Positions 1 to 64,000 of a stretch of 64,000 nt of DNA are shown piece by piece (the first letter of the stretch is position 1; the number at the start of each line of letters is the position of its first letter). The notes beneath the pieces were generated by a model. It saw only the letters and a list, made by a program, of their open reading frames with translations, ran no database searches and was not told the origin of the DNA. The position numbers were made by a program, and so were the translations under genes. Origin of the DNA: Escherichia coli. GTDB taxonomy: Bacteria > Pseudomonadota > Gammaproteobacteria > Enterobacterales > Enterobacteriaceae. The DNA is taken from assembly GCF_024298765.1 (NCBI RefSeq), contig NZ_CP101210.1; one strand, given 5' to 3'.

Positions 1-10
1 AACGCACGAG

Positions 11-1189
11 GTGACTATGCGTCTGTTTTCTATTCCTCCGCCCACGCTACTGGCGGGGTTTCTGGCGGTATTAATTGGCTACGCCAGTTCAGCGGCAATA
101 ATCTGGCAAGCAGCGATTGTCGCCGGAGCCACCACTGCACAAATCTCTGGCTGGATGACGGCGCTGGGGCTGGCAATGGGCGTCAGTACGCTGGCTCTGA
201 CATTATGGTATCGCGTACCTGTTCTCACCGCATGGTCAACGCCTGGCGCGGCTTTGTTGGTCACCGGATTACAGGGACTAACACTTAACGAAGCCATCGG
301 CGTTTTTATTGTCACCAACGCGTTAATAGTCCTCTGCGGCATAACGGGACTCTTTGCTCGTCTGATGCGCATTATTCCGCACTCGCTTGCGGCGGCAATG
401 CTTGCCGGGATTTTATTACGCTTTGGTTTAAAGGCGTTTGCGAGCCTGGATGGTCAATTTACGTTGTGTGGCAGTATGTTGCTGGTATGGCTGGCAACCA
501 AGGCCGTTGCGCCGCGCTATGCGGTAATTGCCGCAATGATTATTGGGATCGTCATCGTTATCGCACAAGGTGACGTTGTCACAAATGATGTTGTCTTTAA
601 ACCCGTTCTCCCCACTTATATTACCCCTGATTTTTCGTTTGCTCACAGCCTGAGCGTTGCACTCCCCCTTTTTCTGGCGACGATGGCATCGCAAAACGCA
701 CCGGGTATCGCAGCAATGAAAGCAGCTGGATATTCGGCTCCTGTTTCGCCATTAATTGTGTTTACTGGATTGCTGGCACTGTTTTTTTCCCCTTTCGGCG
801 TTTATTCCGTCGGTATTGCGGCAATCACCGCGGCTATTTGCCAAAGCCCGGAAGCGCATCCGGATAAAGATCAACGTTGGCTGGCCGCTGCCGTTGCCGG
901 CATTTTTTATTTGATCGCAGGTCTGTTTGGTAGTGCCATTACCGGGATGATGGCTGCCCTGCCCGTAAGTTGGATCCAGATGCTGGCAGGTCTTGCGCTG
1001 TTGAGTACCATTGGCGGCAGTTTGTATCAGGCGCTGCATAATGAGCGTGAGCGCGACGCGGCGGTGGTGGCATTTCTGGTAACGGCAAGTGGATTGACGC
1101 TGGTCGGGATTGGTTCTGCGTTCTGGGGATTAATTGCCGGAGGCGTTTGTTACGTGGTGTTGAATTTAATCGCTAACAGAAACCGATAA
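11..1189 (+). CDS. ydcO: BenE-family (benzoate transporter-like) inner membrane protein YdcO
   Basis: 392-aa ORF (GTG start at 11), polytopic hydrophobic protein; length and position convergent with ydcL match E. coli ydcO. Confidence 0.8.
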   Translation: MTMRLFSIPPPTLLAGFLAVLIGYASSAAIIWQAAIVAGATTAQISGWMTALGLAMGVSTLALTLWYRVPVLTAWSTPGAALLVTGLQGLTLNEAIGVFIVTNALIVLCGITGLFARLMRIIPHSLAAAMLAGILLRFGLKAFASLDGQFTLCGSMLLVWLATKAVAPRYAVIAAMIIGIVIVIAQGDVVTNDVVFKPVLPTYITPDFSFAHSLSVALPLFLATMASQNAPGIAAMKAAGYSAPVSPLIVFTGLLALFFSPFGVYSVGIAAITAAICQSPEAHPDKDQRWLAAAVAGIFYLIAGLFGSAITGMMAALPVSWIQMLAGLALLSTIGGSLYQALHNERERDAAVVAFLVTASGLTLVGIGSAFWGLIAGGVCYVVLNLIANRNR

Positions 1190-1195
1190 TAAAAA

Positions 1196-1215
1196 GCGCC
1201 ATCTAACGATGGCGC
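1196..1215. terminator. Bidirectional hairpin between convergent ydcO and ydcL (gcgccatc-taac-gatggcgc)
   Basis: Perfect 8-bp inverted repeat, A-run on one side, sits in the 34-nt gap between two stop codons. Confidence 0.6.
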
Positions 1216-1223
1216 AACTGGTA

Positions 1224-1892
1224 TTACTTTTTGTTAACGTCAAACATGGTGGCATCGGTCGCCATGTCATCAATAACTTGTTTAATATTTTCGAAAGCCA
1301 TTGGCGTACTTTCGTTATTCAGGTCTTTACCTTCGCCCTGACGAACGACTTTGATAACCGGTTTATTAGTCGCTGCATCAATCAGCTCACCTTCAAAATA
1401 CAGGCGAGTATCCATGGTACGGTGGCCCGTCGCCATTTGCGTCCCCGCAACCACTAATGCAACAGGAACCACTTCATAGAATTGCAGCCCTTCTTTGCTG
1501 GTATCTACACCGGTAATGGCCCCACGGAAAATCAGACTACGCGGCCCAGCGGTGGTAACCAGTGGTTTACGCTGCGCAATCGCTTCTTTCATTTCGGTGT
1601 TGGTATAACTCAAAATTTTATCCAGAACTTTCTGCCCTACCTGGGTAGATGGTTTCGGTACCGGATAATAAGTGACTGGGTTCCAGACGATGCTGTCATA
1701 TTTGCTTTGATCAAAACTCGGGTCTACCCAACGTAAAACAGGTTTACCTGTTGCTGAGGTTGTTTCTTTTAAATCAGAGTAATTGTTTAAAAAACCAGAA
1801 TATTTATCTGGCTGGGTGATTTTAGAGGCACAACCAGACAGAGCCAACAAGCCGCATAAAGCTGCAACTTTCGCAATTGATGTGGTACGCAT
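1224..1892 (-). CDS. ydcL: Lipoprotein YdcL
   Basis: 222-aa ORF with lipoprotein signal peptide and lipobox (LALSGC); synteny downstream of tehB. Confidence 0.85.
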   Translation of the reverse strand: MRTTSIAKVAALCGLLALSGCASKITQPDKYSGFLNNYSDLKETTSATGKPVLRWVDPSFDQSKYDSIVWNPVTYYPVPKPSTQVGQKVLDKILSYTNTEMKEAIAQRKPLVTTAGPRSLIFRGAITGVDTSKEGLQFYEVVPVALVVAGTQMATGHRTMDTRLYFEGELIDAATNKPVIKVVRQGEGKDLNNESTPMAFENIKQVIDDMATDATMFDVNKK

Positions 1893-2005
1893 GAATAGTT
1901 TCCTGAGATGATTATATTACTTTCTAAGTTATAGCAAAAAGCGCCGCTTCGTGTTGTGGCAAAAAAAGTGTTGGTGAAAATAAATTTTTTAGCCCCTTTT
2001 CAGAC

Positions 2006-2068
2006 GACATAGTCAATGCCGAAAAAGACATAGTCAATGCCGAAAAAGGGGCTGCCGAAAAAGGGGCT
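2006..2068. repeat. Tandem 21-bp direct repeat (gacatagtcaatgccgaaaaa x2) plus partial third unit, nested in inverted repeat agcccctttt/aaaaggggct
   Basis: Read directly in the tehB-ydcL intergenic region. Confidence 0.85.
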
Positions 2069-2230
2069 AAGTCAATCATCAGTAGTTAAATTTCAGTAAG
2101 TTAAGCTGCTAAAAAATTTCGACTACTGTGATTAATTTCACATCCATTCGATAAAAAATATGCTTACCGAAAAGAAGAACAGTAAACCATCTCAGCGTGG
2201 GGAATTTTCACGCGCCTTGTTCCTAGCGGG

Positions 2231-2824
2231 TCATTTTTTACGTGCCAGCATCGTGGCGAAACGCAGTTTAATACGATTACCGTTGGCGTCGGTGCGGTGC
2301 AGCTCGCCGACGTCTTCATTGTATTTCACCATCTCCCAGCCTTCGTAATATCGACGTAATTCCCCCTCTTTGAAGGCAAACGGGAAGCCGACGGTACATG
2401 GATAATCAGCGGTATCCATCGCCGCCACAATCAGGTTGTAACCGCCAGGTTTAGTGCAACGTTGCATATTGGCAATCAGCCCTGGGATGGTTTTAGCCTC
2501 AAGGAACATCAGCACCACAGTCGAAAGAATAAAATCATACTGTCCATCAAATGTGAGGTTATTCAGATCAACGACCCGGGTGTGTAAATTCTCCAGATTT
2601 TCAATGGATTTAATCCGCTCGACGTTGGCGATACTCATGGCATTTTTATCCCATGCGTCAACATCATAACCATTGGCTGCCAGGTAAAGACTGTTACGAC
2701 CATTGCCACAGCCCAGATCCAGCGTTTTACCCGGTTTAACCACTTTCACCGCTTCCAGCACTTCAGAGTGTGTGCGAGTTAATTCATATTTATCAGTAAA
2801 ATAGTTTTCGTCACGAATGATCAT
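2231..2824 (-). CDS. tehB: Tellurite resistance SAM-dependent methyltransferase TehB
   Basis: 197-aa ORF recognised as TehB ([22 protein letters not shown]..., [14 protein letters not shown] motif); overlaps tehA stop by 4 nt. Confidence 0.95.
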
Positions 2825-3813
2825 TCTTTGTCCTCTGCTTTCATTAAAACGGCGCGCTCGGTTCTGATTAACAATTTTCCCTGCATCAGAAGCGCAAAAG
2901 TACGGATGAGCAGTATTGCAATAATAAAATTGGTAAAGATAAACAGCGGCACCGCCAGCGTATGGAAAAATCCATTATCGCTGCCACTCCCCAGATGCAA
3001 ACCGGTGGTTGCCAGTGCAGATACGCCGAACGAGAAACTCCAGAATGAAGCATTAAATGGCTGGGAGAGATACCATGGCATCAGACGTAGCATAAACAGC
3101 AGTTGCAGCAGTCCATAACCGAAAAGCATTTTCGCCAGCGTGTCACCCTCGCCGCCGTTGACGCTCAGCCAGGCACTACAGGCCACCAGCGCAGGAGCGA
3201 GCTGAATGCCGAGTGATGTCCGCAGCGCCGTGGGTAATTCTCCCGAACTGCGCAGACGCTGCAAGATCACAGGTTCAAGGCTTAGCCATGAGAAAACGCC
3301 TGCGCCTAAAAACACCAGACCGGCGTCGGTGTAGCCCAACGCACCACAGGCCATTGCGCTGATAAAGTTGTTGGCAACTGTCGGCAGATACAGTCCAGGC
3401 GTGGTAGCTTCTTCAGGGTGAGATCCGCGCCATAATCCCGCAGTTTGCCAGGCGGCATAAGCCAACTGAACCACGACGCCAAAACTGAACAGGCACACCG
3501 CCAGTGGGCGAAACCACGGAACAAAACCAATCGCCACCAGCATCGTCGTTGCCGGAAACAAACTCACAAAACTGCTCAGCACTGGATGGCGCACTTCCGC
3601 CAGCACGCTATGCGGAAAGCGTATGAGTCGGGTAATAAATGCGCTAGTTAATAATCCCCAGATGATCATCGCCAGAATCACCAGCCCATCCCCTAACCAG
3701 TGGCTGACCTGCCAAACCTGGCTGGCATAGCGCCAGGCAAATCCCATCCCTATCGTCCCCAACACAATACCAAAGTAGCCTGCCGGCAAATTGAGCACTT
3801 TATCGCTCTGCAT
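2821..3813 (-). CDS. tehA: Tellurite resistance / dicarboxylate-transporter family membrane protein TehA
   Basis: ORF 2821..3921; start set at internal Met ([19 protein letters not shown]...) to give the 330-aa TehA. Confidence 0.9.
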
Positions 3814-3936
3814 CTTCTTACTCATTTTGTTTAATTTATAAAGTATATTTGAAATGCATTTTATGGAATTTTCTCGAGCATAGCCAGAGCCGCAGAATTT
3901 GCTACGGTTATAGTAAGTCACCTGTGGGAAAACGCT

Positions 3937-4917
3937 ATGCGCAAATATCGTCTAAGTGAAGAACAGCGAGCCTTTAGTTATCAGGATGATGGCACTAAAA
4001 AAAGTGTGTTATTACGGCAGATTATCGCCATGAGCGATTTTAACGATGTGATAGCAGAAACCGCTGGCGGCTGGATCGATCGCGAAACGGTGTTAGCACA
4101 GGAAGGAAATTGCTGGATTTACGACCAGAATGCTATTGCGTTCGGCGGAACGGTGATATCCGGGAATACGCGTATCACCGGCACCAGCGTGCTGTGGGGA
4201 GAGGTTTACGCAACGGATAATGTCTGGATCGATAATAGTGAAATCAGCCAAGGTGCATATATAAGTGACAGCGTCACCATTCGTGACTCATTAGTTTGTG
4301 GTCAATGTAGAATATTTGGTCACGCCTTAATTGATCAACATTCTATGATCGTCGCCGCACAAGGCTTAACGCCCGACCATCAACTCCTGCTACAAATTTA
4401 TGATCGCGCAAGGGTTAGCGCCTCGCGTATTGTTCACCAGGCACAAATTTATGGCGATGCCGTCGTCCGGTATGCTTTTATTGAACATCGCGCCGAAGTT
4501 TTTGATTTTGCCAGCGTTGAAGGTAATGAAGAGAACAACGTCTGGCTATGCGATTGCGCTAAAGTCTACGGTCACGCGCAGGTGAAAGCTGGCATAGAAG
4601 AAGATGCCATTCCGACGATTCATTACAGTTCGCAGGTGGCGGAATATGCCATTGTGGAAGGTAATTGTGTGTTAAAACATCATGTCTTGATTGGCGGAAA
4701 TGCCGTGGTACGTGGCGGACCGATTCTGCTCGACGAGCACGTTGTAATACAAGGTGAGAGCCGTATTACAGGTGCGGTGATAATTGAAAAACATGTGGAG
4801 TTAACCGACCACGCCGTCGTTGAAGCCTTTGATGGCGACACGGTTCATGTCCGTGGTCCAAAAGTCATTAACGGCGAGGAGCGCATTACGCGAACGCCGC
4901 TGGCAGGGTTATTGTGA
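3937..4917 (+). CDS. ydcK: Uncharacterized protein YdcK (left-handed beta-helix / hexapeptide-repeat like)
   Basis: 326-aa ORF divergent from tehA; repetitive V/I-x-G pattern; synteny. Confidence 0.8.
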
Positions 4918-5448
4918 ATCGATAATACGCGCGTATAAGTTCACATCATCATAGGCATCATTCAGGAACTCAGCCTGTTTCAGACAACCTTCAAGGATAA
5001 AACCATTGCGCAAAGCGACCTGGTTGCTTTGCGCATTGTCCACCCGACATTTGATCACGAAGCGTCTAAGTTCACCAGACTGAGCGTAATGATGAATCAA
5101 TGCCTGCAGCGCCTGAGAAATGATCCCCTGCCCCTGATAAGATTCGTCCAGCCAGTAGCCAATTTCAGCGGTTTTATTCAGTGGTTCAATACGATTAAAC
5201 GAGATAACGCCGATAAGTTCATCTTCTTTGAAAATCATGAACATTTTGGCATAGCCGCGTTGATGCAACATCACATTACCCTGCACCGTTTTTCGCGTGT
5301 CCTCTTCACTTTGAACAAACTGCGGCCAGTTTAGCGACTGCTGTAACCAGGTTTTATTTTTACAGATTAACTGATAAAGAGGTGTGACGTGATTTTCTGC
5401 AACAGCATGTAATTCAAGTGATTCGCTTACTTTTATCGTTTCAGTCAT
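4909..5448 (-). CDS. rimL: Ribosomal-protein-L7/L12-serine N-acetyltransferase RimL (GNAT)
   Basis: ORF 4909..5463; start set at [16 protein letters not shown] (179 aa); GNAT acetyl-CoA motif [10 protein letters not shown]. Confidence 0.9.
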
Positions 5449-5474
5449 CTTATCTCCAGTCAATCCATGCAGTT

Positions 5475-5501
5475 GTTAAAAAAGCCGCCTGGCTGGCGGC
5501 T
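5475..5501 (-). terminator. Rho-independent terminator after ydcH
   Basis: Hairpin agccgcc-tggctg-ggcggct followed on the minus strand by a U6 run. Confidence 0.7.
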
Positions 5502-5510
5502 TAGGAAAGT

Positions 5511-5735
5511 TTACACCTCTTTGACGCTCTCCTGCTGCAGGATTTTGAGCATCTCATCTTTTAACTGTAGCTTTTGTTTTTTCATGCGGACCACTTCCGC
5601 ATTGTACCCTCGACCGTCGGAACCTTCCTTTCTGGCAATTTCATGATCAAGTTTATTGTGTTTATCGAACAAGGACATAAAGCGAGGATTTTCGTTTTTC
5701 AGACGGGATATTAAATCTCGGTATTCTGGAAACAT
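5511..5735 (-). CDS. ydcH: DUF465-family small protein YdcH
   Basis: 74-aa ORF (MFPEYRDLISRLKNENPRF...), synteny between rimL and opgD. Confidence 0.8.
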   Translation of the reverse strand: MFPEYRDLISRLKNENPRFMSLFDKHNKLDHEIARKEGSDGRGYNAEVVRMKKQKLQLKDEMLKILQQESVKEV

Positions 5736-5874
5736 ACGCACTCCCTGTTAGTGGCTGACAAGGTGTATCTGAAATACACACCATCAGATTACTCATTTAA
5801 CTTAGGGAAAAATGCGAGCGGGATCGTGTTTAACCAGACGGCACCTCCCGAAGAAGGTGCCGAAGAAAAAACGA

Positions 5875-7530
5875 CTAACTCATCACGCGGTCGTCAACAT
5901 ACTGACGTTTATCCGGCGCTGGCGGGAAATACTGATAGAGCCATGTTTCACTGATAGCGTCGCCCTGACAACGCAGATACATCCGCATATCGACCGGATC
6001 AGTGGAGTCCGAAGTCGGATACCAGTCAAACTGAATACGATAACCATCAATGGGTTCAATATAGAGAATTTCGATTTGCTTCGCTTCCCCACTGGAAAGC
6101 GTAATCACCGGCTCAATGCCTTTTGGCGCGGCAGCTTTCAGATCACCACCAACGAAATCGACGGCAAAACGACGCGCCCATTTTTCGGGATAGTGTTCAC
6201 CTGGCGCCCAACCTTCCGGGAAACCGCCCATGCCGGTACGCGTCGCCATAACGCGCGCTAATGGGCAATGAACAGGCGGTTGCGCACTCCAGTACAGACG
6301 ATACTGGAATGCAAACTCATCACCCGCTTTCACAGCTTTTTCTGGCTGCCAGAAGCAGACAATGTTATCCAGCGTTTCGCCCGTTGTTGGGATTTCCATC
6401 AGGCCGATGGTGCCCTTACCCCACTTGTTACGCGGCTCCACCCACAGACTTGGGCGTTTGTTATACCAGCCCATAATGTCCTGATAATGGGAGAAATCAC
6501 GATCCAGTTGCAATAAACCAAACCCTTTCGGGTTGTTGTCGGTGTAAGCATTGAACTGCAATTTTTGCGGATTATTCAGCGGACGACAAATCCACTCGCC
6601 ATTGCCCCGCCACATGGACAGACGATCTGAGTCATGGATTTGCGGATGAATGGTGTCGCACATCCGACGTTCATTAGTACCGCAGCTGAACATGCTGGTC
6701 ATCGGCGCAATGCCCAGCTGTTTAATGTCTTTGCGCGCATACAGGTGATTTTCCACATCCATAATCACCTGACTTTTCTCACAATGGATAGTGAACTTAT
6801 AGGCACCAGTAATGCTGGCGCTATCGAGCAACGCATAAACGGTAAAGGTGGTTGCCCCCGGTTTTACCGTATCAAACCAGAAGTCAGTAAAGTCGGGGAA
6901 CTCTTCTTTACTGTCGGTGTAAGTGTCGATCGCCAGGCCGCGGGCCGACAAACCGTATTGATATGTATCATCAACCGCGCGGAAATAACTCGCGCCGAGG
7001 AATGATACGACATCACGGCGCGCCAGTTCGGGGGCTTTAAACACGCGAAAACCGGCAAAACCGAGATCGCTTTGCCCTTCTAATTGTTTGGTATCAACAC
7101 CCGCATCGTTGTATTTGAACAACTCCGGGCGAAAGTGAATTTCACGCGCCAGATGTGTTGCGGGATCAACAGAAAACATACGAACGCGGCGACGGAATCC
7201 CATTCCCATATGGAAGAACTGAGCGTCCAGTTGACGGTTCTCAACGTTATGCCAGAGCGATTTTTCGGCGTCGTATTGAATACTGTTATAAGCCTGCGGC
7301 GTCATTGTCGCCAGAGTGTCAGGTAACGGACGCGGCGCACCACGCCACGCTGTTTGCGCTAAGTCGTGCGCCATTGACTGTAGAATGGAGAAGTCAAAAC
7401 GTTGGGTTTGCCCGTCGGCAATATCAGAATCTGCCGCGAATGCCGCCTGAGAAAAAAGAGAAGCAATGCCGCTGGTACCGCACACGGCGGCCATAGCCAT
7501 TGAACCTTTAATAAATCGTCTACGATCCAT
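5875..7530 (-). CDS. opgD: Glucans biosynthesis protein D (OpgD/MdoD), Tat-exported periplasmic protein
   Basis: 551-aa ORF with twin-arginine signal [32 protein letters not shown]. Confidence 0.95.
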
Positions 7531-7754
7531 ACCTGAAAGTGAGTCCTTCTGGTGTTGTGAATGGTCCCGCGCTGGTCGTTTTCAGCGGCAAGAAAGTGCT
7601 TATTTATGACCGCTCACTCTAGACAATATTTATTAATAATCCAATTGTTGAACTGAGAGAATATGCATAAATCGGCAATTTTTTTATGTCGATGGGATGA
7701 GCCTGATTCGTTTGTAAAATCAGGCAAATTTTTGCAAAGGCGGATGGTCAGAAT

Positions 7755-9098
7755 TTAAAGCAAACCACAGCGACGTTTACTGCGTTCTTCCGCTTCCTGA
7801 TAAAGCTGGAACTCATCCAAAACCGGGCAGCCCAACGCCTGCTCAAATGCTTCGCGACTGGCATTACCGTGACTGCGTGCCTGCGTTTCATTACCCAGAT
7901 TTGACTGGAAGATCCCCGCCGCGCTAACAGGCAAGAAATCTTCATAGGTAATGGGTTGCGCCACTACCCAACCACGTTCAATTAAGGGCTGTGGATCGTC
8001 TCCGGGATGAATCGCCTGACGATGCGTCTCACCTGAAGGCGTCAGACGGTACCGGAACCATGCCAACCCTTGCTGACGCATTAAAAACTCACTGTCAGGA
8101 AAAGTGCGGAAGGTTTCCTGTAAATGCATTTGGTGAGTGAGATTATCCTGCCCGGTTCCAGCGTTCCGCAGTAGATCATCATACAGTTGTCGTCCTTTCG
8201 GCGTTAATGCCACGCCACGTTGCTCTATTTCACCAAAGCGCGCGGTATGCGTGCCCTGTTTCTGCCCTGCAAACAACACCGTCTCTTCCAGTGCTTTAAA
8301 GCTAGTCTGGCGTAGTAAAATCGGTACCTCGCGGCGCGGCGGCCCTTCGATCAGAATTTTGGGTTCAATTCCGCATTCAGGCATCATCGACTGCACCCGG
8401 TCAATATCCAGCGTGCGTGGCGTCAGGTGGTTGATATGGCATCCAGGAAAACAGACCACATCAGCAATCAACCGATGTTCGTTGTGCAAGGCGCGATAGG
8501 TTTCTTCATCTACCGTTGCTGACTGGTGCCAACGAAACGTTTCCAGGGCTTCCTGCACAAACTCCTGTGCCTGTGTTTCGTTAAAACCGCCCCGCTGCTC
8601 ATATTCCTCTAACAGTTGTCGACAACGTGGGGTGAAGATATCGCGCTGACGCAGAATCTCCGCCGCTTTCTGGCGCAAAATTTCGTTCTCGATAAGCTCA
8701 AGGCGGAGTAATGAAGTAAAAACGCGGAAGGGATTACGCGCCAGAGAAGCATCATCAATGGGCCGAAATGCTGTCGAATGTACCGGCACCCCCGCCTGCG
8801 AGAGATCGTAATAGCTCACCGGGTACATCCCCATAATGGCAAACATCCGCCGAAGAGTAGCAAGCTCTTGTGCAGTCCCAACACGAATCGCCCCATGACG
8901 TTCAACATTCAGTCGCGCCAGCTCGTCTGCATTTACCATTTTTTCGTGCAGTTGAGGATTGTTTTCCAGCACAGCCAGATTCACATCAGCTACCAGTTCC
9001 AGCAGCGTACCGTACTGCGGAACTTCTTGCTGGTACATGGCTGACATTGCCTGCGAAAACTGTTCCCGAATCTCATCCGCCGTGATGCTGTTCGCCAT
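7755..9098 (-). CDS. ydcJ: DUF1338-family protein YdcJ
   Basis: 447-aa ORF, synteny between opgD and ydcI. Confidence 0.85.
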   Translation of the reverse strand: MANSITADEIREQFSQAMSAMYQQEVPQYGTLLELVADVNLAVLENNPQLHEKMVNADELARLNVERHGAIRVGTAQELATLRRMFAIMGMYPVSYYDLSQAGVPVHSTAFRPIDDASLARNPFRVFTSLLRLELIENEILRQKAAEILRQRDIFTPRCRQLLEEYEQRGGFNETQAQEFVQEALETFRWHQSATVDEETYRALHNEHRLIADVVCFPGCHINHLTPRTLDIDRVQSMMPECGIEPKILIEGPPRREVPILLRQTSFKALEETVLFAGQKQGTHTARFGEIEQRGVALTPKGRQLYDDLLRNAGTGQDNLTHQMHLQETFRTFPDSEFLMRQQGLAWFRYRLTPSGETHRQAIHPGDDPQPLIERGWVVAQPITYEDFLPVSAAGIFQSNLGNETQARSHGNASREAFEQALGCPVLDEFQLYQEAEERSKRRCGLL

Positions 9099-9314
9099 AA
9101 TGTCTGCCTCCAGTGGTCAGTAATCTGGAGTGTAGGTAACCGCATTCACTCTGGCGGGAAGAATTTGCAAACTGTGATCTCGCCGCGAAAACATCAATAT
9201 TATCCATTTCGCTGTAACATAATTGCTTTAATTGTTAATAATATTTTGCAATCAAGTTATCATAATCAAACAACTTCACTTGTCAGCGACACCGCTTCGT
9301 TTTTAACATCGCTT

Positions 9315-10238
9315 ATGGAAAAAAATAGTCTGTTTAGTCAGCGCATCCGTTTGCGCCACCTTCATACATTCGTAGCTGTCGCACAACAAGGAACTTTGGG
9401 GCGCGCGGCTGAAACCCTTAATTTGAGTCAACCTGCGCTCTCTAAGACATTGAATGAACTGGAGCAGCTGACGGGCGCTCGCTTGTTTGAGCGTGGTCGT
9501 CAGGGGGCGCAACTTACCTTACCCGGCGAACAATTTTTAACGCATGCAGTCAGAGTTCTTGACGCCATCAACACTGCCGGACAGTCGCTTCATCGTAAAG
9601 AAGGTCTTAATAATGATGTCGTCAGGGTTGGTGCACTACCTACTGCGGCACTGGGGATATTACCTTCGGTTATAGGCCAGTTTCATCAGCAACAAAAAGA
9701 AACGACCTTGCAAGTTGCGACAATGAGTAACCCTATGATTCTGGCGGGTTTGAAAACCGGGGAAATCGATATCGGCATTGGTCGGATGTCAGATCCTGAA
9801 CTGATGACCGGACTTAATTACGAACTGCTGTTTCTTGAATCGCTGAAGCTGGTTGTCCGCCCTGATCATCCGCTACTTCAGGAGAACGTAACGCTAAGCC
9901 GGGTGCTGGAATGGCCGGTCGTTGTATCACCAGAAGGCACTGCGCCACGCCAGCATTCAGATGCATTAGTGCAGAGCCAGGGATGTAAAATTCCTTCGGG
10001 TTGTATCGAAACGCTGTCTGCTTCGCTATCTCGTCAACTTACGGTTGAATACGATTACGTGTGGTTTGTCCCTTCTGGCGCTGTAAAAGACGACCTGCGT
10101 CATGCCACGCTGGTGGCCCTGCCTGTTCCGGGTCATGGTGCAGGCGAACCGATTGGAATACTGACCCGCGTAGATGCGACGTTCTCTTCTGGTTGCCAGT
10201 TGATGATTAACGCTATTCGAAAATCAATGCCGTTCTGA
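9315..10238 (+). CDS. ydcI: LysR-family transcriptional regulator YdcI
   Basis: ORF 9165..10238; start set at MEKNSLFSQRIRLRHLHTFVAVAQ (307 aa) with N-terminal LysR HTH. Confidence 0.85.
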   Translation: MEKNSLFSQRIRLRHLHTFVAVAQQGTLGRAAETLNLSQPALSKTLNELEQLTGARLFERGRQGAQLTLPGEQFLTHAVRVLDAINTAGQSLHRKEGLNNDVVRVGALPTAALGILPSVIGQFHQQQKETTLQVATMSNPMILAGLKTGEIDIGIGRMSDPELMTGLNYELLFLESLKLVVRPDHPLLQENVTLSRVLEWPVVVSPEGTAPRQHSDALVQSQGCKIPSGCIETLSASLSRQLTVEYDYVWFVPSGAVKDDLRHATLVALPVPGHGAGEPIGILTRVDATFSSGCQLMINAIRKSMPF

Positions 10239-10245
10239 AAGGTGA

Positions 10246-10263
10246 AGGGATCTGTCGATCCCT
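10246..10263. terminator. Bidirectional hairpin between convergent ydcI and trg (agggatc-tgtc-gatccct)
   Basis: 7-bp perfect stem between the two stop codons. Confidence 0.55.
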
Positions 10264-10275
10264 CCTTTAACATTT

Positions 10276-11916
10276 TCACACTGTAGCGAAACTAACTGGT
10301 TCACCAGCTCCGCGAGGTTCTGCCGACACAGAATGTTTGTTCAGACGGAATACGTCCACCGCCTCAGTTAATCGTGCCGCCTGTTCTTCAAGGGACACTG
10401 CCGCTGCTGAGGCCTCTTCTACCAGAGAAGCATTCTGTTGCGTCACCTTATCCATTTCAGATATCGCCTGGCTAACCTGCGTTATACCCCTACTTTGCTC
10501 ATCCGAGGCGGCGGCAATTTCCTGCATGATATGTGTGACACTCGCGACGGCATCAACAATAGTGCTCATGGTTTTCCCGGCCGTGGCCACCTCATCCGAT
10601 CCCAGGTCAATTAACCTGACTGATTCACTGATCAAGCCTTCAATCTCTTTCGCCGCCTGAGCGCTGCGGCTTGCGAGTGTCCGTACTTCGCTGGCGACAA
10701 CGGCAAATCCACGCCCTTGCTCACCCGCTCGCGCGGCTTCAACGGCAGCATTCAGTGCCAGAATATTCGTCTGGAAAGCAATACTGTTGATGACGGCGGT
10801 GATCTCAGAAATTTTCTTCGAACTCGTGGAGATAGCGCCCATCGTTTTTACTACACCGGAAACCGTCTGCCCGCCATCGCTGGCTTTAATAGAAGCCTCT
10901 TGCGCCAGTTTGCTGGCATGATGCGCGTTATCCGCATTCTGTTTCACCGTCGCAGTGAGTTGCTCCATGCTGGCGGCAGTTTGTTCGATTGCCGCCGCTT
11001 GTTCTTCGGTGCGAGATGAAAGGTCCGCATTGCCAGCGGAAATTTCGCTGGTGCCACGATAAATCTCTTCCGCACCCTGTCGAACAGTCCCTACTGTCAT
11101 CCCCAGTGAATGCTGCATTTGCTGTAAATGACGACTTAAGCGACCGATTTCATTACGACCCGCCGGTTCATCATTCATCGTCAGATCGCCACTGGCGATT
11201 TTTTCAATCCGTTGTGCGGCATGTTGCAGTGGACGAATGACGATCCGACGTAGCACCATAAATGTTATCAGCGTCATGACCAGGGCAAGCACAAACGCGC
11301 CAATCATGAACATCCCACCCAGGCGGGTGCGCTGATGGGCCAGTTCCGCCAGTTGGTTGGCTCTGGTGCTACGTATCTTAACGGCTTTGCTCAAAATATC
11401 GGTATAAGCATTATCCAGCGGTCGGATCTGCTCACTTTCATGATTGATAATCGCTTCAAACATGCCATTTTTGGCATATTTCAACATAGGTTGCATACCC
11501 GTGATATAAGCCTGGAAGCGTTGATTTAATTCAGTGTCGAGGGCTTCATCAGCAGGTGTTTTCACCGACCGATTCTGATAAGCACGATAACCTTGCTGCG
11601 ACTGTTTAATCTCCGATTCGGCTTGCGCAATATTTCGCTTCATTGATTCCATTTCCGCAATACGACTCGCTGCCCCGGCCTGAATCATATTGATCCGGGC
11701 TGAACGCAAAAAATCTGAACTGTTCGCTAACCCGGTCCGAATCTCAATCTCCGCAGTAACATCACGCTGATCGCGATCGGCCTGCCAGAGGAAATAGCCA
11801 GCCAGAGCAGAACTTAATGCGAATAGAACTAAGATACCGCCAAGAATGCAGGCAAATAACGGAACCAGCCTGATGTGATGCAAAAAACCTAATCGCTGTG
11901 AGGGAGTTGTATTCAT
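10276..11916 (-). CDS. trg: Methyl-accepting chemotaxis protein III (ribose/galactose sensor) Trg
   Basis: 546-aa ORF with N-terminal TM, HAMP region and conserved MCP signalling domain. Confidence 0.95.
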
Positions 11917-12194
11917 TACCGTTGTCTCTCGTCCAGGTTTACTCCTGATAGAAAGTCATCGGCACTTGACGGTAATTACTTATGACCAAAAACCTCTTTG
12001 CGTCACATTTTTACAACAATTATTGCAGAGAAAATTAATGCTATTGGAATGAAGAGAGTAACGAATGGCTAAACTGGCTAACCCGAATGACGAAAAATTC
12101 TGGAAAACAGCACGCAATTTCGTAAAGTGATTATTTTCGTCCCTAAGGAAACCTCATAGGATGCCTGCGGGTGCCTGAGACTTTCTGTTTTCAG

Positions 12195-12256
12195 GCTAAC
12201 CGGGAATCAGAAAGACGAAGGCCCCGACCGATATTTCTATCAACCGAGGCCAACGA

Positions 12257-12267
<11 letters not shown>
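12195..12267 (-). ncRNA. sokB: Putative SokB antisense RNA of the hokB/mokB locus (position inferred)
   Basis: Expected antisense RNA over the mok start region; candidate promoter TTGCCG-N18-TAAGAT on the minus strand with start near 12267; 3' end not defined. Confidence 0.3.
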
Positions 12268-12464
<197 letters not shown>

Positions 12465-12470
12465 GGGCAA

Positions 12471-12491
12471 GCGCGGGGATTTTCCCCGCGC
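12471..12491. other. GC-rich perfect palindrome at hokB 3' end (gcgcgggga-ttt-tccccgcgc)
   Basis: 9-bp stem 7 nt after hokB stop; likely 3' stem-loop of hok mRNA. Confidence 0.6.
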
Positions 12492-12535
12492 ATCTGACTA
12501 GCAGATTCATTTTCTCATGGCACCCCTTTTACACT

Positions 12536-12709
12536 TCAGTTAATGCATGTTTTTTTCGATGCACTAATAGAACCATCATTACAAACAAATTTGCCGCCTG
12601 CCGTACAGTGTGAGATCCCCCCTTTCGAACCAGAACAGGGTTTGCGCCCGGCATCGGCATAAAAGGAAACAAGCGTTCCTATAACCAAGATAAGTGCCAG
12701 TTTTTTCAT
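12536..12709 (-). CDS. ydcA: Small secreted cysteine-rich protein YdcA
   Basis: Hand-translated 57-aa [60 protein letters not shown] with signal peptide; SD ggaggt upstream. Confidence 0.8.
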
Positions 12710-12879
12710 ATAACCTCCATGATTTATCGAATCTTATGTTCGATTTTAACGTTATACGCTGGTTTATTTTGATACCGTTGATGAGATCAAAGATCGGGTG
12801 AATTGATTAAAAATAAGCCAGATGGACGTATGGGCAAGGATTATGGTTTTATTTGTCATACAAATAAATATAATAGGCG

Positions 12880-12943
12880 CTTCCGATGTAGACCCGTATT
12901 CTTCGCCTGTACCACGGGTCGGTTTTAGTACAGGCGTTTTCTT
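12880..12943 (+). ncRNA. rydC: RydC small RNA (Hfq-dependent)
   Basis: 64-nt sequence cttccgatgtagacccgtattcttcgcctgtaccacgggtcggttttagtacaggcgttttctt matches RydC as I remember it; convergent with cybB. Confidence 0.8.
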
Positions 12944-12953
12944 TAAATATCCT

Positions 12954-13484
12954 TCAGGAACGTTTACGCGGCATCATGCGTAGAAGTGTGTTGTCCTTCC
13001 AGAAATAGTGGTGTGCCAGTGCAGCCGCAGCGTGCAACCCGATGACAAAATATCCCAGATTCGCCAGCGTTTCATGCCACGACTTTAAGCTATCAACCCG
13101 TTCGAAATTGGCCTCTGATGCATAAGGCATCGTCATACCAAACGCAAACCACGGGTTACCCCGGTTATACATCATCACCAAACCAATCACTGGCAGCGCA
13201 ATAAACAGGAGATAAATCACCAAATGGCCCAAATGCGCCAGTCCCGTCATCATCGGTTTTGGCTTAGGTATAATCGGCGGGGTTGGGTATTTCAGTCTTA
13301 ACAAAAGACGAACCACCATCAGTACGAGAATTGAGATGCCACAGGAAACATGAATCATGTTGATGAGGGGCCGATCGCTACGTGGGAAGAAACCACGAAA
13401 CTCCATTGCGCAATACGCTACGATAACCAGCAAAAAGACCAGCCAGTGAATGCTGATTTGTAACCTTGAGTATTTATTTCCCAT
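12954..13484 (-). CDS. cybB: Cytochrome b561 CybB
   Basis: ORF 12954..13520; start set at MGNKYSRLQISIHWLVFLLV (176 aa); multi-TM haem-binding His pattern. Confidence 0.9.
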   Translation of the reverse strand: MGNKYSRLQISIHWLVFLLVIVAYCAMEFRGFFPRSDRPLINMIHVSCGISILVLMVVRLLLRLKYPTPPIIPKPKPMMTGLAHLGHLVIYLLFIALPVIGLVMMYNRGNPWFAFGMTMPYASEANFERVDSLKSWHETLANLGYFVIGLHAAAALAHHYFWKDNTLLRMMPRKRS

Positions 13485-13672
13485 AACATTTCCTGCTTTA
13501 ACATAATTTGCCGTTAACATAACGGGCTTTTCTTAAAATTTCATTAAATATTGTTCACCCGTTTTCAGTACGTTACGTTTCACTGCAAGAATGTAGATTG
13601 CCCATCCCGCCATCCTGGTCTAAGCCTGGAAAGGATCAATTTTCATCCGAACGTTCCTGACAGGAGAAGACC

Positions 13673-14674
13673 ATGAGTAAAGTTGGTATTAATGGTTTTG
13701 GTCGTATCGGTCGACTGGTGTTGCGTCGATTACTTGAAGTCAAAAGCAACATAGACGTTGTCGCTATTAATGATCTCACTTCCCCAAAAATTCTCGCCTA
13801 CCTGCTGAAACATGATTCAAACTACGGACCGTTCCCCTGGAGCGTTGATTTTACGGAAGATTCACTTATCGTTGATGGAAAAAGTATCGCGGTTTACGCC
13901 GAAAAAGAGGCTAAAAATATTCCATGGAAAGCGAAAGGCGCAGAAATCATTGTCGAATGTACTGGCTTTTATACCTCCGCAGAGAAATCGCAGGCGCACC
14001 TTGATGCTGGTGCGAAGAAGGTGTTGATTTCCGCCCCTGCCGGTGAAATGAAAACTATCGTTTATAACGTCAATGACGACACTCTGGATGGCAACGACAC
14101 CATTGTTTCCGTGGCGTCATGCACCACTAACTGCCTTGCGCCGATGGCCAAAGCCTTGCATGACAGTTTCGGGATAGAAGTCGGCACGATGACGACCATT
14201 CATGCCTATACCGGCACCCAGTCACTGGTGGATGGTCCGCGTGGGAAGGATTTACGAGCTTCACGCGCAGCGGCAGAAAATATCATTCCCCACACTACAG
14301 GTGCGGCAAAAGCCATTGGTCTGGTGATCCCGGAACTGAGCGGCAAACTGAAAGGTCATGCGCAACGCGTGCCGGTGAAAACAGGTTCGGTCACTGAGCT
14401 GGTGTCCATTCTCGCAAAAAAAGTGACTGCCGAAGAGGTGAATAACGCACTTAAACAAGCAACCACCAATAACGAGTCATTTGGTTATACCGATGAAGAA
14501 ATAGTCTCTTCCGATATCATTGGCAGCCATTTCGGGTCGGTGTTTGATGCCACGCAAACGGAAATTACCGCCGTGGGCGATTTACAACTGGTGAAAACGG
14601 TCGCCTGGTACGATAACGAATATGGCTTCGTCACACAACTCATTCGCACCCTCGAAAAATTCGCTAAACTCTGA
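13673..14674 (+). CDS. gapC: Glyceraldehyde-3-phosphate dehydrogenase GapC (intact)
   Basis: 333-aa uninterrupted ORF with GAPDH motifs ([18 protein letters not shown]). Confidence 0.85.
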
Positions 14675-14682
14675 CGCACACA

Positions 14683-14703
14683 GGCGGAGGAAAAACCTCC
14701 GCC
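14683..14703. terminator. Bidirectional terminator between gapC and aldA (ggcggagg-aaaaa-cctccgcc)
   Basis: 8-bp perfect stem between convergent stop codons. Confidence 0.65.
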
Positions 14704-14714
14704 TCTTCCACTCA

Positions 14715-16154
14715 TTAAGACTGTAAATAAACCACCTGGGTCTGCAGATATTCATGCAAGCCATGTTTGCCATCTGCGCCGCCAATACCAGATTTACGCC
14801 ATCCGGCGTGGAATCCTTGCATAGCTTCGAAGTTTTCACGGTTGATGTAAGTTTCACCAAACTTCAGCCCTTTAATGCCTTTCATCGCGACGTTCAGATT
14901 TTGGGTATAGATTGATGAGGTCAGGCCGTAATCACTATCATTCGCCATTGAGATAGCCTCTTCCAGCGTGTCAAATGCGACCACCGGCAGAACCGGGCCA
15001 AAGGTTTCCTCATGCATAATCGACATTTCCTGGCGAACATCCAGCAGCAATGTCGGCGGATAATAATATCCTTTCCCCTCTACCGCTTTGCCACCCAACG
15101 CCACTCTCGCCCCTTCTTCTACTGCGCGCGCCACTTTTTGCTCGACCCTTTCCAGCGCCGCGGCGTTAATCAACGGCCCCATCGCAATGTCGTTGCGTTC
15201 AGCGGGGTTACCAAATTGAACCGCCTGCATCGCTTCACCCAGCCGATTGACAAACTGATCATAAATGCCTTTCTGTACATAAACACGTTCTGCACAGTTA
15301 CACACTTGCCCACTATTAATGACGCGTGAATCAACGATGGCTTTGACTGCCAGTTCAAGATCGGCATCGTCCATTACGATAGCCGGTGCTTTACCCCCCA
15401 ATTCCAGGCACACTTTGGTGATGTTTTTCGCCGCAGTCGCCATAATCTTTTCACCTGCAGAGACGCTGCCTGTCATACTGACCATTGCGACCTTTGGGTT
15501 ACCCGCCAGTTCTTGCCCAACGGTTTCACCACGCCCCAGAACAAGGTTAAACACGCCGCGCGGAAGGCCTATTTCATCGACAATTTTGGCGAATGCAATC
15601 GCATTGTTTGGCGTAAATTCACTGGGTTTAATGACGATGGTATTACCGGTCAAAAGAGCGGGAGCCATTTTGCGGGCAATGAGGAAGAACGGGAAGTTCC
15701 ACGGCAGAATGCCGGTAGTCACGCCAAGCGCACGTTTAAACAGAAGAATATTTTCTCCTGGACGATCGCTTTGAATAATCTCGCCTTCATAACGCCGTGC
15801 CCACTCCGCCATGTAATCGATATAGTCCGCAGTAAAAGCCACTTCGACTTCAGCCAGCTGCTGGATCTTACCCCCTTCTTCAACAATCAGCGTACTGATT
15901 TCACTGGCGCGTTCGCGGATCCCGGCGGAGATTTTGCGCAACCAACTGGCGCGTTCAATAGCAGGCAACGCTTCCCATTCTGGTTGTGCACGTTCTGCTG
16001 CATCGATTGCCTTACGGGCATCCTCGGCCTGACCATCGGGAATGCGGGAAATGACAGCCTCTGTAGCAGGGTTTACCACATCAATCCATGCGTCTCCACG
16101 CCAGGTAACAAACTGTCCATCAATATACATAGGATGTTGAACGGGTACTGACAT
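14715..16154 (-). CDS. aldA: Lactaldehyde dehydrogenase AldA
   Basis: 479-aa ORF recognised as AldA (MSVPVQHPMYIDGQFV...), aldehyde dehydrogenase catalytic Cys motif. Confidence 0.95.
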   Translation of the reverse strand: MSVPVQHPMYIDGQFVTWRGDAWIDVVNPATEAVISRIPDGQAEDARKAIDAAERAQPEWEALPAIERASWLRKISAGIRERASEISTLIVEEGGKIQQLAEVEVAFTADYIDYMAEWARRYEGEIIQSDRPGENILLFKRALGVTTGILPWNFPFFLIARKMAPALLTGNTIVIKPSEFTPNNAIAFAKIVDEIGLPRGVFNLVLGRGETVGQELAGNPKVAMVSMTGSVSAGEKIMATAAKNITKVCLELGGKAPAIVMDDADLELAVKAIVDSRVINSGQVCNCAERVYVQKGIYDQFVNRLGEAMQAVQFGNPAERNDIAMGPLINAAALERVEQKVARAVEEGARVALGGKAVEGKGYYYPPTLLLDVRQEMSIMHEETFGPVLPVVAFDTLEEAISMANDSDYGLTSSIYTQNLNVAMKGIKGLKFGETYINRENFEAMQGFHAGWRKSGIGGADGKHGLHEYLQTQVVYLQS

Positions 16155-16350
16155 GAGCGACTCCTGTGATTTATATGTTTGTTTTTGGTAAATGCATTGT
16201 TAATTAACATCAATCATCATAGAGACGGCATCATGAAAGGACAATTCTGTGAAGGGCTTCATAAAAACAAGTATAAAAGGAATAAGAGGCAGAAATAAAA
16301 GGCAGGAGTTATGCCCGTTTGCAAACAAGTGGTTCACAAACGGGCAATTT

Positions 16351-17151
16351 TTAACGTAACGAGCGACTTTCCATCGCCTCGATGAGCACCGCATCGTGTT
16401 TCAGCGTTTGCCATGCCTGGATGACTTCTGCCGGAAAATCAACGTGAACGATAAAATCTCGCCCGCGTGGACCGTAGCCATCGCTATCATCGCGTAAACG
16501 TGGCAGCTCGCCAGTGAGTAGTGAGAGATAACGCTCAACCGGCCATAATCCTTGCAACGGATTAACAAAGATTACACTGTCTGCGTTATTTCCTAACTGA
16601 GGAACGAATCCGGGATAACTTAACCAGCGTGGTGCATCGGGATTGTCCCCAGTCATACGGCGGAACGTCGCCATCGTGCGCCGCTGCATGGTGGGGTCCT
16701 GAACAACGATAGCCGTATGAACTCGTTCTACGGCCTGATTCAATAGCGCGATGCTAAAGCGTGCGTTTTCACCGCAGTTTGTTGACTGGTCTTCAATCCA
16801 GATTTTTTCATGCGGAATGTGCCAGAACTGATGAGCGATATCCGCCAGGATGGTCGCTTCTGCTCTGCCAGTGGTGCGGATAGTGTTGTAGTGCGGATGC
16901 TGTGCGATGGCGCTATACAAAAAAGTTGTCGAGTGACCGATACCACCACTGATCAGTAAAGGAATTTGCTGATCGCGGGCAATCTTACATGCCGCGTCGA
17001 TAGTCGGCATAACCGCATTGCCTGCAAGGATCACGCAATCGGCCTGATACGGCATCTCACCGGAGAAATCATCCTGCGCCAGCCACTGACCGATAACATT
17101 TATGGCATCTATGGTTGCCGGCGAAAGCGTCGGAAACGGGGTAATGTTCAT
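16351..17151 (-). CDS. ydcF: DUF218-family protein YdcF
   Basis: 266-aa ORF, synteny between hrpA and aldA. Confidence 0.85.
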
Positions 17152-17365
17152 GGTTCCTCCTTATCGTTCCCTTAAGAATACTGCGTGAGATAATAGTGAG
17201 AAGCGGAGCACTCTGAAAGGAGGAAGTCCTATTTCCTTAACCGCCACTCCGCAAGCCTGACATATCTTTTAAGGAAATGCTGTAGATAAACATTATTCAT
17301 CTTGCAGCTGAGAATTGTATTTTTCTGAATTCCTGAATTTTTGCCCTTACCGTTTTAGAATTAAT

Positions 17366-17395
17366 AAAAAACCCGGCGCTAAATGCTTACCGGGT
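17366..17395 (-). terminator. Rho-independent terminator after hrpA
   Basis: Hairpin acccgg...ccgggt followed on the minus strand by a U-run. Confidence 0.65.
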
Positions 17396-17422
17396 TTTAG
17401 ATTTATCAGGCAAATAGCAGTG

Positions 17423-20400
17423 TTAACCGCTAATCTGCTCCATCGCCTGCAAAATACGCTTATCTGAAATCGGATAAGGCGTACCAAGTTGTTGAGCGAA
17501 GTAACTAACGCGCAACTCTTCTATCATCCAACGGATCTCTTTCACGTCTTCATCCTCACGACGTGCGGGCGGCAGTTTGTTGATCCATTGCTGCCACGCC
17601 TGCTGGACATTTTCGACTTTCAGCATCTGAGCACGGTCGCGATGTGGGTCAACCGCCAGTTTTTCCAGCCGTTTTTCAATCGCCTGCAAATAACGCAGCG
17701 TGTCGCCCAACCGTTTGAAGCCGTTACCAGTCACAAAACCGCGATACACCAGCCCGCCCATCTGCGCTTTGATGTCAGAAAGCCCCAGCGCCATAGTCAT
17801 ATCCACCCGCCCTTTCAGGCGTTTGTTGATATTGAACACTGCCGTAAGGATTTGCTCGACCTGCTTCGCAATATCCACCACCGTATCGTTCAGTTCAGCG
17901 CGGACTTTCTCATGCAGCGCAGCAAAGCCTTCTTCCGTCCAGACCGGGCCACCATTGGCGTCGATCAGTTGATCCACCCCGCAGGAGATACAGTCGTCGA
18001 TCAGCTCCAGCACTTTGCCATACGGGTTAAAGTACAGCCCCAGCTTGGCTTTGTTCGGTAACTTTTCATGCAAATACTTGATCGGCGATGGAATATTCAG
18101 TAGCAGTAGACGGCGAAGACCGTTCCACATTGCCTGCTTTTGTTCCAGCGGATTATCAAACAGTTTGATCGCCACGCTGTCGCGTTCATCCACTAGCGCT
18201 GGCCACGCCTTCACTTTGTAGTTGCCACGCTTCTGTTCGTAGCTTTCCGGCAGTTGCCCAAAGCTCCAGATATGTAAGCCGCTCTGCTCGATACCGTCAT
18301 CCGCCACCGCAGACAGCGTTTCCTGCACTTTGCCTTTCAGCGCATCTTTCAGATCTTGTAGAGAGCGCCCTTCTTTTAGCTTCTTGTTTTTGTCATCCAC
18401 CACGCGGAAGGTGATTTTCAGGTGATCGGGCACCTGATCCCAGTGCCAGTCTTCGCGGTCAACGGTAACACCGGTCATCCGCCGTAACTCGCGCTCAAGG
18501 CTGTCGAGCAACGGTAACTCCAGCGGTGTGACGCGGCCTAAAAACGCTTCGGCGTAGTTTGGTGCAGGCACAAAATTACGGCGTACCGGTTTCGGCAACG
18601 ATTTAATCAGTGCGATGATCAGTTCACGACGCAGGCCGGGGATTTGCCATTCAAACCCGCTCTCTTCTACCTGATTAAGCAGCGGCAGCGGAATATGCAC
18701 GGTCACACCGTCCGCGTCCGCGCCTGGCTCAAACTGATAGCTCAAACGCAGCTTGAGATTGCCCTGATGCCAGAAGTTCGGGTAATCCAGCTTGCTGATT
18801 TTTTCCGCCCCTTCTTTGATCAACATGCTCTTTTCAAAGTTGAGCAAATCAGGCGTTTCGCGGCTGACTTTTTTCCACCAGCTGTCGAAGTGACGAGCGG
18901 AGATTACATCGTGGCTGATGCGCTGGTCGTAGAACTCAAACAGCGTTTCGTCATCAACCAGAATATCGCGGCGACGTGATTTGTGTTCCAGCTCTTCCAC
19001 TTCGGCCCGCAGTTTCAGGTTTTCACGGAAGAATGCGTGACGCGTCTGCCAGTCACCTTCCACCAGAGCGTGGCGAATAAAGAGTTCACGACATAACGCC
19101 GGATCGATCTGGCTGTAGTTGACCTTACGCGCAGCAACAATCGGCAAACCATAAACAGTGACTTTTTCCGTTGCCATCACCGCGCCCTGCGCCCGTTCCC
19201 AGTGCGGTTCGCTGTAGGTGCGTTTAATCAAATGCTGAGCAACGGGTTCTACCCATTCAGGGTCGATACGCGCAGCAATGCGCCCCCACAGGCGGCTGGT
19301 TTCTACCAGTTCCGCCACCATTACCCATTTCGGCGGCTTTTTGAATAAACCAGAACCGGGAAAGATGGAAAAACGCGCGTTACGTGCGCCGGTATATTCT
19401 TGTTTATCGGCATCTTTCATGCCGATATGGGAAAGCAAACCGGTCAGTAAGGCGATGTGAATTTCGCGATACTCCGCCGGTTCGCTGTTAACCGGAATGC
19501 CAAGTTCTTTCACCACCTGGCGCAACTGGGTGTAGATATCCTGCCATTCGCGCACGCGCAGATAGTTGAGATAATCGGTACGACACAGGCGACGGAAGGC
19601 GTTAGAAGAAAGCGCCTTTTGCTGCTCGCCGAGATAATTCCACAGATTTACAAACGCGAGGAAGTCGGATTCTTTGTCGTGGAAGCGGCGATGTTTTTCG
19701 TCCGATGCCTGCTGTTTGTCCATCGGTCGTTCGCGCGGATCCTGGATGGAGAGCGCGGACGTGATAATCATCGCCTCACGCACGCAGCCATGTTTTTGCG
19801 CTTCCAGCACCATACGCGCCAGACGTGGGTCGACAGGCAACTGCGAGAGCTGGCGACCGAGCGGCGTCAGTTTATAGGCGCTGGCCTGTTCATCAGTGGT
19901 GATCGCGCCCAGTTCTTCGAGCAGACGCACGCCATCCTGGATATTGCGTTTATCCGGTGCTTCGACAAATGGGAACGCGGCGATATCGCCCAACCCCAGC
20001 GCGGTCATCTGTAAAATAACCGAGGCCAGGTTGGTACGCAGAATCTCCGGATCGGTAAATTCCGGGCGCGAAAGGAAATCGTCTTCGGAATAGAGACGAA
20101 TACAGATCCCTTCGGACACACGACCACAGCGGCCTTTACGCTGGTTGGCAGACGCCTGCGAAATGGGCTCAATCGGCAAACGCTGCACTTTGGTGCGATA
20201 GCTGTAGCGGCTGATACGCGCCGTACCTGGGTCGATAACGTATTTAATCCCCGGTACGGTCAGCGACGTTTCCGCGACGTTGGTCGCCAGCACAATGCGC
20301 CGTCCGCTGTGCGACTGGAACACGCGGTTCTGTTCGCTGTTCGAAAGCCGCGCATAAAGCGGCAAGATTTCGGTATGCCGCAGATTTAGCTTGTTCAGCG

Positions 20401-21325
20401 CATCTGCGGTATCGCGAATTTCCCGCTCACCGCTCATAAAGATCAGAATGTCGCCGGAGCTTTCCTGACTCAGTTCGTCTACGGCGTCAAAAATCGCCTG
20501 CAGCTGATCGCGCTCGGTGTCATCGGCTTCTTCAACAATCGGTCGATAGCGCACTTCCACCGGATAGGTCCGACCGGAGACTTCGATAATCGGCGCATTA
20601 TTAAAGTGGCGCGAAAAGCGTTCCGGGTCGATAGTCGCGGAAGTGATAATGATTTTTAGGTCAGGACGCCGCGGTAGCAACTCTTTCAAATAGCCGAGCA
20701 GAAAATCGATATTCAGGCTACGTTCGTGCGCTTCGTCAATAATGATAGTGTCGTACTGCATCAGCAGGCGGTCTTGCTGGATCTCCGCCAGCAGGATACC
20801 GTCGGTCATCAGCTTGACCATCGTGTTATCACTAACGTGATCACTGAAACGCACTTTGTAACCGATGCAACCGCCCGGCTCCGTTTTCAGCTCTTCCGCA
20901 ATACGGTTCGCCACCGTTCGTGCCGCCAGGCGACGCGGTTGGGTATGACCGATCAGCCCTTTAATCCCGCGCCCCAGTTCCATACAGATTTTCGGTAGCT
21001 GAGTCGTTTTACCGGAACCGGTTTCCCCGGCGACGATCACCACCTGGTGATCACGAATCGCTTCGAGTATGTCCTGCTTTTTCTGACTAACCGGCAAATT
21101 GTCCGGATAAGTGATTTCCGGTCGTGCCGCTTCACGCAGCAGGACTTTCCCTGCCGCATGGTCAATCTCTTTCGCCATCTCCTGGAAAATGGCCTGTTGT
21201 GCATCAGGATTTTTAACCTTCTTCACGCCGTGCAGACGGCGAGAAAAACGCAGTCTGTCGCGCAGCATCAGCGAATCCAGCCGCTGCTGCAAGGCCGTAA
21301 AGGTCAATTTTTGTTGTTCTGTCAT
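17423..21325 (-). CDS. hrpA: ATP-dependent RNA helicase HrpA (DEAH-box)
   Basis: 1300-aa ORF with Walker A GETGSGKTTQ and DEAH motif. Confidence 0.95.
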   Translation of the reverse strand: MTEQQKLTFTALQQRLDSLMLRDRLRFSRRLHGVKKVKNPDAQQAIFQEMAKEIDHAAGKVLLREAARPEITYPDNLPVSQKKQDILEAIRDHQVVIVAGETGSGKTTQLPKICMELGRGIKGLIGHTQPRRLAARTVANRIAEELKTEPGGCIGYKVRFSDHVSDNTMVKLMTDGILLAEIQQDRLLMQYDTIIIDEAHERSLNIDFLLGYLKELLPRRPDLKIIITSATIDPERFSRHFNNAPIIEVSGRTYPVEVRYRPIVEEADDTERDQLQAIFDAVDELSQESSGDILIFMSGEREIRDTADALNKLNLRHTEILPLYARLSNSEQNRVFQSHSGRRIVLATNVAETSLTVPGIKYVIDPGTARISRYSYRTKVQRLPIEPISQASANQRKGRCGRVSEGICIRLYSEDDFLSRPEFTDPEILRTNLASVILQMTALGLGDIAAFPFVEAPDKRNIQDGVRLLEELGAITTDEQASAYKLTPLGRQLSQLPVDPRLARMVLEAQKHGCVREAMIITSALSIQDPRERPMDKQQASDEKHRRFHDKESDFLAFVNLWNYLGEQQKALSSNAFRRLCRTDYLNYLRVREWQDIYTQLRQVVKELGIPVNSEPAEYREIHIALLTGLLSHIGMKDADKQEYTGARNARFSIFPGSGLFKKPPKWVMVAELVETSRLWGRIAARIDPEWVEPVAQHLIKRTYSEPHWERAQGAVMATEKVTVYGLPIVAARKVNYSQIDPALCRELFIRHALVEGDWQTRHAFFRENLKLRAEVEELEHKSRRRDILVDDETLFEFYDQRISHDVISARHFDSWWKKVSRETPDLLNFEKSMLIKEGAEKISKLDYPNFWHQGNLKLRLSYQFEPGADADGVTVHIPLPLLNQVEESGFEWQIPGLRRELIIALIKSLPKPVRRNFVPAPNYAEAFLGRVTPLELPLLDSLERELRRMTGVTVDREDWHWDQVPDHLKITFRVVDDKNKKLKEGRSLQDLKDALKGKVQETLSAVADDGIEQSGLHIWSFGQLPESYEQKRGNYKVKAWPALVDERDSVAIKLFDNPLEQKQAMWNGLRRLLLLNIPSPIKYLHEKLPNKAKLGLYFNPYGKVLELIDDCISCGVDQLIDANGGPVWTEEGFAALHEKVRAELNDTVVDIAKQVEQILTAVFNINKRLKGRVDMTMALGLSDIKAQMGGLVYRGFVTGNGFKRLGDTLRYLQAIEKRLEKLAVDPHRDRAQMLKVENVQQAWQQWINKLPPARREDEDVKEIRWMIEELRVSYFAQQLGTPYPISDKRILQAMEQISG

Positions 21326-21516
21326 AACGTTAGTGGGCAGTAGGCTGCCTGATTAATTTTCTTTTAAATGATAGATATAGAGTACCACATCGCGGCTTTC
21401 TATGCGTTGTTCAATAAATTCGAACATAGGCTTCGATTTATTGCGCTATCTCTGTGGCAGGATTGTGAATAAAGTGTCAACAAGCAACGGGGCATCGCCC
21501 ATTCAAACATCTATAA

Positions 21517-22131
<615 letters not shown>

Positions 22132-22145
22132 CCGGACACGGTCTT

Positions 22146-22175
22146 GATGTGGACTGTAGATATTCAGTCCACATC
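22146..22175. other. Perfect 10-bp inverted repeat between convergent azoR and ynbD (gatgtggact/agtccacatc)
   Basis: Read directly; no U-run, so function as terminator is uncertain. Confidence 0.5.
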
Positions 22176-22184
22176 TCAATCCAC

Positions 22185-25248
<3,064 letters not shown>

Positions 25249-25263
25249 TCTCTCTATTTTCCT

Positions 25264-26160
25264 TCAGTAACAGCAATAGCGAATAAAATAAAAAAATACC
25301 GGAGCGGTGAAAATTAATGAGTCAATCCTGTCAAGGAGTCCGCCATGTCCTGGTAATAGTTTTCCACTATCTTTAACACCAACATCTCGTTTGATGGCTG
25401 ACATCACTACATCGCCGCAAAAACCACTAATACCAATTAACAAACCCGCTAATAATGCCTGTAATGTATCTAGCGGTGTCAGTAACGGTCCAATAATCAG
25501 TGACACAATCATGGTAGTGATTACGCCCCCCACCAGACCTTCCAGCGTTTTTCCCGGGCTGACTTTGGGGACCACTTTTCTTCTGCCGCAGGATTTCCCC
25601 CATAAATACTGTGCAATATCGTTTGACTCGGTTAATGCCAAAAGAAATAACACCAGTAACGCCTCGCCCTGGATATTTGTGGTTGGCAACATTAATAACC
25701 AGGCGGTATGACTCAAGGCGAAAACGGTCATTATCCAGCCACAAAAAATGGCGCTCACGGTATGCAGAAAACCGGAGGGTTCACCCACAAAAACTCGCCA
25801 GGTGGCTAATATCAGAAACCCAAACAAAGGTATAAATAACAGAAACAGCTCAAAGCAATTTAAACCGATAAGCAAATAGTTAAGAGGAATAACCCAATAT
25901 AACCAACGCGGAAAATGTACGGATATAAGCGTACAATATTCTTTCAATGCCAGAAAACTTATCAGCGCAAAAAACGTCAACGTCACCCAGCGTGGACCTG
26001 AAATCACCAGTGAAAAACAAATGACGATGCCCCACCAGGTACGAATACGTAATGTAACTTCATCCCCTTTTCTCTCCGGTAACCGCCATACCAGAAAACG
26101 GTTTATCAGCATTGCTAAAATTAACAACGCGAAAAGTGTTGCCAGAGATTTTTCCAGCAT
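25264..26160 (-). CDS. ynbB: Phosphatidate cytidylyltransferase-like membrane protein YnbB
   Basis: 298-aa polytopic ORF, synteny. Confidence 0.85.
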   Translation of the reverse strand: MLEKSLATLFALLILAMLINRFLVWRLPERKGDEVTLRIRTWWGIVICFSLVISGPRWVTLTFFALISFLALKEYCTLISVHFPRWLYWVIPLNYLLIGLNCFELFLLFIPLFGFLILATWRVFVGEPSGFLHTVSAIFCGWIMTVFALSHTAWLLMLPTTNIQGEALLVLFLLALTESNDIAQYLWGKSCGRRKVVPKVSPGKTLEGLVGGVITTMIVSLIIGPLLTPLDTLQALLAGLLIGISGFCGDVVMSAIKRDVGVKDSGKLLPGHGGLLDRIDSLIFTAPVFFYFIRYCCY

Positions 26161-26765
26161 TATTTTTCAGCGTTCATCAGGAGCACACTCCGACAACGAT
26201 TAATCGCAGTCCAGAGAAGCAGAATTGAAGCAATGCTCCATAAAAGATTATTCCATTGCATCCACTGTGGATAAATGGCAACGGCCAGCACCCACAACCC
26301 AAATATTAACGCGCGATCGCTTTTGCCAAATGGACCGGCATAACTGCGAATACCGTTAATCGTCTGCGCGAGTAAACCGCAAAACTCAGTCAATATGGTG
26401 CAAAATAACATGAGTATTACGAGTGATGCGTTACTTTCCGGTAAAAATAAAAACGGTAAATAAAGCGCAATATCGGAAATAACATCGCCAGTTTCATTCA
26501 AAATCGCCCCATGACGTGTTTGCTGATTGCACTCACGCGCCATCATGCCATCCAGCGCATTGAGTGCCATACGGACAAAAAGCACGATGGGCAATAGCAG
26601 AAACATGCCATGATATGGCACCAACGCCAACAACAAACCGGTGAGAAGAGAAAGTGCCAACGCGGCAAGGGTGATCTGATTTGCAGACACTTGCCGCTTA
26701 TGAAGCCAAAACATCGTCGGCCTTAACAGTGACTGAAAGAGCGGTTTTATCTGGTAGAGCGTCAT
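26160..26765 (-). CDS. ynbA: CDP-alcohol phosphatidyltransferase-family membrane protein YnbA
   Basis: ORF 26160..26771 (201-203 aa), synteny; stop overlaps ynbB start. Confidence 0.85.
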   Translation of the reverse strand: MTLYQIKPLFQSLLRPTMFWLHKRQVSANQITLAALALSLLTGLLLALVPYHGMFLLLPIVLFVRMALNALDGMMARECNQQTRHGAILNETGDVISDIALYLPFLFLPESNASLVILMLFCTILTEFCGLLAQTINGIRSYAGPFGKSDRALIFGLWVLAVAIYPQWMQWNNLLWSIASILLLWTAINRCRSVLLMNAEK

Positions 26766-26933
26766 TATCAATCCTTGATAATTCTGTTTGCGCTATGGTG
26801 CATCAATTGCCCTGGCAGAGATATCGCAACACGCCGCTTCATTAAAAATTCAGAATATATCAAGGTATTGGGGCTCACTGTCAGGAATGATTATCCCCAA
26901 TTAATCAAATAGTTAAAAATATTACGCTGTTAT

Positions 26934-28274
26934 TCAATGCAACTCATCAAGTTTTCTCATCGCTTGTTCCCGTATTGCGCGCGTCTTACCGTTAAGCGCC
27001 AGCTGGCGGACTAAATCCAGTTCAGGGTTAACAAGCTCTAACGCCAGCAAAGGATCACGTTTCAGCCTCGCCTTTAATACATCAACTGGAAAACGGGGAT
27101 TATTCATCGCCACAATCCACCACTCGGGATCAATTTCTGCCGCCAGTACTGCAGGCGGTGTGTGGCGGTTGTTAAGTGCGCCGAACTTGAAAAATGTGAG
27201 ATTGCTTTTCGCCAGTGTACTCCACCATATACGATCCGGTTGTTTTGCCAGTACATCCAGTTGTGCTAACGCATCGGGTTCTAGTGCATAATAAACACGT
27301 AACGCTTCGTTAACCTGCGCACGGGAACTGTTTTCCTGCCTCAGAAAAAACTTCGCCCAAATATCATTTCGTGGCGTGTTTTGCTGTAATTCCTTTAAGC
27401 CTTGGGAGAGTTCGCATTATGGCAAGATCAAATGTCGCAATGTCTCGTCCTTCAAATGCAGCAACGTTGCCTTCATCCAGCATTTGCAATTCCTGCAATA
27501 ATTCAGGAGAAGACTTAGGGCGAAACAGCGCTTCTTTTTTCATCTGATTACAGACATTCCCTGCTATGCGAATATTGCTTCGCTTAAAAATTTCTTTCAG
27601 AGCATCTTCATCATTTATTAGGCCCCAATAATATGCATCAGGATTTATTATCATCAGCGCTTTTTTGACATTTTCAGTGTCATTTTTGTCACTCGCACGG
27701 ACCATGAATTCACTATTTGTCGAAGATGCAACAACAGGTGCAATTATGTCATTGATAAATATCCCGCGCGCATTAATACTTCCCTTAATCGTAGACGGAT
27801 TATCGTAATATGAGTCGATAAATACCAGTCCACTTGCATTTATCGAACCGGTAATTAACAGTGGTGAATCCGTAACTATATTCGTTGCCGTTACGTTACG
27901 TTACGTTACGTTACGTTACGTTACGTTACGTTACCGAGAATAACCCATGGATTAGAAAGAGAGAAAGTGGAAATATTACCTTTGACTGTCAAATTGCCAA
28001 GAACAATCAATTTTTGATTACTCTCTATATTACCTTCTACCATTAAATCGCCACGATGCACTTTCCAGTCCGATGCAGATAAACCGACGGGGACAAGATT
28101 CACGCTACTGTTGATAGCTTGTTCAACTTGTTGTTTATCTTCAGCGGTAGCCGCAGAAAAAAATGGTTCAATATCAACTGCATTTACAACACATCGAAGT
28201 TCCGCCTGTACTGGAAGACTCAGCATAAACAGGGGAAGTAAACCTATCCAGCTGCAAATCCTGGGCTTAAACAT
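26934..28274 (-). pseudogene. ydbD: Decayed ydbD-like gene for a secreted protein: N-terminal signal-peptide segment, stop inside a pentanucleotide repeat, further frameshift near 27364-27420
   Basis: Three collinear minus-strand coding segments in different frames (28274-27921, 27900-27364, 27417-26934), hand-translated; sits where ydbD lies between ydbC and ynbA. Confidence 0.5.
27889..27933. repeat. Perfect pentanucleotide microsatellite (CGTTA)9; TAACG on the coding strand
   Basis: Read directly: cg + ttacg x8 + ttac; the minus-strand reading frame terminates at TAA inside the array. Confidence 0.95.
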
Positions 28275-28334
28275 ATGCACTCCATGCCATTAAAAAAGAA
28301 TAAATATCCTCCGGCATAGCCGGAGGTTTTTCAA

Positions 28335-29046
28335 ATGCGCCTATAAGGCTCTCTTACCAGCCGCGCCCTAACAGGCGCACACGATCTGACATTTGCATCC
28401 AACTTCGTTACTTACGGCCCGTAAACGGGCTGCCCGGATAGGGAATCGATAACTGCTCTCCCATTTTATCCTCTTCAAGCTGGTGCTTTATGTAATCCTG
28501 TATCTTCGCCGTGTTCTTACCCACCGTATCGACGTAGTACCCTCTGCACCAGAACTCTCTGTTCCTGTATTTGAATTTCAAATCACCAAACTGCTCGTAA
28601 AGCATCAGACTGCTTTTCCCTTTCAGATATCCCATAAAGCCGGATACACTCATTTTGGGCGGGATCTCCACAAGCATATGGATATGATCTGCACAGCATT
28701 CAGCTTCAAGAATCCGTACGCTTTTCCACTCACACAGCTTTCTCAAAATACTGCCTATTGCTCTACGCTTCTCTCTGTAGAACACTTGTCTTCGGTATTT
28801 TGGCGCAAAAACTATGTGATATTTACAGTTCCATCGGGTGTGCGCTAAGCTCTTTTCGTTCCCCATTGGGACCCCCTTTTGATTTCTTGTTTGACACTTG
28901 CAGTTGCCAGACCGCAAGGTGTTTTAACAAATCAAAAGGGGTTTTAATAACTGGCTCAAAGCTGAAAGCTTTCCGGAACCCCCAGCCTAGCTGGGGGTTT
29001 TCTGTGCACAAACAAAAGGGAAATGCATCTTTCCCTTTTGTATATT
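28335..29046 (-). mobile_element. IS200-type insertion sequence (IS200/IS605 family), ends approximate
   Basis: Y1 transposase gene plus upstream hairpins (aacccccagcctagctgggggtt; aaaagggaaatgcatctttccctttt); no terminal inverted repeats expected; ends estimated from ~707-bp size. Confidence 0.8.
28408..28866 (-). CDS. tnpA: IS200 transposase TnpA (Y1 / HUH family)
   Basis: 152 aa from MGNEKSLAHTRWNCKYHIVFAPKYRRQVFY... with HxH motif (HIHMLVEIPP). Confidence 0.9.
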   Translation of the reverse strand: MGNEKSLAHTRWNCKYHIVFAPKYRRQVFYREKRRAIGSILRKLCEWKSVRILEAECCADHIHMLVEIPPKMSVSGFMGYLKGKSSLMLYEQFGDLKFKYRNREFWCRGYYVDTVGKNTAKIQDYIKHQLEEDKMGEQLSIPYPGSPFTGRK

Positions 29047-29048
29047 CG

Positions 29049-29909
29049 TTATTCTCGCGAAATACCGTCCAACGTAGACAACACTTCCTCAGAAAGATGC
29101 AATTTTTCAGCAGCCATATTCTCCCGTAAATGCGCAACAGAAGACGTCCCTGGGATCAGCAAAATATTCGGTGAACGCTGTAACAGCCACGCCAGCGCCA
29201 CCTGCATTGGTGTTGCGCCCAGGCTCGCTGCTACATCCGAAAGTGTGGAGGATTGCAGCGGCGTAAAGCCCCCAAGCGGAAAGAACGGCACGTAGGCAAT
29301 GCCGTCACGAGCCAAAGCATCAATCATTGCGTCATCAGCACGATGAGCAATGTTGTATTCGTTCTGCACACAGACGATTTCGGTAATCTTACGCGCCTCT
29401 GCAACCTGCGTCGGTGTAACGTTGCTCAGACCAATATGTTTTACCAGGCCTTGTTGTTGCATCTCTGCCAGTACGGTCAGGCTGGCTTCAATCGATCCTT
29501 CCGCTGGGCCATGACCATCCCCCATCATAACGCGCAGGTTAACCACATCCAGTGCGCCCAGCCCGAGATTACGTAGATTATCGTGCACCGCTTTTTGCAG
29601 CTCTGCCGGAGAAAATGCGGGCAACCAGGATGCGTCCTCTCCACGCCGCGCACCAATTTTAGTGACAATTGTCAGGTCGTCAGAGTAAGGATAAAGCGCT
29701 TCGCGGATAATCTGATTGGTGACGTGCGGACCATAAAAGTCGCTGGTATCAATATGATTGACGCCCAATGCCAGCGCCTCACGCAGCACGGTTATAGCGA
29801 CGTGGCGATCTCTTGGGGGGCCAAAAACCCCAGGACCTGCCAGTTGCATCGCGCCATAACCAAGACGGTTAACGGATTTTGTACCGAGAGTAAATGTATT
29901 GCTGCTCAT
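29049..29909 (-). CDS. ydbC: Aldo-keto reductase family NAD(P)H-dependent oxidoreductase YdbC
   Basis: ORF 29049..30062; start set at MSSNTFTLGTKSVNRLGYGAMQLAG (286 aa). Confidence 0.9.
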   Translation of the reverse strand: MSSNTFTLGTKSVNRLGYGAMQLAGPGVFGPPRDRHVAITVLREALALGVNHIDTSDFYGPHVTNQIIREALYPYSDDLTIVTKIGARRGEDASWLPAFSPAELQKAVHDNLRNLGLGALDVVNLRVMMGDGHGPAEGSIEASLTVLAEMQQQGLVKHIGLSNVTPTQVAEARKITEIVCVQNEYNIAHRADDAMIDALARDGIAYVPFFPLGGFTPLQSSTLSDVAASLGATPMQVALAWLLQRSPNILLIPGTSSVAHLRENMAAEKLHLSEEVLSTLDGISRE

Positions 29910-30063
29910 CGCACCCTGCCCTGTAATAAAACGGATTAAGAAAAATAGTATAGAAACGAAAAGAGATAAATAATGCGAAGGCGTAAACAAGATTACTGGA
30001 TGAGTTGCTCTATTGCCCTGAAAGACACCAAAACAAAACGCGTCAAGTACCGCATCCGGCAAT

Positions 30064-30094
30064 AAAAAAACCGCAACCTGTATCAGCGTTGCGG
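30064..30094 (-). terminator. Rho-independent terminator after paaY
   Basis: Hairpin accgcaacc...ggttgcggt followed on the minus strand by U7. Confidence 0.7.
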
Positions 30095-30139
30095 TTTAGG
30101 TATCACATGCTAAAAATTAGAACGTCCAGCATCAGGACG

Positions 30140-30730
30140 TTACTGTTTCGGTCGCAGATTCTCATCAAATACCAGGCGCTGCCTGCCAGGTTCAACTTCC
30201 CGCAATGGCTCAACTTGATGCAACGTCTGCTTACTGCGTGTCACCAGCACCTGATACTCATGCGTGCCCTGCTTTTTCCATGCCAGTTCCTGCTCACTAA
30301 GTTCACGAATCGCTTTTGCCGGGCTGCCGACAATCAGGTAATTAGCAGGCATTTCTGCTTTGGCTTTCACAAATGCGGAAGCGCCAACAATGCTGTTCTC
30401 GCCAATCACCGCACCGTCCATCACTACCGCGTTCATACCCACTAATGCATTGCGGCGGATAATGCAGCCGTGAAGGATAGCGCTATGACCAATATGCCCA
30501 TCTTCTTCCACGACAGTATCCTGATCGGGAAAACCGTGCATAACGCAATTATCCTGAATGTTCGCGCCATCTTTCACCACGATACGACCGAAATCGCCAC
30601 GCAGGCTGGTATTTGGCCCAACGTACACGCCCTTGCCGAGAATAACATCGCCGATCAATACCGCTGTCGGATGGACAAAACTCTCTTCTGGCACAAACGG
30701 AGTCAGACCGTCTATCTGATAAATTGGCAT
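30140..30730 (-). CDS. paaY: Phenylacetate-pathway hexapeptide-repeat protein PaaY
   Basis: 196-aa [32 protein letters not shown]... Confidence 0.9.
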
Positions 30731-30880
30731 AACGCCTCCTGTTCAATATTCAAGCCGCCAAAACGTTGAAAATACAGGCTTCCCGGCGCAGGCAATTCAC
30801 CGACCGAGGTTTCACCTTTTTCACTAACGAACGCTAAAGCAGCAGGCGCTACGCGCTGATAAAGTTTGCCGATAAAGGTT
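30712..30880 (-). pseudogene. paaX: Probable 3' remnant of paaX (C-terminal ~55 codons only)
   Basis: Minus-strand ORF ends 19 nt into paaY as in a paaX-paaY operon; upstream part of the ORF is antisense to the feaR remnant; boundary approximate. Confidence 0.45.
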
Positions 30881-31071
30881 TGGTAGTCGCGCAATATATC
30901 CGTAACCGTCGTCTCGATTTTTGTGCAGATGCGATTCGCCATGCCGCAGATGATGAAAAACTGGCAGGCATTGGCTTTCATTGGGGATTTTCCGACCAGA
31001 GTCATTTTTCAACGGTATTTAAGCAACGCTTTGGGATGACGCCAGGCGAGTATCGACGTAAATTCCGCTAA
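30880..31071 (+). pseudogene. feaR: 3' remnant of an AraC-family regulator, probably feaR (C-terminal HTH only)
   Basis: 63-aa ORF ending ...GFSDQSHFSTVFKQRFGMTPGEYRRKFR, a typical AraC C-terminal helix; convergent with ydbL as feaR is. Confidence 0.5.
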
Positions 31072-31109
31072 CTAATTCGCGTTGCATGTACAGCAACGCG
31101 AATTAGTTA
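31070..31109. terminator. Long perfect hairpin between the feaR remnant and ydbL
   Basis: ~17-bp stem ctaactaattcgcgttgc / gcaacgcgaattagtt. Confidence 0.6.
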
Positions 31110-31242
31110 AAACAGATATTTGACTATGCATTTTTCAGGGCGAAAGGCAATTTGACAGGAATTTTTGAATATTCACGTTGTTTCCGGAAAATAGATTAAT
31201 CGTCTTCTCCTGTAGCGTTATCCCGATATTGCGGTTTTGCTA

Positions 31243-31569
31243 TTAAAATTTTCGCACCCATTTACCGTTTATCCCTTGTACATATTCCCCGGGTTTGGCC
31301 CGTTCTACAAGCTTTTGCCCGGCGAGTTTCGCGATATCATCCACCGACACATTATTCTGCTTTGCCAGTTGTTGATAGCTCGCTTTACGTTCGGCATTGA
31401 TGTCGGTTACTAATTTCTCAGTTTCAGCATCTGTTTTCAGCGCAACCAGATAACCATAAAATGTTTCGCCTACCCGCCCCTGAGTTCTGGCTTCATCCAG
31501 AGTCAATGCCATTACATTGCTGCTTACCAAGCCAACAAGAAATGCACAAAGAAGTAATGTTCTTTTCAT
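31243..31569 (-). CDS. ydbL: DUF1318-family periplasmic protein YdbL
   Basis: ORF 31243..31650; start set at MKRTLLLCAFLVGLVSSNVMA (108 aa, signal peptide). Confidence 0.85.
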   Translation of the reverse strand: MKRTLLLCAFLVGLVSSNVMALTLDEARTQGRVGETFYGYLVALKTDAETEKLVTDINAERKASYQQLAKQNNVSVDDIAKLAGQKLVERAKPGEYVQGINGKWVRKF

Positions 31570-31576
31570 CATCACC

Positions 31577-31762
31577 TCAAAAAAGATCGCTACGGGTCTC
31601 AAGCAGCTCTTCGACATCTTTGTCTGCCTTGATGATGATCTCATGCTCAATTTTAACGTTCATATTGATAGTGATCGGTTCCTTAGGTGCAGCGACTTCA
31701 ATGCGAGGCGTACAGCCAACCAGCATAAAAGATGACGTCAACGCAGCCAGTAAAATTTTCAT
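31577..31762 (-). CDS. ynbE: Small lipoprotein YnbE
   Basis: 61-aa ORF with lipobox (LVGCT); overlaps ydbH stop. Confidence 0.85.
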   Translation of the reverse strand: MKILLAALTSSFMLVGCTPRIEVAAPKEPITINMNVKIEHEIIIKADKDVEELLETRSDLF

Positions 31763-34398
31763 TGTTTATCCTCACACTCTTTTCCTTGCGGACAGTCATT
31801 TCCCGGTAGATGCGCGTTCTGCTCCAGCCATGCCTGGAGATTATCGCCAAAGCGTAAACTGCGCCACAGCGTAAAAATATTCTCTTCATGATGGTAATTA
31901 AGATTTACCGTACCGCTTTTACCATCAACGCGACTGGTACCTGTAATATTGGCCTGCATGGTTAATAAACCGAGATTATCTAAATTAATTTTTGTCGATG
32001 AACGGCTAATTTCCATATAGCGCAACCAGTTAATTGCTGAACCCGCGGTCATATTGTCTTTCACCACCGCATCTGCGGTGTCTTTATCCAGCCGCAAGGT
32101 CATTGGCCCGCTATTTGCCAGCCAGCCGTCTTTCACTATCCATTTTTCGTTGTTTAGCCATAACGGCAATGCACCACTAAATGCCCCGGACATGGCGAAT
32201 TGTTTCGGATTGACGGCGCTAACCAGTTCGCTGGATGAGAGATTATTCAGCCGCAACAGCGCCGAGTCATGTTGCGGCATGCGTAATTGTTTCATCAGCA
32301 CGTTACCGCCTAACACATCGACGCTAACATCAGTCAACAGCAATGGTTCGTCTTCACTCCACGGATAACGCCCTTGCAAATCAGCCGTAATATTTTTCGC
32401 TGTCACCAGATTAATCACTTCGGCAATTCGCAACGTAACGGGGCCGCGAGTCCCCAGATGCCAGGCTCCATCGGCAAAACGGAAAGGCAGGACAAAATCG
32501 ACACCGTTAACCTGATTATCTGGCATCCAGGCACTACCGCCTTTCAACACACCGTGCCCTCCCGCGCGGAATCCTTGTTCAGGCGCAGCTGAAAATGCAA
32601 CCTGAGCATACAGTTCGCCATCGCGTAAGTTCATCTTCCAGTCGGGTGGCACCAGCGGCTGGAATACAGTCAGTGATTGTTTAGGCCACCAGGCGTTACC
32701 GCGCAGACGAATACCGTCCCAGCGACCATTTACCCGAACCGGGCCAATCTCACCAGCATGTAAATCGCCTTTAAAGAGGAAATACGTCGGATCGCGCCCA
32801 TCGACGCTAAATTTTAAGGTTGATGGCGGTAACACACTGCCGCCAGTGAACAGTGTTTGCCCGGCGTCCAGTGACAGCGCGCCGCTGAAGGAGGGATGCT
32901 GTGCGTCACGTACCCAGACGACAGGCTTGTCGAGAATTAATCGCGGCTTTTCTACCGTCATCGTACCGTATTGTAACTGGTCGAAACCGGTGGAGAGATC
33001 GGTCAGCGTAATCGTGCTGTCATGCCACTCACCCTTTCCTGCGACATCCCAGGTGGCATTCATCGGTGTAAAACTGCCTTTTCCCCAGTAGCGCCACTGC
33101 CAGCGGCCAGCGTCAGGGAGAAAATCATTCGCCAGCCCATCCATATGCAGCACGAAATCGCCCAGTTCATTTTCATGCGCCTGCAAAATGGCCTGCAAAC
33201 GTCCGTCAACACCACGTTGGGTGACTTTTACACCCGCTAAAGGCCAGCGGATTTCATCGATGTCCAGCGAATCGATGACTCTTCCCTTCGAACGTAATAA
33301 CGCGCCTGGCTCAAAGGCCAGCGTTGGGTCAGTCAGACTTCCGCTTAGCTGCGCAGGTAAACGGGCATATAAAATGAGGTCCGCCTGTTTCGCTTCACCG
33401 GTCAGTTGCATAGGCAGCTGGCTGTTATCCATGCTTAATTTTCCTGGGCCAAAATTTAGCACCGCGTTGCCTTTACCCGCTTGCCCCTGGGTCAGCACAC
33501 TCAGTCGTCCGCTGACCAGAGCGTTCTCGAGCCCTGCCTGCCAGTTGTCGACTTTGACACCCAGTCGGCCACTCAAAGGAAAACCTGCATACGGCCAGCT
33601 CCAGCGACCATCGCTTACGGTCAATTGTTGACGAGTAATTTGCCACGGCAAATCGAGCAACGGATCGCCGTTATCCCGTGCCAGCACAATCAATTGCCCG
33701 CTATTTTCCTGCCAGTCCAGCTCGGCATCCACCAGTGACGGTTCCTGCGGCAAGTTTAACGTCGCAGTAGCATGGCCACTTACAGGAAGTCCATCCGGCA
33801 CTAGCGGCATAGTAAATTCCCCCACCAGTTTTACCGGCGGCTGATTTTCAAACGCGGCGACATCCAGTTCGCTGACTGTAAGTTGTTGCCCTTTAAGCTG
33901 GCCTTGAAATTTAACTTTTTCGCCCTGATAACGCAGTTGCTGGATATCAGAGGTTAACGCGAGAGAGAGTTTTCCCTGCCACTCCTGCCAGGGAGAAAAA
34001 ATCAGTTTATCGATATTGATCCAGGTGTTAGGCAACATGGCCTGCCACTGCGCGAGGGTTTTTGGAGCGGCAGGCGATTGCTCCGTCTGCGGCAATTTCG
34101 CCAGACAAGCAGAATCAAGTTCTACCGTGCCGACGTTCAATAACCAGCGGCTCGGATGTGAAAGGCTGGCGTTGGTGATATGCGCAAGCTGACAATCTCC
34201 CACCAGATAACGGAGATCGGGAATGATTAAACCTTTACGCGTAATGCGTGGGCTTTCATCTAATGCAATACGTGTCCCGAGCGGTAGCCAGATGCCCGCC
34301 AGCGTGGGAACCCACAAGCCGAGCGTCATCAGCAGCGTCAACGGCACAAGAATAATCAGTAATAACAGCGCGAGAACGGCTTTATATTTACCCAGCAT
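31759..34398 (-). CDS. ydbH: AsmA-like envelope protein YdbH
   Basis: 879-aa ORF with N-terminal TM anchor, synteny. Confidence 0.9.
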   Translation of the reverse strand: MLGKYKAVLALLLLIILVPLTLLMTLGLWVPTLAGIWLPLGTRIALDESPRITRKGLIIPDLRYLVGDCQLAHITNASLSHPSRWLLNVGTVELDSACLAKLPQTEQSPAAPKTLAQWQAMLPNTWINIDKLIFSPWQEWQGKLSLALTSDIQQLRYQGEKVKFQGQLKGQQLTVSELDVAAFENQPPVKLVGEFTMPLVPDGLPVSGHATATLNLPQEPSLVDAELDWQENSGQLIVLARDNGDPLLDLPWQITRQQLTVSDGRWSWPYAGFPLSGRLGVKVDNWQAGLENALVSGRLSVLTQGQAGKGNAVLNFGPGKLSMDNSQLPMQLTGEAKQADLILYARLPAQLSGSLTDPTLAFEPGALLRSKGRVIDSLDIDEIRWPLAGVKVTQRGVDGRLQAILQAHENELGDFVLHMDGLANDFLPDAGRWQWRYWGKGSFTPMNATWDVAGKGEWHDSTITLTDLSTGFDQLQYGTMTVEKPRLILDKPVVWVRDAQHPSFSGALSLDAGQTLFTGGSVLPPSTLKFSVDGRDPTYFLFKGDLHAGEIGPVRVNGRWDGIRLRGNAWWPKQSLTVFQPLVPPDWKMNLRDGELYAQVAFSAAPEQGFRAGGHGVLKGGSAWMPDNQVNGVDFVLPFRFADGAWHLGTRGPVTLRIAEVINLVTAKNITADLQGRYPWSEDEPLLLTDVSVDVLGGNVLMKQLRMPQHDSALLRLNNLSSSELVSAVNPKQFAMSGAFSGALPLWLNNEKWIVKDGWLANSGPMTLRLDKDTADAVVKDNMTAGSAINWLRYMEISRSSTKINLDNLGLLTMQANITGTSRVDGKSGTVNLNYHHEENIFTLWRSLRFGDNLQAWLEQNAHLPGNDCPQGKECEDKQ

Positions 34399-34605
34399 GG
34401 GTAGTTAATATCCTGATTTAGCGAAAAATTAAGCATTCAATACGGGTATTGTGGCATGTTTAACCGTTCAGTTGAAGGTTGCGCCTACACTAAGCATAGT
34501 TGTTGATGAATTTTTCAATATCGCCATAGCTTTCAATTATATTTGAAATTTTGTAAAATATTTTTAGTAGCTTAAATGTGATTCAACATCACTGGAGAAA
34601 GTCTT

Positions 34606-35595
34606 ATGAAACTCGCCGTTTATAGCACAAAACAGTACGACAAGAAGTACCTGCAACAGGTGAACGAGTCCTTTGGCTTTGAGCTGGAATTTTTTGACTT
34701 TCTGCTGACGGAAAAAACCGCTAAAACTGCCAATGGCTGCGAAGCGGTATGTATTTTCGTAAACGATGACGGCAGCCGCCCGGTGCTGGAAGAGCTGAAA
34801 AAGCACGGCGTTAAATATATCGCCCTGCGCTGTGCCGGTTTCAATAACGTCGACCTTGACGCGGCAAAAGAACTGGGGCTGAAAGTAGTCCGTGTTCCAG
34901 CCTATGATCCAGAAGCCGTTGCTGAACACGCCATCGGTATGATGATGACGCTGAACCGTCGTATTCATCGCGCGTATCAGCGTACTCGTGACGCCAACTT
35001 CTCTCTGGAAGGTCTGACCGGCTTTACTATGTATGGAAAAACGGCAGGCGTTATCGGTACCGGTAAAATCGGTGTGGCGATGCTGCGCATTCTGAAAGGT
35101 TTTGGTATGCGTCTGCTGGCGTTCGATCCGTATCCAAGTGCGGCGGCACTGGAACTCGGTGTGGAGTATGTCGATCTGCCAACCCTGTTCTCTGAATCAG
35201 ACGTTATCTCTCTGCACTGCCCGCTGACACCGGAAAACTACCATCTGTTGAACGAAGCCGCCTTCGATCAGATGAAAAATGGCGTGATGATCGTCAATAC
35301 CAGTCGCGGTGCATTGATTGATTCTCAGGCGGCAATTGAAGCGCTGAAAAATCAGAAAATTGGTTCGTTGGGTATGGACGTGTATGAGAACGAACGCGAT
35401 CTGTTCTTTGAAGATAAATCCAACGACGTAATTCAGGATGACGTATTCCGTCGCCTGTCTGCCTGCCACAACGTGCTGTTTACCGGGCATCAGGCATTCC
35501 TGACAGCAGAAGCGCTGACCAGTATTTCTCAGACTACGCTGCAAAACTTAAGCAATCTGGAAAAAGGCGAAACCTGCCCGAACGAACTGGTTTAA
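34606..35595 (+). CDS. ldhA: Fermentative D-lactate dehydrogenase LdhA
   Basis: 329-aa ORF with NAD-binding motif GVIGTGKIG. Confidence 0.95.
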   Translation: MKLAVYSTKQYDKKYLQQVNESFGFELEFFDFLLTEKTAKTANGCEAVCIFVNDDGSRPVLEELKKHGVKYIALRCAGFNNVDLDAAKELGLKVVRVPAYDPEAVAEHAIGMMMTLNRRIHRAYQRTRDANFSLEGLTGFTMYGKTAGVIGTGKIGVAMLRILKGFGMRLLAFDPYPSAAALELGVEYVDLPTLFSESDVISLHCPLTPENYHLLNEAAFDQMKNGVMIVNTSRGALIDSQAAIEALKNQKIGSLGMDVYENERDLFFEDKSNDVIQDDVFRRLSACHNVLFTGHQAFLTAEALTSISQTTLQNLSNLEKGETCPNELV

Positions 35596-35705
35596 TCTTG
35601 CCGCTCCCCTGCATTCCAGGGGAGCTTATTCAGATAATCCCCAAAGACCTTTCATCCTCTATTCTTAAAATAGTCCTGAATCAGAAACAGTAATTGAGAA
35701 CCACA

Positions 35706-36128
35706 ATGAAGAAAGTAGCCGCGCTTGTTGCGCTAAGCCTGCTGATGGCGGGATGTGTAAGTAGTGACAAAATTGCTGTAACGCCAGAACAGCTACAGCA
35801 TCATCGCTTTGTGCTGGAAAGCGTAAACGGTAAGCCCGTGACCAGCGATAAAAATCCGCCAGAAATCAGCTTTGGTGAAAAGATGATGATTTCCGGCAGC
35901 ATGTGTAACCGCTTTAGCGGTGAAGGCAAACTGTCTAATGGTGAACTGACCGCCAAAGGGCTGGCAATGACCCGTATGATGTGCGCTAACCCGCAGCTTA
36001 ATGAACTCGATAACACCATTAGCGAAATGCTGAAAGAAGGTGCACAAGTGGATCTGACCGCGAACCAGTTAACGCTGGCGACCGCGAAACAGACATTAAC
36101 TTATAAGCTGGCGGATTTAATGAATTAA
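35706..36128 (+). CDS. hslJ: Heat-shock lipoprotein HslJ
   Basis: ORF 35694..36128; start set at MKKVAALVALSLLMAGCVSS (140 aa, lipobox). Confidence 0.85.
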   Translation: MKKVAALVALSLLMAGCVSSDKIAVTPEQLQHHRFVLESVNGKPVTSDKNPPEISFGEKMMISGSMCNRFSGEGKLSNGELTAKGLAMTRMMCANPQLNELDNTISEMLKEGAQVDLTANQLTLATAKQTLTYKLADLMN

Positions 36129-36391
36129 TAGCTGCCACAGCTCCCGGCGGCAAGTGACTGTTCGCTACAGCGTTTGCCGTTGGGTAATGCACACATCCCA
36201 ATCGCCGTACCATCCAGTTGGCGGGCAACAGAAAGCGAACCGCCGATCATTGCACAATTTGCTTCTCCACTACTGGACATCGACGCTTTTAAACCTGGCG
36301 CTACGTGCGCCGCAGTCGCCTGCTGAACAGGTTCACTACTACACGCCGACAACAATAAAGCGGCACACCCTACCCAAAACGCTGCTCGCAT
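36125..36391 (-). CDS. ydbJ: DUF333-family lipoprotein YdbJ
   Basis: 88-aa ORF with lipobox (LLSACSS). Confidence 0.8.
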   Translation of the reverse strand: MRAAFWVGCAALLLSACSSEPVQQATAAHVAPGLKASMSSSGEANCAMIGGSLSVARQLDGTAIGMCALPNGKRCSEQSLAAGSCGSY

Positions 36392-36664
36392 CTTTTCTTC
36401 CTCTGATCTTCAAGCCAAACGACACCGCCATAAATAATAGGCAGCACAGAGGGCGGCGTCGAGAGCTGTCCTGCGCGTTGCCCCGCATTTTTACTTTTTT
36501 ATGGCTATTTTTTTGCCCTCTGTTTGATCAAAACATTCATTACGCTAATGTGGGGGACACAAAAGCGAAAATGCAGAAGAAAGCCATTTGCTAAAATTGA
36601 ACGATTACTACTGGGCGCGCAGCAATTTCGTGCGCCCCTCATTTGCGCAATGTAAGGGTGTCAT

Positions 36665-39600
36665 ATGATTACTATTGACGGTAATGGCGCGGTTGCTTCG
36701 GTGGCGTTTCGCACCAGTGAAGTTATCGCCATCTACCCTATTACCCCCAGTTCCACGATGGCAGAACAGGCTGATGCATGGGCCGGAAACGGCTTGAAAA
36801 ACGTTTGGGGAGACACACCACGCGTGGTTGAAATGCAGTCGGAAGCGGGTGCTATCGCTACCGTGCATGGTGCTTTGCAAACTGGTGCCCTCTCAACATC
36901 GTTTACGTCATCGCAGGGTTTGCTGCTGATGATCCCAACGCTGTACAAACTGGCAGGCGAACTGACGCCGTTTGTCCTGCATGTTGCGGCACGTACCGTT
37001 GCCACACATGCACTCTCTATTTTTGGCGATCATTCCGACGTTATGGCGGTGCGCCAGACGGGTTGCGCGATGTTGTGTGCAGCAAGCGTCCAGGAAGCGC
37101 AAGACTTTGCTCTCATTTCGCACATCGCGACGCTGAAAAGCCGCGTGCCATTTATTCATTTCTTTGATGGTTTCCGCACATCTCACGAAATCAATAAAAT
37201 TGTCCCGCTGGCCGATGACACGATTCTTGAACTGATGCCGCAGGCAGAAATTGATGCTCATCGCGCCCGGGCACTCAACCCGGAACATCCGGTGATCCGC
37301 GGTACGTCCGCCAATCCTGACACTTATTTCCAGTCTCGCGAAGCCACCAACCCATGGTACAACGCAGTCTATGACCATGTTGAACAGGCGATGAATGATT
37401 TCGCTGCCGCGACAGGTCGTCAGTATCAGCCGTTTGAGTATTACGGGCATCCGCAAGCGGAACGGGTGATTATCCTGATGGGCTCAGCCATTGGCACATG
37501 TGAAGAAGTGGTTGATGAATTGCTGACCCGTGGCGAAAAAGTCGGCGTGCTGAAAGTTCGCCTGTACCGCCCCTTCTCCGCCAAACACTTGCTGCAAGCT
37601 CTGCCGGGATCCGTGCGCAACGTGGCGGTACTGGACAGAACCAAAGAGTCTGGTGCCCAGGCAGAACCGCTCTATCTGGATGTGATGACCGCACTGGCAG
37701 AAGCCTTTAATAATGGCGAGCGTGAAACCCTGCCCCGTGTCATTGGTGGGCGCTATGGTCTTTCATCCAAAGAATTTGGCCCGGACTGTGTACTGGCGGT
37801 ATTTGCCGAGCTCAACGCGGCTAAACCGAAAGCGCGCTTTACGGTTGGTATTTACGATGATGTAACCAATCTGTCACTGCCGTTGCCGGAAAACACCCTA
37901 CCAAACTCGGCGAAACTGGAAGCCTTGTTTTATGGCCTTGGTAGTGATGGCAGCGTTTCCGCGACCAAAAACAATATCAAGATTATCGGAAATTCCACGC
38001 CGTGGTACGCACAGGGCTATTTTGTTTACGACTCCAAAAAGGCGGGCGGCCTGACGGTTTCTCACCTTCGCGTGAGCGAACAGCCGATTCGTTCCGCTTA
38101 TCTCATTTCCCAGGCTGATTTTGTTGGCTGCCACCAGTTGCAGTTTATCGATAAATATCAGATGGCTGAGCGTTTAAAACCTGGCGGCATTTTCCTGCTT
38201 AACACGCCGTACAGCGCAGCTGAAGTGTGGTCGCGCTTGCCGCAGGAAGTTCAGGCCGTGCTAAACCAGAAAAAAGCGCGCTTCTATGTGATTAACGCGG
38301 CGAAAATCGCCCGCGAATGTGGCCTGGCGGCCCGTATTAATACCGTCATGCAGATGGCTTTTTTCCATCTGACGCAGATTCTGCCTGGCGATAGCGCCCT
38401 GGCAGAATTGCAGGGTGCGATTGCCAAAAGTTACAGTAGCAAAGGCCAGGATCTGGTGGAACGCAACTGGCAGGCTCTGGCGCTGGCACGTGAATCCGTA
38501 GAAGAAGTTCCGTTGCAGCCAGTTAATCCGCATAGCGCCAATCGACCGCCAGTGGTTTCCGATGCCGCTCCTGATTTCGTGAAAACCGTAACCGCTGCGA
38601 TGCTCGCCGGGCTTGGTGATGCCCTCCCCGTTTCGGCGCTGCCGCCAGACGGCACCTGGCCGATGGGCACCACGCGCTGGGAAAAACGCAATATCGCCGA
38701 AGAGATCCCCATCTGGAAAGAGGAACTCTGTACCCAATGTAACCACTGCGTCGCTGCTTGCCCACACTCAGCTATTCGCGCAAAAGTGGTACCGCCTGAA
38801 GCGATGGAAAACGCCCCTGCCAGCCTGCATTCGCTGGATGTGAAATCGCGTGATATGCGCGGGCAGAAATATGTCTTGCAGGTGGCTCCGGAAGATTGCA
38901 CCGGTTGTAACCTGTGCGTCGAAGTTTGCCCGGCGAAAGACCGTCAGAATCCAGAGATTAAAGCCATCAATATGATGTCTCGCCTGGAACATGTCGAAGA
39001 AGAGAAAATCAATTACGATTTCTTCCTCAACCTCCCAGAAATCGACCGTAGCAAACTGGAACGTATTGATATTCGTACATCGCAGCTGATTACACCGCTG
39101 TTTGAATATTCAGGTGCTTGCTCCGGTTGTGGCGAGACGCCGTATATTAAATTGCTGACTCAGCTCTATGGTGACCGGATGTTGATCGCTAACGCCACCG
39201 GCTGTTCTTCAATTTATGGCGGTAACCTGCCCTCTACACCGTATACCACCGATGCCAACGGTCGTGGACCGGCATGGGCGAACTCGCTATTTGAAGATAA
39301 CGCCGAATTTGGCCTTGGTTTCCGCCTGACGGTCGATCAACACCGTGTCCGCGTGCTGCGTCTGCTGGATCAATTTGCCGATAAAATCCCGGCGGAATTA
39401 CTAACTGCGTTGAAATCAGACGCCAAGCCAGAGGTTCGTCGTGAACAGGTTGCAGCTTTACGCCAGCAACTCAAAGATGTTGCCGAAGCACATGAACTGC
39501 TACGTGACGCAGATGCACTGGTAGAAAAATCAATCTGGCTGATTGGTGGTGATGGCTGGGCTTACGATATCGGCTTTGGCGGTCTGGATCATGTATTGAG

Positions 39601-40189
39601 TTTGACGGAAAACGTCAACATTCTGGTGCTGGATACGCAATGCTATTCCAACACCGGTGGTCAGGCGTCGAAAGCGACACCGCTGGGTGCAGTAACTAAG
39701 TTCGGCGAGCACGGCAAACGTAAAGCGCGTAAAGATCTTGGCGTCAGCATGATGATGTACGGTCATGTTTATGTGGCGCAGATTTCTCTCGGCGCGCAGC
39801 TCAACCAGACGGTGAAAGCGATTCAGGAAGCGGAAGCGTATCCGGGGCCATCGCTGATCATCGCTTATAGCCCCTGTGAAGAGCATGGTTACGATCTGGC
39901 ACTCAGTCACGACCAGATGCGCCAACTCACTGCCACCGGCTTCTGGCCGCTATATCGCTTCGATCCACGTCGAGCCGATGAAGGCAAACTGCCGCTGGCA
40001 CTGGATTCACGCCCGCCGTCAGAAGCACTGGAAGAAACGTTACTTCACGAGCAGCGTTTCCGTCGTCTGAATTCGCAGCAGCCAGAAGTGGCAGAACAGT
40101 TATGGAAAGATGCTGCAGCTGATTTGCAAAAACGCTATGACTTCCTGGCACAAATGGCCGGAAAAGCGGAAAAAAGCAACACCGATTAA
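36665..40189 (+). CDS. ydbK: Pyruvate:flavodoxin/ferredoxin oxidoreductase (YdbK / Pfo)
   Basis: 1174-aa ORF with two 4Fe-4S ferredoxin CxxCxxCxxxCP motifs and TPP-binding region. Confidence 0.95.
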   Translation: MITIDGNGAVASVAFRTSEVIAIYPITPSSTMAEQADAWAGNGLKNVWGDTPRVVEMQSEAGAIATVHGALQTGALSTSFTSSQGLLLMIPTLYKLAGELTPFVLHVAARTVATHALSIFGDHSDVMAVRQTGCAMLCAASVQEAQDFALISHIATLKSRVPFIHFFDGFRTSHEINKIVPLADDTILELMPQAEIDAHRARALNPEHPVIRGTSANPDTYFQSREATNPWYNAVYDHVEQAMNDFAAATGRQYQPFEYYGHPQAERVIILMGSAIGTCEEVVDELLTRGEKVGVLKVRLYRPFSAKHLLQALPGSVRNVAVLDRTKESGAQAEPLYLDVMTALAEAFNNGERETLPRVIGGRYGLSSKEFGPDCVLAVFAELNAAKPKARFTVGIYDDVTNLSLPLPENTLPNSAKLEALFYGLGSDGSVSATKNNIKIIGNSTPWYAQGYFVYDSKKAGGLTVSHLRVSEQPIRSAYLISQADFVGCHQLQFIDKYQMAERLKPGGIFLLNTPYSAAEVWSRLPQEVQAVLNQKKARFYVINAAKIARECGLAARINTVMQMAFFHLTQILPGDSALAELQGAIAKSYSSKGQDLVERNWQALALARESVEEVPLQPVNPHSANRPPVVSDAAPDFVKTVTAAMLAGLGDALPVSALPPDGTWPMGTTRWEKRNIAEEIPIWKEELCTQCNHCVAACPHSAIRAKVVPPEAMENAPASLHSLDVKSRDMRGQKYVLQVAPEDCTGCNLCVEVCPAKDRQNPEIKAINMMSRLEHVEEEKINYDFFLNLPEIDRSKLERIDIRTSQLITPLFEYSGACSGCGETPYIKLLTQLYGDRMLIANATGCSSIYGGNLPSTPYTTDANGRGPAWANSLFEDNAEFGLGFRLTVDQHRVRVLRLLDQFADKIPAELLTALKSDAKPEVRREQVAALRQQLKDVAEAHELLRDADALVEKSIWLIGGDGWAYDIGFGGLDHVLSLTENVNILVLDTQCYSNTGGQASKATPLGAVTKFGEHGKRKARKDLGVSMMMYGHVYVAQISLGAQLNQTVKAIQEAEAYPGPSLIIAYSPCEEHGYDLALSHDQMRQLTATGFWPLYRFDPRRADEGKLPLALDSRPPSEALEETLLHEQRFRRLNSQQPEVAEQLWKDAAADLQKRYDFLAQMAGKAEKSNTD

Positions 40190-40218
40190 ATGCACTGGAT
40201 AAGGATTATCCAATTCTA

Positions 40219-40327
40219 AAAAAAAGCCCGGACGACTGTTCGGGCTTGTCTTTTTATATGTTGGAAAATCAGTAGCAATGCAATGGCCCAACAGAAAATA
40301 AAATCTGTGACAATAAAGGCATATAAC
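40219..40327 (-). ncRNA. micC: MicC small RNA (OmpC-repressing, Hfq-dependent)
   Basis: Reverse complement reads gttatatgcctttattgtcacagattttattttctgttgggccattgcattgc... ending in hairpin gcccgaacagtcgtccgggc + U-run; between ydbK and ompN. Confidence 0.85.
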
Positions 40328-40554
40328 CCGCGCAGAATAACGTATAGCAAATTAAAAGTATAATTTTTATTTTGTATGTATTATCTTCAATACATTCACC
40401 AGACTTATTATCATTTCCGTAGAATTATTTGATTAAGGTTTTACTTAAGGCGTAACAAATGATATTTATCGGCTAACTGAACTTCTCCTTTAGGATGTTT
40501 TCACTCCCCGAAATGGGGATAAAAGGCAAATAAAATAACTAAAGGATTTATTCA

Positions 40555-41688
40555 ATGAAAAGCAAAGTACTGGCACTTTTAATTCCTGCCCTGCTCGCCG
40601 CAGGTGCTGCACATGCAGCCGAAGTTTATAATAAAGACGGCAACAAATTAGATCTGTATGGCAAAGTTGATGGCCTGCATTATTTTTCTGATAATTCAGC
40701 GAAAGATGGCGACCAGAGCTATGCGCGTCTGGGTTTTAAAGGCGAAACCCAAATTAACGATCAACTCACTGGCTACGGTCAATGGGAATACAATATTCAG
40801 GCAAACAACACTGAATCTTCAACAAACCAGTCATGGACCCGTCTGGCATTTGCCGGACTGAAATTTGCAGATTACGGTTCTTTCGATTACGGACGTAATT
40901 ATGGCGTAATGTACGACATCGAAGGCTGGACCGATATGCTGCCTGAATTTGGCGGTGACTCTTATACCAATGCAGACAACTTTATGACTGGTCGTGCCAA
41001 CGGCGTCGCGACTTATCGTAATACTGATTTCTTCGGTCTGGTAAATGGTCTGAACTTCGCGGTGCAGTATCAAGGTAACAACGAAGGAGCCAGTAATGGT
41101 CAGGAAGGCACCAACAACGGACGTGATGTTCGCCATGAAAACGGTGACGGCTGGGGTCTTTCCACAACATATGATTTAGGCATGGGCTTTAGCGCTGGTG
41201 CGGCATACACCTCTTCTGACCGCACCAATGACCAGGTTAACCATACTGCGGCGGGTGGTGATAAAGCAGACGCGTGGACTGCTGGGCTAAAATACGATGC
41301 TAACAATATTTACCTGGCAACCATGTATTCAGAAACGCGTAACATGACCCCGTTTGGCGACAGCGATTATGCAGTTGCGAACAAAACCCAGAACTTTGAA
41401 GTTACTGCACAGTACCAGTTTGATTTTGGTCTGCGTCCGGCAGTCTCTTTCCTGATGTCTAAAGGCCGTGACCTGCACGCTGCCGGTGGTGCAGACAACC
41501 CGGCAGGTGTTGATGATAAAGATCTGGTTAAATACGCCGATGTTGGCGCGACTTACTATTTCAATAAAAACATGTCCACTTATGTTGACTATAAAATCAA
41601 CCTGTTGGATGAAGATGACAGCTTCTACGCTGCCAACGGCATCTCTACCGATGATATTGTCGCTTTAGGTCTGGTTTATCAGTTCTAA
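40555..41688 (+). CDS. ompN: Outer membrane porin OmpN
   Basis: 377-aa ORF with signal peptide and C-terminal ...VYQF porin signature. Confidence 0.95.
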
Positions 41689-41696
41689 ATCCTCCT

Positions 41697-41720
41697 GCCC
41701 GCTGTTATGGCGGGCTTTTT
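41697..41720 (+). terminator. Rho-independent terminator of ompN
   Basis: gcccgc-tgttatg-gcgggc followed by ttttt. Confidence 0.8.
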
Positions 41721-41747
41721 CTGCTTATTCTTCCTCCTTTGATCTAA

Positions 41748-42263
<516 letters not shown>

Positions 42264-42270
42264 CACTAAC

Positions 42271-42295
42271 GCCCGCACATTGCTGCGGGCTTTTT
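42271..42295 (+). terminator. Rho-independent terminator of uspF
   Basis: gcccgcacattgctgcgggc + ttttt. Confidence 0.8.
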
Positions 42296-42438
42296 GATTC
42301 ATTTCGCAAATGTGCTGACATTTTCCCCTCTAATCCGTACCATACACGCCACAGTTTTTATATCAGATTTCTTATGCTGGGCGTTCCGGCATGACGCATA
42401 CTCTTCTGATGCCATATAACGAATTGAGTCGCTTTTAA

Positions 42439-43374
42439 ATGTCGCAAAATCAAGAAATTAGTAAGAAAGAACAATACAACCTGAACAAATTACAAAAACG
42501 TCTGCGTCGTAACGTGGGCGAAGCCATTGCTGACTTCAATATGATTGAAGAAGGCGATCGCATCATGGTTTGCCTCTCCGGGGGTAAAGACAGCTATACC
42601 ATGCTGGAAATTCTGCGCAATTTGCAGCAAAGCGCGCCAATCAATTTTTCGCTGGTGGCTGTTAACCTCGATCAAAAGCAACCGGGCTTCCCGGAACACG
42701 TTCTGCCCGAGTATCTTGAAAAGCTGGGCGTTGAGTACAAGATTGTGGAAGAGAACACTTACGGTATCGTGAAAGAGAAGATTCCGGAGGGCAAAACCAC
42801 TTGCTCACTGTGTTCTCGTCTTCGTCGCGGTATCCTTTATCGCACCGCAACGGAACTGGGGGCGACGAAGATCGCGCTGGGTCACCATCGTGACGATATC
42901 CTGCAAACGTTGTTCTTAAATATGTTCTACGGCGGCAAGATGAAAGGTATGCCTCCGAAACTGATGAGCGATGATGGCAAACATATTGTGATTCGTCCGC
43001 TGGCCTACTGCCGCGAGAAAGATATTCAGCGCTTTGCCGATGCAAAAGCGTTCCCGATTATTCCGTGCAACCTGTGCGGTTCACAGCCTAACCTGCAACG
43101 TCAGGTGATTGCTGACATGTTGCGTGACTGGGATAAACGTTATCCAGGGCGTATCGAGACGATGTTCAGCGCGATGCAGAATGTGGTGCCGTCGCATCTG
43201 TGCGATACCAACCTGTTCGATTTCAAAGGTATTACCCACGGTTCTGAAGTGGTTAACGGGGGTGATCTGGCGTTTGATCGCGAAGAGATCCCTCTACAAC
43301 CGGCGGGTTGGCAGCCTGAAGAAGATGAAAATCAGTTGGATGAGTTACGGCTGAATGTGGTTGAAGTGAAATAA
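42439..43374 (+). CDS. ttcA: tRNA 2-thiocytidine(32) synthetase TtcA (intact)
   Basis: 311-aa ORF with PP-loop SGGKDS and CxxC motifs. Confidence 0.95.
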
Positions 43375-43376
43375 CC

Positions 43377-43455
43377 CGGATAGCGCCCGATGCGCAAGCT
43401 TACCGGGCTACTCTTATGGAGGCCGGATAAGACGCGGCCAGCGTCGCATCCGGCA
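43377..43455. repeat. REP (repetitive extragenic palindromic) element(s) between ttcA and dbpA
   Basis: ggccggataagacgcggccagcgtcgcatccggcaa at ~43422-43455 is a classic REP palindrome; second REP-like unit just upstream. Confidence 0.65.
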
Positions 43456-43502
43456 ATCCCGAAGAAGATGTTTACTCTTGCACCCTGCGATTCAACATTT
43501 CA

Positions 43503-44876
43503 TTATTTTAATAACCGCACCCGGCACGTTTTTCCTTTAATCTTCCCGCCCTGTAACTGTTTCCATGCTTTATGAGCAACAGCCTGACGCACCGCGACAT
43601 AGACATGCGCCGGATGCACGGCGATTTTGCCAATATCTGCGCCATCAAGCCCGATATCTCCTGTCAGCGCACCTAATACATCACCCGGGCGCATTTTGGC
43701 TTTTTTCCCGCCATCGATACATAACGTTGCCATTTCTGCTTCCAGCGGCACAATGGAACTATTAACTGGCGGCGTTTGCCAGTTAAGTTTTATCTGCAAC
43801 ATGTCAGAAATGATATTGGCCCGCTGTGCTTCTTCCGGGGCACAGAAACTGATCGCCAGACCGCTATTTCCTGCACGAGCTGTACGACCGATGCGATGTA
43901 CATGAACTTCAGGGTCCCACGCCAGCTCAAAGTTCACCACCAGCTCAAGCGATTTTATATCCAGACCACGCGCAGCAACATCAGTCGCGACCAGTACACG
44001 GGCGCTACCGTTAGCAAAACGTACCAGGGTCTGATCGCGATCGCGTTGCTCCAGATCGCCGTGTAACGACAATGCACTTTGCCCTACTTCATTCAGCGCG
44101 TCGCAGACAGACTGGCAATCTTTTTTGGTATTGCAAAACACCACGCAAGAGGATGGCTGATGCAAGCTTAATAACCGTTGCAACAGAGGAATTTTGCCTT
44201 TGCTGGATGTCTCATAAAATTGTTGTTCAATAGGTGGCAGAGCATCTGTTGAGTCAATTTCAATCGCTAAAGGATCGCGTTGCACTCTTCCGCTGATTGC
44301 GGCGATGGCTTCCGGCCAGGTTGCCGAAAACAGAAGCGTCTGTCGAGATGCTGGCGCAAAACGGATGACATCATCAATGGCATCGCTAAATCCCATATCC
44401 AGCATGCGGTCGGCCTCATCCATCACCAGCGTATTCAACGCATCCAGTGATACCGTGCCTTTTTGCAGATGATCCAGCATACGGCCCGGCGTTGCCACGA
44501 TAATATGCGGCGCATGTTGCAACGAATCACGCTGCATACCGAACGGTTGACCACCGCACAACGTCAAAATTTTGGTATTTGGCAGAAAACGCGCCAGCCG
44601 ACGCAATTCACCTGCCACCTGATCCGCCAGTTCACGCGTAGGACACAGCACTAAAGCCTGGGTTTGAAATAGCGACGCATCAATTTGCTGTAACAAGCCG
44701 AGGCCAAAAGCCGCCGTTTTGCCGCTGCCGGTTTTCGCCTGCACGCGAACATCTTTTCCGGCAAGGATCGTCGGAAGCGCGGCGGCCTGCACCGGCGTCA
44801 TGGTTAAATAACCCAACTCATTAAGGTTCGTGAGTTGGGCGGGAGGCAAAACATTCAGGGTAGAAAAAGCGGACAC
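43503..44876 (-). CDS. dbpA: ATP-dependent RNA helicase DbpA (DEAD-box)
   Basis: 457-aa ORF (GTG start) with Walker A TGSGKT and DEAD motif. Confidence 0.95.
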   Translation of the reverse strand: MSAFSTLNVLPPAQLTNLNELGYLTMTPVQAAALPTILAGKDVRVQAKTGSGKTAAFGLGLLQQIDASLFQTQALVLCPTRELADQVAGELRRLARFLPNTKILTLCGGQPFGMQRDSLQHAPHIIVATPGRMLDHLQKGTVSLDALNTLVMDEADRMLDMGFSDAIDDVIRFAPASRQTLLFSATWPEAIAAISGRVQRDPLAIEIDSTDALPPIEQQFYETSSKGKIPLLQRLLSLHQPSSCVVFCNTKKDCQSVCDALNEVGQSALSLHGDLEQRDRDQTLVRFANGSARVLVATDVAARGLDIKSLELVVNFELAWDPEVHVHRIGRTARAGNSGLAISFCAPEEAQRANIISDMLQIKLNWQTPPVNSSIVPLEAEMATLCIDGGKKAKMRPGDVLGALTGDIGLDGADIGKIAVHPAHVYVAVRQAVAHKAWKQLQGGKIKGKTCRVRLLK

Positions 44877-44905
44877 AATTTATTCTCGTGGTCATCGACG
44901 CAAAG

Positions 44906-45079
44906 TCAGCAGGCGCGTATCCTCGCAGATCTACGCTCACGATGCGACAATTTAATCGGTTCTTCGTCGGGTGGTGGGTCAGGCATGGGTTGCGGGCGAG
45001 GGATCGGATCGGGCACTGGAACAGGATCGCCAGGAATCGGTTCAGGGACAGGAATTTGCAAATAAATAAGTGTCGTCAT
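44906..45079 (-). CDS. Candidate small proline-rich protein (57 aa), unannotated in the ORF track
   Basis: Hand-translated MTTLIYLQIPVPEPIPGDPVPVPDPIPRPQPMPDPPPDEEPIKLSHRERRSARIRAC; SD GGAGGG 4 nt before ATG; ends 30 nt before dbpA start. Confidence 0.35.
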   Translation of the reverse strand: MTTLIYLQIPVPEPIPGDPVPVPDPIPRPQPMPDPPPDEEPIKLSHRERRSARIRAC

Positions 45080-45136
45080 ATTTCCCTCCGGTCATTGGGT
45101 GGACTCTTAAAGGGTAGACGCTGACAAATAACAGGC

Positions 45137-45258
45137 AAAAAAAAGCCGACTCATCAAAGTCGGCGTCGTACGAATCAATTGTGCTATGCAGTAATTCAAA
45201 AAAGGAAGTAAGACAATATGGAGCGCAACGCCCATCGCTTGACGTTGCATTCACCTGC
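45137..45258 (-). ncRNA. fnrS: FnrS small RNA (FNR-activated)
   Basis: Reverse complement reads gcaggtgaatgcaacgtcaagcgatgggcgttgcgctccatattgtcttacttcc... ending in hairpin gccgactttgatgagtcggc + U8; between zntB and dbpA. Confidence 0.85.
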
Positions 45259-45293
45259 AAGAGAGATATTGCCCTGAATGGGTAGAGAGTTTA

Positions 45294-45307
45294 TTGACTT
45301 CGCTCAA
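45294..45307. promoter_or_regulatory. FNR box (TTGAC-N4-CTCAA) centred ~42 bp upstream of the fnrS 5' end
   Basis: 8/10 match to TTGAT-N4-ATCAA at class II spacing. Confidence 0.6.
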
Positions 45308-45353
45308 ACTTTGCGGCGTTTTTGTATACAGACAGCCGGGAAAATTGCTTTTG

Positions 45354-46358
<1,005 letters not shown>

Positions 46359-46591
46359 TTATTTTGTAGTCTAGCCTTCTGGCCCTGTTACGCAACATCT
46401 CATCACCCCATTACCCTGAAATGATTAATAAAATTCTGTCTAAATTGAATACAAAAAGCAAAATGCTTTTCCATATACAAACCGTGTGAAGTGTTAAATA
46501 GCGTCTATCATTATCAGAATTATCTGATCATATGACGTGGCTTTTTTGCGATCGGATAGCAACAAAAATTGATAAAAATAACGGGATCTCA

Positions 46592-47824
46592 ATGATTACG
46601 CACAACTTCAATACCCTGGACTTACTCACCAGTCCTGTCTGGATCGTTTCGCCCTTTGAGGAACAGTTAATTTATGCCAACAGCGCGGCGCGACTGTTGA
46701 TGCAAGACCTCACGTTTAGTCAGCTACGAACCGGTCCCTATTCCGTCTCCTCACAAAAAGAACTGCCGAAATACCTCTCCGATCTGCAAAACCAACACGA
46801 TATTATCGAAATCCTCACCGTTCAGCGCAATGAAGAGGAAACAGCATTGAGCTGTCGGCTTGTTTTGCGAAAGCTGACAGAAGCAGAACCGGTGATTATT
46901 TTCGAAGGTATCGAAGCACCGGCAACGCTGGGTTTAAAAGCCAGTCGCTCGGCAAATTATCAGCGCAAAAAACAAGGTTTTTATGCGCGCTTTTTTCTGA
47001 CTAACTCTGCACCAATGTTGTTGATTGACCCCTCACGAGATGGCCAAATCGTCGATGCTAACCTCGCCGCGCTCAATTTCTATGGCTATAACCATGAAAC
47101 GATGTGCCAGAAACATACTTGGGAAATAAATATGCTCGGGCGACGCGTCATGCCTATCATGCATGAAATTTCGCATTTACCCGGTGGCCATAAGCCTTTG
47201 AATTTTGTTCATAAACTGGCGGATGGTTCGACTCGTCATGTGCAGACCTATGCCGGTCCGATTGAAATTTATGGCGACAAGCTCATGTTATGTATTGTGC
47301 ATGATATTACTGAGCAAAAACGGCTGGAGGAGCAGCTGGAACATGCTGCCCACCATGACGCGATGACCGGATTACTGAATCGGCGACAGTTTTATCACAT
47401 TACCGAGCCAGGCCAAATGCAGCACCTCGCCATCGCTCAGGATTACAGCTTATTGCTCATCGACACCGATCGTTTTAAACACATTAACGATCTCTATGGG
47501 CATTCTAAAGGTGATGAGGTGTTATGCGCCCTCGCCCGCACCCTCGAAAGTTGCGCTCGCAAAGGCGATTTGGTGTTTCGTTGGGGAGGCGAAGAGTTTG
47601 TCTTATTGCTACCAAGAACCCCACTGGATACCGCGCTTTCGCTGGCTGAAACTATCCGCGTAAGCGTGGCAAAAGTGAGTATTTCGGGCTTACCACGCTT
47701 TACCGTCAGCATTGGTGTGGCGCATCACGAAGGAAATGAAAGCATCGATGAACTGTTTAAACGCGTTGATGATGCTTTGTATCGGGCGAAAAATGATGGA
47801 CGCAACCGCGTGCTGGCGGCATAA
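46592..47824 (+). CDS. dgcM: Diguanylate cyclase DgcM (YdaM), PAS-PAS-GGDEF
   Basis: ORF 46532..47824; start set at MITHNFNTLDLLTSPVWIVSP (410 aa); GGEEF active-site motif. Confidence 0.9.
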   Translation: MITHNFNTLDLLTSPVWIVSPFEEQLIYANSAARLLMQDLTFSQLRTGPYSVSSQKELPKYLSDLQNQHDIIEILTVQRNEEETALSCRLVLRKLTEAEPVIIFEGIEAPATLGLKASRSANYQRKKQGFYARFFLTNSAPMLLIDPSRDGQIVDANLAALNFYGYNHETMCQKHTWEINMLGRRVMPIMHEISHLPGGHKPLNFVHKLADGSTRHVQTYAGPIEIYGDKLMLCIVHDITEQKRLEEQLEHAAHHDAMTGLLNRRQFYHITEPGQMQHLAIAQDYSLLLIDTDRFKHINDLYGHSKGDEVLCALARTLESCARKGDLVFRWGGEEFVLLLPRTPLDTALSLAETIRVSVAKVSISGLPRFTVSIGVAHHEGNESIDELFKRVDDALYRAKNDGRNRVLAA

Positions 47825-47844
47825 GCCGCGGATGCGTCTCGAGA

Positions 47845-48408
47845 TCAACGGCTGCGCTTAGCGTGGCGCTCCCAGTTTTCTTGCTTCGCCTGCGCCGTTT
47901 TACGTAGTGCGACGTAACACGCCCCGCTGCCGCCATGATGCGGTAGCGCGGTGCAATATGCCTGAACATCATCAAATTCGGTCAGCCAGCGCGCCACATA
48001 GCTGCGGACAATATTGGCATGCGATTTATCATCCCGCCCTTTACCATGAATAATCAGCACGTTACGCAAACCATCCGCCATGGCTTGTTGAATGAAACTG
48101 AACATCATTTTGCGGCACTCTTCCACCGGCTGGCGCAAAAGATTCAGGCTCGCCTGTTGCGGATATTTACCACTGCGCAGCTTATCCAGCACCCCATGTT
48201 GCAACCCTTCCCGCCGAAACTCCAGCGGCTGACTTAGCGGGATGATGTCGAGAAATCCGGTGGTGAGGAAATTATCAAGTTGCAGCGTGTCGATACGCTG
48301 CGGCGCACGTTGGTTACGCGTTGGATGCCAGTGGACATCTGTAGCACGTTTCAGCGGCTGGACATCTTCCATGGCGTCAAGAAACAGCGATTTGTCGTCA
48401 AGGTTCAT
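47845..48408 (-). CDS. smrA: Smr-domain endonuclease SmrA (YdaL)
   Basis: 187-aa ORF, synteny convergent with dgcM. Confidence 0.9.
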   Translation of the reverse strand: MNLDDKSLFLDAMEDVQPLKRATDVHWHPTRNQRAPQRIDTLQLDNFLTTGFLDIIPLSQPLEFRREGLQHGVLDKLRSGKYPQQASLNLLRQPVEECRKMMFSFIQQAMADGLRNVLIIHGKGRDDKSHANIVRSYVARWLTEFDDVQAYCTALPHHGGSGACYVALRKTAQAKQENWERHAKRSR

Positions 48409-48602
48409 GTAACCTCCTATGCACCTTCACACGTCGTGATTCAGACGGGTTAATTGTTCATACTTACTGCATCGTTCCCTTCACAGATTGAAACAATACT
48501 CTACTTCATACCTGTGAGTATCTGCGCAGGCGGGGCATTTTATACTAGCCTGTTAGCAGTATCGAACAGTTTAGCCCGAGTTTAATTCAGCACAGGCTCC
48601 GA

Positions 48603-57860: not shown

Positions 57861-59474
57861 TCAATGCTTCACAATATACATAGTCCGACTGTACGCCACA
57901 TCTTCCGGGTTATTAATGGGATAACCTTTCAGCCACGGCTTGATTAATCGTCCATTGGTATATTGATAAATTGGTGCAATCGGTGCTTGCTCCATGAGGA
58001 TTTTTTCTGCCGCATTGTAATCGGCATTACGCGCTTTAACGGTATTTTCCGTTGATGCCTGGGCCAGTACTTTGTCGTATGCCGGATTGTTAAAGCGTGA
58101 AATATTTCCTGAATGCGTTGACGTTAATAATGTCAGGAAAGTGGAGGGTTCATTATAATCCCCTACCCACGAGGCTCGGATAACATCAAAATTGCCGGTG
58201 TTACGGCTATCGATATAGGTTTTCCATTCCTGATTTTGCAATTTAACATCTAAGCCAAGGTTCTTTTTCCACATTGATGCTACAGCAATCGCAATTTTTT
58301 GATGGTTTTCTGAAGTGTTATACAAAAGCGTCAGCTTCAGCGGTTTTTGCGGACCATAACCAGCTGCGCTCAACAAAGTTTTTGCCTGCGCATTCAGTTC
58401 TTCCTGACTCATTTGTTCAAACGGCGAAGGTTCCGGCGTAAATCCTGCAGTAACATCTGGTGTAAAATGCCACGCTGGCTTTTCGCCCGTTCCCAACACT
58501 TTTTCGGTCATCAGGCGGCGATCTATCGTCATACTTAATGCCAGGCGAACACGCTGATCGGCCGTCGGCCCTTTTTGCGTGTTAAACGCATAATAATAGG
58601 TCCCGAGCTGTGGCGGCGTATAAACCTGCCCCGGAATATCCTTCAACAGCTTCTGATACATATTTTTCGGGAAGGATTCGGTGATATCAATATCCCCCGC
58701 GAGATAACGCTTAGTGGCTGCGGATTCCTGATTAATTGGCAGGAAGGTCACTTTTTGCAGCACCGTTTTGGCGTTATCCCAATAATGGGTATTCGGTACC
58801 ACGACCAGTTTTTCATTGACTACGCGCTCTTTAAGAACATAAGCGCCATTACCGATCAGATTTCCGGGTTTCGTCCACTCTTTACTGCTTTCTACGTTGG
58901 CTTTTTGCACCGGGAAGAAGGCAAAGTTAGCGGTTAAATTCACAAACCACGGCAACGGTTTATCAAGCTGGATTTTCAAAGTTTGGGCATCAACTGCGGT
59001 GACGCCAAGCTGGTCAGGCGCGGCTTTACCATCAATAATCGCCTGTGCGTTGTTGATTCCCGCCAGCGCGGCAAACCATGCAAATGGCGACAATGTTTTT
59101 GGGTCCACCAGACGTTGCCAGCTGTAGACAAAATCTTGCGCCGTTACCGGTGTGCCATCCGCCCATTTTGCGTTATCGCGCAGGGTAAAAGTCCAGATAC
59201 GGTTGTCATTACTTTTCCACTGAGTCGCAACGCCGGGGACAATCTCCCCTTTCTCGTTCTGATTCACCAGTCCTTCAAACAGATCGCGAATGACCTGAAT
59301 CTCTGGCAGGCCCACGGCTTTAGCGGGATCCAGCGACGCAGGCTCATCTTTAATGTGGCGCACCAGCTCCTGCTTCTCTGCCAGTACTGTGCCGCTCGGA
59401 ACTTCAGCAGCATACGAAAGAGAAATGCTGCTGACCAACAGCGCACAACACGTGACTGAAACAGAGTGCTTCAT
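57861..59474 (-). CDS. mppA: Periplasmic murein tripeptide-binding protein MppA
   Basis: ORF 57861..59495; start set at MKHSVSVTCCALLVSSISLSYA (537 aa, signal peptide); oligopeptide-binding fold. Confidence 0.9.
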   Translation of the reverse strand: MKHSVSVTCCALLVSSISLSYAAEVPSGTVLAEKQELVRHIKDEPASLDPAKAVGLPEIQVIRDLFEGLVNQNEKGEIVPGVATQWKSNDNRIWTFTLRDNAKWADGTPVTAQDFVYSWQRLVDPKTLSPFAWFAALAGINNAQAIIDGKAAPDQLGVTAVDAQTLKIQLDKPLPWFVNLTANFAFFPVQKANVESSKEWTKPGNLIGNGAYVLKERVVNEKLVVVPNTHYWDNAKTVLQKVTFLPINQESAATKRYLAGDIDITESFPKNMYQKLLKDIPGQVYTPPQLGTYYYAFNTQKGPTADQRVRLALSMTIDRRLMTEKVLGTGEKPAWHFTPDVTAGFTPEPSPFEQMSQEELNAQAKTLLSAAGYGPQKPLKLTLLYNTSENHQKIAIAVASMWKKNLGLDVKLQNQEWKTYIDSRNTGNFDVIRASWVGDYNEPSTFLTLLTSTHSGNISRFNNPAYDKVLAQASTENTVKARNADYNAAEKILMEQAPIAPIYQYTNGRLIKPWLKGYPINNPEDVAYSRTMYIVKH

Positions 59475-59531
59475 AAGTTTCCCTCTAACCGACATTAAAA
59501 TTGATGCGTAATTATTTGTTTCGCCTTAAAG

Positions 59532-59561
59532 AAATGCAAACAACTTCCATCAAAAAAGTGA
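59532..59561. promoter_or_regulatory. Conserved ~30-nt motif aaatgcaaacaacttcc-NN-caaaaaagtga (copy 1, 58-87 nt upstream of mppA start)
   Basis: 28/30 identity with copy 2 at 62643-62672. Confidence 0.5.
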
Positions 59562-59810
59562 CAAAGGAAGCATCAAATGTTTTAAGTATCAATATATCAA
59601 ATCAGATTTAGTGTAAATAATAGTCTCCAAAATGCGGTAAAGCACATAGAACTCCGAACACTACGTTCGGGCTTCGCACGTTCAAACCCGTTTTCGGTAT
59701 CATAATCAGCATCTGTCGCCATTGTACGAAGAATAAAAAATAACCAAAACGTTGAAAGGAACTGAGAATACGTTAAGAGAAAAATTAAATTAATGTATCA
59801 GCAAGTAGTG

Positions 59811-60710
59811 CTAAACAGCACCTTTATACTTCAGCCTATCTATAAATAATGAGAATGCCGAGCCAGCATGTCGACGGTGTGGATAGTACAGGTGATAACC
59901 GGGTAAATCTGGTGTGAATTTATCCAAAACACGTATCAGTTTTTTTTCTTTAATAGCCCGCTCAACCTGATCATAAGGTAGATACGCCAATCCATGCCCA
60001 TCAATTGCAGCATCAATGATCAGGTCTATCGTATTCAGTAAAAGCTGACCTTCCATGCGAACACGAACTTCACGTCCACCGCGTATTAATCTCCAGCGAT
60101 TTGCTGTACCCGATGTGGGAAGATACAAATTAATTGCCTGATGATCTATTAATTGTGACACTGAGGTTGGAGCACTTCGACGAGAAAAATAATCCGGTGA
60201 GCCAACAATAGCCATTGGTATATCTGGCCCGATTCGAATGGCGATCATATCTTTATCCATCTCCCCACCCAGACGGACGCCTGCATCAAAACGTTCAGAA
60301 ACGACATCGGTCAAACCATAATCAATGGTAAGCTGGATATCAATTTCAGGATGCGATTTCAGGAATGTGCGCATAGCTGGTAACAATATCGTTTTTGCTG
60401 CATGTTCTACAGTAGTAATACGTATTGTCCCGGATGGGCGGTTCTGCAGATCGCTCAGGGATGTCAGGGCAGAATCTATGTCATGCAACATAGGGCCAAG
60501 AACAGACAAAAGATGCTCGCCCGCTTCAGTGGGTACAACGCTGCGCGTGGTTCGTGTCAGAAGCCGCAATCCCAATCGTTCTTCTATACGGCGCACTATC
60601 TGGCTTAAAGCTGACTGCGCCATGCTCAGGCGGGCTGCTGCGCGAGTGAAGCTACGCTCCTCTGCAACGACGACAAACGCCATCAGATCAGCGATTTCTT
60701 CACGCTTCAT
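59811..60710 (-). CDS. pgrR: LysR-family regulator YcjZ (PgrR, regulator of peptidoglycan recycling)
   Basis: 299-aa ORF with N-terminal LysR HTH; divergent from ycjY. Confidence 0.9.
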   Translation of the reverse strand: MKREEIADLMAFVVVAEERSFTRAAARLSMAQSALSQIVRRIEERLGLRLLTRTTRSVVPTEAGEHLLSVLGPMLHDIDSALTSLSDLQNRPSGTIRITTVEHAAKTILLPAMRTFLKSHPEIDIQLTIDYGLTDVVSERFDAGVRLGGEMDKDMIAIRIGPDIPMAIVGSPDYFSRRSAPTSVSQLIDHQAINLYLPTSGTANRWRLIRGGREVRVRMEGQLLLNTIDLIIDAAIDGHGLAYLPYDQVERAIKEKKLIRVLDKFTPDLPGYHLYYPHRRHAGSAFSLFIDRLKYKGAV

Positions 60711-60749
60711 TCAGTATCTCCATACAATCTATTAATCATTTAAATGATA

Positions 60750-60777
60750 GGTCTAATCATGATTTTGGGTCTAATCA
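60750..60777. promoter_or_regulatory. Direct repeats ggtctaatca (x2, 18-bp period) plus palindrome atcatttaaatgat in the ycjZ-ycjY divergent promoter
   Basis: Read directly; candidate LysR-type operator. Confidence 0.4.
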
Positions 60778-60835
60778 ACTTAATGATCAATATCTATAGT
60801 GATATCACCAACCGTCAAAACGAACCGACAACTCC

Positions 60836-61768
60836 ATGAGGAACGGAATGATGAATAATAAAGTCAGCTTCACTAACAGCAATAATCCAACCATCTCTTT
60901 GTCTGCAGTGATCTATTTCCCTCCAAAATTTGATGAAACCCGTCAGTATCCGGCAATTGTGGTATCTCACCCAGGTGGGGGCGTTAAAGAGCAAACGGCT
61001 GGAACCTATGCCGAAAAACTGGCGGAAAAGGGATTTGTCACTATTGCTTATGACGCATCTTATCAAGGTGAAAGCGGCGGCGAGCCGCGTCAGTTAGAAA
61101 ACCCATACATTCGTACTGAAGACGTCAGTGCCGTGATTGATTACCTGACAACGCTTTCTTATGTCGACAATAGCCGAATTGGTGCGATGGGAATTTGTGC
61201 CGGTGCAGGATATACAGCCAATGCTGCAATTCAGGATCGCCGCATCAAGGCCATCGGTACTGTTAGTGCGGTCAATATTGGTTCGATGTTCCGTAATGGT
61301 TGGGAAAACAATGTGAAATCTATAGATGCCCTACCATACGTTGACGCGGGTTCAAACGCCCGAACCAGCGATATTAGCAGCAGAGAATACGCCACTATGC
61401 CACTGGCACCAATGAAGGAGTCCGATGCGCCGAACGAAGAACTGCGTCAGGCCTGGGAGTATTACCATACCCCTCGCGCGCAGTATCCAACAGCACCGGG
61501 TTACGCTACTTTGCGCAGCCTTAACCAGATTATTACCTATGATGCTTACCATATGGCGGAAGTGTACCTGACTCAGCCGATACAGATTGTGGCGGGCAGC
61601 CAGGCAGGGAGCAAATGGATGAGTGACGACCTGTACGATCGAGCATCAAGCCAGGATAAACGCTATCACATTGTTGAAGGCGCAAACCATATGGATCTTT
61701 ATGACGGCAAAGTCTATGTGGCTGAAGCAATTTCAGTATTAGCTCCGTTCTTTGAGGAAACTCTGTAA
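60836..61768 (+). CDS. ycjY: Alpha/beta-hydrolase YcjY
   Basis: 310-aa ORF (start may be a few codons later), synteny. Confidence 0.8.
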   Translation: MRNGMMNNKVSFTNSNNPTISLSAVIYFPPKFDETRQYPAIVVSHPGGGVKEQTAGTYAEKLAEKGFVTIAYDASYQGESGGEPRQLENPYIRTEDVSAVIDYLTTLSYVDNSRIGAMGICAGAGYTANAAIQDRRIKAIGTVSAVNIGSMFRNGWENNVKSIDALPYVDAGSNARTSDISSREYATMPLAPMKESDAPNEELRQAWEYYHTPRAQYPTAPGYATLRSLNQIITYDAYHMAEVYLTQPIQIVAGSQAGSKWMSDDLYDRASSQDKRYHIVEGANHMDLYDGKVYVAEAISVLAPFFEETL

Positions 61769-61838
61769 TGAAACATATTCAAATCCGTAATAGTGATATG
61801 GCCTGGCATATTGCTGCCAATAATCTGGGAAAAGTTTC

Positions 61839-62477
61839 ATGAAAAATGTACTGATTCTTGGTGCTGGCGGTCAGATAGCCCGCCATGTGATTAATCAACT
61901 GGCAGATAAACAAACCATTAAACAAACTTTATTTGCCCGTCAGCCAGCAAAAATCCACAAACCCTATCCCACTAATAGCAAGATTATTATGGGGGATGTA
62001 CTGAATCATGCAGCACTGAAGCAGGCCATGCAGGGACAGGATGTTGTGTATGCCAACCTTACGGGGGAAGATTTAGATATTCAGGCAAATTCAGTGATCG
62101 CTGCGATGAAAGCCGGTGATGTTAAACGTCTGATCTTTGTTCTTTCCCTCGGTATTTATGATGAAGTTCCAGGAAAATTTGGCGAATGGAATAATGCAGT
62201 TATTGGTGAACCCCTAAAACCATTCCGCAGGGCTGCAGATGCAATTGAGGCTTCTGGACTGGAATATACAATTCTTCGCCCTGCCTGGCTGACTGATGAA
62301 GATATTATTGATTATGAGCTTACCTCACGCAATGAACCATTCAAAGGTACGATCGTATCACGTAAGAGTGTCGCAGCATTAATTACAGATATCATCGATA
62401 AACCTGAGAAACACATTGGTGAGAATATAGGAATCAATCAACCCGGGACTGATGGCGATAAGCCATTCTTCATGTAA
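61839..62477 (+). CDS. ymjC: NAD(P)H-binding (NmrA/SDR-like) protein, intact ymjC/ymjD-type gene
   Basis: 212-aa uninterrupted ORF with Rossmann motif GAGGQIA. Confidence 0.7.
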   Translation: MKNVLILGAGGQIARHVINQLADKQTIKQTLFARQPAKIHKPYPTNSKIIMGDVLNHAALKQAMQGQDVVYANLTGEDLDIQANSVIAAMKAGDVKRLIFVLSLGIYDEVPGKFGEWNNAVIGEPLKPFRRAADAIEASGLEYTILRPAWLTDEDIIDYELTSRNEPFKGTIVSRKSVAALITDIIDKPEKHIGENIGINQPGTDGDKPFFM

Positions 62478-62495
62478 ATCAATTATATAGCTACC

Positions 62496-62530
62496 ATCGT
62501 ACTGTACTATGTGCAGTACGATTTATTAAA
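62496..62530 (+). terminator. Hairpin after ymjC (atcgtactg...cagtacgat) followed by T-rich run
   Basis: 9-bp perfect stem. Confidence 0.55.
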
Positions 62531-62642
62531 CTTATTAAGGTGAACTGATCAATCAGATGCGATTAACATGTGTAGAACCAGTAAGAATAAAATACGCCAT
62601 GTATATAACATTACGACAATTCTAATATCTGCACATCAATGA

Positions 62643-62672
62643 AAATGCAAACAACTTCCGGCAAAAAAGTGA
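62643..62672. promoter_or_regulatory. Conserved ~30-nt motif (copy 2, ~95-125 nt upstream of mpaA start)
   Basis: 28/30 identity with copy 1 at 59532-59561. Confidence 0.5.
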
Positions 62673-62767
62673 TACAAGATCGATAACATAGCGTTGAAGA
62701 AAAGGATTTGATAATCCGCAAAATTTGCACAACACTGCCTGTAATACTTCCTGAACCAGAGACGATC

Positions 62768-63496
62768 ATGACCGTAACTCGCCCACGCGCCGAACGCGGC
62801 GCATTTCCGCCCGGTACAGAACATTACGGACGTTCATTATTGGGCGCGCCGTTAATCTGGTTTCCGGCCCCTGCAGCCAGTCACGAAAGTGGTTTGATTC
62901 TGGCTGGCACTCACGGTGATGAAAACTCTTCGATCGTCACGCTCTCCTGTGCTCTGCGGACTTTGACACCGTCTTTGCGCCGCCATCATGTGGTGCTGTG
63001 TGTGAATCCTGACGGCTGCCAGTTAGGGTTACGGGCCAATGCTAATGGTGTGGATTTAAACCGAAACTTTCCGGCGGCGAACTGGAAGGAAGGTGAAACC
63101 GTTTATCGCTGGAACAGCGCCGCTGAAGAACGTGATGTCGTATTGCTGACAGGTGACAAACCTGGCTCCGAACCTGAAACCCAGGCGCTGTGCCAGCTTA
63201 TACACCGCATTCAACCTGCCTGGGTGGTCTCATTCCACGATCCGCTGGCCTGTATTGAAGATCCCAGACACAGCGAATTAGGTGAATGGCTGGCCCAGGC
63301 GTTTGAATTGCCTCTGGTAACCAGCGTCGGTTATGAAACGCCTGGCTCTTTCGGTAGTTGGTGTGCAGATCTCAACTTGCATTGCATCACCGCAGAGTTT
63401 CCACCCATCTCCTCCGACGAAGCCAGCGAAAAATATCTCTTTGCGATGGCAAACTTGCTGCGCTGGCATCCTAAAGATGCAATTCGCCCGTCGTGA
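62768..63496 (+). CDS. mpaA: Murein peptide amidase A (gamma-D-Glu-Dap amidase) MpaA
   Basis: ORF 62708..63496; start set at MTVTRPRAERGAFPPGTEHYG (242 aa); zinc-carboxypeptidase-like HxxE motif. Confidence 0.9.
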   Translation: MTVTRPRAERGAFPPGTEHYGRSLLGAPLIWFPAPAASHESGLILAGTHGDENSSIVTLSCALRTLTPSLRRHHVVLCVNPDGCQLGLRANANGVDLNRNFPAANWKEGETVYRWNSAAEERDVVLLTGDKPGSEPETQALCQLIHRIQPAWVVSFHDPLACIEDPRHSELGEWLAQAFELPLVTSVGYETPGSFGSWCADLNLHCITAEFPPISSDEASEKYLFAMANLLRWHPKDAIRPS

Positions 63497-64000
63497 ACTG
63501 AAGCGCCGGTTCCACATCTACCGCCAGCCAGGTCGGTCCGTCAAGATCGGCGAAACTGACCTGCGGCACCAGCGGTAAAGCGGCGCTAATGGCCCGAGAG
63601 GTACACAACATGCAGCCCAGCATCAGACGAAAACCTTGTGCACGCGCTTCAGTCGCCAGCGCCAGCGCTTCCGTCAGACCACCGGTTTTATCAAGCTTAA
63701 TGTTAACCATCTCATAGCGCCCTTTCAGCGCCTTCAGATTGCTACGAGTATGACAACTTTCATCAGCACAAATCGGTAACGGATGAATAAAATTCTCCAG
63801 CGCCGCATCGTCCTGCGCAGGGAGCGGTTGTTCAAGCATCGCAACGCCTAAATCCGCCAATAGCTGGCAACGCGCCGCCAACCCTTCTGCACGCCAGGAT
63901 TCATTTGCGTCAACGATCAGCGTCGCATCGGGCACAGCGGTGCGAATTGCCACCATCCGCTCACTGATAAGATGGTTATCCAGCTTTACTTTCAGTAATT
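63471..64000 (-). CDS. ycjG: L-Ala-D/L-Glu epimerase YcjG (enolase superfamily), C-terminal part; gene continues beyond the window
   Basis: Minus-strand ORF open to the window edge; stop overlaps mpaA end. Confidence 0.85.
   Translation of the reverse strand, partial: LLKVKLDNHLISERMVAIRTAVPDATLIVDANESWRAEGLAARCQLLADLGVAMLEQPLPAQDDAALENFIHPLPICADESCHTRSNLKALKGRYEMVNIKLDKTGGLTEALALATEARAQGFRLMLGCMLCTSRAISAALPLVPQVSFADLDGPTWLAVDVEPALQFTTGELHL

Follow-up and report, generated by a model that had tools for sequence, protein, structure and literature searches.

The fnr gene encodes the oxygen-sensing [4Fe-4S] transcription factor FNR, and it is established that the small RNA FnrS depends on Hfq and targets mRNAs of aerobic metabolism. 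For Escherichia coli K-12, Myers et al. (2013; PMC3688515) place the top-scoring FNR site of fnrS at -42.5 and an FNR site of fnr (b1334) at -0.5. Both genes have a ChIP-seq peak in their data, and FNR is listed as activating fnrS directly and repressing fnr directly. Class II sites are defined in the same study as those centred at -41.5 +/- 4. Anaerobic, FNR-dependent expression of FnrS and Hfq-dependent repression of its targets are known for K-12 through the two papers cited there as [48] and [49].

The DNA examined here, referred to as the window, is a stretch of 64,000 nucleotides from E. coli (NCBI RefSeq assembly GCF_024298765.1, contig NZ_CP101210.1). A sequence-only reading had placed fnrS and two FNR boxes in it, and had treated them as known biology that confirms annotation and orientation. 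That appraisal was well founded. The circuit is identical to that of K-12. The window almost certainly carries the canonical E. coli FNR–FnrS circuit within a segment of E. coli chromosome, and nothing was found that contradicts this interpretation. The present analysis established sequence identity, where the boxes lie, how the fnrS box position is conserved, and RNA structure; occupancy by FNR (ChIP-seq) and whether it activates or represses were measured on the identical K-12 sequence (PMC3688515).

The fnrS gene and its terminator

The features at the fnrS locus are as follows.

45137..45258, minus strand: fnrS, 122 nt, with its 5' end at 45258 and the end of the 3' U-run at 45137 (Rfam RF01796 and identity to K-12 b4699)
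45137..45164, minus strand: intrinsic terminator of fnrS (terminator scan, Rfam structure line and MFE fold)
45354-46337, minus strand: zntB, directly upstream of fnrS
44906-45079, minus strand: ynaL, a 57-aa proline-rich small protein (Pfam PF23677, E 2e-40)

A cmscan search of the whole window against Rfam 15 returned a minus-strand match at 45141-45258 (134.8 bits, E 4.4e-24) to RF01796, which is named 'frnS' in Rfam and described as a fumarate/nitrate reductase regulator sRNA. The match spans positions 1-119 of the 119-position model, is untruncated and exceeds the family's gathering score (60). Read on the minus strand, 45137-45258 is GCAGGTGAATGCAACGTCAAGCGATGGGCGTTGCGCTCC...GAGTCGGCTTTTTTTT, identical at 122 of 122 positions to b4699 of K-12 MG1655 (NC_000913.3 1409129-1409250). 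The proposal that the reverse complement of this interval is FnrS is therefore correct, and its coordinates were exact: 45258 is the 5' end, 45137 the last T of the tail and 45307 the outer edge of the upstream box.

Identity to K-12 continues for 81 nt 5' of the gene. The first upstream mismatch, at -82, and two positions 3' of the terminator make up the three flanking substitutions that distinguish the two loci, with no mismatch inside the gene or its promoter (to -81). Many E. coli chromosomes match an 801-bp region around fnrS at 100%, and the locus occurs in 5393 out of 5426 complete genomes of this species. The gene is annotated in the K-12 MG1655 record, between zntB and ynaL/dbpA, and is absent from the annotation of the PGAP records. 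Its K-12 neighbours zntB, ynaL and dbpA are the same in the window, where the gene order zntB - fnrS - ynaL - dbpA is kept.

The terminator hairpin GCCGACTTtgatGAGTCGGC occupies 45164-45145, with a run of eight T directly after it at 45144-45137. The terminator scan gives a stem of 8 pairs, 5 of them G-C, with a 4-nt loop, and scan and fold agree on the arms GCCGACTT-tgat-GAGTCGGC ahead of the eight T. The RNA thus ends in a terminator and U-tail, as expected of an Hfq-binding sRNA. The MFE structure and the Rfam consensus also agree on the overall fold: after a 5' stem-loop comes a U-rich stretch that is single-stranded, then a small hairpin in the middle, and last the terminator. The MFE is only modestly better than that of shuffled sequences (z = -1.67) and was given no weight as evidence; sRNAs whose seed regions are long and single-stranded commonly give z-scores of this kind.

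The fnrS promoter

Two elements were assigned upstream of the RNA.

45294..45307, minus strand: FNR site of the fnrS promoter, TTGAGcgaaGTCAA, with the structure TTGAG-cgaa-GTCAA (sequence, K-12 identity, Myers 2013 and conservation)
45266..45271 (-13 to -8), minus strand: probable -10 hexamer CAATAT of the fnrS promoter (from column conservation)

The FNR box reads TTGAGcgaaGTCAA on the minus strand at 45307..45294 and TTGACttcgCTCAA on the plus strand, the latter carrying the letters TTGAC-N4-CTCAA that had been placed about 42 bp from the 5' end of the RNA. Its computed centre, 45300.5, is at -42.5 relative to a +1 at 45258, where +1 is the K-12-annotated 5' end; transcription starts were taken from the K-12 annotation and the literature. 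This position falls within -41.5 +/- 4 (PMC3688515), which upholds the assignment to class II with the refinement that the centre is not the canonical -41.5 and that the box fits TTGAT-N4-ATCAA at only 8 of the 10 specified positions. The K-12 sequence studied by Myers et al. is identical to the window at fnrS, and the FNR ChIP-seq data that had been proposed as a check do show published K-12 peaks both at fnrS (-42.5) and at fnr (-0.5) (PMC3688515).

At 8 of 10 consensus positions the fnrS motif is unconvincing when taken alone. Sites that match TTGAT-N4-ATCAA with at most two mismatches occur 64 times in the window, compared with 43.6 expected from shuffled sequences. The stricter pattern TTGAYN4RTCAA is found exactly once, at the fnr box, against 0.52 expected, and at least one match arose in 44 of 100 shuffles. 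Because such statistics are weak for both boxes, the bare motif was set aside, and position and conservation were used as evidence. What gives the fnrS and fnr boxes their meaning is where they lie, how they are conserved and what published experiments show, and not the occurrence of a motif in 64 kb.

No recognisable -35 element was seen in the fnrS promoter, and a consensus scan of 44850-45450 returned no complete sigma-70 promoter, a result that fits an activator-dependent promoter lacking a -35 element.

Conservation of the fnrS locus across Enterobacterales

One genome per species was scanned for the conserved FnrS segment, and 120 loci were recovered. Of these, 115 from the Enterobacterales were usable as fnrS; two chance matches outside the order and three loci that were too short upstream were left out. 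The genera covered include Escherichia, Citrobacter, Salmonella, Enterobacter, Klebsiella, Serratia, Yersinia and Erwinia, together with Pantoea, Pectobacterium, Dickeya, Edwardsiella, Photorhabdus, Arsenophonus and others. The gene zntB lies directly upstream of fnrS on the same strand in 114 of the 120 loci.

When the 100 nt upstream of the RNA 5' end were searched for their best FNR-like motif, its centre fell at exactly -42.5 in 110 of the 115 loci, as it does in the window; the exceptions include three Yersinia (-41.5) and one further locus (-43.5). Among 113 unique upstream sequences, the half-sites TGA and TCAA of the box are conserved at 80-90% or more and the spacer at 30-50%. The -10 region columns G-14, C-13, A-12 and T-8 are at least 90% conserved in the same set (80-90% or more where stated jointly with the half-sites), and the roughly 15 nt that separate the box from the -10 region return to a background of 30-50%. 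The fit to consensus among orthologous boxes ranges from 8 to 9 of 10, and many of them, at 9 of 10, are better than that of E. coli.

An unusual box was seen in Enterobacter sp. EA-1 (CP025776.1), the only fnrS locus with a 3-nt spacer (TTGCGccaGTCAA). The RNA itself is conserved there; judging from its sequence, the shortened spacer should disrupt FNR binding.

These comparisons bear on whether the fnrS box might serve mainly another protein of the CRP/FNR family (e.g. CRP) or ArcA, with FNR in a minor role. Smaller effects of ArcA and CRP on FnrS levels have been reported, and the incomplete consensus match, of a kind common in the window, would be compatible with such a role. The half-sites TTGA/TCAA and the 4-nt spacer, however, follow the FNR pattern and not the CRP pattern TGTGA-N6-TCACA, and in other species the box tends towards the FNR consensus (e.g. 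TTGAGcgatATCAA and CTGATcgatATCAA, both at 9 of 10). Furthermore, the box lies under an FNR ChIP-seq peak in K-12 (PMC3688515), and the papers cited as [48] and [49] in that study report for K-12 that anaerobic induction of FnrS is lost in delta-fnr and not in delta-crp or delta-arcA strains. A main role for CRP, ArcA or a relative at this box is therefore very improbable, and FNR is retained as its regulator.

The fnr gene and its promoter

The second part of the circuit lies on the opposite strand, with the following features.

54374..55126, plus strand: fnr coding sequence, 250 aa plus stop (250/250 identity to K-12 FNR; Pfam domains)
54341..54354, plus strand: FNR site over the fnr transcription start as published for K-12 (the -0.5 site), TTGACaaatATCAA, with the structure TTGAC-aaat-ATCAA, 9 of 10 consensus positions
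54238..54251, plus strand: weak second FNR-like site of the fnr promoter, TTAAGggttTTCAA, 103 bp upstream of the first box

The encoded protein contains the Pfam domains cNMP_binding (PF00027), HTH_Crp_2 (PF13545) and Crp (PF00325), and alignment to K-12 shows that the cluster ligands Cys20, Cys23, Cys29 and Cys122 are all present. A near-perfect TTGAC-N4-ATCAA at 54341-54354 had been described as lying 20 nt before the fnr start, and both coordinates and spacing agree: the ATG is at 54374, with the last base of the box 20 nt before its A and 19 nt between them. The promoter is identical to that of K-12 from 54220 to the ATG, both boxes included, and the single substitution in a 231-bp comparison, at 54218 (A in the window, G in K-12), falls outside both boxes. 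An autoregulatory function had also been ascribed to the box at 54341-54354, and this is in keeping with its identity to the K-12 box, which is listed as a directly repressed -0.5 site (PMC3688515); the -0.5 position itself rests on the published K-12 transcription start.

The cross-species comparison of fnr is shallow, as only 3 of the 120 loci reach the gene. From about 25 nt upstream of the box through the ATG, the sequence is invariant in these three (Citrobacter braakii, C. youngae and Salmonella enterica subsp. diarizonae), and further upstream it diverges. The weak site at 54238-54251 is identical to K-12; the three other species retain no more of it than the TCAA half. We take it to be the upstream -103.5 site of the K-12 fnr promoter reported by Mettert and Kiley (2007, J Bacteriol); a full-text literature search on the fnr -103.5 site returned nothing relevant. 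An apparent 13-nt tandem duplication (CAGACCTATGATG) was seen at the fnr start codon of S. enterica subsp. diarizonae CCUG 30040T (about 5359-5378 of locus L103). It creates a second, out-of-frame ATG upstream and is either real or an assembly artefact.

With both boxes in hand, it can be asked whether they might be chance palindromes without function in this strain, fnrS then being constitutive or not transcribed. The unimpressive bare-motif statistics are what such a reading would predict. It is hard to reconcile, however, with a position that is fixed at fnrS in 110 of 115 species despite an unconserved spacer, with a block around the fnr box that is invariant across Escherichia, Citrobacter and Salmonella, and with the identity of both boxes to K-12, where they are occupied in vivo (PMC3688515). 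The probability that the boxes are functionless is accordingly negligible, and both are treated as FNR sites in what follows.

The proposed circuit

In anaerobiosis, a [4Fe-4S] FNR dimer, the product of 54374-55126, would bind 45294-45307 at -42.5 of a promoter without a -35 element. From this class II position it would recruit and activate RNA polymerase, yielding the 122-nt FnrS (45258 to 45137, minus strand), whose transcription would stop at the intrinsic terminator. Together with Hfq, FnrS would then base-pair with mRNAs of aerobic and oxidative-stress functions and lower their expression, and an FNR dimer on 54341-54354, over the fnr transcription start, would limit its own synthesis.

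Reading in the same direction as fnrS, the small protein gene ynaL begins 58 nt 3' of the terminator, and a scan found no consensus sigma-70 promoter between the two. Partial expression of ynaL by read-through of the terminator is conceivable, albeit unlikely; if it did occur, YnaL would come under FNR control as a small protein that is induced in anaerobiosis and coupled to FnrS. A constant spacing between fnrS and ynaL was seen in just 12 of the 120 loci, which belong to Escherichia, Citrobacter, Salmonella and a few further genera, so that the coupling would be restricted to these lineages.

Gene neighbourhood and rearrangements

In a strain that matches at 100%, the gene order is ompN - uspF - ttcA - dbpA - ynaL - [fnrS] - zntB - dgcM - smrA - ... 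- ogt - fnr - uspE. Besides fnrS, five sRNA genes scored above their Rfam gathering thresholds in the window, and one insertion sequence was delimited.

12169-12320: sok (hokB/sokB locus)
12880-12943: RydC
28876-28999: STnc490
40210-40330: MicC
53191-53286: McaS
51510-52566: IS903/IS102-type insertion sequence, 1057 bp, with 33-nt imperfect terminal inverted repeats

The genes uspF and ttcA are adjacent (41829-43374), from which it follows that the Rac prophage is missing from the window. In K-12 this prophage separates the two genes, and fnrS and micC lie ~28 kb apart; in its absence they are ~5 kb apart. Between ompN and uspF, at 41739-41752, there is also an FNR-like site (TTGATctaaATTAA, 9 of 10), ~84 nt ahead of the uspF ATG (41830). 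Induction of uspF (ynaF) by FNR has been reported. The main text of Myers et al. (PMC3688515) contains no mention of uspF, ynaF or the further window genes looked for there.

Relative to K-12, the abgRABT operon is cut to short abgR and abgT remnants (within 47845-54179), and a three-gene island lies between smrA and mcaS, encoding a DHA2 MFS permease (48603-50117), an HlyD-family protein (50114-51145) and an AraC-family regulator. As a result, mcaS (53191-53286) is only ~1 kb from fnr. The insertion sequence interrupts the regulator gene, which is intact in strain 2014C-3338, leaving an N-terminal portion with the cupin (51239-51520) and a C-terminal portion with the HTH (52602-53120). The inserted element contains a DDE transposase ORF (51566-52534, minus strand) and is bordered, within 51501-52575, by a 9-bp target duplication, AAGCGGAAA.

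Comparison with known systems

The fnrS/fnr circuit is already known in all its parts, and its description here is correct but ordinary. Its value is one of annotation, as it fixes the identity (E. coli), orientation and gene order of this part of the window, and fnr, fnrS and both FNR sites are intact and identical to K-12 despite an otherwise rearranged neighbourhood. A small quantitative addition is that across the Enterobacterales the FNR box of fnrS hardly ever departs from -42.5 while the sequence of its spacer varies.

At fnr, the box that underlies negative autoregulation in K-12 is identical in the window. At fnrS, the arrangement resembles that of the class II FNR promoters narG, dmsA, nirB and ydhY, in which the FNR palindrome likewise lies over the -35 region and the -35 element is likewise poor. 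The canonical class II centre is -41.5, whereas that of fnrS is displaced by one base further upstream, an offset that is conserved across the Enterobacterales and shared with the FNR site of ydhY, which is also at -42.5 (Myers et al. 2013; PMC3688515).

What the first reader, a model, noticed from the sequence alone, without database searches (positions are those of the whole stretch)
59532..62672. Shared ~30-nt motif upstream of mppA and mpaA, flanking the regulator ycjZ (pgrR)
aaatgcaaacaacttcc-NN-caaaaaagtga occurs at 59532-59561 and 62643-62672 with 28/30 identity, in intergenic DNA upstream of two genes of murein-peptide uptake and degradation. The LysR-type regulator between them, YcjZ, has been described as PgrR, a repressor of peptidoglycan-recycling genes. 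The motif is a strong candidate for a shared operator or promoter element, and the copy upstream of mpaA would mark an internal promoter within the ycjY-ymjC-mpaA cluster.
Basis: partly seen in the sequence, partly recalled or inferred. Interest (0 to 1): 0.45.

Follow-up and report, generated by a model that had tools for sequence, protein, structure and literature searches.

The report
Duplicated promoter scar flanking inserted genes
The two 30-base copies are one old piece of the shared mppA/mpaA control region, duplicated when E. coli took up a three-gene foreign cassette (pgrR-ycjY-ymjC) between those genes; they are an insertion scar, not a shared binding site for the regulator PgrR.

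Summary
A 30-nt direct repeat (28/30) lies at 59532-59561 and 62643-62672. It is unique in the window, and E. coli genomes carry two copies at most.

In 69 non-Escherichia species and several Escherichia lineages, mppA and mpaA are divergent neighbours about 182 bp apart with one copy of this sequence. Its first 10-12 nt are the conserved -35 region (TTGCAT on the minus strand) of a candidate mppA promoter.

In E. coli the two copies bound exactly a 3.08-kb AT-rich cassette, pgrR-ycjY-ymjC. This cassette is a truncated version of a LysR/hydrolase/SDR module found on Klebsiella and Rhizobium plasmids and in other chromosomal contexts. The repeat is therefore a 30-bp duplication of the target made by that insertion.

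Of 5,426 complete E. coli genomes, 174 have the empty site. Six of these carry the copy-1-specific AT variant, which indicates precise loss of the cassette by recombination between the repeats.

The motif predates PgrR at this locus. The PgrR SELEX sites listed in a 2018 summary table do not include it. The conserved LysR box lies in the pgrR-ycjY spacer instead.

How a 30-bp duplication was made is unresolved. Modest interest.

The parts
59532..59561 (+). Repeat copy 1 (mppA side; derived AT at positions 18-19). On the - strand it carries the candidate mppA -35 hexamer (TTGCAT 59539-59534, or TTTGCA 59540-59535) and the T-rich stretch upstream of it.
62643..62672 (+). Repeat copy 2 (mpaA side; ancestral GG). 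It marks the point where ancestral mppA-mpaA spacer DNA resumes, about 96 nt upstream of the mpaA ATG.
59562..62642 (.). Inserted 3,081-bp cassette of foreign origin, bounded exactly by the two copies and absent from empty sites.
59511..59516 (-). Candidate mppA -10 hexamer (AATAAT), inside the block GTAATTATTTGTTTC that is nearly invariant across species. Its spacing to the -35 block is fixed in 72 of 75 sequences.
57861..59474 (-). mppA coding sequence (murein tripeptide binding protein).
59562..59810 (.). Left arm of the cassette: AT-rich DNA with no homology to the flanks of the same module in Raoultella or Salmonella beyond about 30 nt after the pgrR stop. RefSeq annotates a 75-nt queH pseudogene fragment here in O157:H7. 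It also holds a terminator-like hairpin at 59654-59670 (- strand).
59811..60710 (-). pgrR (ycjZ), LysR-type regulator of the cassette.
60735..60787 (.). Conserved LysR-box region in the pgrR-ycjY spacer (ATCATTTAAATGAT at 60735-60748; ATCAACTTAATGAT at 60774-60787). Conserved as far as a Rhizobium plasmid, and the likely PgrR operator.
60848..61768 (+). ycjY, alpha/beta hydrolase (first of two hydrolase genes in the full module).
61769..61842 (+). ymjD-type short ORF. It is the 5' remnant of the second hydrolase gene, left by an approximately 879-bp deletion relative to O157:H7-type genomes.
61839..62477 (+). ymjC, intact NmrA-like SDR oxidoreductase (truncated after codon 46 in K-12-type genomes).
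62496..62522 (+). Hairpin with a 12-bp stem followed by UUUAUU, just after ymjC. It is conserved in the Raoultella/Salmonella module, is a plausible terminator, and is removed by the K-12-type deletion.
62478..62642 (.). Right arm of the cassette. 62478 to about 62556 is homologous to the ymjC/adh_short spacer and the first codons of the next gene of the donor-type module. About 62557-62642 is of unknown origin.
62700..62750 (+). Ancestral mpaA-proximal conserved blocks (AAAAGGATTTGAT 62700-62712; ATTTGCACAACACTG 62723-62737; TGTAATACT 62740-62748). This is the candidate mpaA promoter/operator region, outside the motif.
62768..63496 (+). mpaA coding sequence (murein tripeptide amidase).

Best explanation
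The two copies are a 30-bp duplication of one stretch of the ancestral divergent mppA/mpaA control region, created when a roughly 4-kb piece of foreign DNA was inserted there in an ancestor of E. coli. That piece carried a LysR regulator gene, two hydrolase genes and an NmrA-like SDR gene; in this window it has decayed to pgrR-ycjY-ymjC, 3.08 kb.

Shown here:
- Relatives have a single copy with continuous flanks.
- The cassette boundaries coincide exactly with the repeat edges.
- The cassette is of foreign origin.
- Some genomes have lost the cassette precisely.

Inferred:
- Before the insertion, the first 10-12 nt of the 30-mer formed the -35 region of the mppA promoter (TTGCAT-N17-AATAAT on the minus strand). 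The rest covered roughly -36 to -57 of that promoter, an UP-element-like T-tract.
- After the insertion, copy 1 keeps that role for mppA. Copy 2 is the distal end of mpaA's native upstream region; its own -35-like part is now useless and is decaying in some lineages.
- The two direct repeats act as substrates for precise deletion of the cassette.

The enzymology that produced a 30-bp duplication is not known. The cassette ends are arbitrary pieces of donor genes, and no recombinase gene is present. I therefore favour fill-in repair of a staggered break, or a replication template switch that re-copied 30 nt, over site-specific integration.
For: (1) Empty sites. E. coli MFDS1019527 has the copy-1 left flank, one motif, then the copy-2 right flank and mpaA. 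174 of 5,426 complete E. coli genomes have this arrangement.
(2) In the genome-contig scan with MpaA, about 70 species show mppA and mpaA as divergent neighbours about 182 bp apart, with one motif at the same position. These include Citrobacter, Enterobacter, Leclercia, Kluyvera, Raoultella, Pluralibacter, E. albertii and E. whittamii. The cassette is found only in E. coli and Escherichia sp. E1V33.
(3) Junction table: the flanks of the single copy match the copy-1 left flank and the copy-2 right flank, and mismatches begin immediately outside the 30 nt.
(4) Foreign origin. PgrR homologues of 88-89% identity sit in a conserved LysR<->hydrolase-hydrolase-SDR(-SDR-OYE) module in Raoultella and Salmonella chromosomes, on conjugative Klebsiella plasmids, and on a Rhizobium tropici plasmid beside IS21 and integrases. 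The cassette arms have 36-39% G+C against about 50-55% for the flanks. The right arm contains the start of the next gene of the donor module.
(5) Precise excision. Six genomes match 330/330 a construct made of the left flank, the motif with copy-1-specific AT, and the copy-2 right flank. GG is the state in copy 2 and in most other Escherichia sequences.
(6) Promoter role. The scan finds TTTGCA-18-AATAAT on the minus strand at 59540-59511. Identity to E. coli across the 69 non-Escherichia loci is 0.83 for motif nt 1-12, 0.56 for nt 13-22 and 0.81 for nt 23-30, against 0.55 for the rest of the spacer. The -10/-35 spacing is fixed in 72 of 75 sequences.
(7) Differential decay. Copy 2 is AAATACAAAC (hexamer spoiled) in O157:H7 and strain A42. 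Copy 1 keeps AAATGCAAAC in all genomes examined, while its distal part changes: AT, and a 1-nt deletion in O157.
Against: - No transcription start site for mppA or mpaA was available, so the promoter assignment rests on consensus and conservation only.
- A 30-bp target duplication is longer than those made by known transposition systems, and no mechanism was demonstrated.
- The ST648-type empty sites (GG, with E. coli-type flanks) could be either excision products or the pre-insertion haplotype.
- The six AT-type empty sites may be one clone, and so a single event.
- The decay pattern rests on only a handful of sequences.
Confidence: 0.85

Rival explanations
1. One reading: the 30-mer is a shared operator for PgrR (YcjZ) that co-regulates mppA and mpaA, and copy 2 marks an internal promoter.
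For: Both copies are upstream of murein-peptide genes and flank pgrR. A summary table lists ycjY-ymjDC-mpaA in the PgrR regulon. Copy 1 contains ATCAAAAAAGTGAC, a one-mismatch version of the ATCA-N6-TGAT dyads of the pgrR-ycjY spacer, and the derived GG>AT change created its left half.
Against: The motif exists as a single copy in 69 species with no pgrR at the locus, so it predates PgrR here. The listed PgrR SELEX sites include the ycjY/ycjZ spacer but not mppA upstream or the ymjC-mpaA spacer. Dyads with at most one mismatch occur 77 times in the 64-kb window, so the match in copy 1 is at chance level; copy 2 has two mismatches. The copies have opposite orientations relative to the two genes. 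The conserved mpaA-proximal blocks lie outside the motif.
Confidence: 0.05
2. The repeats are attL/attR core sites of an integrative element that entered by site-specific (tyrosine or serine recombinase) recombination at a 30-bp attB in the mppA-mpaA spacer.
For: 30-bp near-identical direct repeats and precise excision products are typical of att sites. The K-12-type 664-bp deletion ends within 1 nt of the left edge of copy 2. An independent cdtABC-like island in S. arizonae/diarizonae has its junction inside the same 30-nt zone. The module sits next to integrase genes on a Rhizobium plasmid.
Against: There is no integrase or other recombinase gene in or next to the cassette. The cassette ends are arbitrary fragments of donor genes, not defined element ends. 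No flanking repeats surround the same module in Klebsiella, Raoultella or Salmonella. The arms share no inverted repeats. The Salmonella island replaced DNA without any duplication.
Confidence: 0.08
3. Both copies still bind one unidentified factor, inherited from the ancestral bidirectional control region, so the duplication preserved co-regulation of mppA and mpaA. This is compatible with the insertion origin.
For: The last 8 nt of the motif (AAAGTGA/T) are conserved at 0.81 against a 0.55 background, and this block is kept in both copies in all E. coli examined.
Against: No factor or known consensus matches. The block lies at about -50 to -57 of the candidate mppA promoter, where a T-tract UP element would explain the conservation. 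For mpaA it would lie about 70-100 nt upstream of the candidate core promoter. In O157:H7, copy 1 has an indel in this part.
Confidence: 0.15

Closest known systems
Target-site duplications / flanking direct repeats of inserted genomic islets
   Same: Two direct copies of a host sequence bound the inserted DNA exactly. Relatives have one copy at an uninterrupted site. Recombination between the copies restores the empty site.
   Different: The duplication is 30 bp, far longer than the 2-14 bp made by transposases. There is no transposase and there are no terminal inverted repeats. The inserted DNA is an arbitrary chunk of a donor gene cluster.
attL/attR core repeats of integrase-mobilised islands and prophages
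   Same: The repeat length (tens of bp), direct orientation and precise excision.
   Different: There is no integrase, no defined element ends and no tRNA or other classic attB. The same module elsewhere has no such repeats.
Repeat duplication during CRISPR spacer integration (Cas1-Cas2 staggered cuts about 28-37 nt apart) and casposon insertion (14-15 bp). Recalled from general knowledge as a mechanistic analogy only.
   Same: A long (about 30 nt) duplication of the target flanks the newly inserted DNA, produced by staggered cleavage plus fill-in.
   Different: There are no cas genes or CRISPR features here, and the insert is 3-4 kb of ordinary genes. Nothing was tested.
Sigma-70 promoter -35 hexamer with UP-element-like upstream tract
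   Same: TTGCAT-N17-AATAAT with fixed spacing, strong conservation across genera, and a T-rich tract at about -40 to -57.
   Different: No mapped start site. After the duplication a second, orphan copy points into ymjC, where it could at most drive antisense transcription.
LysR-type operator (T-N11-A / ATCA-N6-TGAT dyads) of PgrR
   Same: Copy 1 has a one-mismatch dyad.
   Different: The conserved boxes are in the pgrR-ycjY spacer. The motif match is at chance frequency and the motif predates pgrR at the locus.

Membership tests
Flanking direct repeats (target duplication) of an inserted DNA segment | Two direct copies bound the inserted segment exactly | tested here: met
   Copies at 59532-59561 and 62643-62672. 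Sequence immediately outside each copy on the cassette side has no counterpart in empty sites.
Flanking direct repeats (target duplication) of an inserted DNA segment | Relatives have one copy with continuous flanks (empty site) | tested here: met
   174 E. coli genomes and about 70 other species, with the motif at the same offset from the mpaA ATG.
Flanking direct repeats (target duplication) of an inserted DNA segment | Inserted segment is of foreign origin | tested here: met
   The homologous module occurs in other chromosomal contexts and on plasmids. The arms have low G+C. The right arm holds a donor-gene fragment.
Flanking direct repeats (target duplication) of an inserted DNA segment | Precise loss by recombination between the copies | tested here: met
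   Six genomes have an empty site carrying the copy-1-specific AT, identical at 330/330 to the predicted product.
PgrR (LysR-type) operator | Bound by PgrR | not testable with these tools
   Literature only: the SELEX sites listed in PMC5934670 include ycjY/ycjZ but no site at mppA upstream or the ymjC-mpaA spacer. The original 2013 paper is not held.
PgrR (LysR-type) operator | Resembles the conserved box of the regulator's own divergent spacer beyond chance | tested here: not met
   The box ATCA-N6-TGAT is conserved from E. coli to Rhizobium. Copy 1 has 1 mismatch and copy 2 has 2. There are 77 matches with at most 1 mismatch in 64 kb.
PgrR (LysR-type) operator | Co-occurs with the regulator gene across genomes | tested here: not met
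   The motif is present in 69 non-Escherichia loci without pgrR at the locus.
att sites of an integrase-mobilised element | Recombinase gene in or beside the element | tested here: not met
   Only pgrR, ycjY, the ymjD remnant and ymjC lie between the repeats; the flanks are mppA and mpaA.
att sites of an integrase-mobilised element | Same element ends and repeats at other insertion sites | tested here: not met
   No flanking repeats surround the module in Klebsiella plasmid, Raoultella or Salmonella loci. The arms are not homologous to those contexts.
Transposon / insertion sequence | Terminal inverted repeats, a transposase, and a short target duplication | tested here: not met
   No inverted repeats link the arms. 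There is no transposase ORF. The duplication is 30 bp.
Dispersed intergenic repeat family (REP/ERIC/MITE-like) | Many copies per genome at unrelated loci | tested here: not met
   Median 2 places per genome, 10,654 places in 5,418 genomes. Two copies in the 64-kb window. No Rfam family above threshold.
Sigma-70 promoter of mppA | -35 and -10 hexamers with 17±1 spacing, conserved in orthologous regions | tested here: met
   TTTGCA-18-AATAAT (or TTGCAT-17-AATAAT) on the minus strand. Both blocks are nearly invariant, and the spacing is fixed in 72 of 75 sequences.
Sigma-70 promoter of mppA | Mapped transcription start downstream of the -10 | not tested
   No start-site data found in the held literature.

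The most novel reading that the evidence does not exclude
The edges of the 30-mer are a preferred cutting or joining site for an unrecognised recombination activity that makes cuts about 30 nt apart. On this reading three things would be footprints of one site-directed process rather than coincidences: the original insertion with its 30-bp duplication; the K-12-type 664-bp deletion that ends within 1 nt of the left edge of copy 2; and the Salmonella cdtABC-like island junction inside the same 30-nt zone.
Probability: 0.07. Interest if true: 0.6.

Novelty: new member of a known kind. Interest (0 to 1): 0.3.

Why it matters
It corrects a tempting regulatory reading. Two identical sequences upstream of functionally linked genes are here a scar of horizontal gene insertion, not a shared operator.

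It also puts PgrR in context. PgrR is the resident LysR regulator of an imported hydrolase/oxidoreductase module that landed between two murein-peptide genes. In genomes like this window, an intact ymjC, a terminator-like hairpin and mpaA's native upstream region separate mpaA from the ycjY operon. In K-12-type genomes (about 40% of complete genomes, judged from an evenly spaced sample) a 664-bp deletion removes the hairpin. The reported PgrR control of mpaA may therefore be a lineage-specific read-through effect. This is an inference and is directly testable.

The 30-bp repeats also make the cassette precisely losable, and natural excision products exist.

Tried and rejected
- PgrR-box idea. 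Copy 1's ATCAAAAAAGTGAC resembles the ATCA-N6-TGAT dyads of the pgrR-ycjY spacer, but such one-mismatch matches occur 77 times in the window, so I rejected it as evidence.
- CRP site. A ChIP table row labelled ycjZ/mppA in PMC4287617 gives CGTGAACCGGGTCACA. That sequence is absent from the window and lies in the abgA/abgR spacer of ETEC H10407, so it is irrelevant. A generic CRP-consensus scan of the window was at background level and listed no match at copy 1; 15 of its 215 matches were not shown.
- Rfam scan of 59300-63000: only a sub-threshold RAGATH-10 hit inside pgrR.
- Transposon or MITE origin: no inverted repeats between the arms.
- Flanking repeats around the same module elsewhere: none.
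- The RefSeq 'queH fragment' in the left arm: six-frame pieces of both arms gave no NCBIfam hit, so it is unconfirmed.
- Search for the immediate donor of the arms: the plasmid search found homology only from the pgrR stop onward.
- Attempt to fetch a Salmonella enterica empty site through MpaA homologues returned no Salmonella cluster. Citrobacter and Escherichia spacers were used instead.
- The original PgrR paper (Genes Cells 2013) is not held.
- Microhomology explanation for the K-12 deletion junction: only 1 nt is shared, and an in-register crossover with an imperfect AA..GCAA match does not give the observed junction (read).
Full report
**Observation.** The window carries AAATGCAAACAACTTCCATCAAAAAAGTGA at 59532-59561 and AAATGCAAACAACTTCCGGCAAAAAAGTGA at 62643-62672, both on the + strand and 28/30 identical. 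No shuffle of the window gave a match. The region is E. coli, with its best match at 100% to strain MSHS 133. The genes are mppA (-, 57861-59474), pgrR/ycjZ (-, 59811-60710), ycjY (+), an intact ymjC (+, 61839-62477) and mpaA (+, ATG at 62768). Because mppA is on the minus strand and both copies are on the plus strand, the motif has opposite orientations relative to the two genes it precedes.

**What the repeat is.**
- A spread of hits across 5,426 complete E. coli genomes included a strain in which only the outer parts of the query matched. Reading it showed the mppA 5' end, the left flank of copy 1, a single motif, the right flank of copy 2 and mpaA, with no pgrR-ycjY-ymjC.
- 174 genomes have such an empty site.
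- A scan of one genome per species with MpaA returned 80 loci. In about 70 species, mppA and mpaA are divergent neighbours about 182 bp apart with one copy of the motif at a constant offset. These include Citrobacter, Enterobacter, Leclercia, Kluyvera, Raoultella, Pluralibacter and Trabulsiella, and also E. albertii, E. whittamii and other Escherichia lineages.
- The cassette occurs only in E. coli and in Escherichia sp. E1V33.
- A junction table shows that identity between the single-copy sites and the two E. coli copies stops exactly at the edges of the 30-mer.
- The ancestral state is therefore one copy. The E. coli pair is a 30-bp duplication made when 59562-62642 was inserted.

**Origin of the insert.**
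- PgrR has 88-89% identical homologues in Raoultella, Klebsiella, Salmonella, Kluyvera and Citrobacter.
- Their context is a conserved module: LysR gene, divergent from two alpha/beta hydrolase genes, an NmrA-like SDR (the ymjC homologue), then often a second SDR and an OYE flavoenzyme.
- The four-gene core is also on conjugative Klebsiella plasmids, and on a Rhizobium tropici plasmid between IS21 and integrase genes.
- O157:H7-type E. coli still has both hydrolase genes. In the window, the short ORF between ycjY and ymjC (ymjD) is the 5' remnant of the second one.
- The right arm of the cassette continues into the spacer and the first codons of the next gene of the donor-type module, then becomes unrelated DNA. 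The left arm loses homology about 30 nt after the pgrR stop.
- The arms have 36-39% G+C.
- No recombinase or transposase gene, no terminal inverted repeats and no flanking repeats around the module elsewhere were found.
- The insert therefore looks like an arbitrary chunk of a donor cluster, not a self-mobile element.

**What the 30-mer did before the insertion.**
- An alignment of 74 single-copy spacers shows two nearly invariant blocks on the mppA side: GTAATTATTTGTTTC and GAAATGCAAA, with fixed spacing (72 of 75 sequences). On the minus strand these read TTGCAT-N17-AATAAT.
- The consensus scan reports the same site at 59540-59511. The first 10-12 nt of the motif are therefore the -35 region of a candidate mppA promoter.
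- Identity to E. coli across 69 non-Escherichia loci is 0.83 for nt 1-12, 0.56 for nt 13-22 and 0.81 for nt 23-30, against 0.55 for the rest of the spacer.
- The last block (AAAGTGA/T) would lie at about -50 to -57. I read it as an UP-element-like tract or an unknown factor site; this is inference.
- The mpaA-proximal conserved blocks, notably ATTTGCACAACACTG at 62723-62737, lie outside the motif and remain intact to the right of copy 2.

**After the insertion.**
- Copy 1 keeps AAATGCAAAC in every E. coli examined, while its distal part changed: GG>AT, and a 1-nt deletion in O157:H7.
- Copy 2 keeps the distal part, but has AAATACAAAC, which spoils the hexamer, in O157:H7 and strain A42.
- This fits a division of labour between the copies, but rests on few sequences.

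**The repeats as recombination substrates.** I built the predicted excision product carrying the copy-1-specific AT. Six genomes match it at 330/330. Copy 2 and most other Escherichia sequences have GG at that position, so these sites are best explained by recombination between the two copies, or between copy 1 and a single copy in another genome, within the last 11 nt. Most other empty sites (ST648 type) have E. coli-type flanks with GG. They may be excision products with a crossover in the first 17 nt, or the haplotype in which the insertion occurred. A third group has outgroup-like flanks and looks like an old empty allele.

A shared PgrR operator is not supported.
- The motif predates pgrR at this locus.
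- A summary table of Genomic SELEX results lists the ycjY/ycjZ spacer but neither motif position.
- The LysR-hydrolase spacer holds a footprint conserved from E. coli to Rhizobium, with ATCA-N6-TGAT dyads at 60735 and 60774.
- Copy 1's one-mismatch dyad is at chance level.
- The motif is not a dispersed repeat and matches no RNA family.

**A by-product concerning PgrR.** In window-type genomes, ymjC is followed by a 12-bp-stem hairpin with a U-rich tail. The hairpin is conserved in the donor-type module. It is followed by 120 nt of arm, copy 2 and mpaA's native upstream region. K-12/BL21-type genomes are about 40% of complete genomes, judged from an evenly spaced sample. They lack 61979-62642, so truncated ymjC abuts copy 2. 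The published ycjY-ymjDC-mpaA operon under PgrR may therefore reflect that deletion rather than an ancestral regulatory design. This is inference, testable by RT-PCR.

**Unresolved.**
- How a 30-bp duplication arose. I favour a staggered break with fill-in, or a template switch that re-copied 30 nt. Site-specific integration is less likely, because no recombinase and no defined element ends are present.
- The K-12-type deletion ends within 1 nt of the left edge of copy 2.
- In S. arizonae/diarizonae an unrelated cdtABC-like island lies between mppA and mpaA. Its junction is inside the same 30-nt zone, and there is no duplication.
- These coincidences leave a small probability that the edges of the 30-mer are a recombination hotspot.

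**Verdict.** This is a real feature with a mostly ordinary explanation: an insertion scar that overlaps a conserved promoter element. It is a new example of a known kind and of modest interest.

Noticed in passing
L024 2848-6000 and L025 (Salmonella enterica subsp. arizonae / diarizonae): A different, roughly 3.1-kb insert lies between mppA and mpaA. It has three ORFs that look like cytolethal distending toxin genes: lipoprotein-like 270 aa, CdtB-like 275 aa and 191 aa (assigned by eye, not searched). The mpaA-proximal conserved blocks are kept and the mppA promoter blocks are replaced. Homology to the ancestral spacer resumes inside the 30-mer zone, and there is no duplication.
   Followed up: partly
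window 61979-62642; L002 4160-4180; L005 5860-5880: The K-12/BL21-type 664-bp deletion truncates ymjC after codon 46 and ends within 1 nt of the left edge of repeat copy 2, with only 1 nt of microhomology. The identical junction is present in Escherichia sp. E1V33. There, copy 1 has the cryptic-clade variant (T at position 10) and copy 2 the E. coli variant, which suggests import by recombination.
   Followed up: partly
L001 1621-3066 (E. coli MFDS1019527): A prophage with a tyrosine integrase gene is inserted in the 5' part of mppA, leaving a 66-nt mppA fragment next to an empty-site spacer.
   Followed up: no
window 61769-61842; L089 1848-3698: ymjD is the 5' remnant of a second alpha/beta hydrolase gene. 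O157:H7-type genomes (about 23% of an evenly spaced sample) keep both genes, the second frameshifted in strain F7349. The cassette is decaying stepwise in different lineages; strain A42 has further deletions in pgrR and ycjY.
   Followed up: yes
window 62723-62737: ATTTGCACAACACTG (TTTTGCACAACACTG in most species) upstream of mpaA is almost invariant across 69 species, more so than a typical promoter hexamer. No factor was assigned.
   Followed up: no
window 60735-60787: The pgrR-ycjY spacer has a footprint (ATTAATCATTTAAATGATAGGTCTAATCA ... GTCTAATCA) conserved in Klebsiella plasmid, Raoultella, Salmonella and Rhizobium plasmid copies of the module. It is a likely PgrR box.
   Followed up: partly
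window about 59638-59712 (equivalent to L089 639-713): RefSeq annotates a 75-nt 'epoxyqueuosine reductase QueH' pseudogene fragment in the left arm of the cassette in O157:H7. Six-frame pieces gave no NCBIfam hit here.
   Followed up: partly
L095 1518-1533 (ETEC H10407, abgA/abgR spacer): The CRP ChIP-seq site listed as 'ycjZ/mppA' in the text of PMC4287617 lies, in RefSeq coordinates, between abgA and abgR. It has no match within 3 mismatches anywhere in the window.
   Followed up: yes
L093 3002-6550; L094 47-8514: The LysR, two-hydrolase and NmrA-like SDR module is carried on a conjugative Klebsiella aerogenes plasmid. It is also on Rhizobium tropici pRtrCIAT899a between an IS21 element and tyrosine recombinase genes, so it is a widely travelling accessory module of unknown substrate.
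   Followed up: partly
window 62539-62534 with 62516-62511, - strand: The orphan TTGCAT in copy 2 is followed 17 nt downstream by TATTAG. It could in principle drive weak antisense transcription into ymjC. This was read by eye only and is not reported by the promoter scan.
   Followed up: no

Follow-up and report, generated by a model that had tools for sequence, protein, structure and literature searches.

In Escherichia coli, the genes pgrR (ycjZ, minus strand) and ycjY (plus strand) diverge, with 137 bp between them, and the candidate operator region lies in this common spacer. The spacer carries a direct repeat and a palindrome, which raises the question of whether these motifs form an operator of the LysR type, through which the regulator controls its own gene and its neighbour, or have some other origin. 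The window, that is, the whole stretch of DNA that was analysed, comprises 64,000 nt of E. coli chromosome. With a 2.2-kb query around the spacer, complete E. coli genomes gave a match at 95–100% identity in 5242 of 5426 cases, and the annotation under the match reads pgrR (DNA-binding transcriptional regulator), ycjY (alpha/beta hydrolase), and an SDR oxidoreductase. The gene identities given in a preliminary description of this region, pgrR (ycjZ) and ycjY, are therefore those of RefSeq. The genes and boundaries of the locus are as follows.

59811–60710, minus strand: coding sequence of pgrR (ycjZ), a LysR-type transcriptional regulator of 299 aa (open reading frame, Pfam, and the RefSeq name "DNA-binding transcriptional regulator PgrR").
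60711–60847, no strand: pgrR–ycjY divergent intergenic spacer, 137 nt, 34% G+C, equal to 1391854–1391990 of K-12 MG1655.
60838–60843, plus strand: ribosome-binding site GAGGAA of ycjY, kept in all enteric orthologues (AAGGAA in Serratia proteamaculans).
60848–61768, plus strand: coding sequence of ycjY, an alpha/beta hydrolase of 306 aa and the first gene of the regulated operon (open reading frame, RefSeq, Pfam).
61839–62477, plus strand: intact SDR/NAD(P)-binding gene of 212 aa (open reading frame, NAD_binding_10).
62768–63496, plus strand: mpaA, murein tripeptide amidase, the last gene of the ycjY operon (open reading frame).

The two Pfam domains of PgrR, HTH_1 (PF00126, residues 7–65, 76.5 bits vs. 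the cut-off of 26.6) and LysR_substrate (PF03466, residues 90–294, 122.9 bits vs. the cut-off of 28), both score above their cut-offs, and PgrR is therefore a LysR-type protein. Among NCBIfam models, the best matches were YafC and GcvA, and all matches were far below the respective cut-offs. The start of mpaA was set from the 729-nt length of the RefSeq gene; its membership in the ycjY operon comes from RegulonDB, as quoted in PMC5934670. The 212-aa SDR gene is truncated in K-12-like genomes, its remnants in K-12 being ymjD and ymjC.

One boundary had to be moved. The preliminary description had the spacer end at 60835, in accordance with an older start of ycjY (a 310-aa product, ATG at 60836), whereas the RefSeq product of 306 aa starts with the ATG at 60848. 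This latter codon and the GAGGAA site are kept in orthologues, while the ATG at 60836 is ATA in S. proteamaculans. With ycjY starting at 60848, the spacer spans 60711–60847 and is 137 nt long, not 125 nt. It differs from the K-12 spacer by two bases, neither of which falls in the conserved core or in the motifs listed here.

60735–60748, no strand: dyad ATCATTTAAATGAT, perfect over 14 bp, the proposed primary recognition site (RBS) of PgrR, with putative protein contact.
60750–60759, plus strand: copy 1 of GGTCTAATCA, within the spacer of the predicted pgrR promoter, possibly the proximal half of an activation site (ABS').
60768–60777, plus strand: copy 2 of GGTCTAATCA, overlapping the −35 positions of both promoters; its core GTCTAATC (60769–60776) is a deeply conserved box, the proposed activation site (ABS).
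60774–60787, no strand: imperfect dyad ATCAACTTAATGAT, the second ATCA-N6-TGAT, 39 bp from the first (repeat search).
60755–60764, no strand: 10-bp palindrome AATCATGATT.
60731–60800, no strand: conserved core of 70 bp, a phylogenetic footprint that extends from the vicinity of the predicted pgrR start to the −10 element of ycjY.

Both sequence features of the preliminary description are there as described. The repeat search recovered the two copies of GGTCTAATCA, 100% identical and with a period of 18 bp, and the AT-rich sequence ATCATTTAAATGAT is a perfect reverse-complement palindrome. Without mismatches, GGTCTAATCA is found in the 64-kb window only at these two places. The dyad has the spacing T-N10-A (ATC-N8-GAT) within its 14 bp, which is one base less than the classical T-N11-A. 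The sequence TAATCATTTAAATGAT is repeated 39 bp downstream as TAATCAACTTAATGAT, and this yields the second ATCA-N6-TGAT; the resulting imperfect dyad contains a GATC site (60785–60788). The short palindrome AATCATGATT is disrupted in most orthologues, which have AATCATTATT, and so it is probably incidental.

To assess chance occurrence, we made 5000 shuffles of the 137-nt spacer preserving the dinucleotide composition. An exact direct repeat of at least 10 nt arose in 77 shuffles (1.5%), a perfect palindrome of at least 14 bp also in 77 (1.5%), and both together in a single one (0.02%).

As a side observation, the pattern ATCA-N6-TGAT has nine matches in the 64-kb window, with 1.6 expected. 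Two of the seven matches other than those considered here were inspected (at 22863 and 22944), and both are in a coding region. We treat the surplus as codon-driven and unrelated to the operator.

The pgrR orthologues were collected in a scan with one genome per species. PgrR proteins 85–88% identical to that of E. coli are present in Citrobacter, Kluyvera, Pseudocitrobacter, Serratia, Shimwellia, and one metagenome-assembled genome (MAG), a 99% identical copy is present in cryptic Escherichia, and a relative with 58% identity in a gammaproteobacterial MAG. At every chromosomal locus of the scan with a complete pgrR orthologue, an orthologue of ycjY is divergent from it; the YcjY proteins are 89–97% identical among the enterics and 74% in the gammaproteobacterial MAG. 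Overall, the divergent regulator/hydrolase pairing is seen at all ten aligned enteric loci, in the gammaproteobacterial MAG, on four alphaproteobacterial plasmids, and on one Klebsiella plasmid.

The 70-bp core is 81–93% identical to its enteric orthologues, whereas four-fold degenerate sites of pgrR and ycjY are only 32–45% identical to E. coli, that is, near saturation. This demonstrates selection on the core. In the enteric alignment, the stretch adjoining the pgrR start cannot be aligned, and the stretch past 60800 is much less conserved. Within the core, 10 of the 11 enteric sequences share the palindrome ATCATTTAAATGAT without any change, and ATCA-N6-TGAT is found in all enteric orthologues. 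The preliminary description had proposed a comparison of the repeats with orthologous promoters, in which a lack of conservation would have spoken against its reading. In this comparison the palindrome and copy 2 of GGTCTAATCA (invariant in 9 of 11 enteric sequences) prove conserved, but copy 1 does so only weakly, reading AGTCCAATCA in most enterics. Among E. coli genomes, the core is identical in 4476 of 5220. We inspected two of its variants: T60766A, found in O157:H7, falls between the two repeats, while C60771T, a natural variant of 54 genomes, is within copy 2.

More distant regulators were found by tblastn searches of plasmids, the protein word-index search having yielded only relatives with at least 87% identity. 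Plasmids of Rhizobium tropici, Agrobacterium fabrum, Kozakia baliensis, and A. pusense encode regulators 61–74% identical to PgrR, each divergent from two alpha/beta hydrolase genes, with an SDR gene after these in R. tropici. In addition, a conjugative IncF plasmid of Klebsiella carries the same four-gene cassette beside IS110.

For the deep comparison, the spacers were anchored on the dyad and aligned without gaps. This revealed a fixed order of elements: ATCA-N6-TGAT followed by A, then exactly 20 nt, the box (G/C)TCTAATC, five bases, and AAT; a −10-like hexamer, the first base of which is 26 nt past that of the box; and a conserved C–A pair, in which the A is the seventh base past the hexamer. 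The order holds in E. coli, at ten other enteric loci, and on three alphaproteobacterial plasmids, whose regulators are 69–74% identical to PgrR. Enterics have TATAGT as the hexamer, the R. tropici and A. fabrum plasmids TAGATT, and Kozakia TACCAT. The composite pattern, with 15 specified bases, matches 15 of 21 loci, each time at the position given here.

The elements do not persist equally. The dyad is kept as ATCA-N6-TGAT on all four alphaproteobacterial plasmids, and the box stands 20 nt past it in the enterics and on the plasmids of R. tropici, A. fabrum, and Kozakia. At copy 1, the alphaproteobacterial plasmids have AGGCCTAATA, AAGGCCAAGC, or AGGGCCATGA, with about 5 of 10 bases kept, and of the second dyad ATCAACTTAATGAT just ATC-N6-AAT is conserved there. 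Judging from these alignments, the conserved unit is the dyad with a single box rather than a pair of direct repeats, and the exact 10-bp duplication of GGTCTAATCA is specific to Escherichia.

The conservation of the motifs follows that of the protein. The recognition helix MAQSALSQIVRR is identical in the compared orthologues from enterics, R. tropici, and A. fabrum, and all of these have kept the dyad and the box; so has Kozakia, whose helix IAQSGLSQIVRR differs by two residues. At the two loci where the helix is altered, to IMQR in the gammaproteobacterial MAG and to SGIVRR in A. pusense, the box is lost, and in one of these two the dyad is degenerate. Motifs kept with an unchanged helix and a box lost with a changed one amount to protein–DNA co-conservation. 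The motifs are real and non-random, and they are conserved at fixed spacing along with an unchanged recognition helix.

The position of the motifs relative to promoters depends on the following elements.

60768–60773, minus strand: predicted pgrR −35 element TAGACC (consensus scan, TAGACC-18-TATCAT); TAGAC(C/G) or TAGAGG in orthologues.
60744–60749, minus strand: predicted pgrR −10 element TATCAT, formed by the right arm of the dyad plus A (consensus scan).
Near 60737, minus strand: predicted pgrR start, inside the dyad, placed from the spacing.
60795–60800, plus strand: predicted ycjY −10 element TATAGT; CTATAGT is invariant in 11 enteric sequences.
60772–60777, plus strand: position of the ycjY −35 element, TAATCA, poor (3 of 6 consensus bases) and inside the box.
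60807, plus strand: predicted transcription start of ycjY at A60807, preceded by C and 7 nt past the −10 element; the C–A pair is conserved in enteric and alphaproteobacterial orthologues.

For pgrR, TAGACC-18-TATCAT has already been given as the constitutive promoter by Shimada and colleagues (PMC3946193). The ycjY promoter proposed in the same paper, ATGATA-19-TCTAAT, has a spacer of 20 nt here, and its −10 element lacks the near-invariant A at position 2; we rejected it and prefer the invariant TATAGT. At the offset of CTATAGT, the plasmids of R. tropici and A. fabrum have CTAGATT and that of Kozakia has CTACCAT; in the gammaproteobacterial MAG, CTAGATT stands at a similar offset, one base nearer to the dyad. 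Measured starts of pgrR or ycjY were found neither in the consulted part of the Cappable-seq paper (PMC4782308) nor in the ROSE, Rend-seq annotation, and Romero dRNA-seq literature, and the sole ycjY start of Kim et al., 2012 (PMC3415461) is antisense, inside pgrR.

A distance of 70 bp separates the predicted starts of pgrR and ycjY, with the −35 positions of the two promoters back to back and overlapping. The dyad shares bases with the predicted −10 element and start of pgrR, which lends sequence support to negative autoregulation, and the box shares bases with the −35 position of either promoter. With about A60807 as the predicted ycjY start, the centre of the dyad comes to lie at −65.5 and that of the box at −34.5. 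At LysR-type promoters, the recognition site (RBS) is situated near −65 and the activation site (ABS) near −35. Given the predicted ycjY start, the positions of the dyad and the box would thus be those of the canonical LysR-type RBS/ABS layout.

The PgrR (YcjZ) regulon of E. coli K-12 was reportedly described by Shimada, Yamazaki and Ishihama in 2013, in Genes Cells 18:123. In genomic SELEX, ycjY/ycjZ is among the PgrR peaks (PMC5934670), and the RegulonDB targets of PgrR, as quoted in that paper, are ycjY-ymjDC-mpaA, ycjG, and ycjXF-tyrR. In DAP-seq, the fold change for PgrR at the pgrR promoter is 5632, against 4413 for LacI at lacZYA in the same table (PMC10505187). According to PPTP-seq data from that study, knock-down of PgrR by CRISPRi significantly raises the activity of the pgrR promoter (0.97 in glucose), and a strain with tunable expression of the transcription factor confirms negative autoregulation of pgrR, which the authors link to the binding site reported in 2013 (PMC10505187). 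In three media, the ycjY promoter responds to the knock-down only slightly and without significance (0.60, 0.28, and 0.34), and ycjXF is not affected (PMC10505187). Repression of ycjY from the pgrR–ycjY site is therefore weak in those three media.

We found no "PgrR box" or like term in the literature searched. Neither the ycjG/tpx nor the ycjX/ycjW spacer, both belonging to reported PgrR targets, nor the region upstream of mpaA contains the dyad or the box; upstream of mppA and tyrR, there are one-mismatch dyad-like matches at most. This means that the reported targets at ycjG/tpx and ycjX/ycjW must use different or weaker sites.

Taken together, the 70-bp AT-rich core is very probably a PgrR operator lying over two back-to-back sigma-70 promoters, the precise contacts being predicted. 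The architecture of a LysR-type autoregulatory operator, as suggested in the preliminary description, is supported by the LysR-type Pfam domains, the divergent layout, the conserved motifs, and the published in vitro binding and autoregulation. In the proposed mechanism, one DNA-binding dimer of a PgrR tetramer would sit on the dyad ATCATTTAAATGAT, covering the −10 element and the start of pgrR, and the other dimer on the region of the GTCTAATC box (60750–60790), covering the shared −35 positions. By bridging the dyad and the box region, the tetramer would block both promoters; with both sites occupied, pgrR would be shut (negative autoregulation) and, as we propose, the ycjY–SDR–mpaA operon held down. 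The contacted bases, the starts of both transcripts, and a shift from one copy of GGTCTAATCA to the other in response to a ligand are inferences.

Four other explanations of the motifs were considered. The conserved bases could be nothing else than the sigma-70 elements of overlapping divergent promoters, the repeat and the palindrome being by-products of packing these together, with no regulator site. Indeed, TAGACC-18-TATCAT and TATAGT coincide with conserved bases, and the RNA polymerase sigma-70 holoenzyme alone selects the spacer in genomic SELEX (PMC3946193). Yet some invariant bases lie beyond the hexamers, namely, the ATCA that forms the dyad's left arm, located at the pgrR start or past it, and the ATC by which the box is extended. 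Moreover, the PgrR DAP-seq peak at the pgrR promoter is among the strongest of its table and is accompanied by a SELEX peak (PMC10505187, PMC5934670), and conservation of the motifs goes with that of the regulator's recognition helix. We consider promoter elements improbable as the complete account. They are compatible with a PgrR operator and explain the conservation in part, since the sigma-70 hexamers of both promoters share the bases in question. The conserved bases largely coincide with promoter hexamers, so that contacts of RNA polymerase and of PgrR are inseparable by conservation alone.

A different sigma factor could also be involved. Sigma-E recognizes a −35 element GGAACTT and, about 16 nt from it, a −10 element TCTNA (as in the rpoE P2 and degP promoters) or TCAAA, and GTCTAA resembles TCTNA. 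If the two GTCTAA motifs were −10 elements of sigma-E (RpoE), this would tie ycjY–mpaA and pgrR to envelope stress. Besides this likeness, a strong peak, 17.2, was obtained at the spacer by genomic SELEX with the RpoE holoenzyme, in a study that refers to pgrR and ycjY as "known RpoE-dependent promoters" (PMC5493296). However, on both strands of the spacer, no GGAACTT-like −35 element with up to three mismatches was found 15–17 nt upstream of GTCTAA or of any TC[ATC][AGT]A, and the motif of copy 1 is GTCCAA in most enteric orthologues. As no −35 element stands at the right distance, we rejected a sigma-E promoter here, and the explanation seems quite improbable.

The probability is very low that the repeats arose by chance in AT-rich DNA or are generic sites of nucleoid proteins such as H-NS, devoid of sequence-specific meaning. 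The low G+C content of the spacer, 34%, would be in line with this, and so would the record for H-NS, the knock-down of which raises the activity of the ycjY promoter (0.88, significant) and for which a ChIP-exo peak is recorded (PMC10505187). Still, the joint chance of both features is 0.02%, and conservation base for base and at fixed spacing, across genera and on alphaproteobacterial plasmids, is not expected from binding driven by composition. The shuffles and the phylogenetic footprint thus largely rule out chance or composition as the source.

Finally, a role of the palindromes as RNA, in a leader hairpin, an attenuator, or a small RNA, has next to no probability: although the palindrome, if transcribed, could give a 5-bp hairpin, the spacer strands fold no better than shuffles (z = 0.25 and 0.38), Rfam gives no match up to an E-value of 1, and the core is mostly upstream of both predicted starts, so that an RNA element was rejected on the folding z-scores and the absent Rfam match.

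Returning to the PgrR operator, it can be compared with known systems. With respect to the PgrR (YcjZ) regulon of E. coli K-12, the locus is the same and nothing is biologically different: binding, repression of ycjY-ymjDC-mpaA, and negative autoregulation are on record. As binding of PgrR to the spacer and its self-repression have already been published, the finding is correct but ordinary.

Classical LysR-type divergent promoters, such as those of BenM/benA, CbnR, AtzR, and the NodD nod box, have in common with this locus a divergent regulator gene, self-repression, and a strong dyad over the regulator's own promoter; the putative second, less symmetric site at the −35 position of the target would match theirs as well. 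The nod box of NodD is ATC-N9-GAT, with T-N11-A; the dyad considered here, ATC-N8-GAT (T-N10-A), is one base shorter, and its position is counted from a predicted start. The three sites of the ATCA/TGAT type, with centres 18 and 21 bp apart, resemble BenM sites 1–3, which are 21 bp apart. Unlike the classical regulators, PgrR has so far been described solely as a repressor, with no known inducer.

The AmpR/ampC system is similar in that a LysR-type regulator is divergent from its target and functionally linked to the turnover of murein peptides. AmpR senses intermediates of peptidoglycan recycling. On the other hand, the sequence relationship is at the family level alone, PgrR is without a known ligand, and its target is a hydrolase/SDR/amidase operon, while that of AmpR is a beta-lactamase.

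A more speculative possibility, which we put forward tentatively and think less probable than not, is that PgrR, more than simply a repressor of peptidoglycan recycling, is a conventional inducer-responsive LysR-type activator/repressor of an old, horizontally mobile cassette, to which E. coli added mpaA, and that the duplicated GGTCTAATCA offers alternative docking. The cassette would consist of the regulator, one or two alpha/beta hydrolases, and the SDR. Such an activator would fit with an RBS and an ABS predicted at −65 and −35, respectively, with the poor −35 element of ycjY, and with the low activity of the ycjY promoter, which is barely raised by depletion of PgrR. Were this so, ycjY would need ligand-bound PgrR for activation, and the duplicated GGTCTAATCA would provide one dimer with two identical docking positions 18 bp apart, as in a "sliding dimer" switch.

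Two things are added here to the published picture of PgrR as a repressor of its own gene and of the ycjY operon. The first is a base-level map of the dyad, the box, and the overlapping promoters, which predicts mutations abolishing regulation. The second is the phylogenetic footprint, according to which the operator architecture accompanies a mobile LysR/hydrolase/SDR cassette; this cassette, on which operator and recognition helix are conserved together, also resides on Klebsiella and alphaproteobacterial plasmids. This co-conservation suggests that the chemistry of the hydrolase and the SDR, besides the recycling of murein peptides, is where to look for the natural ligand and the main role of PgrR.

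The sequence ATCA-N6-TGAT, which forms both dyads of the 137-nt pgrR-ycjY spacer (60711-60847), occurs nine times in the 64-kb window, against 1.6 occurrences expected from shuffles. Seven of these sites lie outside the spacer:

15886, 18606, 20828, 22863, 22944, 25508 and 56641: single occurrences of ATCA-N6-TGAT

The two that were inspected, at 22863 and 22944, both fall within a coding region on the minus strand (22185-23576), and the excess is probably an effect of codon usage. Within the spacer, the right arm of the second, imperfect dyad contains one GATC (Dam methylation) site at 60785-60788; several enteric orthologues carry AATAATCA at this position, and hence the site is not conserved.

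A more distant spacer was found in a gammaproteobacterial MAG (L009, 2862-3000), next to a regulator 58% identical to PgrR. It retains a degenerate dyad, ATCACCAGAATAAT, and the -10 element CCTAGATT, while a different perfect 14-bp palindrome, TTGTTAATTAACAA, replaces the TCTAATC box at about the same position. The recognition helix of this orthologue is also altered (IMQR), and the operator and the regulator may have co-evolved.

Expression of ycjY may be governed mainly by regulators other than PgrR. According to the PPTP-seq table (PMC10505187), the ycjY operon promoter has a UlaR DAP-seq peak of 57.5-fold and is up 2.19 on UlaR knock-down in LB; on H-NS knock-down the ycjY promoter is up 0.88, with ChIP-exo support. 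Genomic SELEX has placed RpoE and RpoH holoenzyme peaks in the spacer (intensities 17.2 and 4.4, respectively), at window position ~60779 (K-12 version 2 coordinate 1389946), and its authors termed both pgrR and ycjY RpoE-dependent (PMC5493296). We found no promoter of the sigma-E or sigma-32 type in the spacer sequence. Kim et al. (2012) reported an antisense transcription start in pgrR that lies 667 nt upstream of ycjY and is directed toward it (PMC3415461); their 51-nt sequence maps, with one mismatch, to the plus strand within pgrR (60119-60169).

A pgrR-type LysR gene with two divergent alpha/beta hydrolase genes recurs in plasmid loci (L018-L022) of Rhizobium tropici, Agrobacterium fabrum, Kozakia baliensis, A. 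pusense and Klebsiella. The copies are:

59811-63496, window: E. coli version
3353-6900, L022: plasmid copy
1-3394, L019: plasmid copy
~400-3400, L018, L020 and L021: plasmid copies

The Klebsiella copy resides on a conjugative IncF plasmid and adjoins an IS110, and the alphaproteobacterial plasmid copies adjoin IS or integrase genes. The regulator gene travels with its neighbours as a cassette. An SDR gene lies downstream of the hydrolase genes in the copies from Klebsiella and R. tropici. In the window, an SDR/NAD(P)-binding gene (61839-62477; 212 aa, NAD_binding_10) is intact, whereas K-12 retains only pieces of it, ymjD and ymjC, or has it annotated as a dehydratase that is incomplete. The E. 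coli version has a single hydrolase gene, ycjY, and an added mpaA, encoding murein tripeptide amidase. Consequently, the link of PgrR to murein recycling may be specific to E. coli.

Follow-up and report, generated by a model that had tools for sequence, protein, structure and literature searches.

The window analysed here, a 64,000-nt stretch of the Escherichia coli contig NZ_CP101210.1 (assembly GCF_024298765.1), carries the genes mppA (−), pgrR (−), ycjY (+), an open reading frame (ORF) of 212 aa (+), mpaA (+) and ycjG (−), in this order (Table 1). The ORF runs from ATG to TAA and, according to the ORF list of the window, extends exactly over positions 61839–62477 between ycjY and mpaA; it is already annotated in RefSeq as 'SDR family oxidoreductase', and we refer to it as SDR. 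A Pfam search aligned residues 8–189 of its product to positions 1–184 of the 184-position NAD_binding_10 profile (PF13460, E=2.7e-54), with a score of 184.3 bits against a gathering cutoff of 27.2. The ORF is real, this match far exceeding chance. The NmrA, Epimerase and 3Beta_HSD families yielded weaker matches that covered the N-terminal part of the ORF only. That of NmrA (PF05368, E=5.5e-12) spanned residues 2–100 on profile positions 3–104 of 298, and the 212-aa protein gave no match to the whole NmrA profile (~300 residues, C-terminal domain included). In the same Pfam search of the protein there was no match to adh_short (classical SDR), and NCBIfam returned no equivalog, the best matches scoring far under their cutoffs. 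The upstream gene product, YcjY, matched the DLH, Peptidase_S15 and Abhydrolase families of Pfam, as well as PDB entry 5xb6 ('Uncharacterized protein YcjY'; E=1.7e-199). An Rfam scan of positions 59400–63000 found nothing.

Table 1. Features of the mppA–mpaA interval and of mpaA in the window.
Feature	Position in the window	Strand	Evidence
Left copy of the 37-nt repeat, from the native mppA-mpaA spacer	59532..59568	+	Repeat search, Citrobacter alignment
pgrR (ycjZ), LysR-type regulator gene, divergent from ycjY	59811..60710	−	ORF list, annotation
ycjY, first alpha/beta hydrolase of the cassette, 306 aa	60848..61768	+	Pfam, PDB 5xb6, RefSeq
hyd2 remnant, 24 codons, counterpart of ymjD, MKHIQIRNSDMAWHIAANNLGKVS	61768..61842	+	Alignment, translation
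SDR gene (full-length form of K-12 ymjC)	61839..62477	+	ORF list, PF13460, PDB 3qvo, RefSeq
Stretch absent in K-12-type genomes (deletion 2, 665 bp): SDR codons 47-212, hairpin and 165-bp spacer	61978..62642	+	Alignment
Hairpin, 12-bp stem, 3-nt loop, candidate cassette terminator	62496..62522	+	Fold energy
Right copy of the 37-nt repeat, with native spacer towards mpaA from here on	62643..62679	+	Repeat search, alignment
mpaA, murein tripeptide amidase, native neighbour outside the cassette	62768..63496	+	NCBIfam NF007897 MpaA equivalog, E=3e-144

In K-12 MG1655, the interval between ycjY and mpaA holds nothing but ymjD (21 aa) and ymjC (60 aa). When the window, K-12 and O157:H7 EDL933 were aligned base by base, two separate deletions became apparent at this place. 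Deletion 1, common to the window and K-12, is an in-frame loss of 867 bp that took nearly all of hyd2, a second alpha/beta-hydrolase gene located between ycjY and SDR, whose 310-aa product is ~40% identical to YcjY and which is intact at this length in O26 RM8426 and strain CUPS and frameshifted in EDL933. Its junction in the window (61822|61823) is the same as in K-12. Thus, K-12 ymjD (b4673, MKHIQIRNSDMDWHIAANNLG) consists of hyd2 codons 1–18 fused to the last two hyd2 residues, and its counterpart in the window is 24 rather than 21 aa long because a TAA-to-AAA change lets the ORF end in the SDR start codon. At both ends this remnant shares bases with its neighbours, its ATG with the ycjY stop (TAATG) and its TGA with the SDR start (ATGA). 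Directly 5' of the SDR ATG, both the window and K-12 lack 12 bp (ATGAGAAATATT) that are present in strains of the ycjY-hyd2-SDR type (state A) and that correspond to the four extra N-terminal codons of the Pseudocitrobacter orthologue.

Deletion 2 sets K-12 apart from the window. K-12 ymjC (b4525) is a 60-aa stump made of SDR residues 1–46, which are identical, and 14 read-through residues (KMQTTSGKKVIQDR), and microhomology at the deletion-2 junction amounts to just 1 ambiguous base. SDR is therefore the full-length orthologue of ymjC, at the same position and collinear with it except for a single 665-bp gap. That the direction of change is deletion follows from the retained ends, ymjD keeping hyd2 codons 1–18 plus the last two residues and ymjC keeping SDR codons 1–46. 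The preliminary description of this DNA had recognized, between ycjY and mpaA, an intact ORF with a Rossmann motif where K-12 has small fragments, and in all of this it was right: the ORF list and the annotation agree on the position, the motif is there (see below), and K-12, with its 665-bp gap opposite the ORF at 61839–62477, does not carry the same intact ORF. Its designation as a ymjC/ymjD-type gene is correct for ymjC, the N-terminal stump of SDR, and has to be dropped for ymjD, the remnant of hyd2, a separate gene. The cluster, described there as complete, is not: since the window carries the hyd2 remnant with a K-12-identical junction, SDR does not replace ymjD, and the 867 bp of hyd2 are missing here as well.

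We then scored these variants in a population sample of 5426 complete E. coli genomes. The 1151-bp region with SDR was at least 80% covered in 2892 of them and hyd2 was present in 1272, while the junctions of deletion 1 and deletion 2 were recovered in 3941 and 2294, respectively. The four counts are mutually consistent and leave ~200 genomes with other variants. State A (ycjY-hyd2-SDR) accounts for ~1272 genomes, sampled strains including O157:H7, O26, O145 and O8; state B, that of the window (ycjY-remnant-SDR), for ~1620–1650, with UTI89 and ST131 among the sampled strains; and state C, the K-12 type in which SDR is truncated too, for ~2294, including K-12 and BL21. SDR is thus kept in roughly 53% of complete E. 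coli genomes, and every sampled row lists it as an ordinary CDS.

To place the locus in a wider context, the SDR protein was searched against one genome per bacterial species, and the best 80 loci were analysed by tblastn with the window proteins. No Escherichia locus is among these best 80 matches. They comprise a Pseudocitrobacter MAG (83% identity), relatives at 63–69% in Afipia, Mesorhizobium, Hyphomicrobium, Stenotrophomonas, Paraburkholderia, Caballeronia, Cupriavidus and Achromobacter, and others at ~50% in Bacteroidota and many Lactobacillaceae. In 10 of the best 80 loci we found the complete ordered set of a divergent LysR-type gene followed by ycjY-type, hyd2-type and SDR genes, the genera being Pseudocitrobacter, Afipia, Mesorhizobium, Hyphomicrobium, Stenotrophomonas, Paraburkholderia, Caballeronia and Achromobacter. 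This cassette is thus spread over Alpha-, Beta- and Gammaproteobacteria, in part also over Bacteroidota, and does not once adjoin mpaA; indeed, neither mpaA nor mppA had a single match in the best 80 SDR loci from other taxa. Within E. coli, the full cassette is found in O26 and CUPS, and in EDL933 with hyd2 frameshifted; the window, in which hyd2 is a 24-codon remnant, does not hold the ordered four-gene set.

The constancy of the partners differs between the two hydrolases. Among the best 80 loci, a hyd2-type hydrolase adjoins SDR in 26 of the 29 that have any hydrolase, and only two (L026 and L031) combine SDR with an adjacent ycjY-type hydrolase without hyd2, as in the window; L081 has just a distant ycjY-type match on the opposite strand. 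YcjY is 85% identical to proteins of Afipia and Hyphomicrobium, and PgrR reaches up to 87% identity in Pseudocitrobacter and 71–73% in Afipia, Hyphomicrobium and Mesorhizobium. Identities of 85% for YcjY and 72–73% for PgrR between Alpha- and Gammaproteobacteria are too high for vertical descent, which argues for horizontal transfer. Further neighbours of the cassette in other taxa encode OYE-type flavin oxidoreductases, flavodoxin-like NAD(P)H:quinone oxidoreductases, classical SDRs, cupins and AraC/HxlR regulators, and judging by these gene families they point to a putative small-molecule redox or detoxification context. The non-coding stretches of the window at 59562–59812 and 62478–62642 had no meaningful match in the cassettes of other taxa.

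The SDR protein has a solved structure. PDB entry 3qvo aligns to it over 212/212 residues (~98% identity, E=1.5e-136) and is the top Foldseek match; it is the same protein from Shigella flexneri, deposited by structural genomics in 2011 under the title 'Rossmann-fold NAD(P)-binding family protein / NmrA family protein', and differs from the window SDR by K48Q, V69I, G93C and G115V. An AF2 model of the latter, built on 30 homologues, reached a pLDDT of 90.1, and Foldseek ranked 3qvo first, followed by Veillonella 3r6d/4hnh and then by human BLVRB and ChuY. Among solved homologues from outside Escherichia and Shigella, the Veillonella parvula protein (3r6d/4hng/4hnh/4ipt; E=1.5e-19, 30% identity, TM 0.89) comes closest; 3r6d and 4hnh are structural-genomics entries, and one of the four entries is described as a complex. 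Both human BLVRB (biliverdin-IX-beta reductase / flavin reductase) and E. coli ChuY (anaerobilin reductase) belong to the NAD_binding_10 family as atypical SDRs with a single domain. The SDR model is likewise a single-domain Rossmann fold of ~200 aa that superposes on BLVRB, with TM values of 0.79–0.81 to 1hdo, 1he3 and 7er7 and of 0.81 to ChuY (5ffq). Fold and size (~205 aa) match over this TM range, whereas identity is just ~20%, with sequence-level E-values of 2e-5 (BLVRB) and 3e-6 (ChuY). The likeness is one of fold and overall sequence, and the genetic context differs, that of SDR being a hydrolase cassette rather than haem utilisation.

Inspection of conserved positions supported a cofactor-binding protein. 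The Rossmann motif G8-A9-G10-G11-Q-I13-A14 lies, in the model, between a strand (residues 2–7) and a helix (12–21), and G8, A9, G11 and A14 are invariant in the 30 homologues. All 42 of the 42 family-invariant residues are present in the window SDR; beyond the glycine motif they include R34, Y71-A-N-L74, G105, E109, G112-K-F-G-E-W-N-N119 and Y143, and further on R147, P148, W150, E160, T162, F168, G170, T171 and R175. The motifs GKFGEWNN and YTxxRPxW are strictly conserved in the family. SDRs that use NADPH typically have an Arg behind strand beta-2, which is where R34 lies. Together, the glycine motif and R34 suggest a preference for NADPH, and the protein is predicted to bind NAD(P)H, probably in the form of NADPH. 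The canonical Ser...YxxxK tetrad of SDRs was not recovered, there being no YxxxK in the SDR sequence; Y107, near-invariant (≥90% of sequences), and the invariant K113 are six residues apart.

SDR is under purifying selection. Five E. coli alleles, with only 4–15 substitutions per pair, gave dN/dS ratios of 0.03–0.14; the ratio was about 0.1 when alleles of state B were set against those of state A, and 0.04 against Pseudocitrobacter. The comparison across states bears directly on a first alternative, namely that SDR has been a functionless relic since the loss of hyd2, intact by inertia and heading for the K-12 state. There is some ground for it. The deleted hyd2 is the most constant partner of SDR (26 of the 29 hydrolase loci among the best 80), and the pathway may therefore be crippled in the window. 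SDR has been lost at least twice independently in E. coli, in the 2294 K-12-type genomes and in strain 873.10, which reads ycjY-hyd2-IS1B-mpaA with SDR gone, and such repeated loss argues for weak selection in this species. IS1 elements have also hit the locus in strain 181.1, whose sequence is 100% identical to that of the window and which carries IS1A between ycjY and SDR. Moreover, family-invariant positions are altered by R175P in EDL933 and by G115V in the Shigella protein of 3qvo. On the other hand, the window SDR keeps G115 and every other invariant residue, dN/dS stays at ~0.1 between state B and state A, and some 1620 genomes maintain state B, with a regular CDS annotation of the gene in all sampled rows. 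The remnant ORF still links ycjY to SDR through its stop/start overlaps, and the loci L026 and L031 likewise pair a ycjY-type hydrolase alone with SDR. We therefore consider a relic unlikely.

A second alternative concerns the activity rather than the integrity of the protein. With YxxxK absent and just Y107 and K113 in its stead, SDR might be a non-catalytic, NmrA-like sensor of NAD(P)(H) that modulates PgrR or another regulator, a notion fostered by the Pfam match to NmrA (E=5.5e-12) and by the name that the depositors of 3qvo gave to the protein ('NmrA family protein'). However, that match is limited to the N-terminal 100 residues, that is, the Rossmann part, while NAD_binding_10 matches over its full length; the closest characterised folds, BLVRB and ChuY, are true reductases; and GKFGEWNN, YTxxRPxW and an enzyme operon with oxidoreductase neighbours fit catalysis better. 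A regulatory, non-enzymatic role is in our view quite improbable. SDR is probably a BLVRB-like NADPH reductase that would act together with esterases or lactonases.

How the cassette came to lie upstream of mpaA was deduced from relatives without it. Citrobacter, Pseudocitrobacter faecalis and Enterobacter mori have no gene between mppA (−) and mpaA (+), only a spacer of ~180 bp from which the two genes diverge. The Citrobacter spacer aligned to two separate parts of the window, 59359–59561 and 62643–62865, with ~30 nt aligning to both. A repeat search returned the corresponding direct repeat, two 37-nt copies of 86% identity spaced 3111 bp apart, and the Citrobacter spacer has a single counterpart of both copies. 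This repeat and the spacer alignment together indicate a 3.1-kb insert (~4.0 kb in state A) with target duplication. G+C content is 0.36–0.48 across the cassette and 0.53–0.55 in mpaA and ycjG. The last base lost in deletion 2 of K-12 directly adjoins the right repeat copy, at the cassette boundary.

Downstream of the insert, the 125 bp preceding mpaA are native sequence that persists in states A, B and C. Within this stretch, the motif TTTGCACAACACTGC (62724–62738), 5' of mpaA, is shared with Citrobacter, Pseudocitrobacter and Enterobacter. We discarded it as a sigma-54 promoter, as it showed no canonical spacing at ≤2 mismatches and such matches do not exceed chance frequency in the window. 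The distance from SDR to mpaA is 290 bp in the window, and this interval includes the hairpin, which starts 19 nt after the SDR stop and is followed by UUUAUU. Its folding energy is −16.2 kcal/mol (z=−5.5), and 0 of 200 shuffled sequences folded as well. The hairpin is identical in EDL933 and lost in K-12; the cassette of Pseudocitrobacter has an equivalent in the corresponding position, with AU-to-CG and UA-to-CG changes at the stem base. The short T-tract of the window hairpin kept a simple terminator scan from calling it, and a promoter scan of the SDR-mpaA spacer found none. From this arrangement, cassette transcription would end at the hairpin and mpaA would be expressed from a promoter of its own in the native spacer.

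These results bear on the published regulation of the locus. PMC5934670 and PMC3946193 report a PgrR-controlled ycjY-ymjDC-mpaA unit for K-12; the K-12 PgrR regulon of Shimada et al. (2013), as cited in PMC5934670 and PMC10505187, has the binding site of PgrR between ycjY and pgrR and includes autoregulation of PgrR. The locus and the regulator gene are shared with the window, whereas the mpaA-containing form of the operon exists only in deletion-2 genomes, the window having 290 bp and a hairpin between SDR and mpaA. Since K-12 lacks the hairpin, the published unit describes the deletion state. We tentatively propose, while regarding it as somewhat doubtful, that membership of mpaA in a PgrR-controlled ycjY operon is a lineage-specific by-product of the 665-bp deletion; in SDR-positive genomes PgrR would then control an esterase/reductase cassette only, unrelated to murein, and mpaA would depend on its native promoter in the 125-bp spacer.

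The preliminary description had suggested that an ancestral ycjY-ymjC-mpaA operon is complete here, and this reading can be extended to a peptidoglycan context, with SDR as the intact middle member of a murein tripeptide recycling unit; the co-stranded arrangement of ycjY, SDR and mpaA, the K-12 unit just mentioned, and an ORF intact here and truncated in K-12 may speak for it, but the comparative data, as far as sequences go, already contradict it and render it hardly credible, in that hyd2 is the missing gene, mpaA is unlinked to SDR or the hydrolases in the best 80 loci of other taxa, mppA adjoins mpaA in three related genera, a duplicated 37-nt piece of native spacer bounds the cassette, a stable hairpin within 290 bp separates SDR from mpaA, and no cassette protein falls into a peptidoglycan-specific family of Pfam or NCBIfam.

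Collectively, the data make it likely that SDR is a functional BLVRB-like reductase gene, the last one of a horizontally acquired PgrR cassette that has been decaying stepwise in the mppA-mpaA spacer. A four-gene cassette, with pgrR divergent from ycjY, hyd2 and SDR, would have been acquired horizontally and have entered the spacer with duplication of ~37 nt, giving rise to the full cassette of state A. State B would have arisen by loss of hyd2 through the 867-bp in-frame deletion, plus that of the 12 bp before the SDR start, and state C by the additional loss of SDR codons 47–212 and the hairpin, which would have generated 'ymjC' and left mpaA abutting the cassette operon. As for the enzymatic role, substrate class and cofactor preference, we infer that SDR may reduce, with NADPH, a small carbonyl, quinone or activated double-bond compound, which the neighbouring hydrolases of the esterase/lactonase type would make or use under control of PgrR.

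The SDR gene, its crystal structure and its variable presence are already known from public databases and papers, 'ymjC, putative oxidoreductase' being listed as a variable gene in pangenome studies (PMC9602453). Modestly new are the reading of the locus as an inserted cassette and that of the PgrR-mpaA link as an artefact of the K-12-type deletion. K-12, the reference for regulon and operon annotation, holds the most degraded of the three common cassette states, and the 'ycjY-ymjD-ymjC-mpaA operon' would be a deletion product. The placement of mpaA in K-12 is the basis for regarding PgrR as a regulator of peptidoglycan recycling and YcjY as a putative peptidoglycan hydrolase; the label 'putative peptidoglycan degradation' attached to YcjY (PMC12711010) likewise rests on this K-12-specific adjacency. 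The evolutionary context described here opens no major question and is useful for the annotation of these genes and for studies of PgrR.

The foreign insert carrying pgrR and ycjY-hyd2-SDR in the mppA-mpaA spacer (the cassette) lies between two copies of a 37-nt direct repeat, both of which match one single-copy site in the corresponding Citrobacter spacer. From its sequence, this pair looks like either a long target duplication or an att-like scar, although the cassette carries neither an integrase nor a transposase. Within the inserted block, RefSeq annotates in EDL933 a fragment of a QueH gene, placed with the left repeat copy on one side and the pgrR 3' end on the other. This fragment may stem from the donor's own gene neighbourhood; a comparison with cassettes from other taxa gave no gene to match it. 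At the opposite end, the 665-bp deletion of the K-12 type has its last base directly before the right repeat copy (window 62642/62643), that is, at the exact boundary between cassette and native spacer, and its junction shows microhomology of only 1 nt.

Sequence features of the cassette locus and its surroundings
Feature	Position	Remarks
37-nt direct repeat	window 59532-59568 and 62643-62679	86% identity; brackets the pgrR-ycjY-SDR block
25-codon internal fragment of 'epoxyqueuosine reductase QueH'	EDL933 locus (L003) 1040-1114; window about 59640-59715	RefSeq annotation
12-bp indel ATGAGAAATATT	window 61838/61839 vs L003 4108-4119	separates state A (ycjY-hyd2-SDR) from B (hyd2 lost by deletion 1, as in the window) and C (K-12 type, also with the 665-bp deletion)
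Motif TTTGCACAACACTGC	window 62724-62738	~30-45 nt ahead of where mpaA starts

Beyond this boundary, the motif TTTGCACAACACTGC is kept in the Citrobacter, Pseudocitrobacter and Enterobacter spacers, and may represent a native promoter or operator element of mpaA. A sigma-54 reading of this motif was tested and is unsupported.

Immediately before the start of the reductase gene SDR, the 12-bp ATGAGAAATATT is an imperfect tandem copy of ATGAAAAATGTA, which directly follows it. As read from the sequence, it could add four N-terminal residues (MRNI-) to SDR in state A and in Pseudocitrobacter, and it includes the likely ribosome-binding purines.

Among the sampled strains, deletion 1 is common to B2-type strains (UTI89, ST131), K-12 and BL21, and the second hydrolase gene, hyd2, is retained in O157, O26, O145 and O8 strains. 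This distribution probably departs from the species tree, which suggests that alleles have spread by recombination. In O157:H7 EDL933, hyd2 (L003 3169-4099) is frameshifted within a poly-G run and SDR (L003 4120-4758) carries R175P at a position invariant across the family, while the crystallised Shigella protein (3qvo) bears G115V at another family-invariant position. Together, these changes suggest that the cassette is decaying in the EDL933 and Shigella lineages too.

Insertion sequences also occur here. E. coli 181.1, otherwise 100% identical to the window, harbors IS1A between ycjY and SDR (L091 870-1567), and E. coli 873.10, which retains hyd2, has IS1B in the expected place of SDR (L092 5007-5704). 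Judged by sequence comparison, the cassette locus is a site of active IS1, and IS1 matches were likewise evident in H3 and H9, two matches from the search of complete E. coli genomes with the SDR region.
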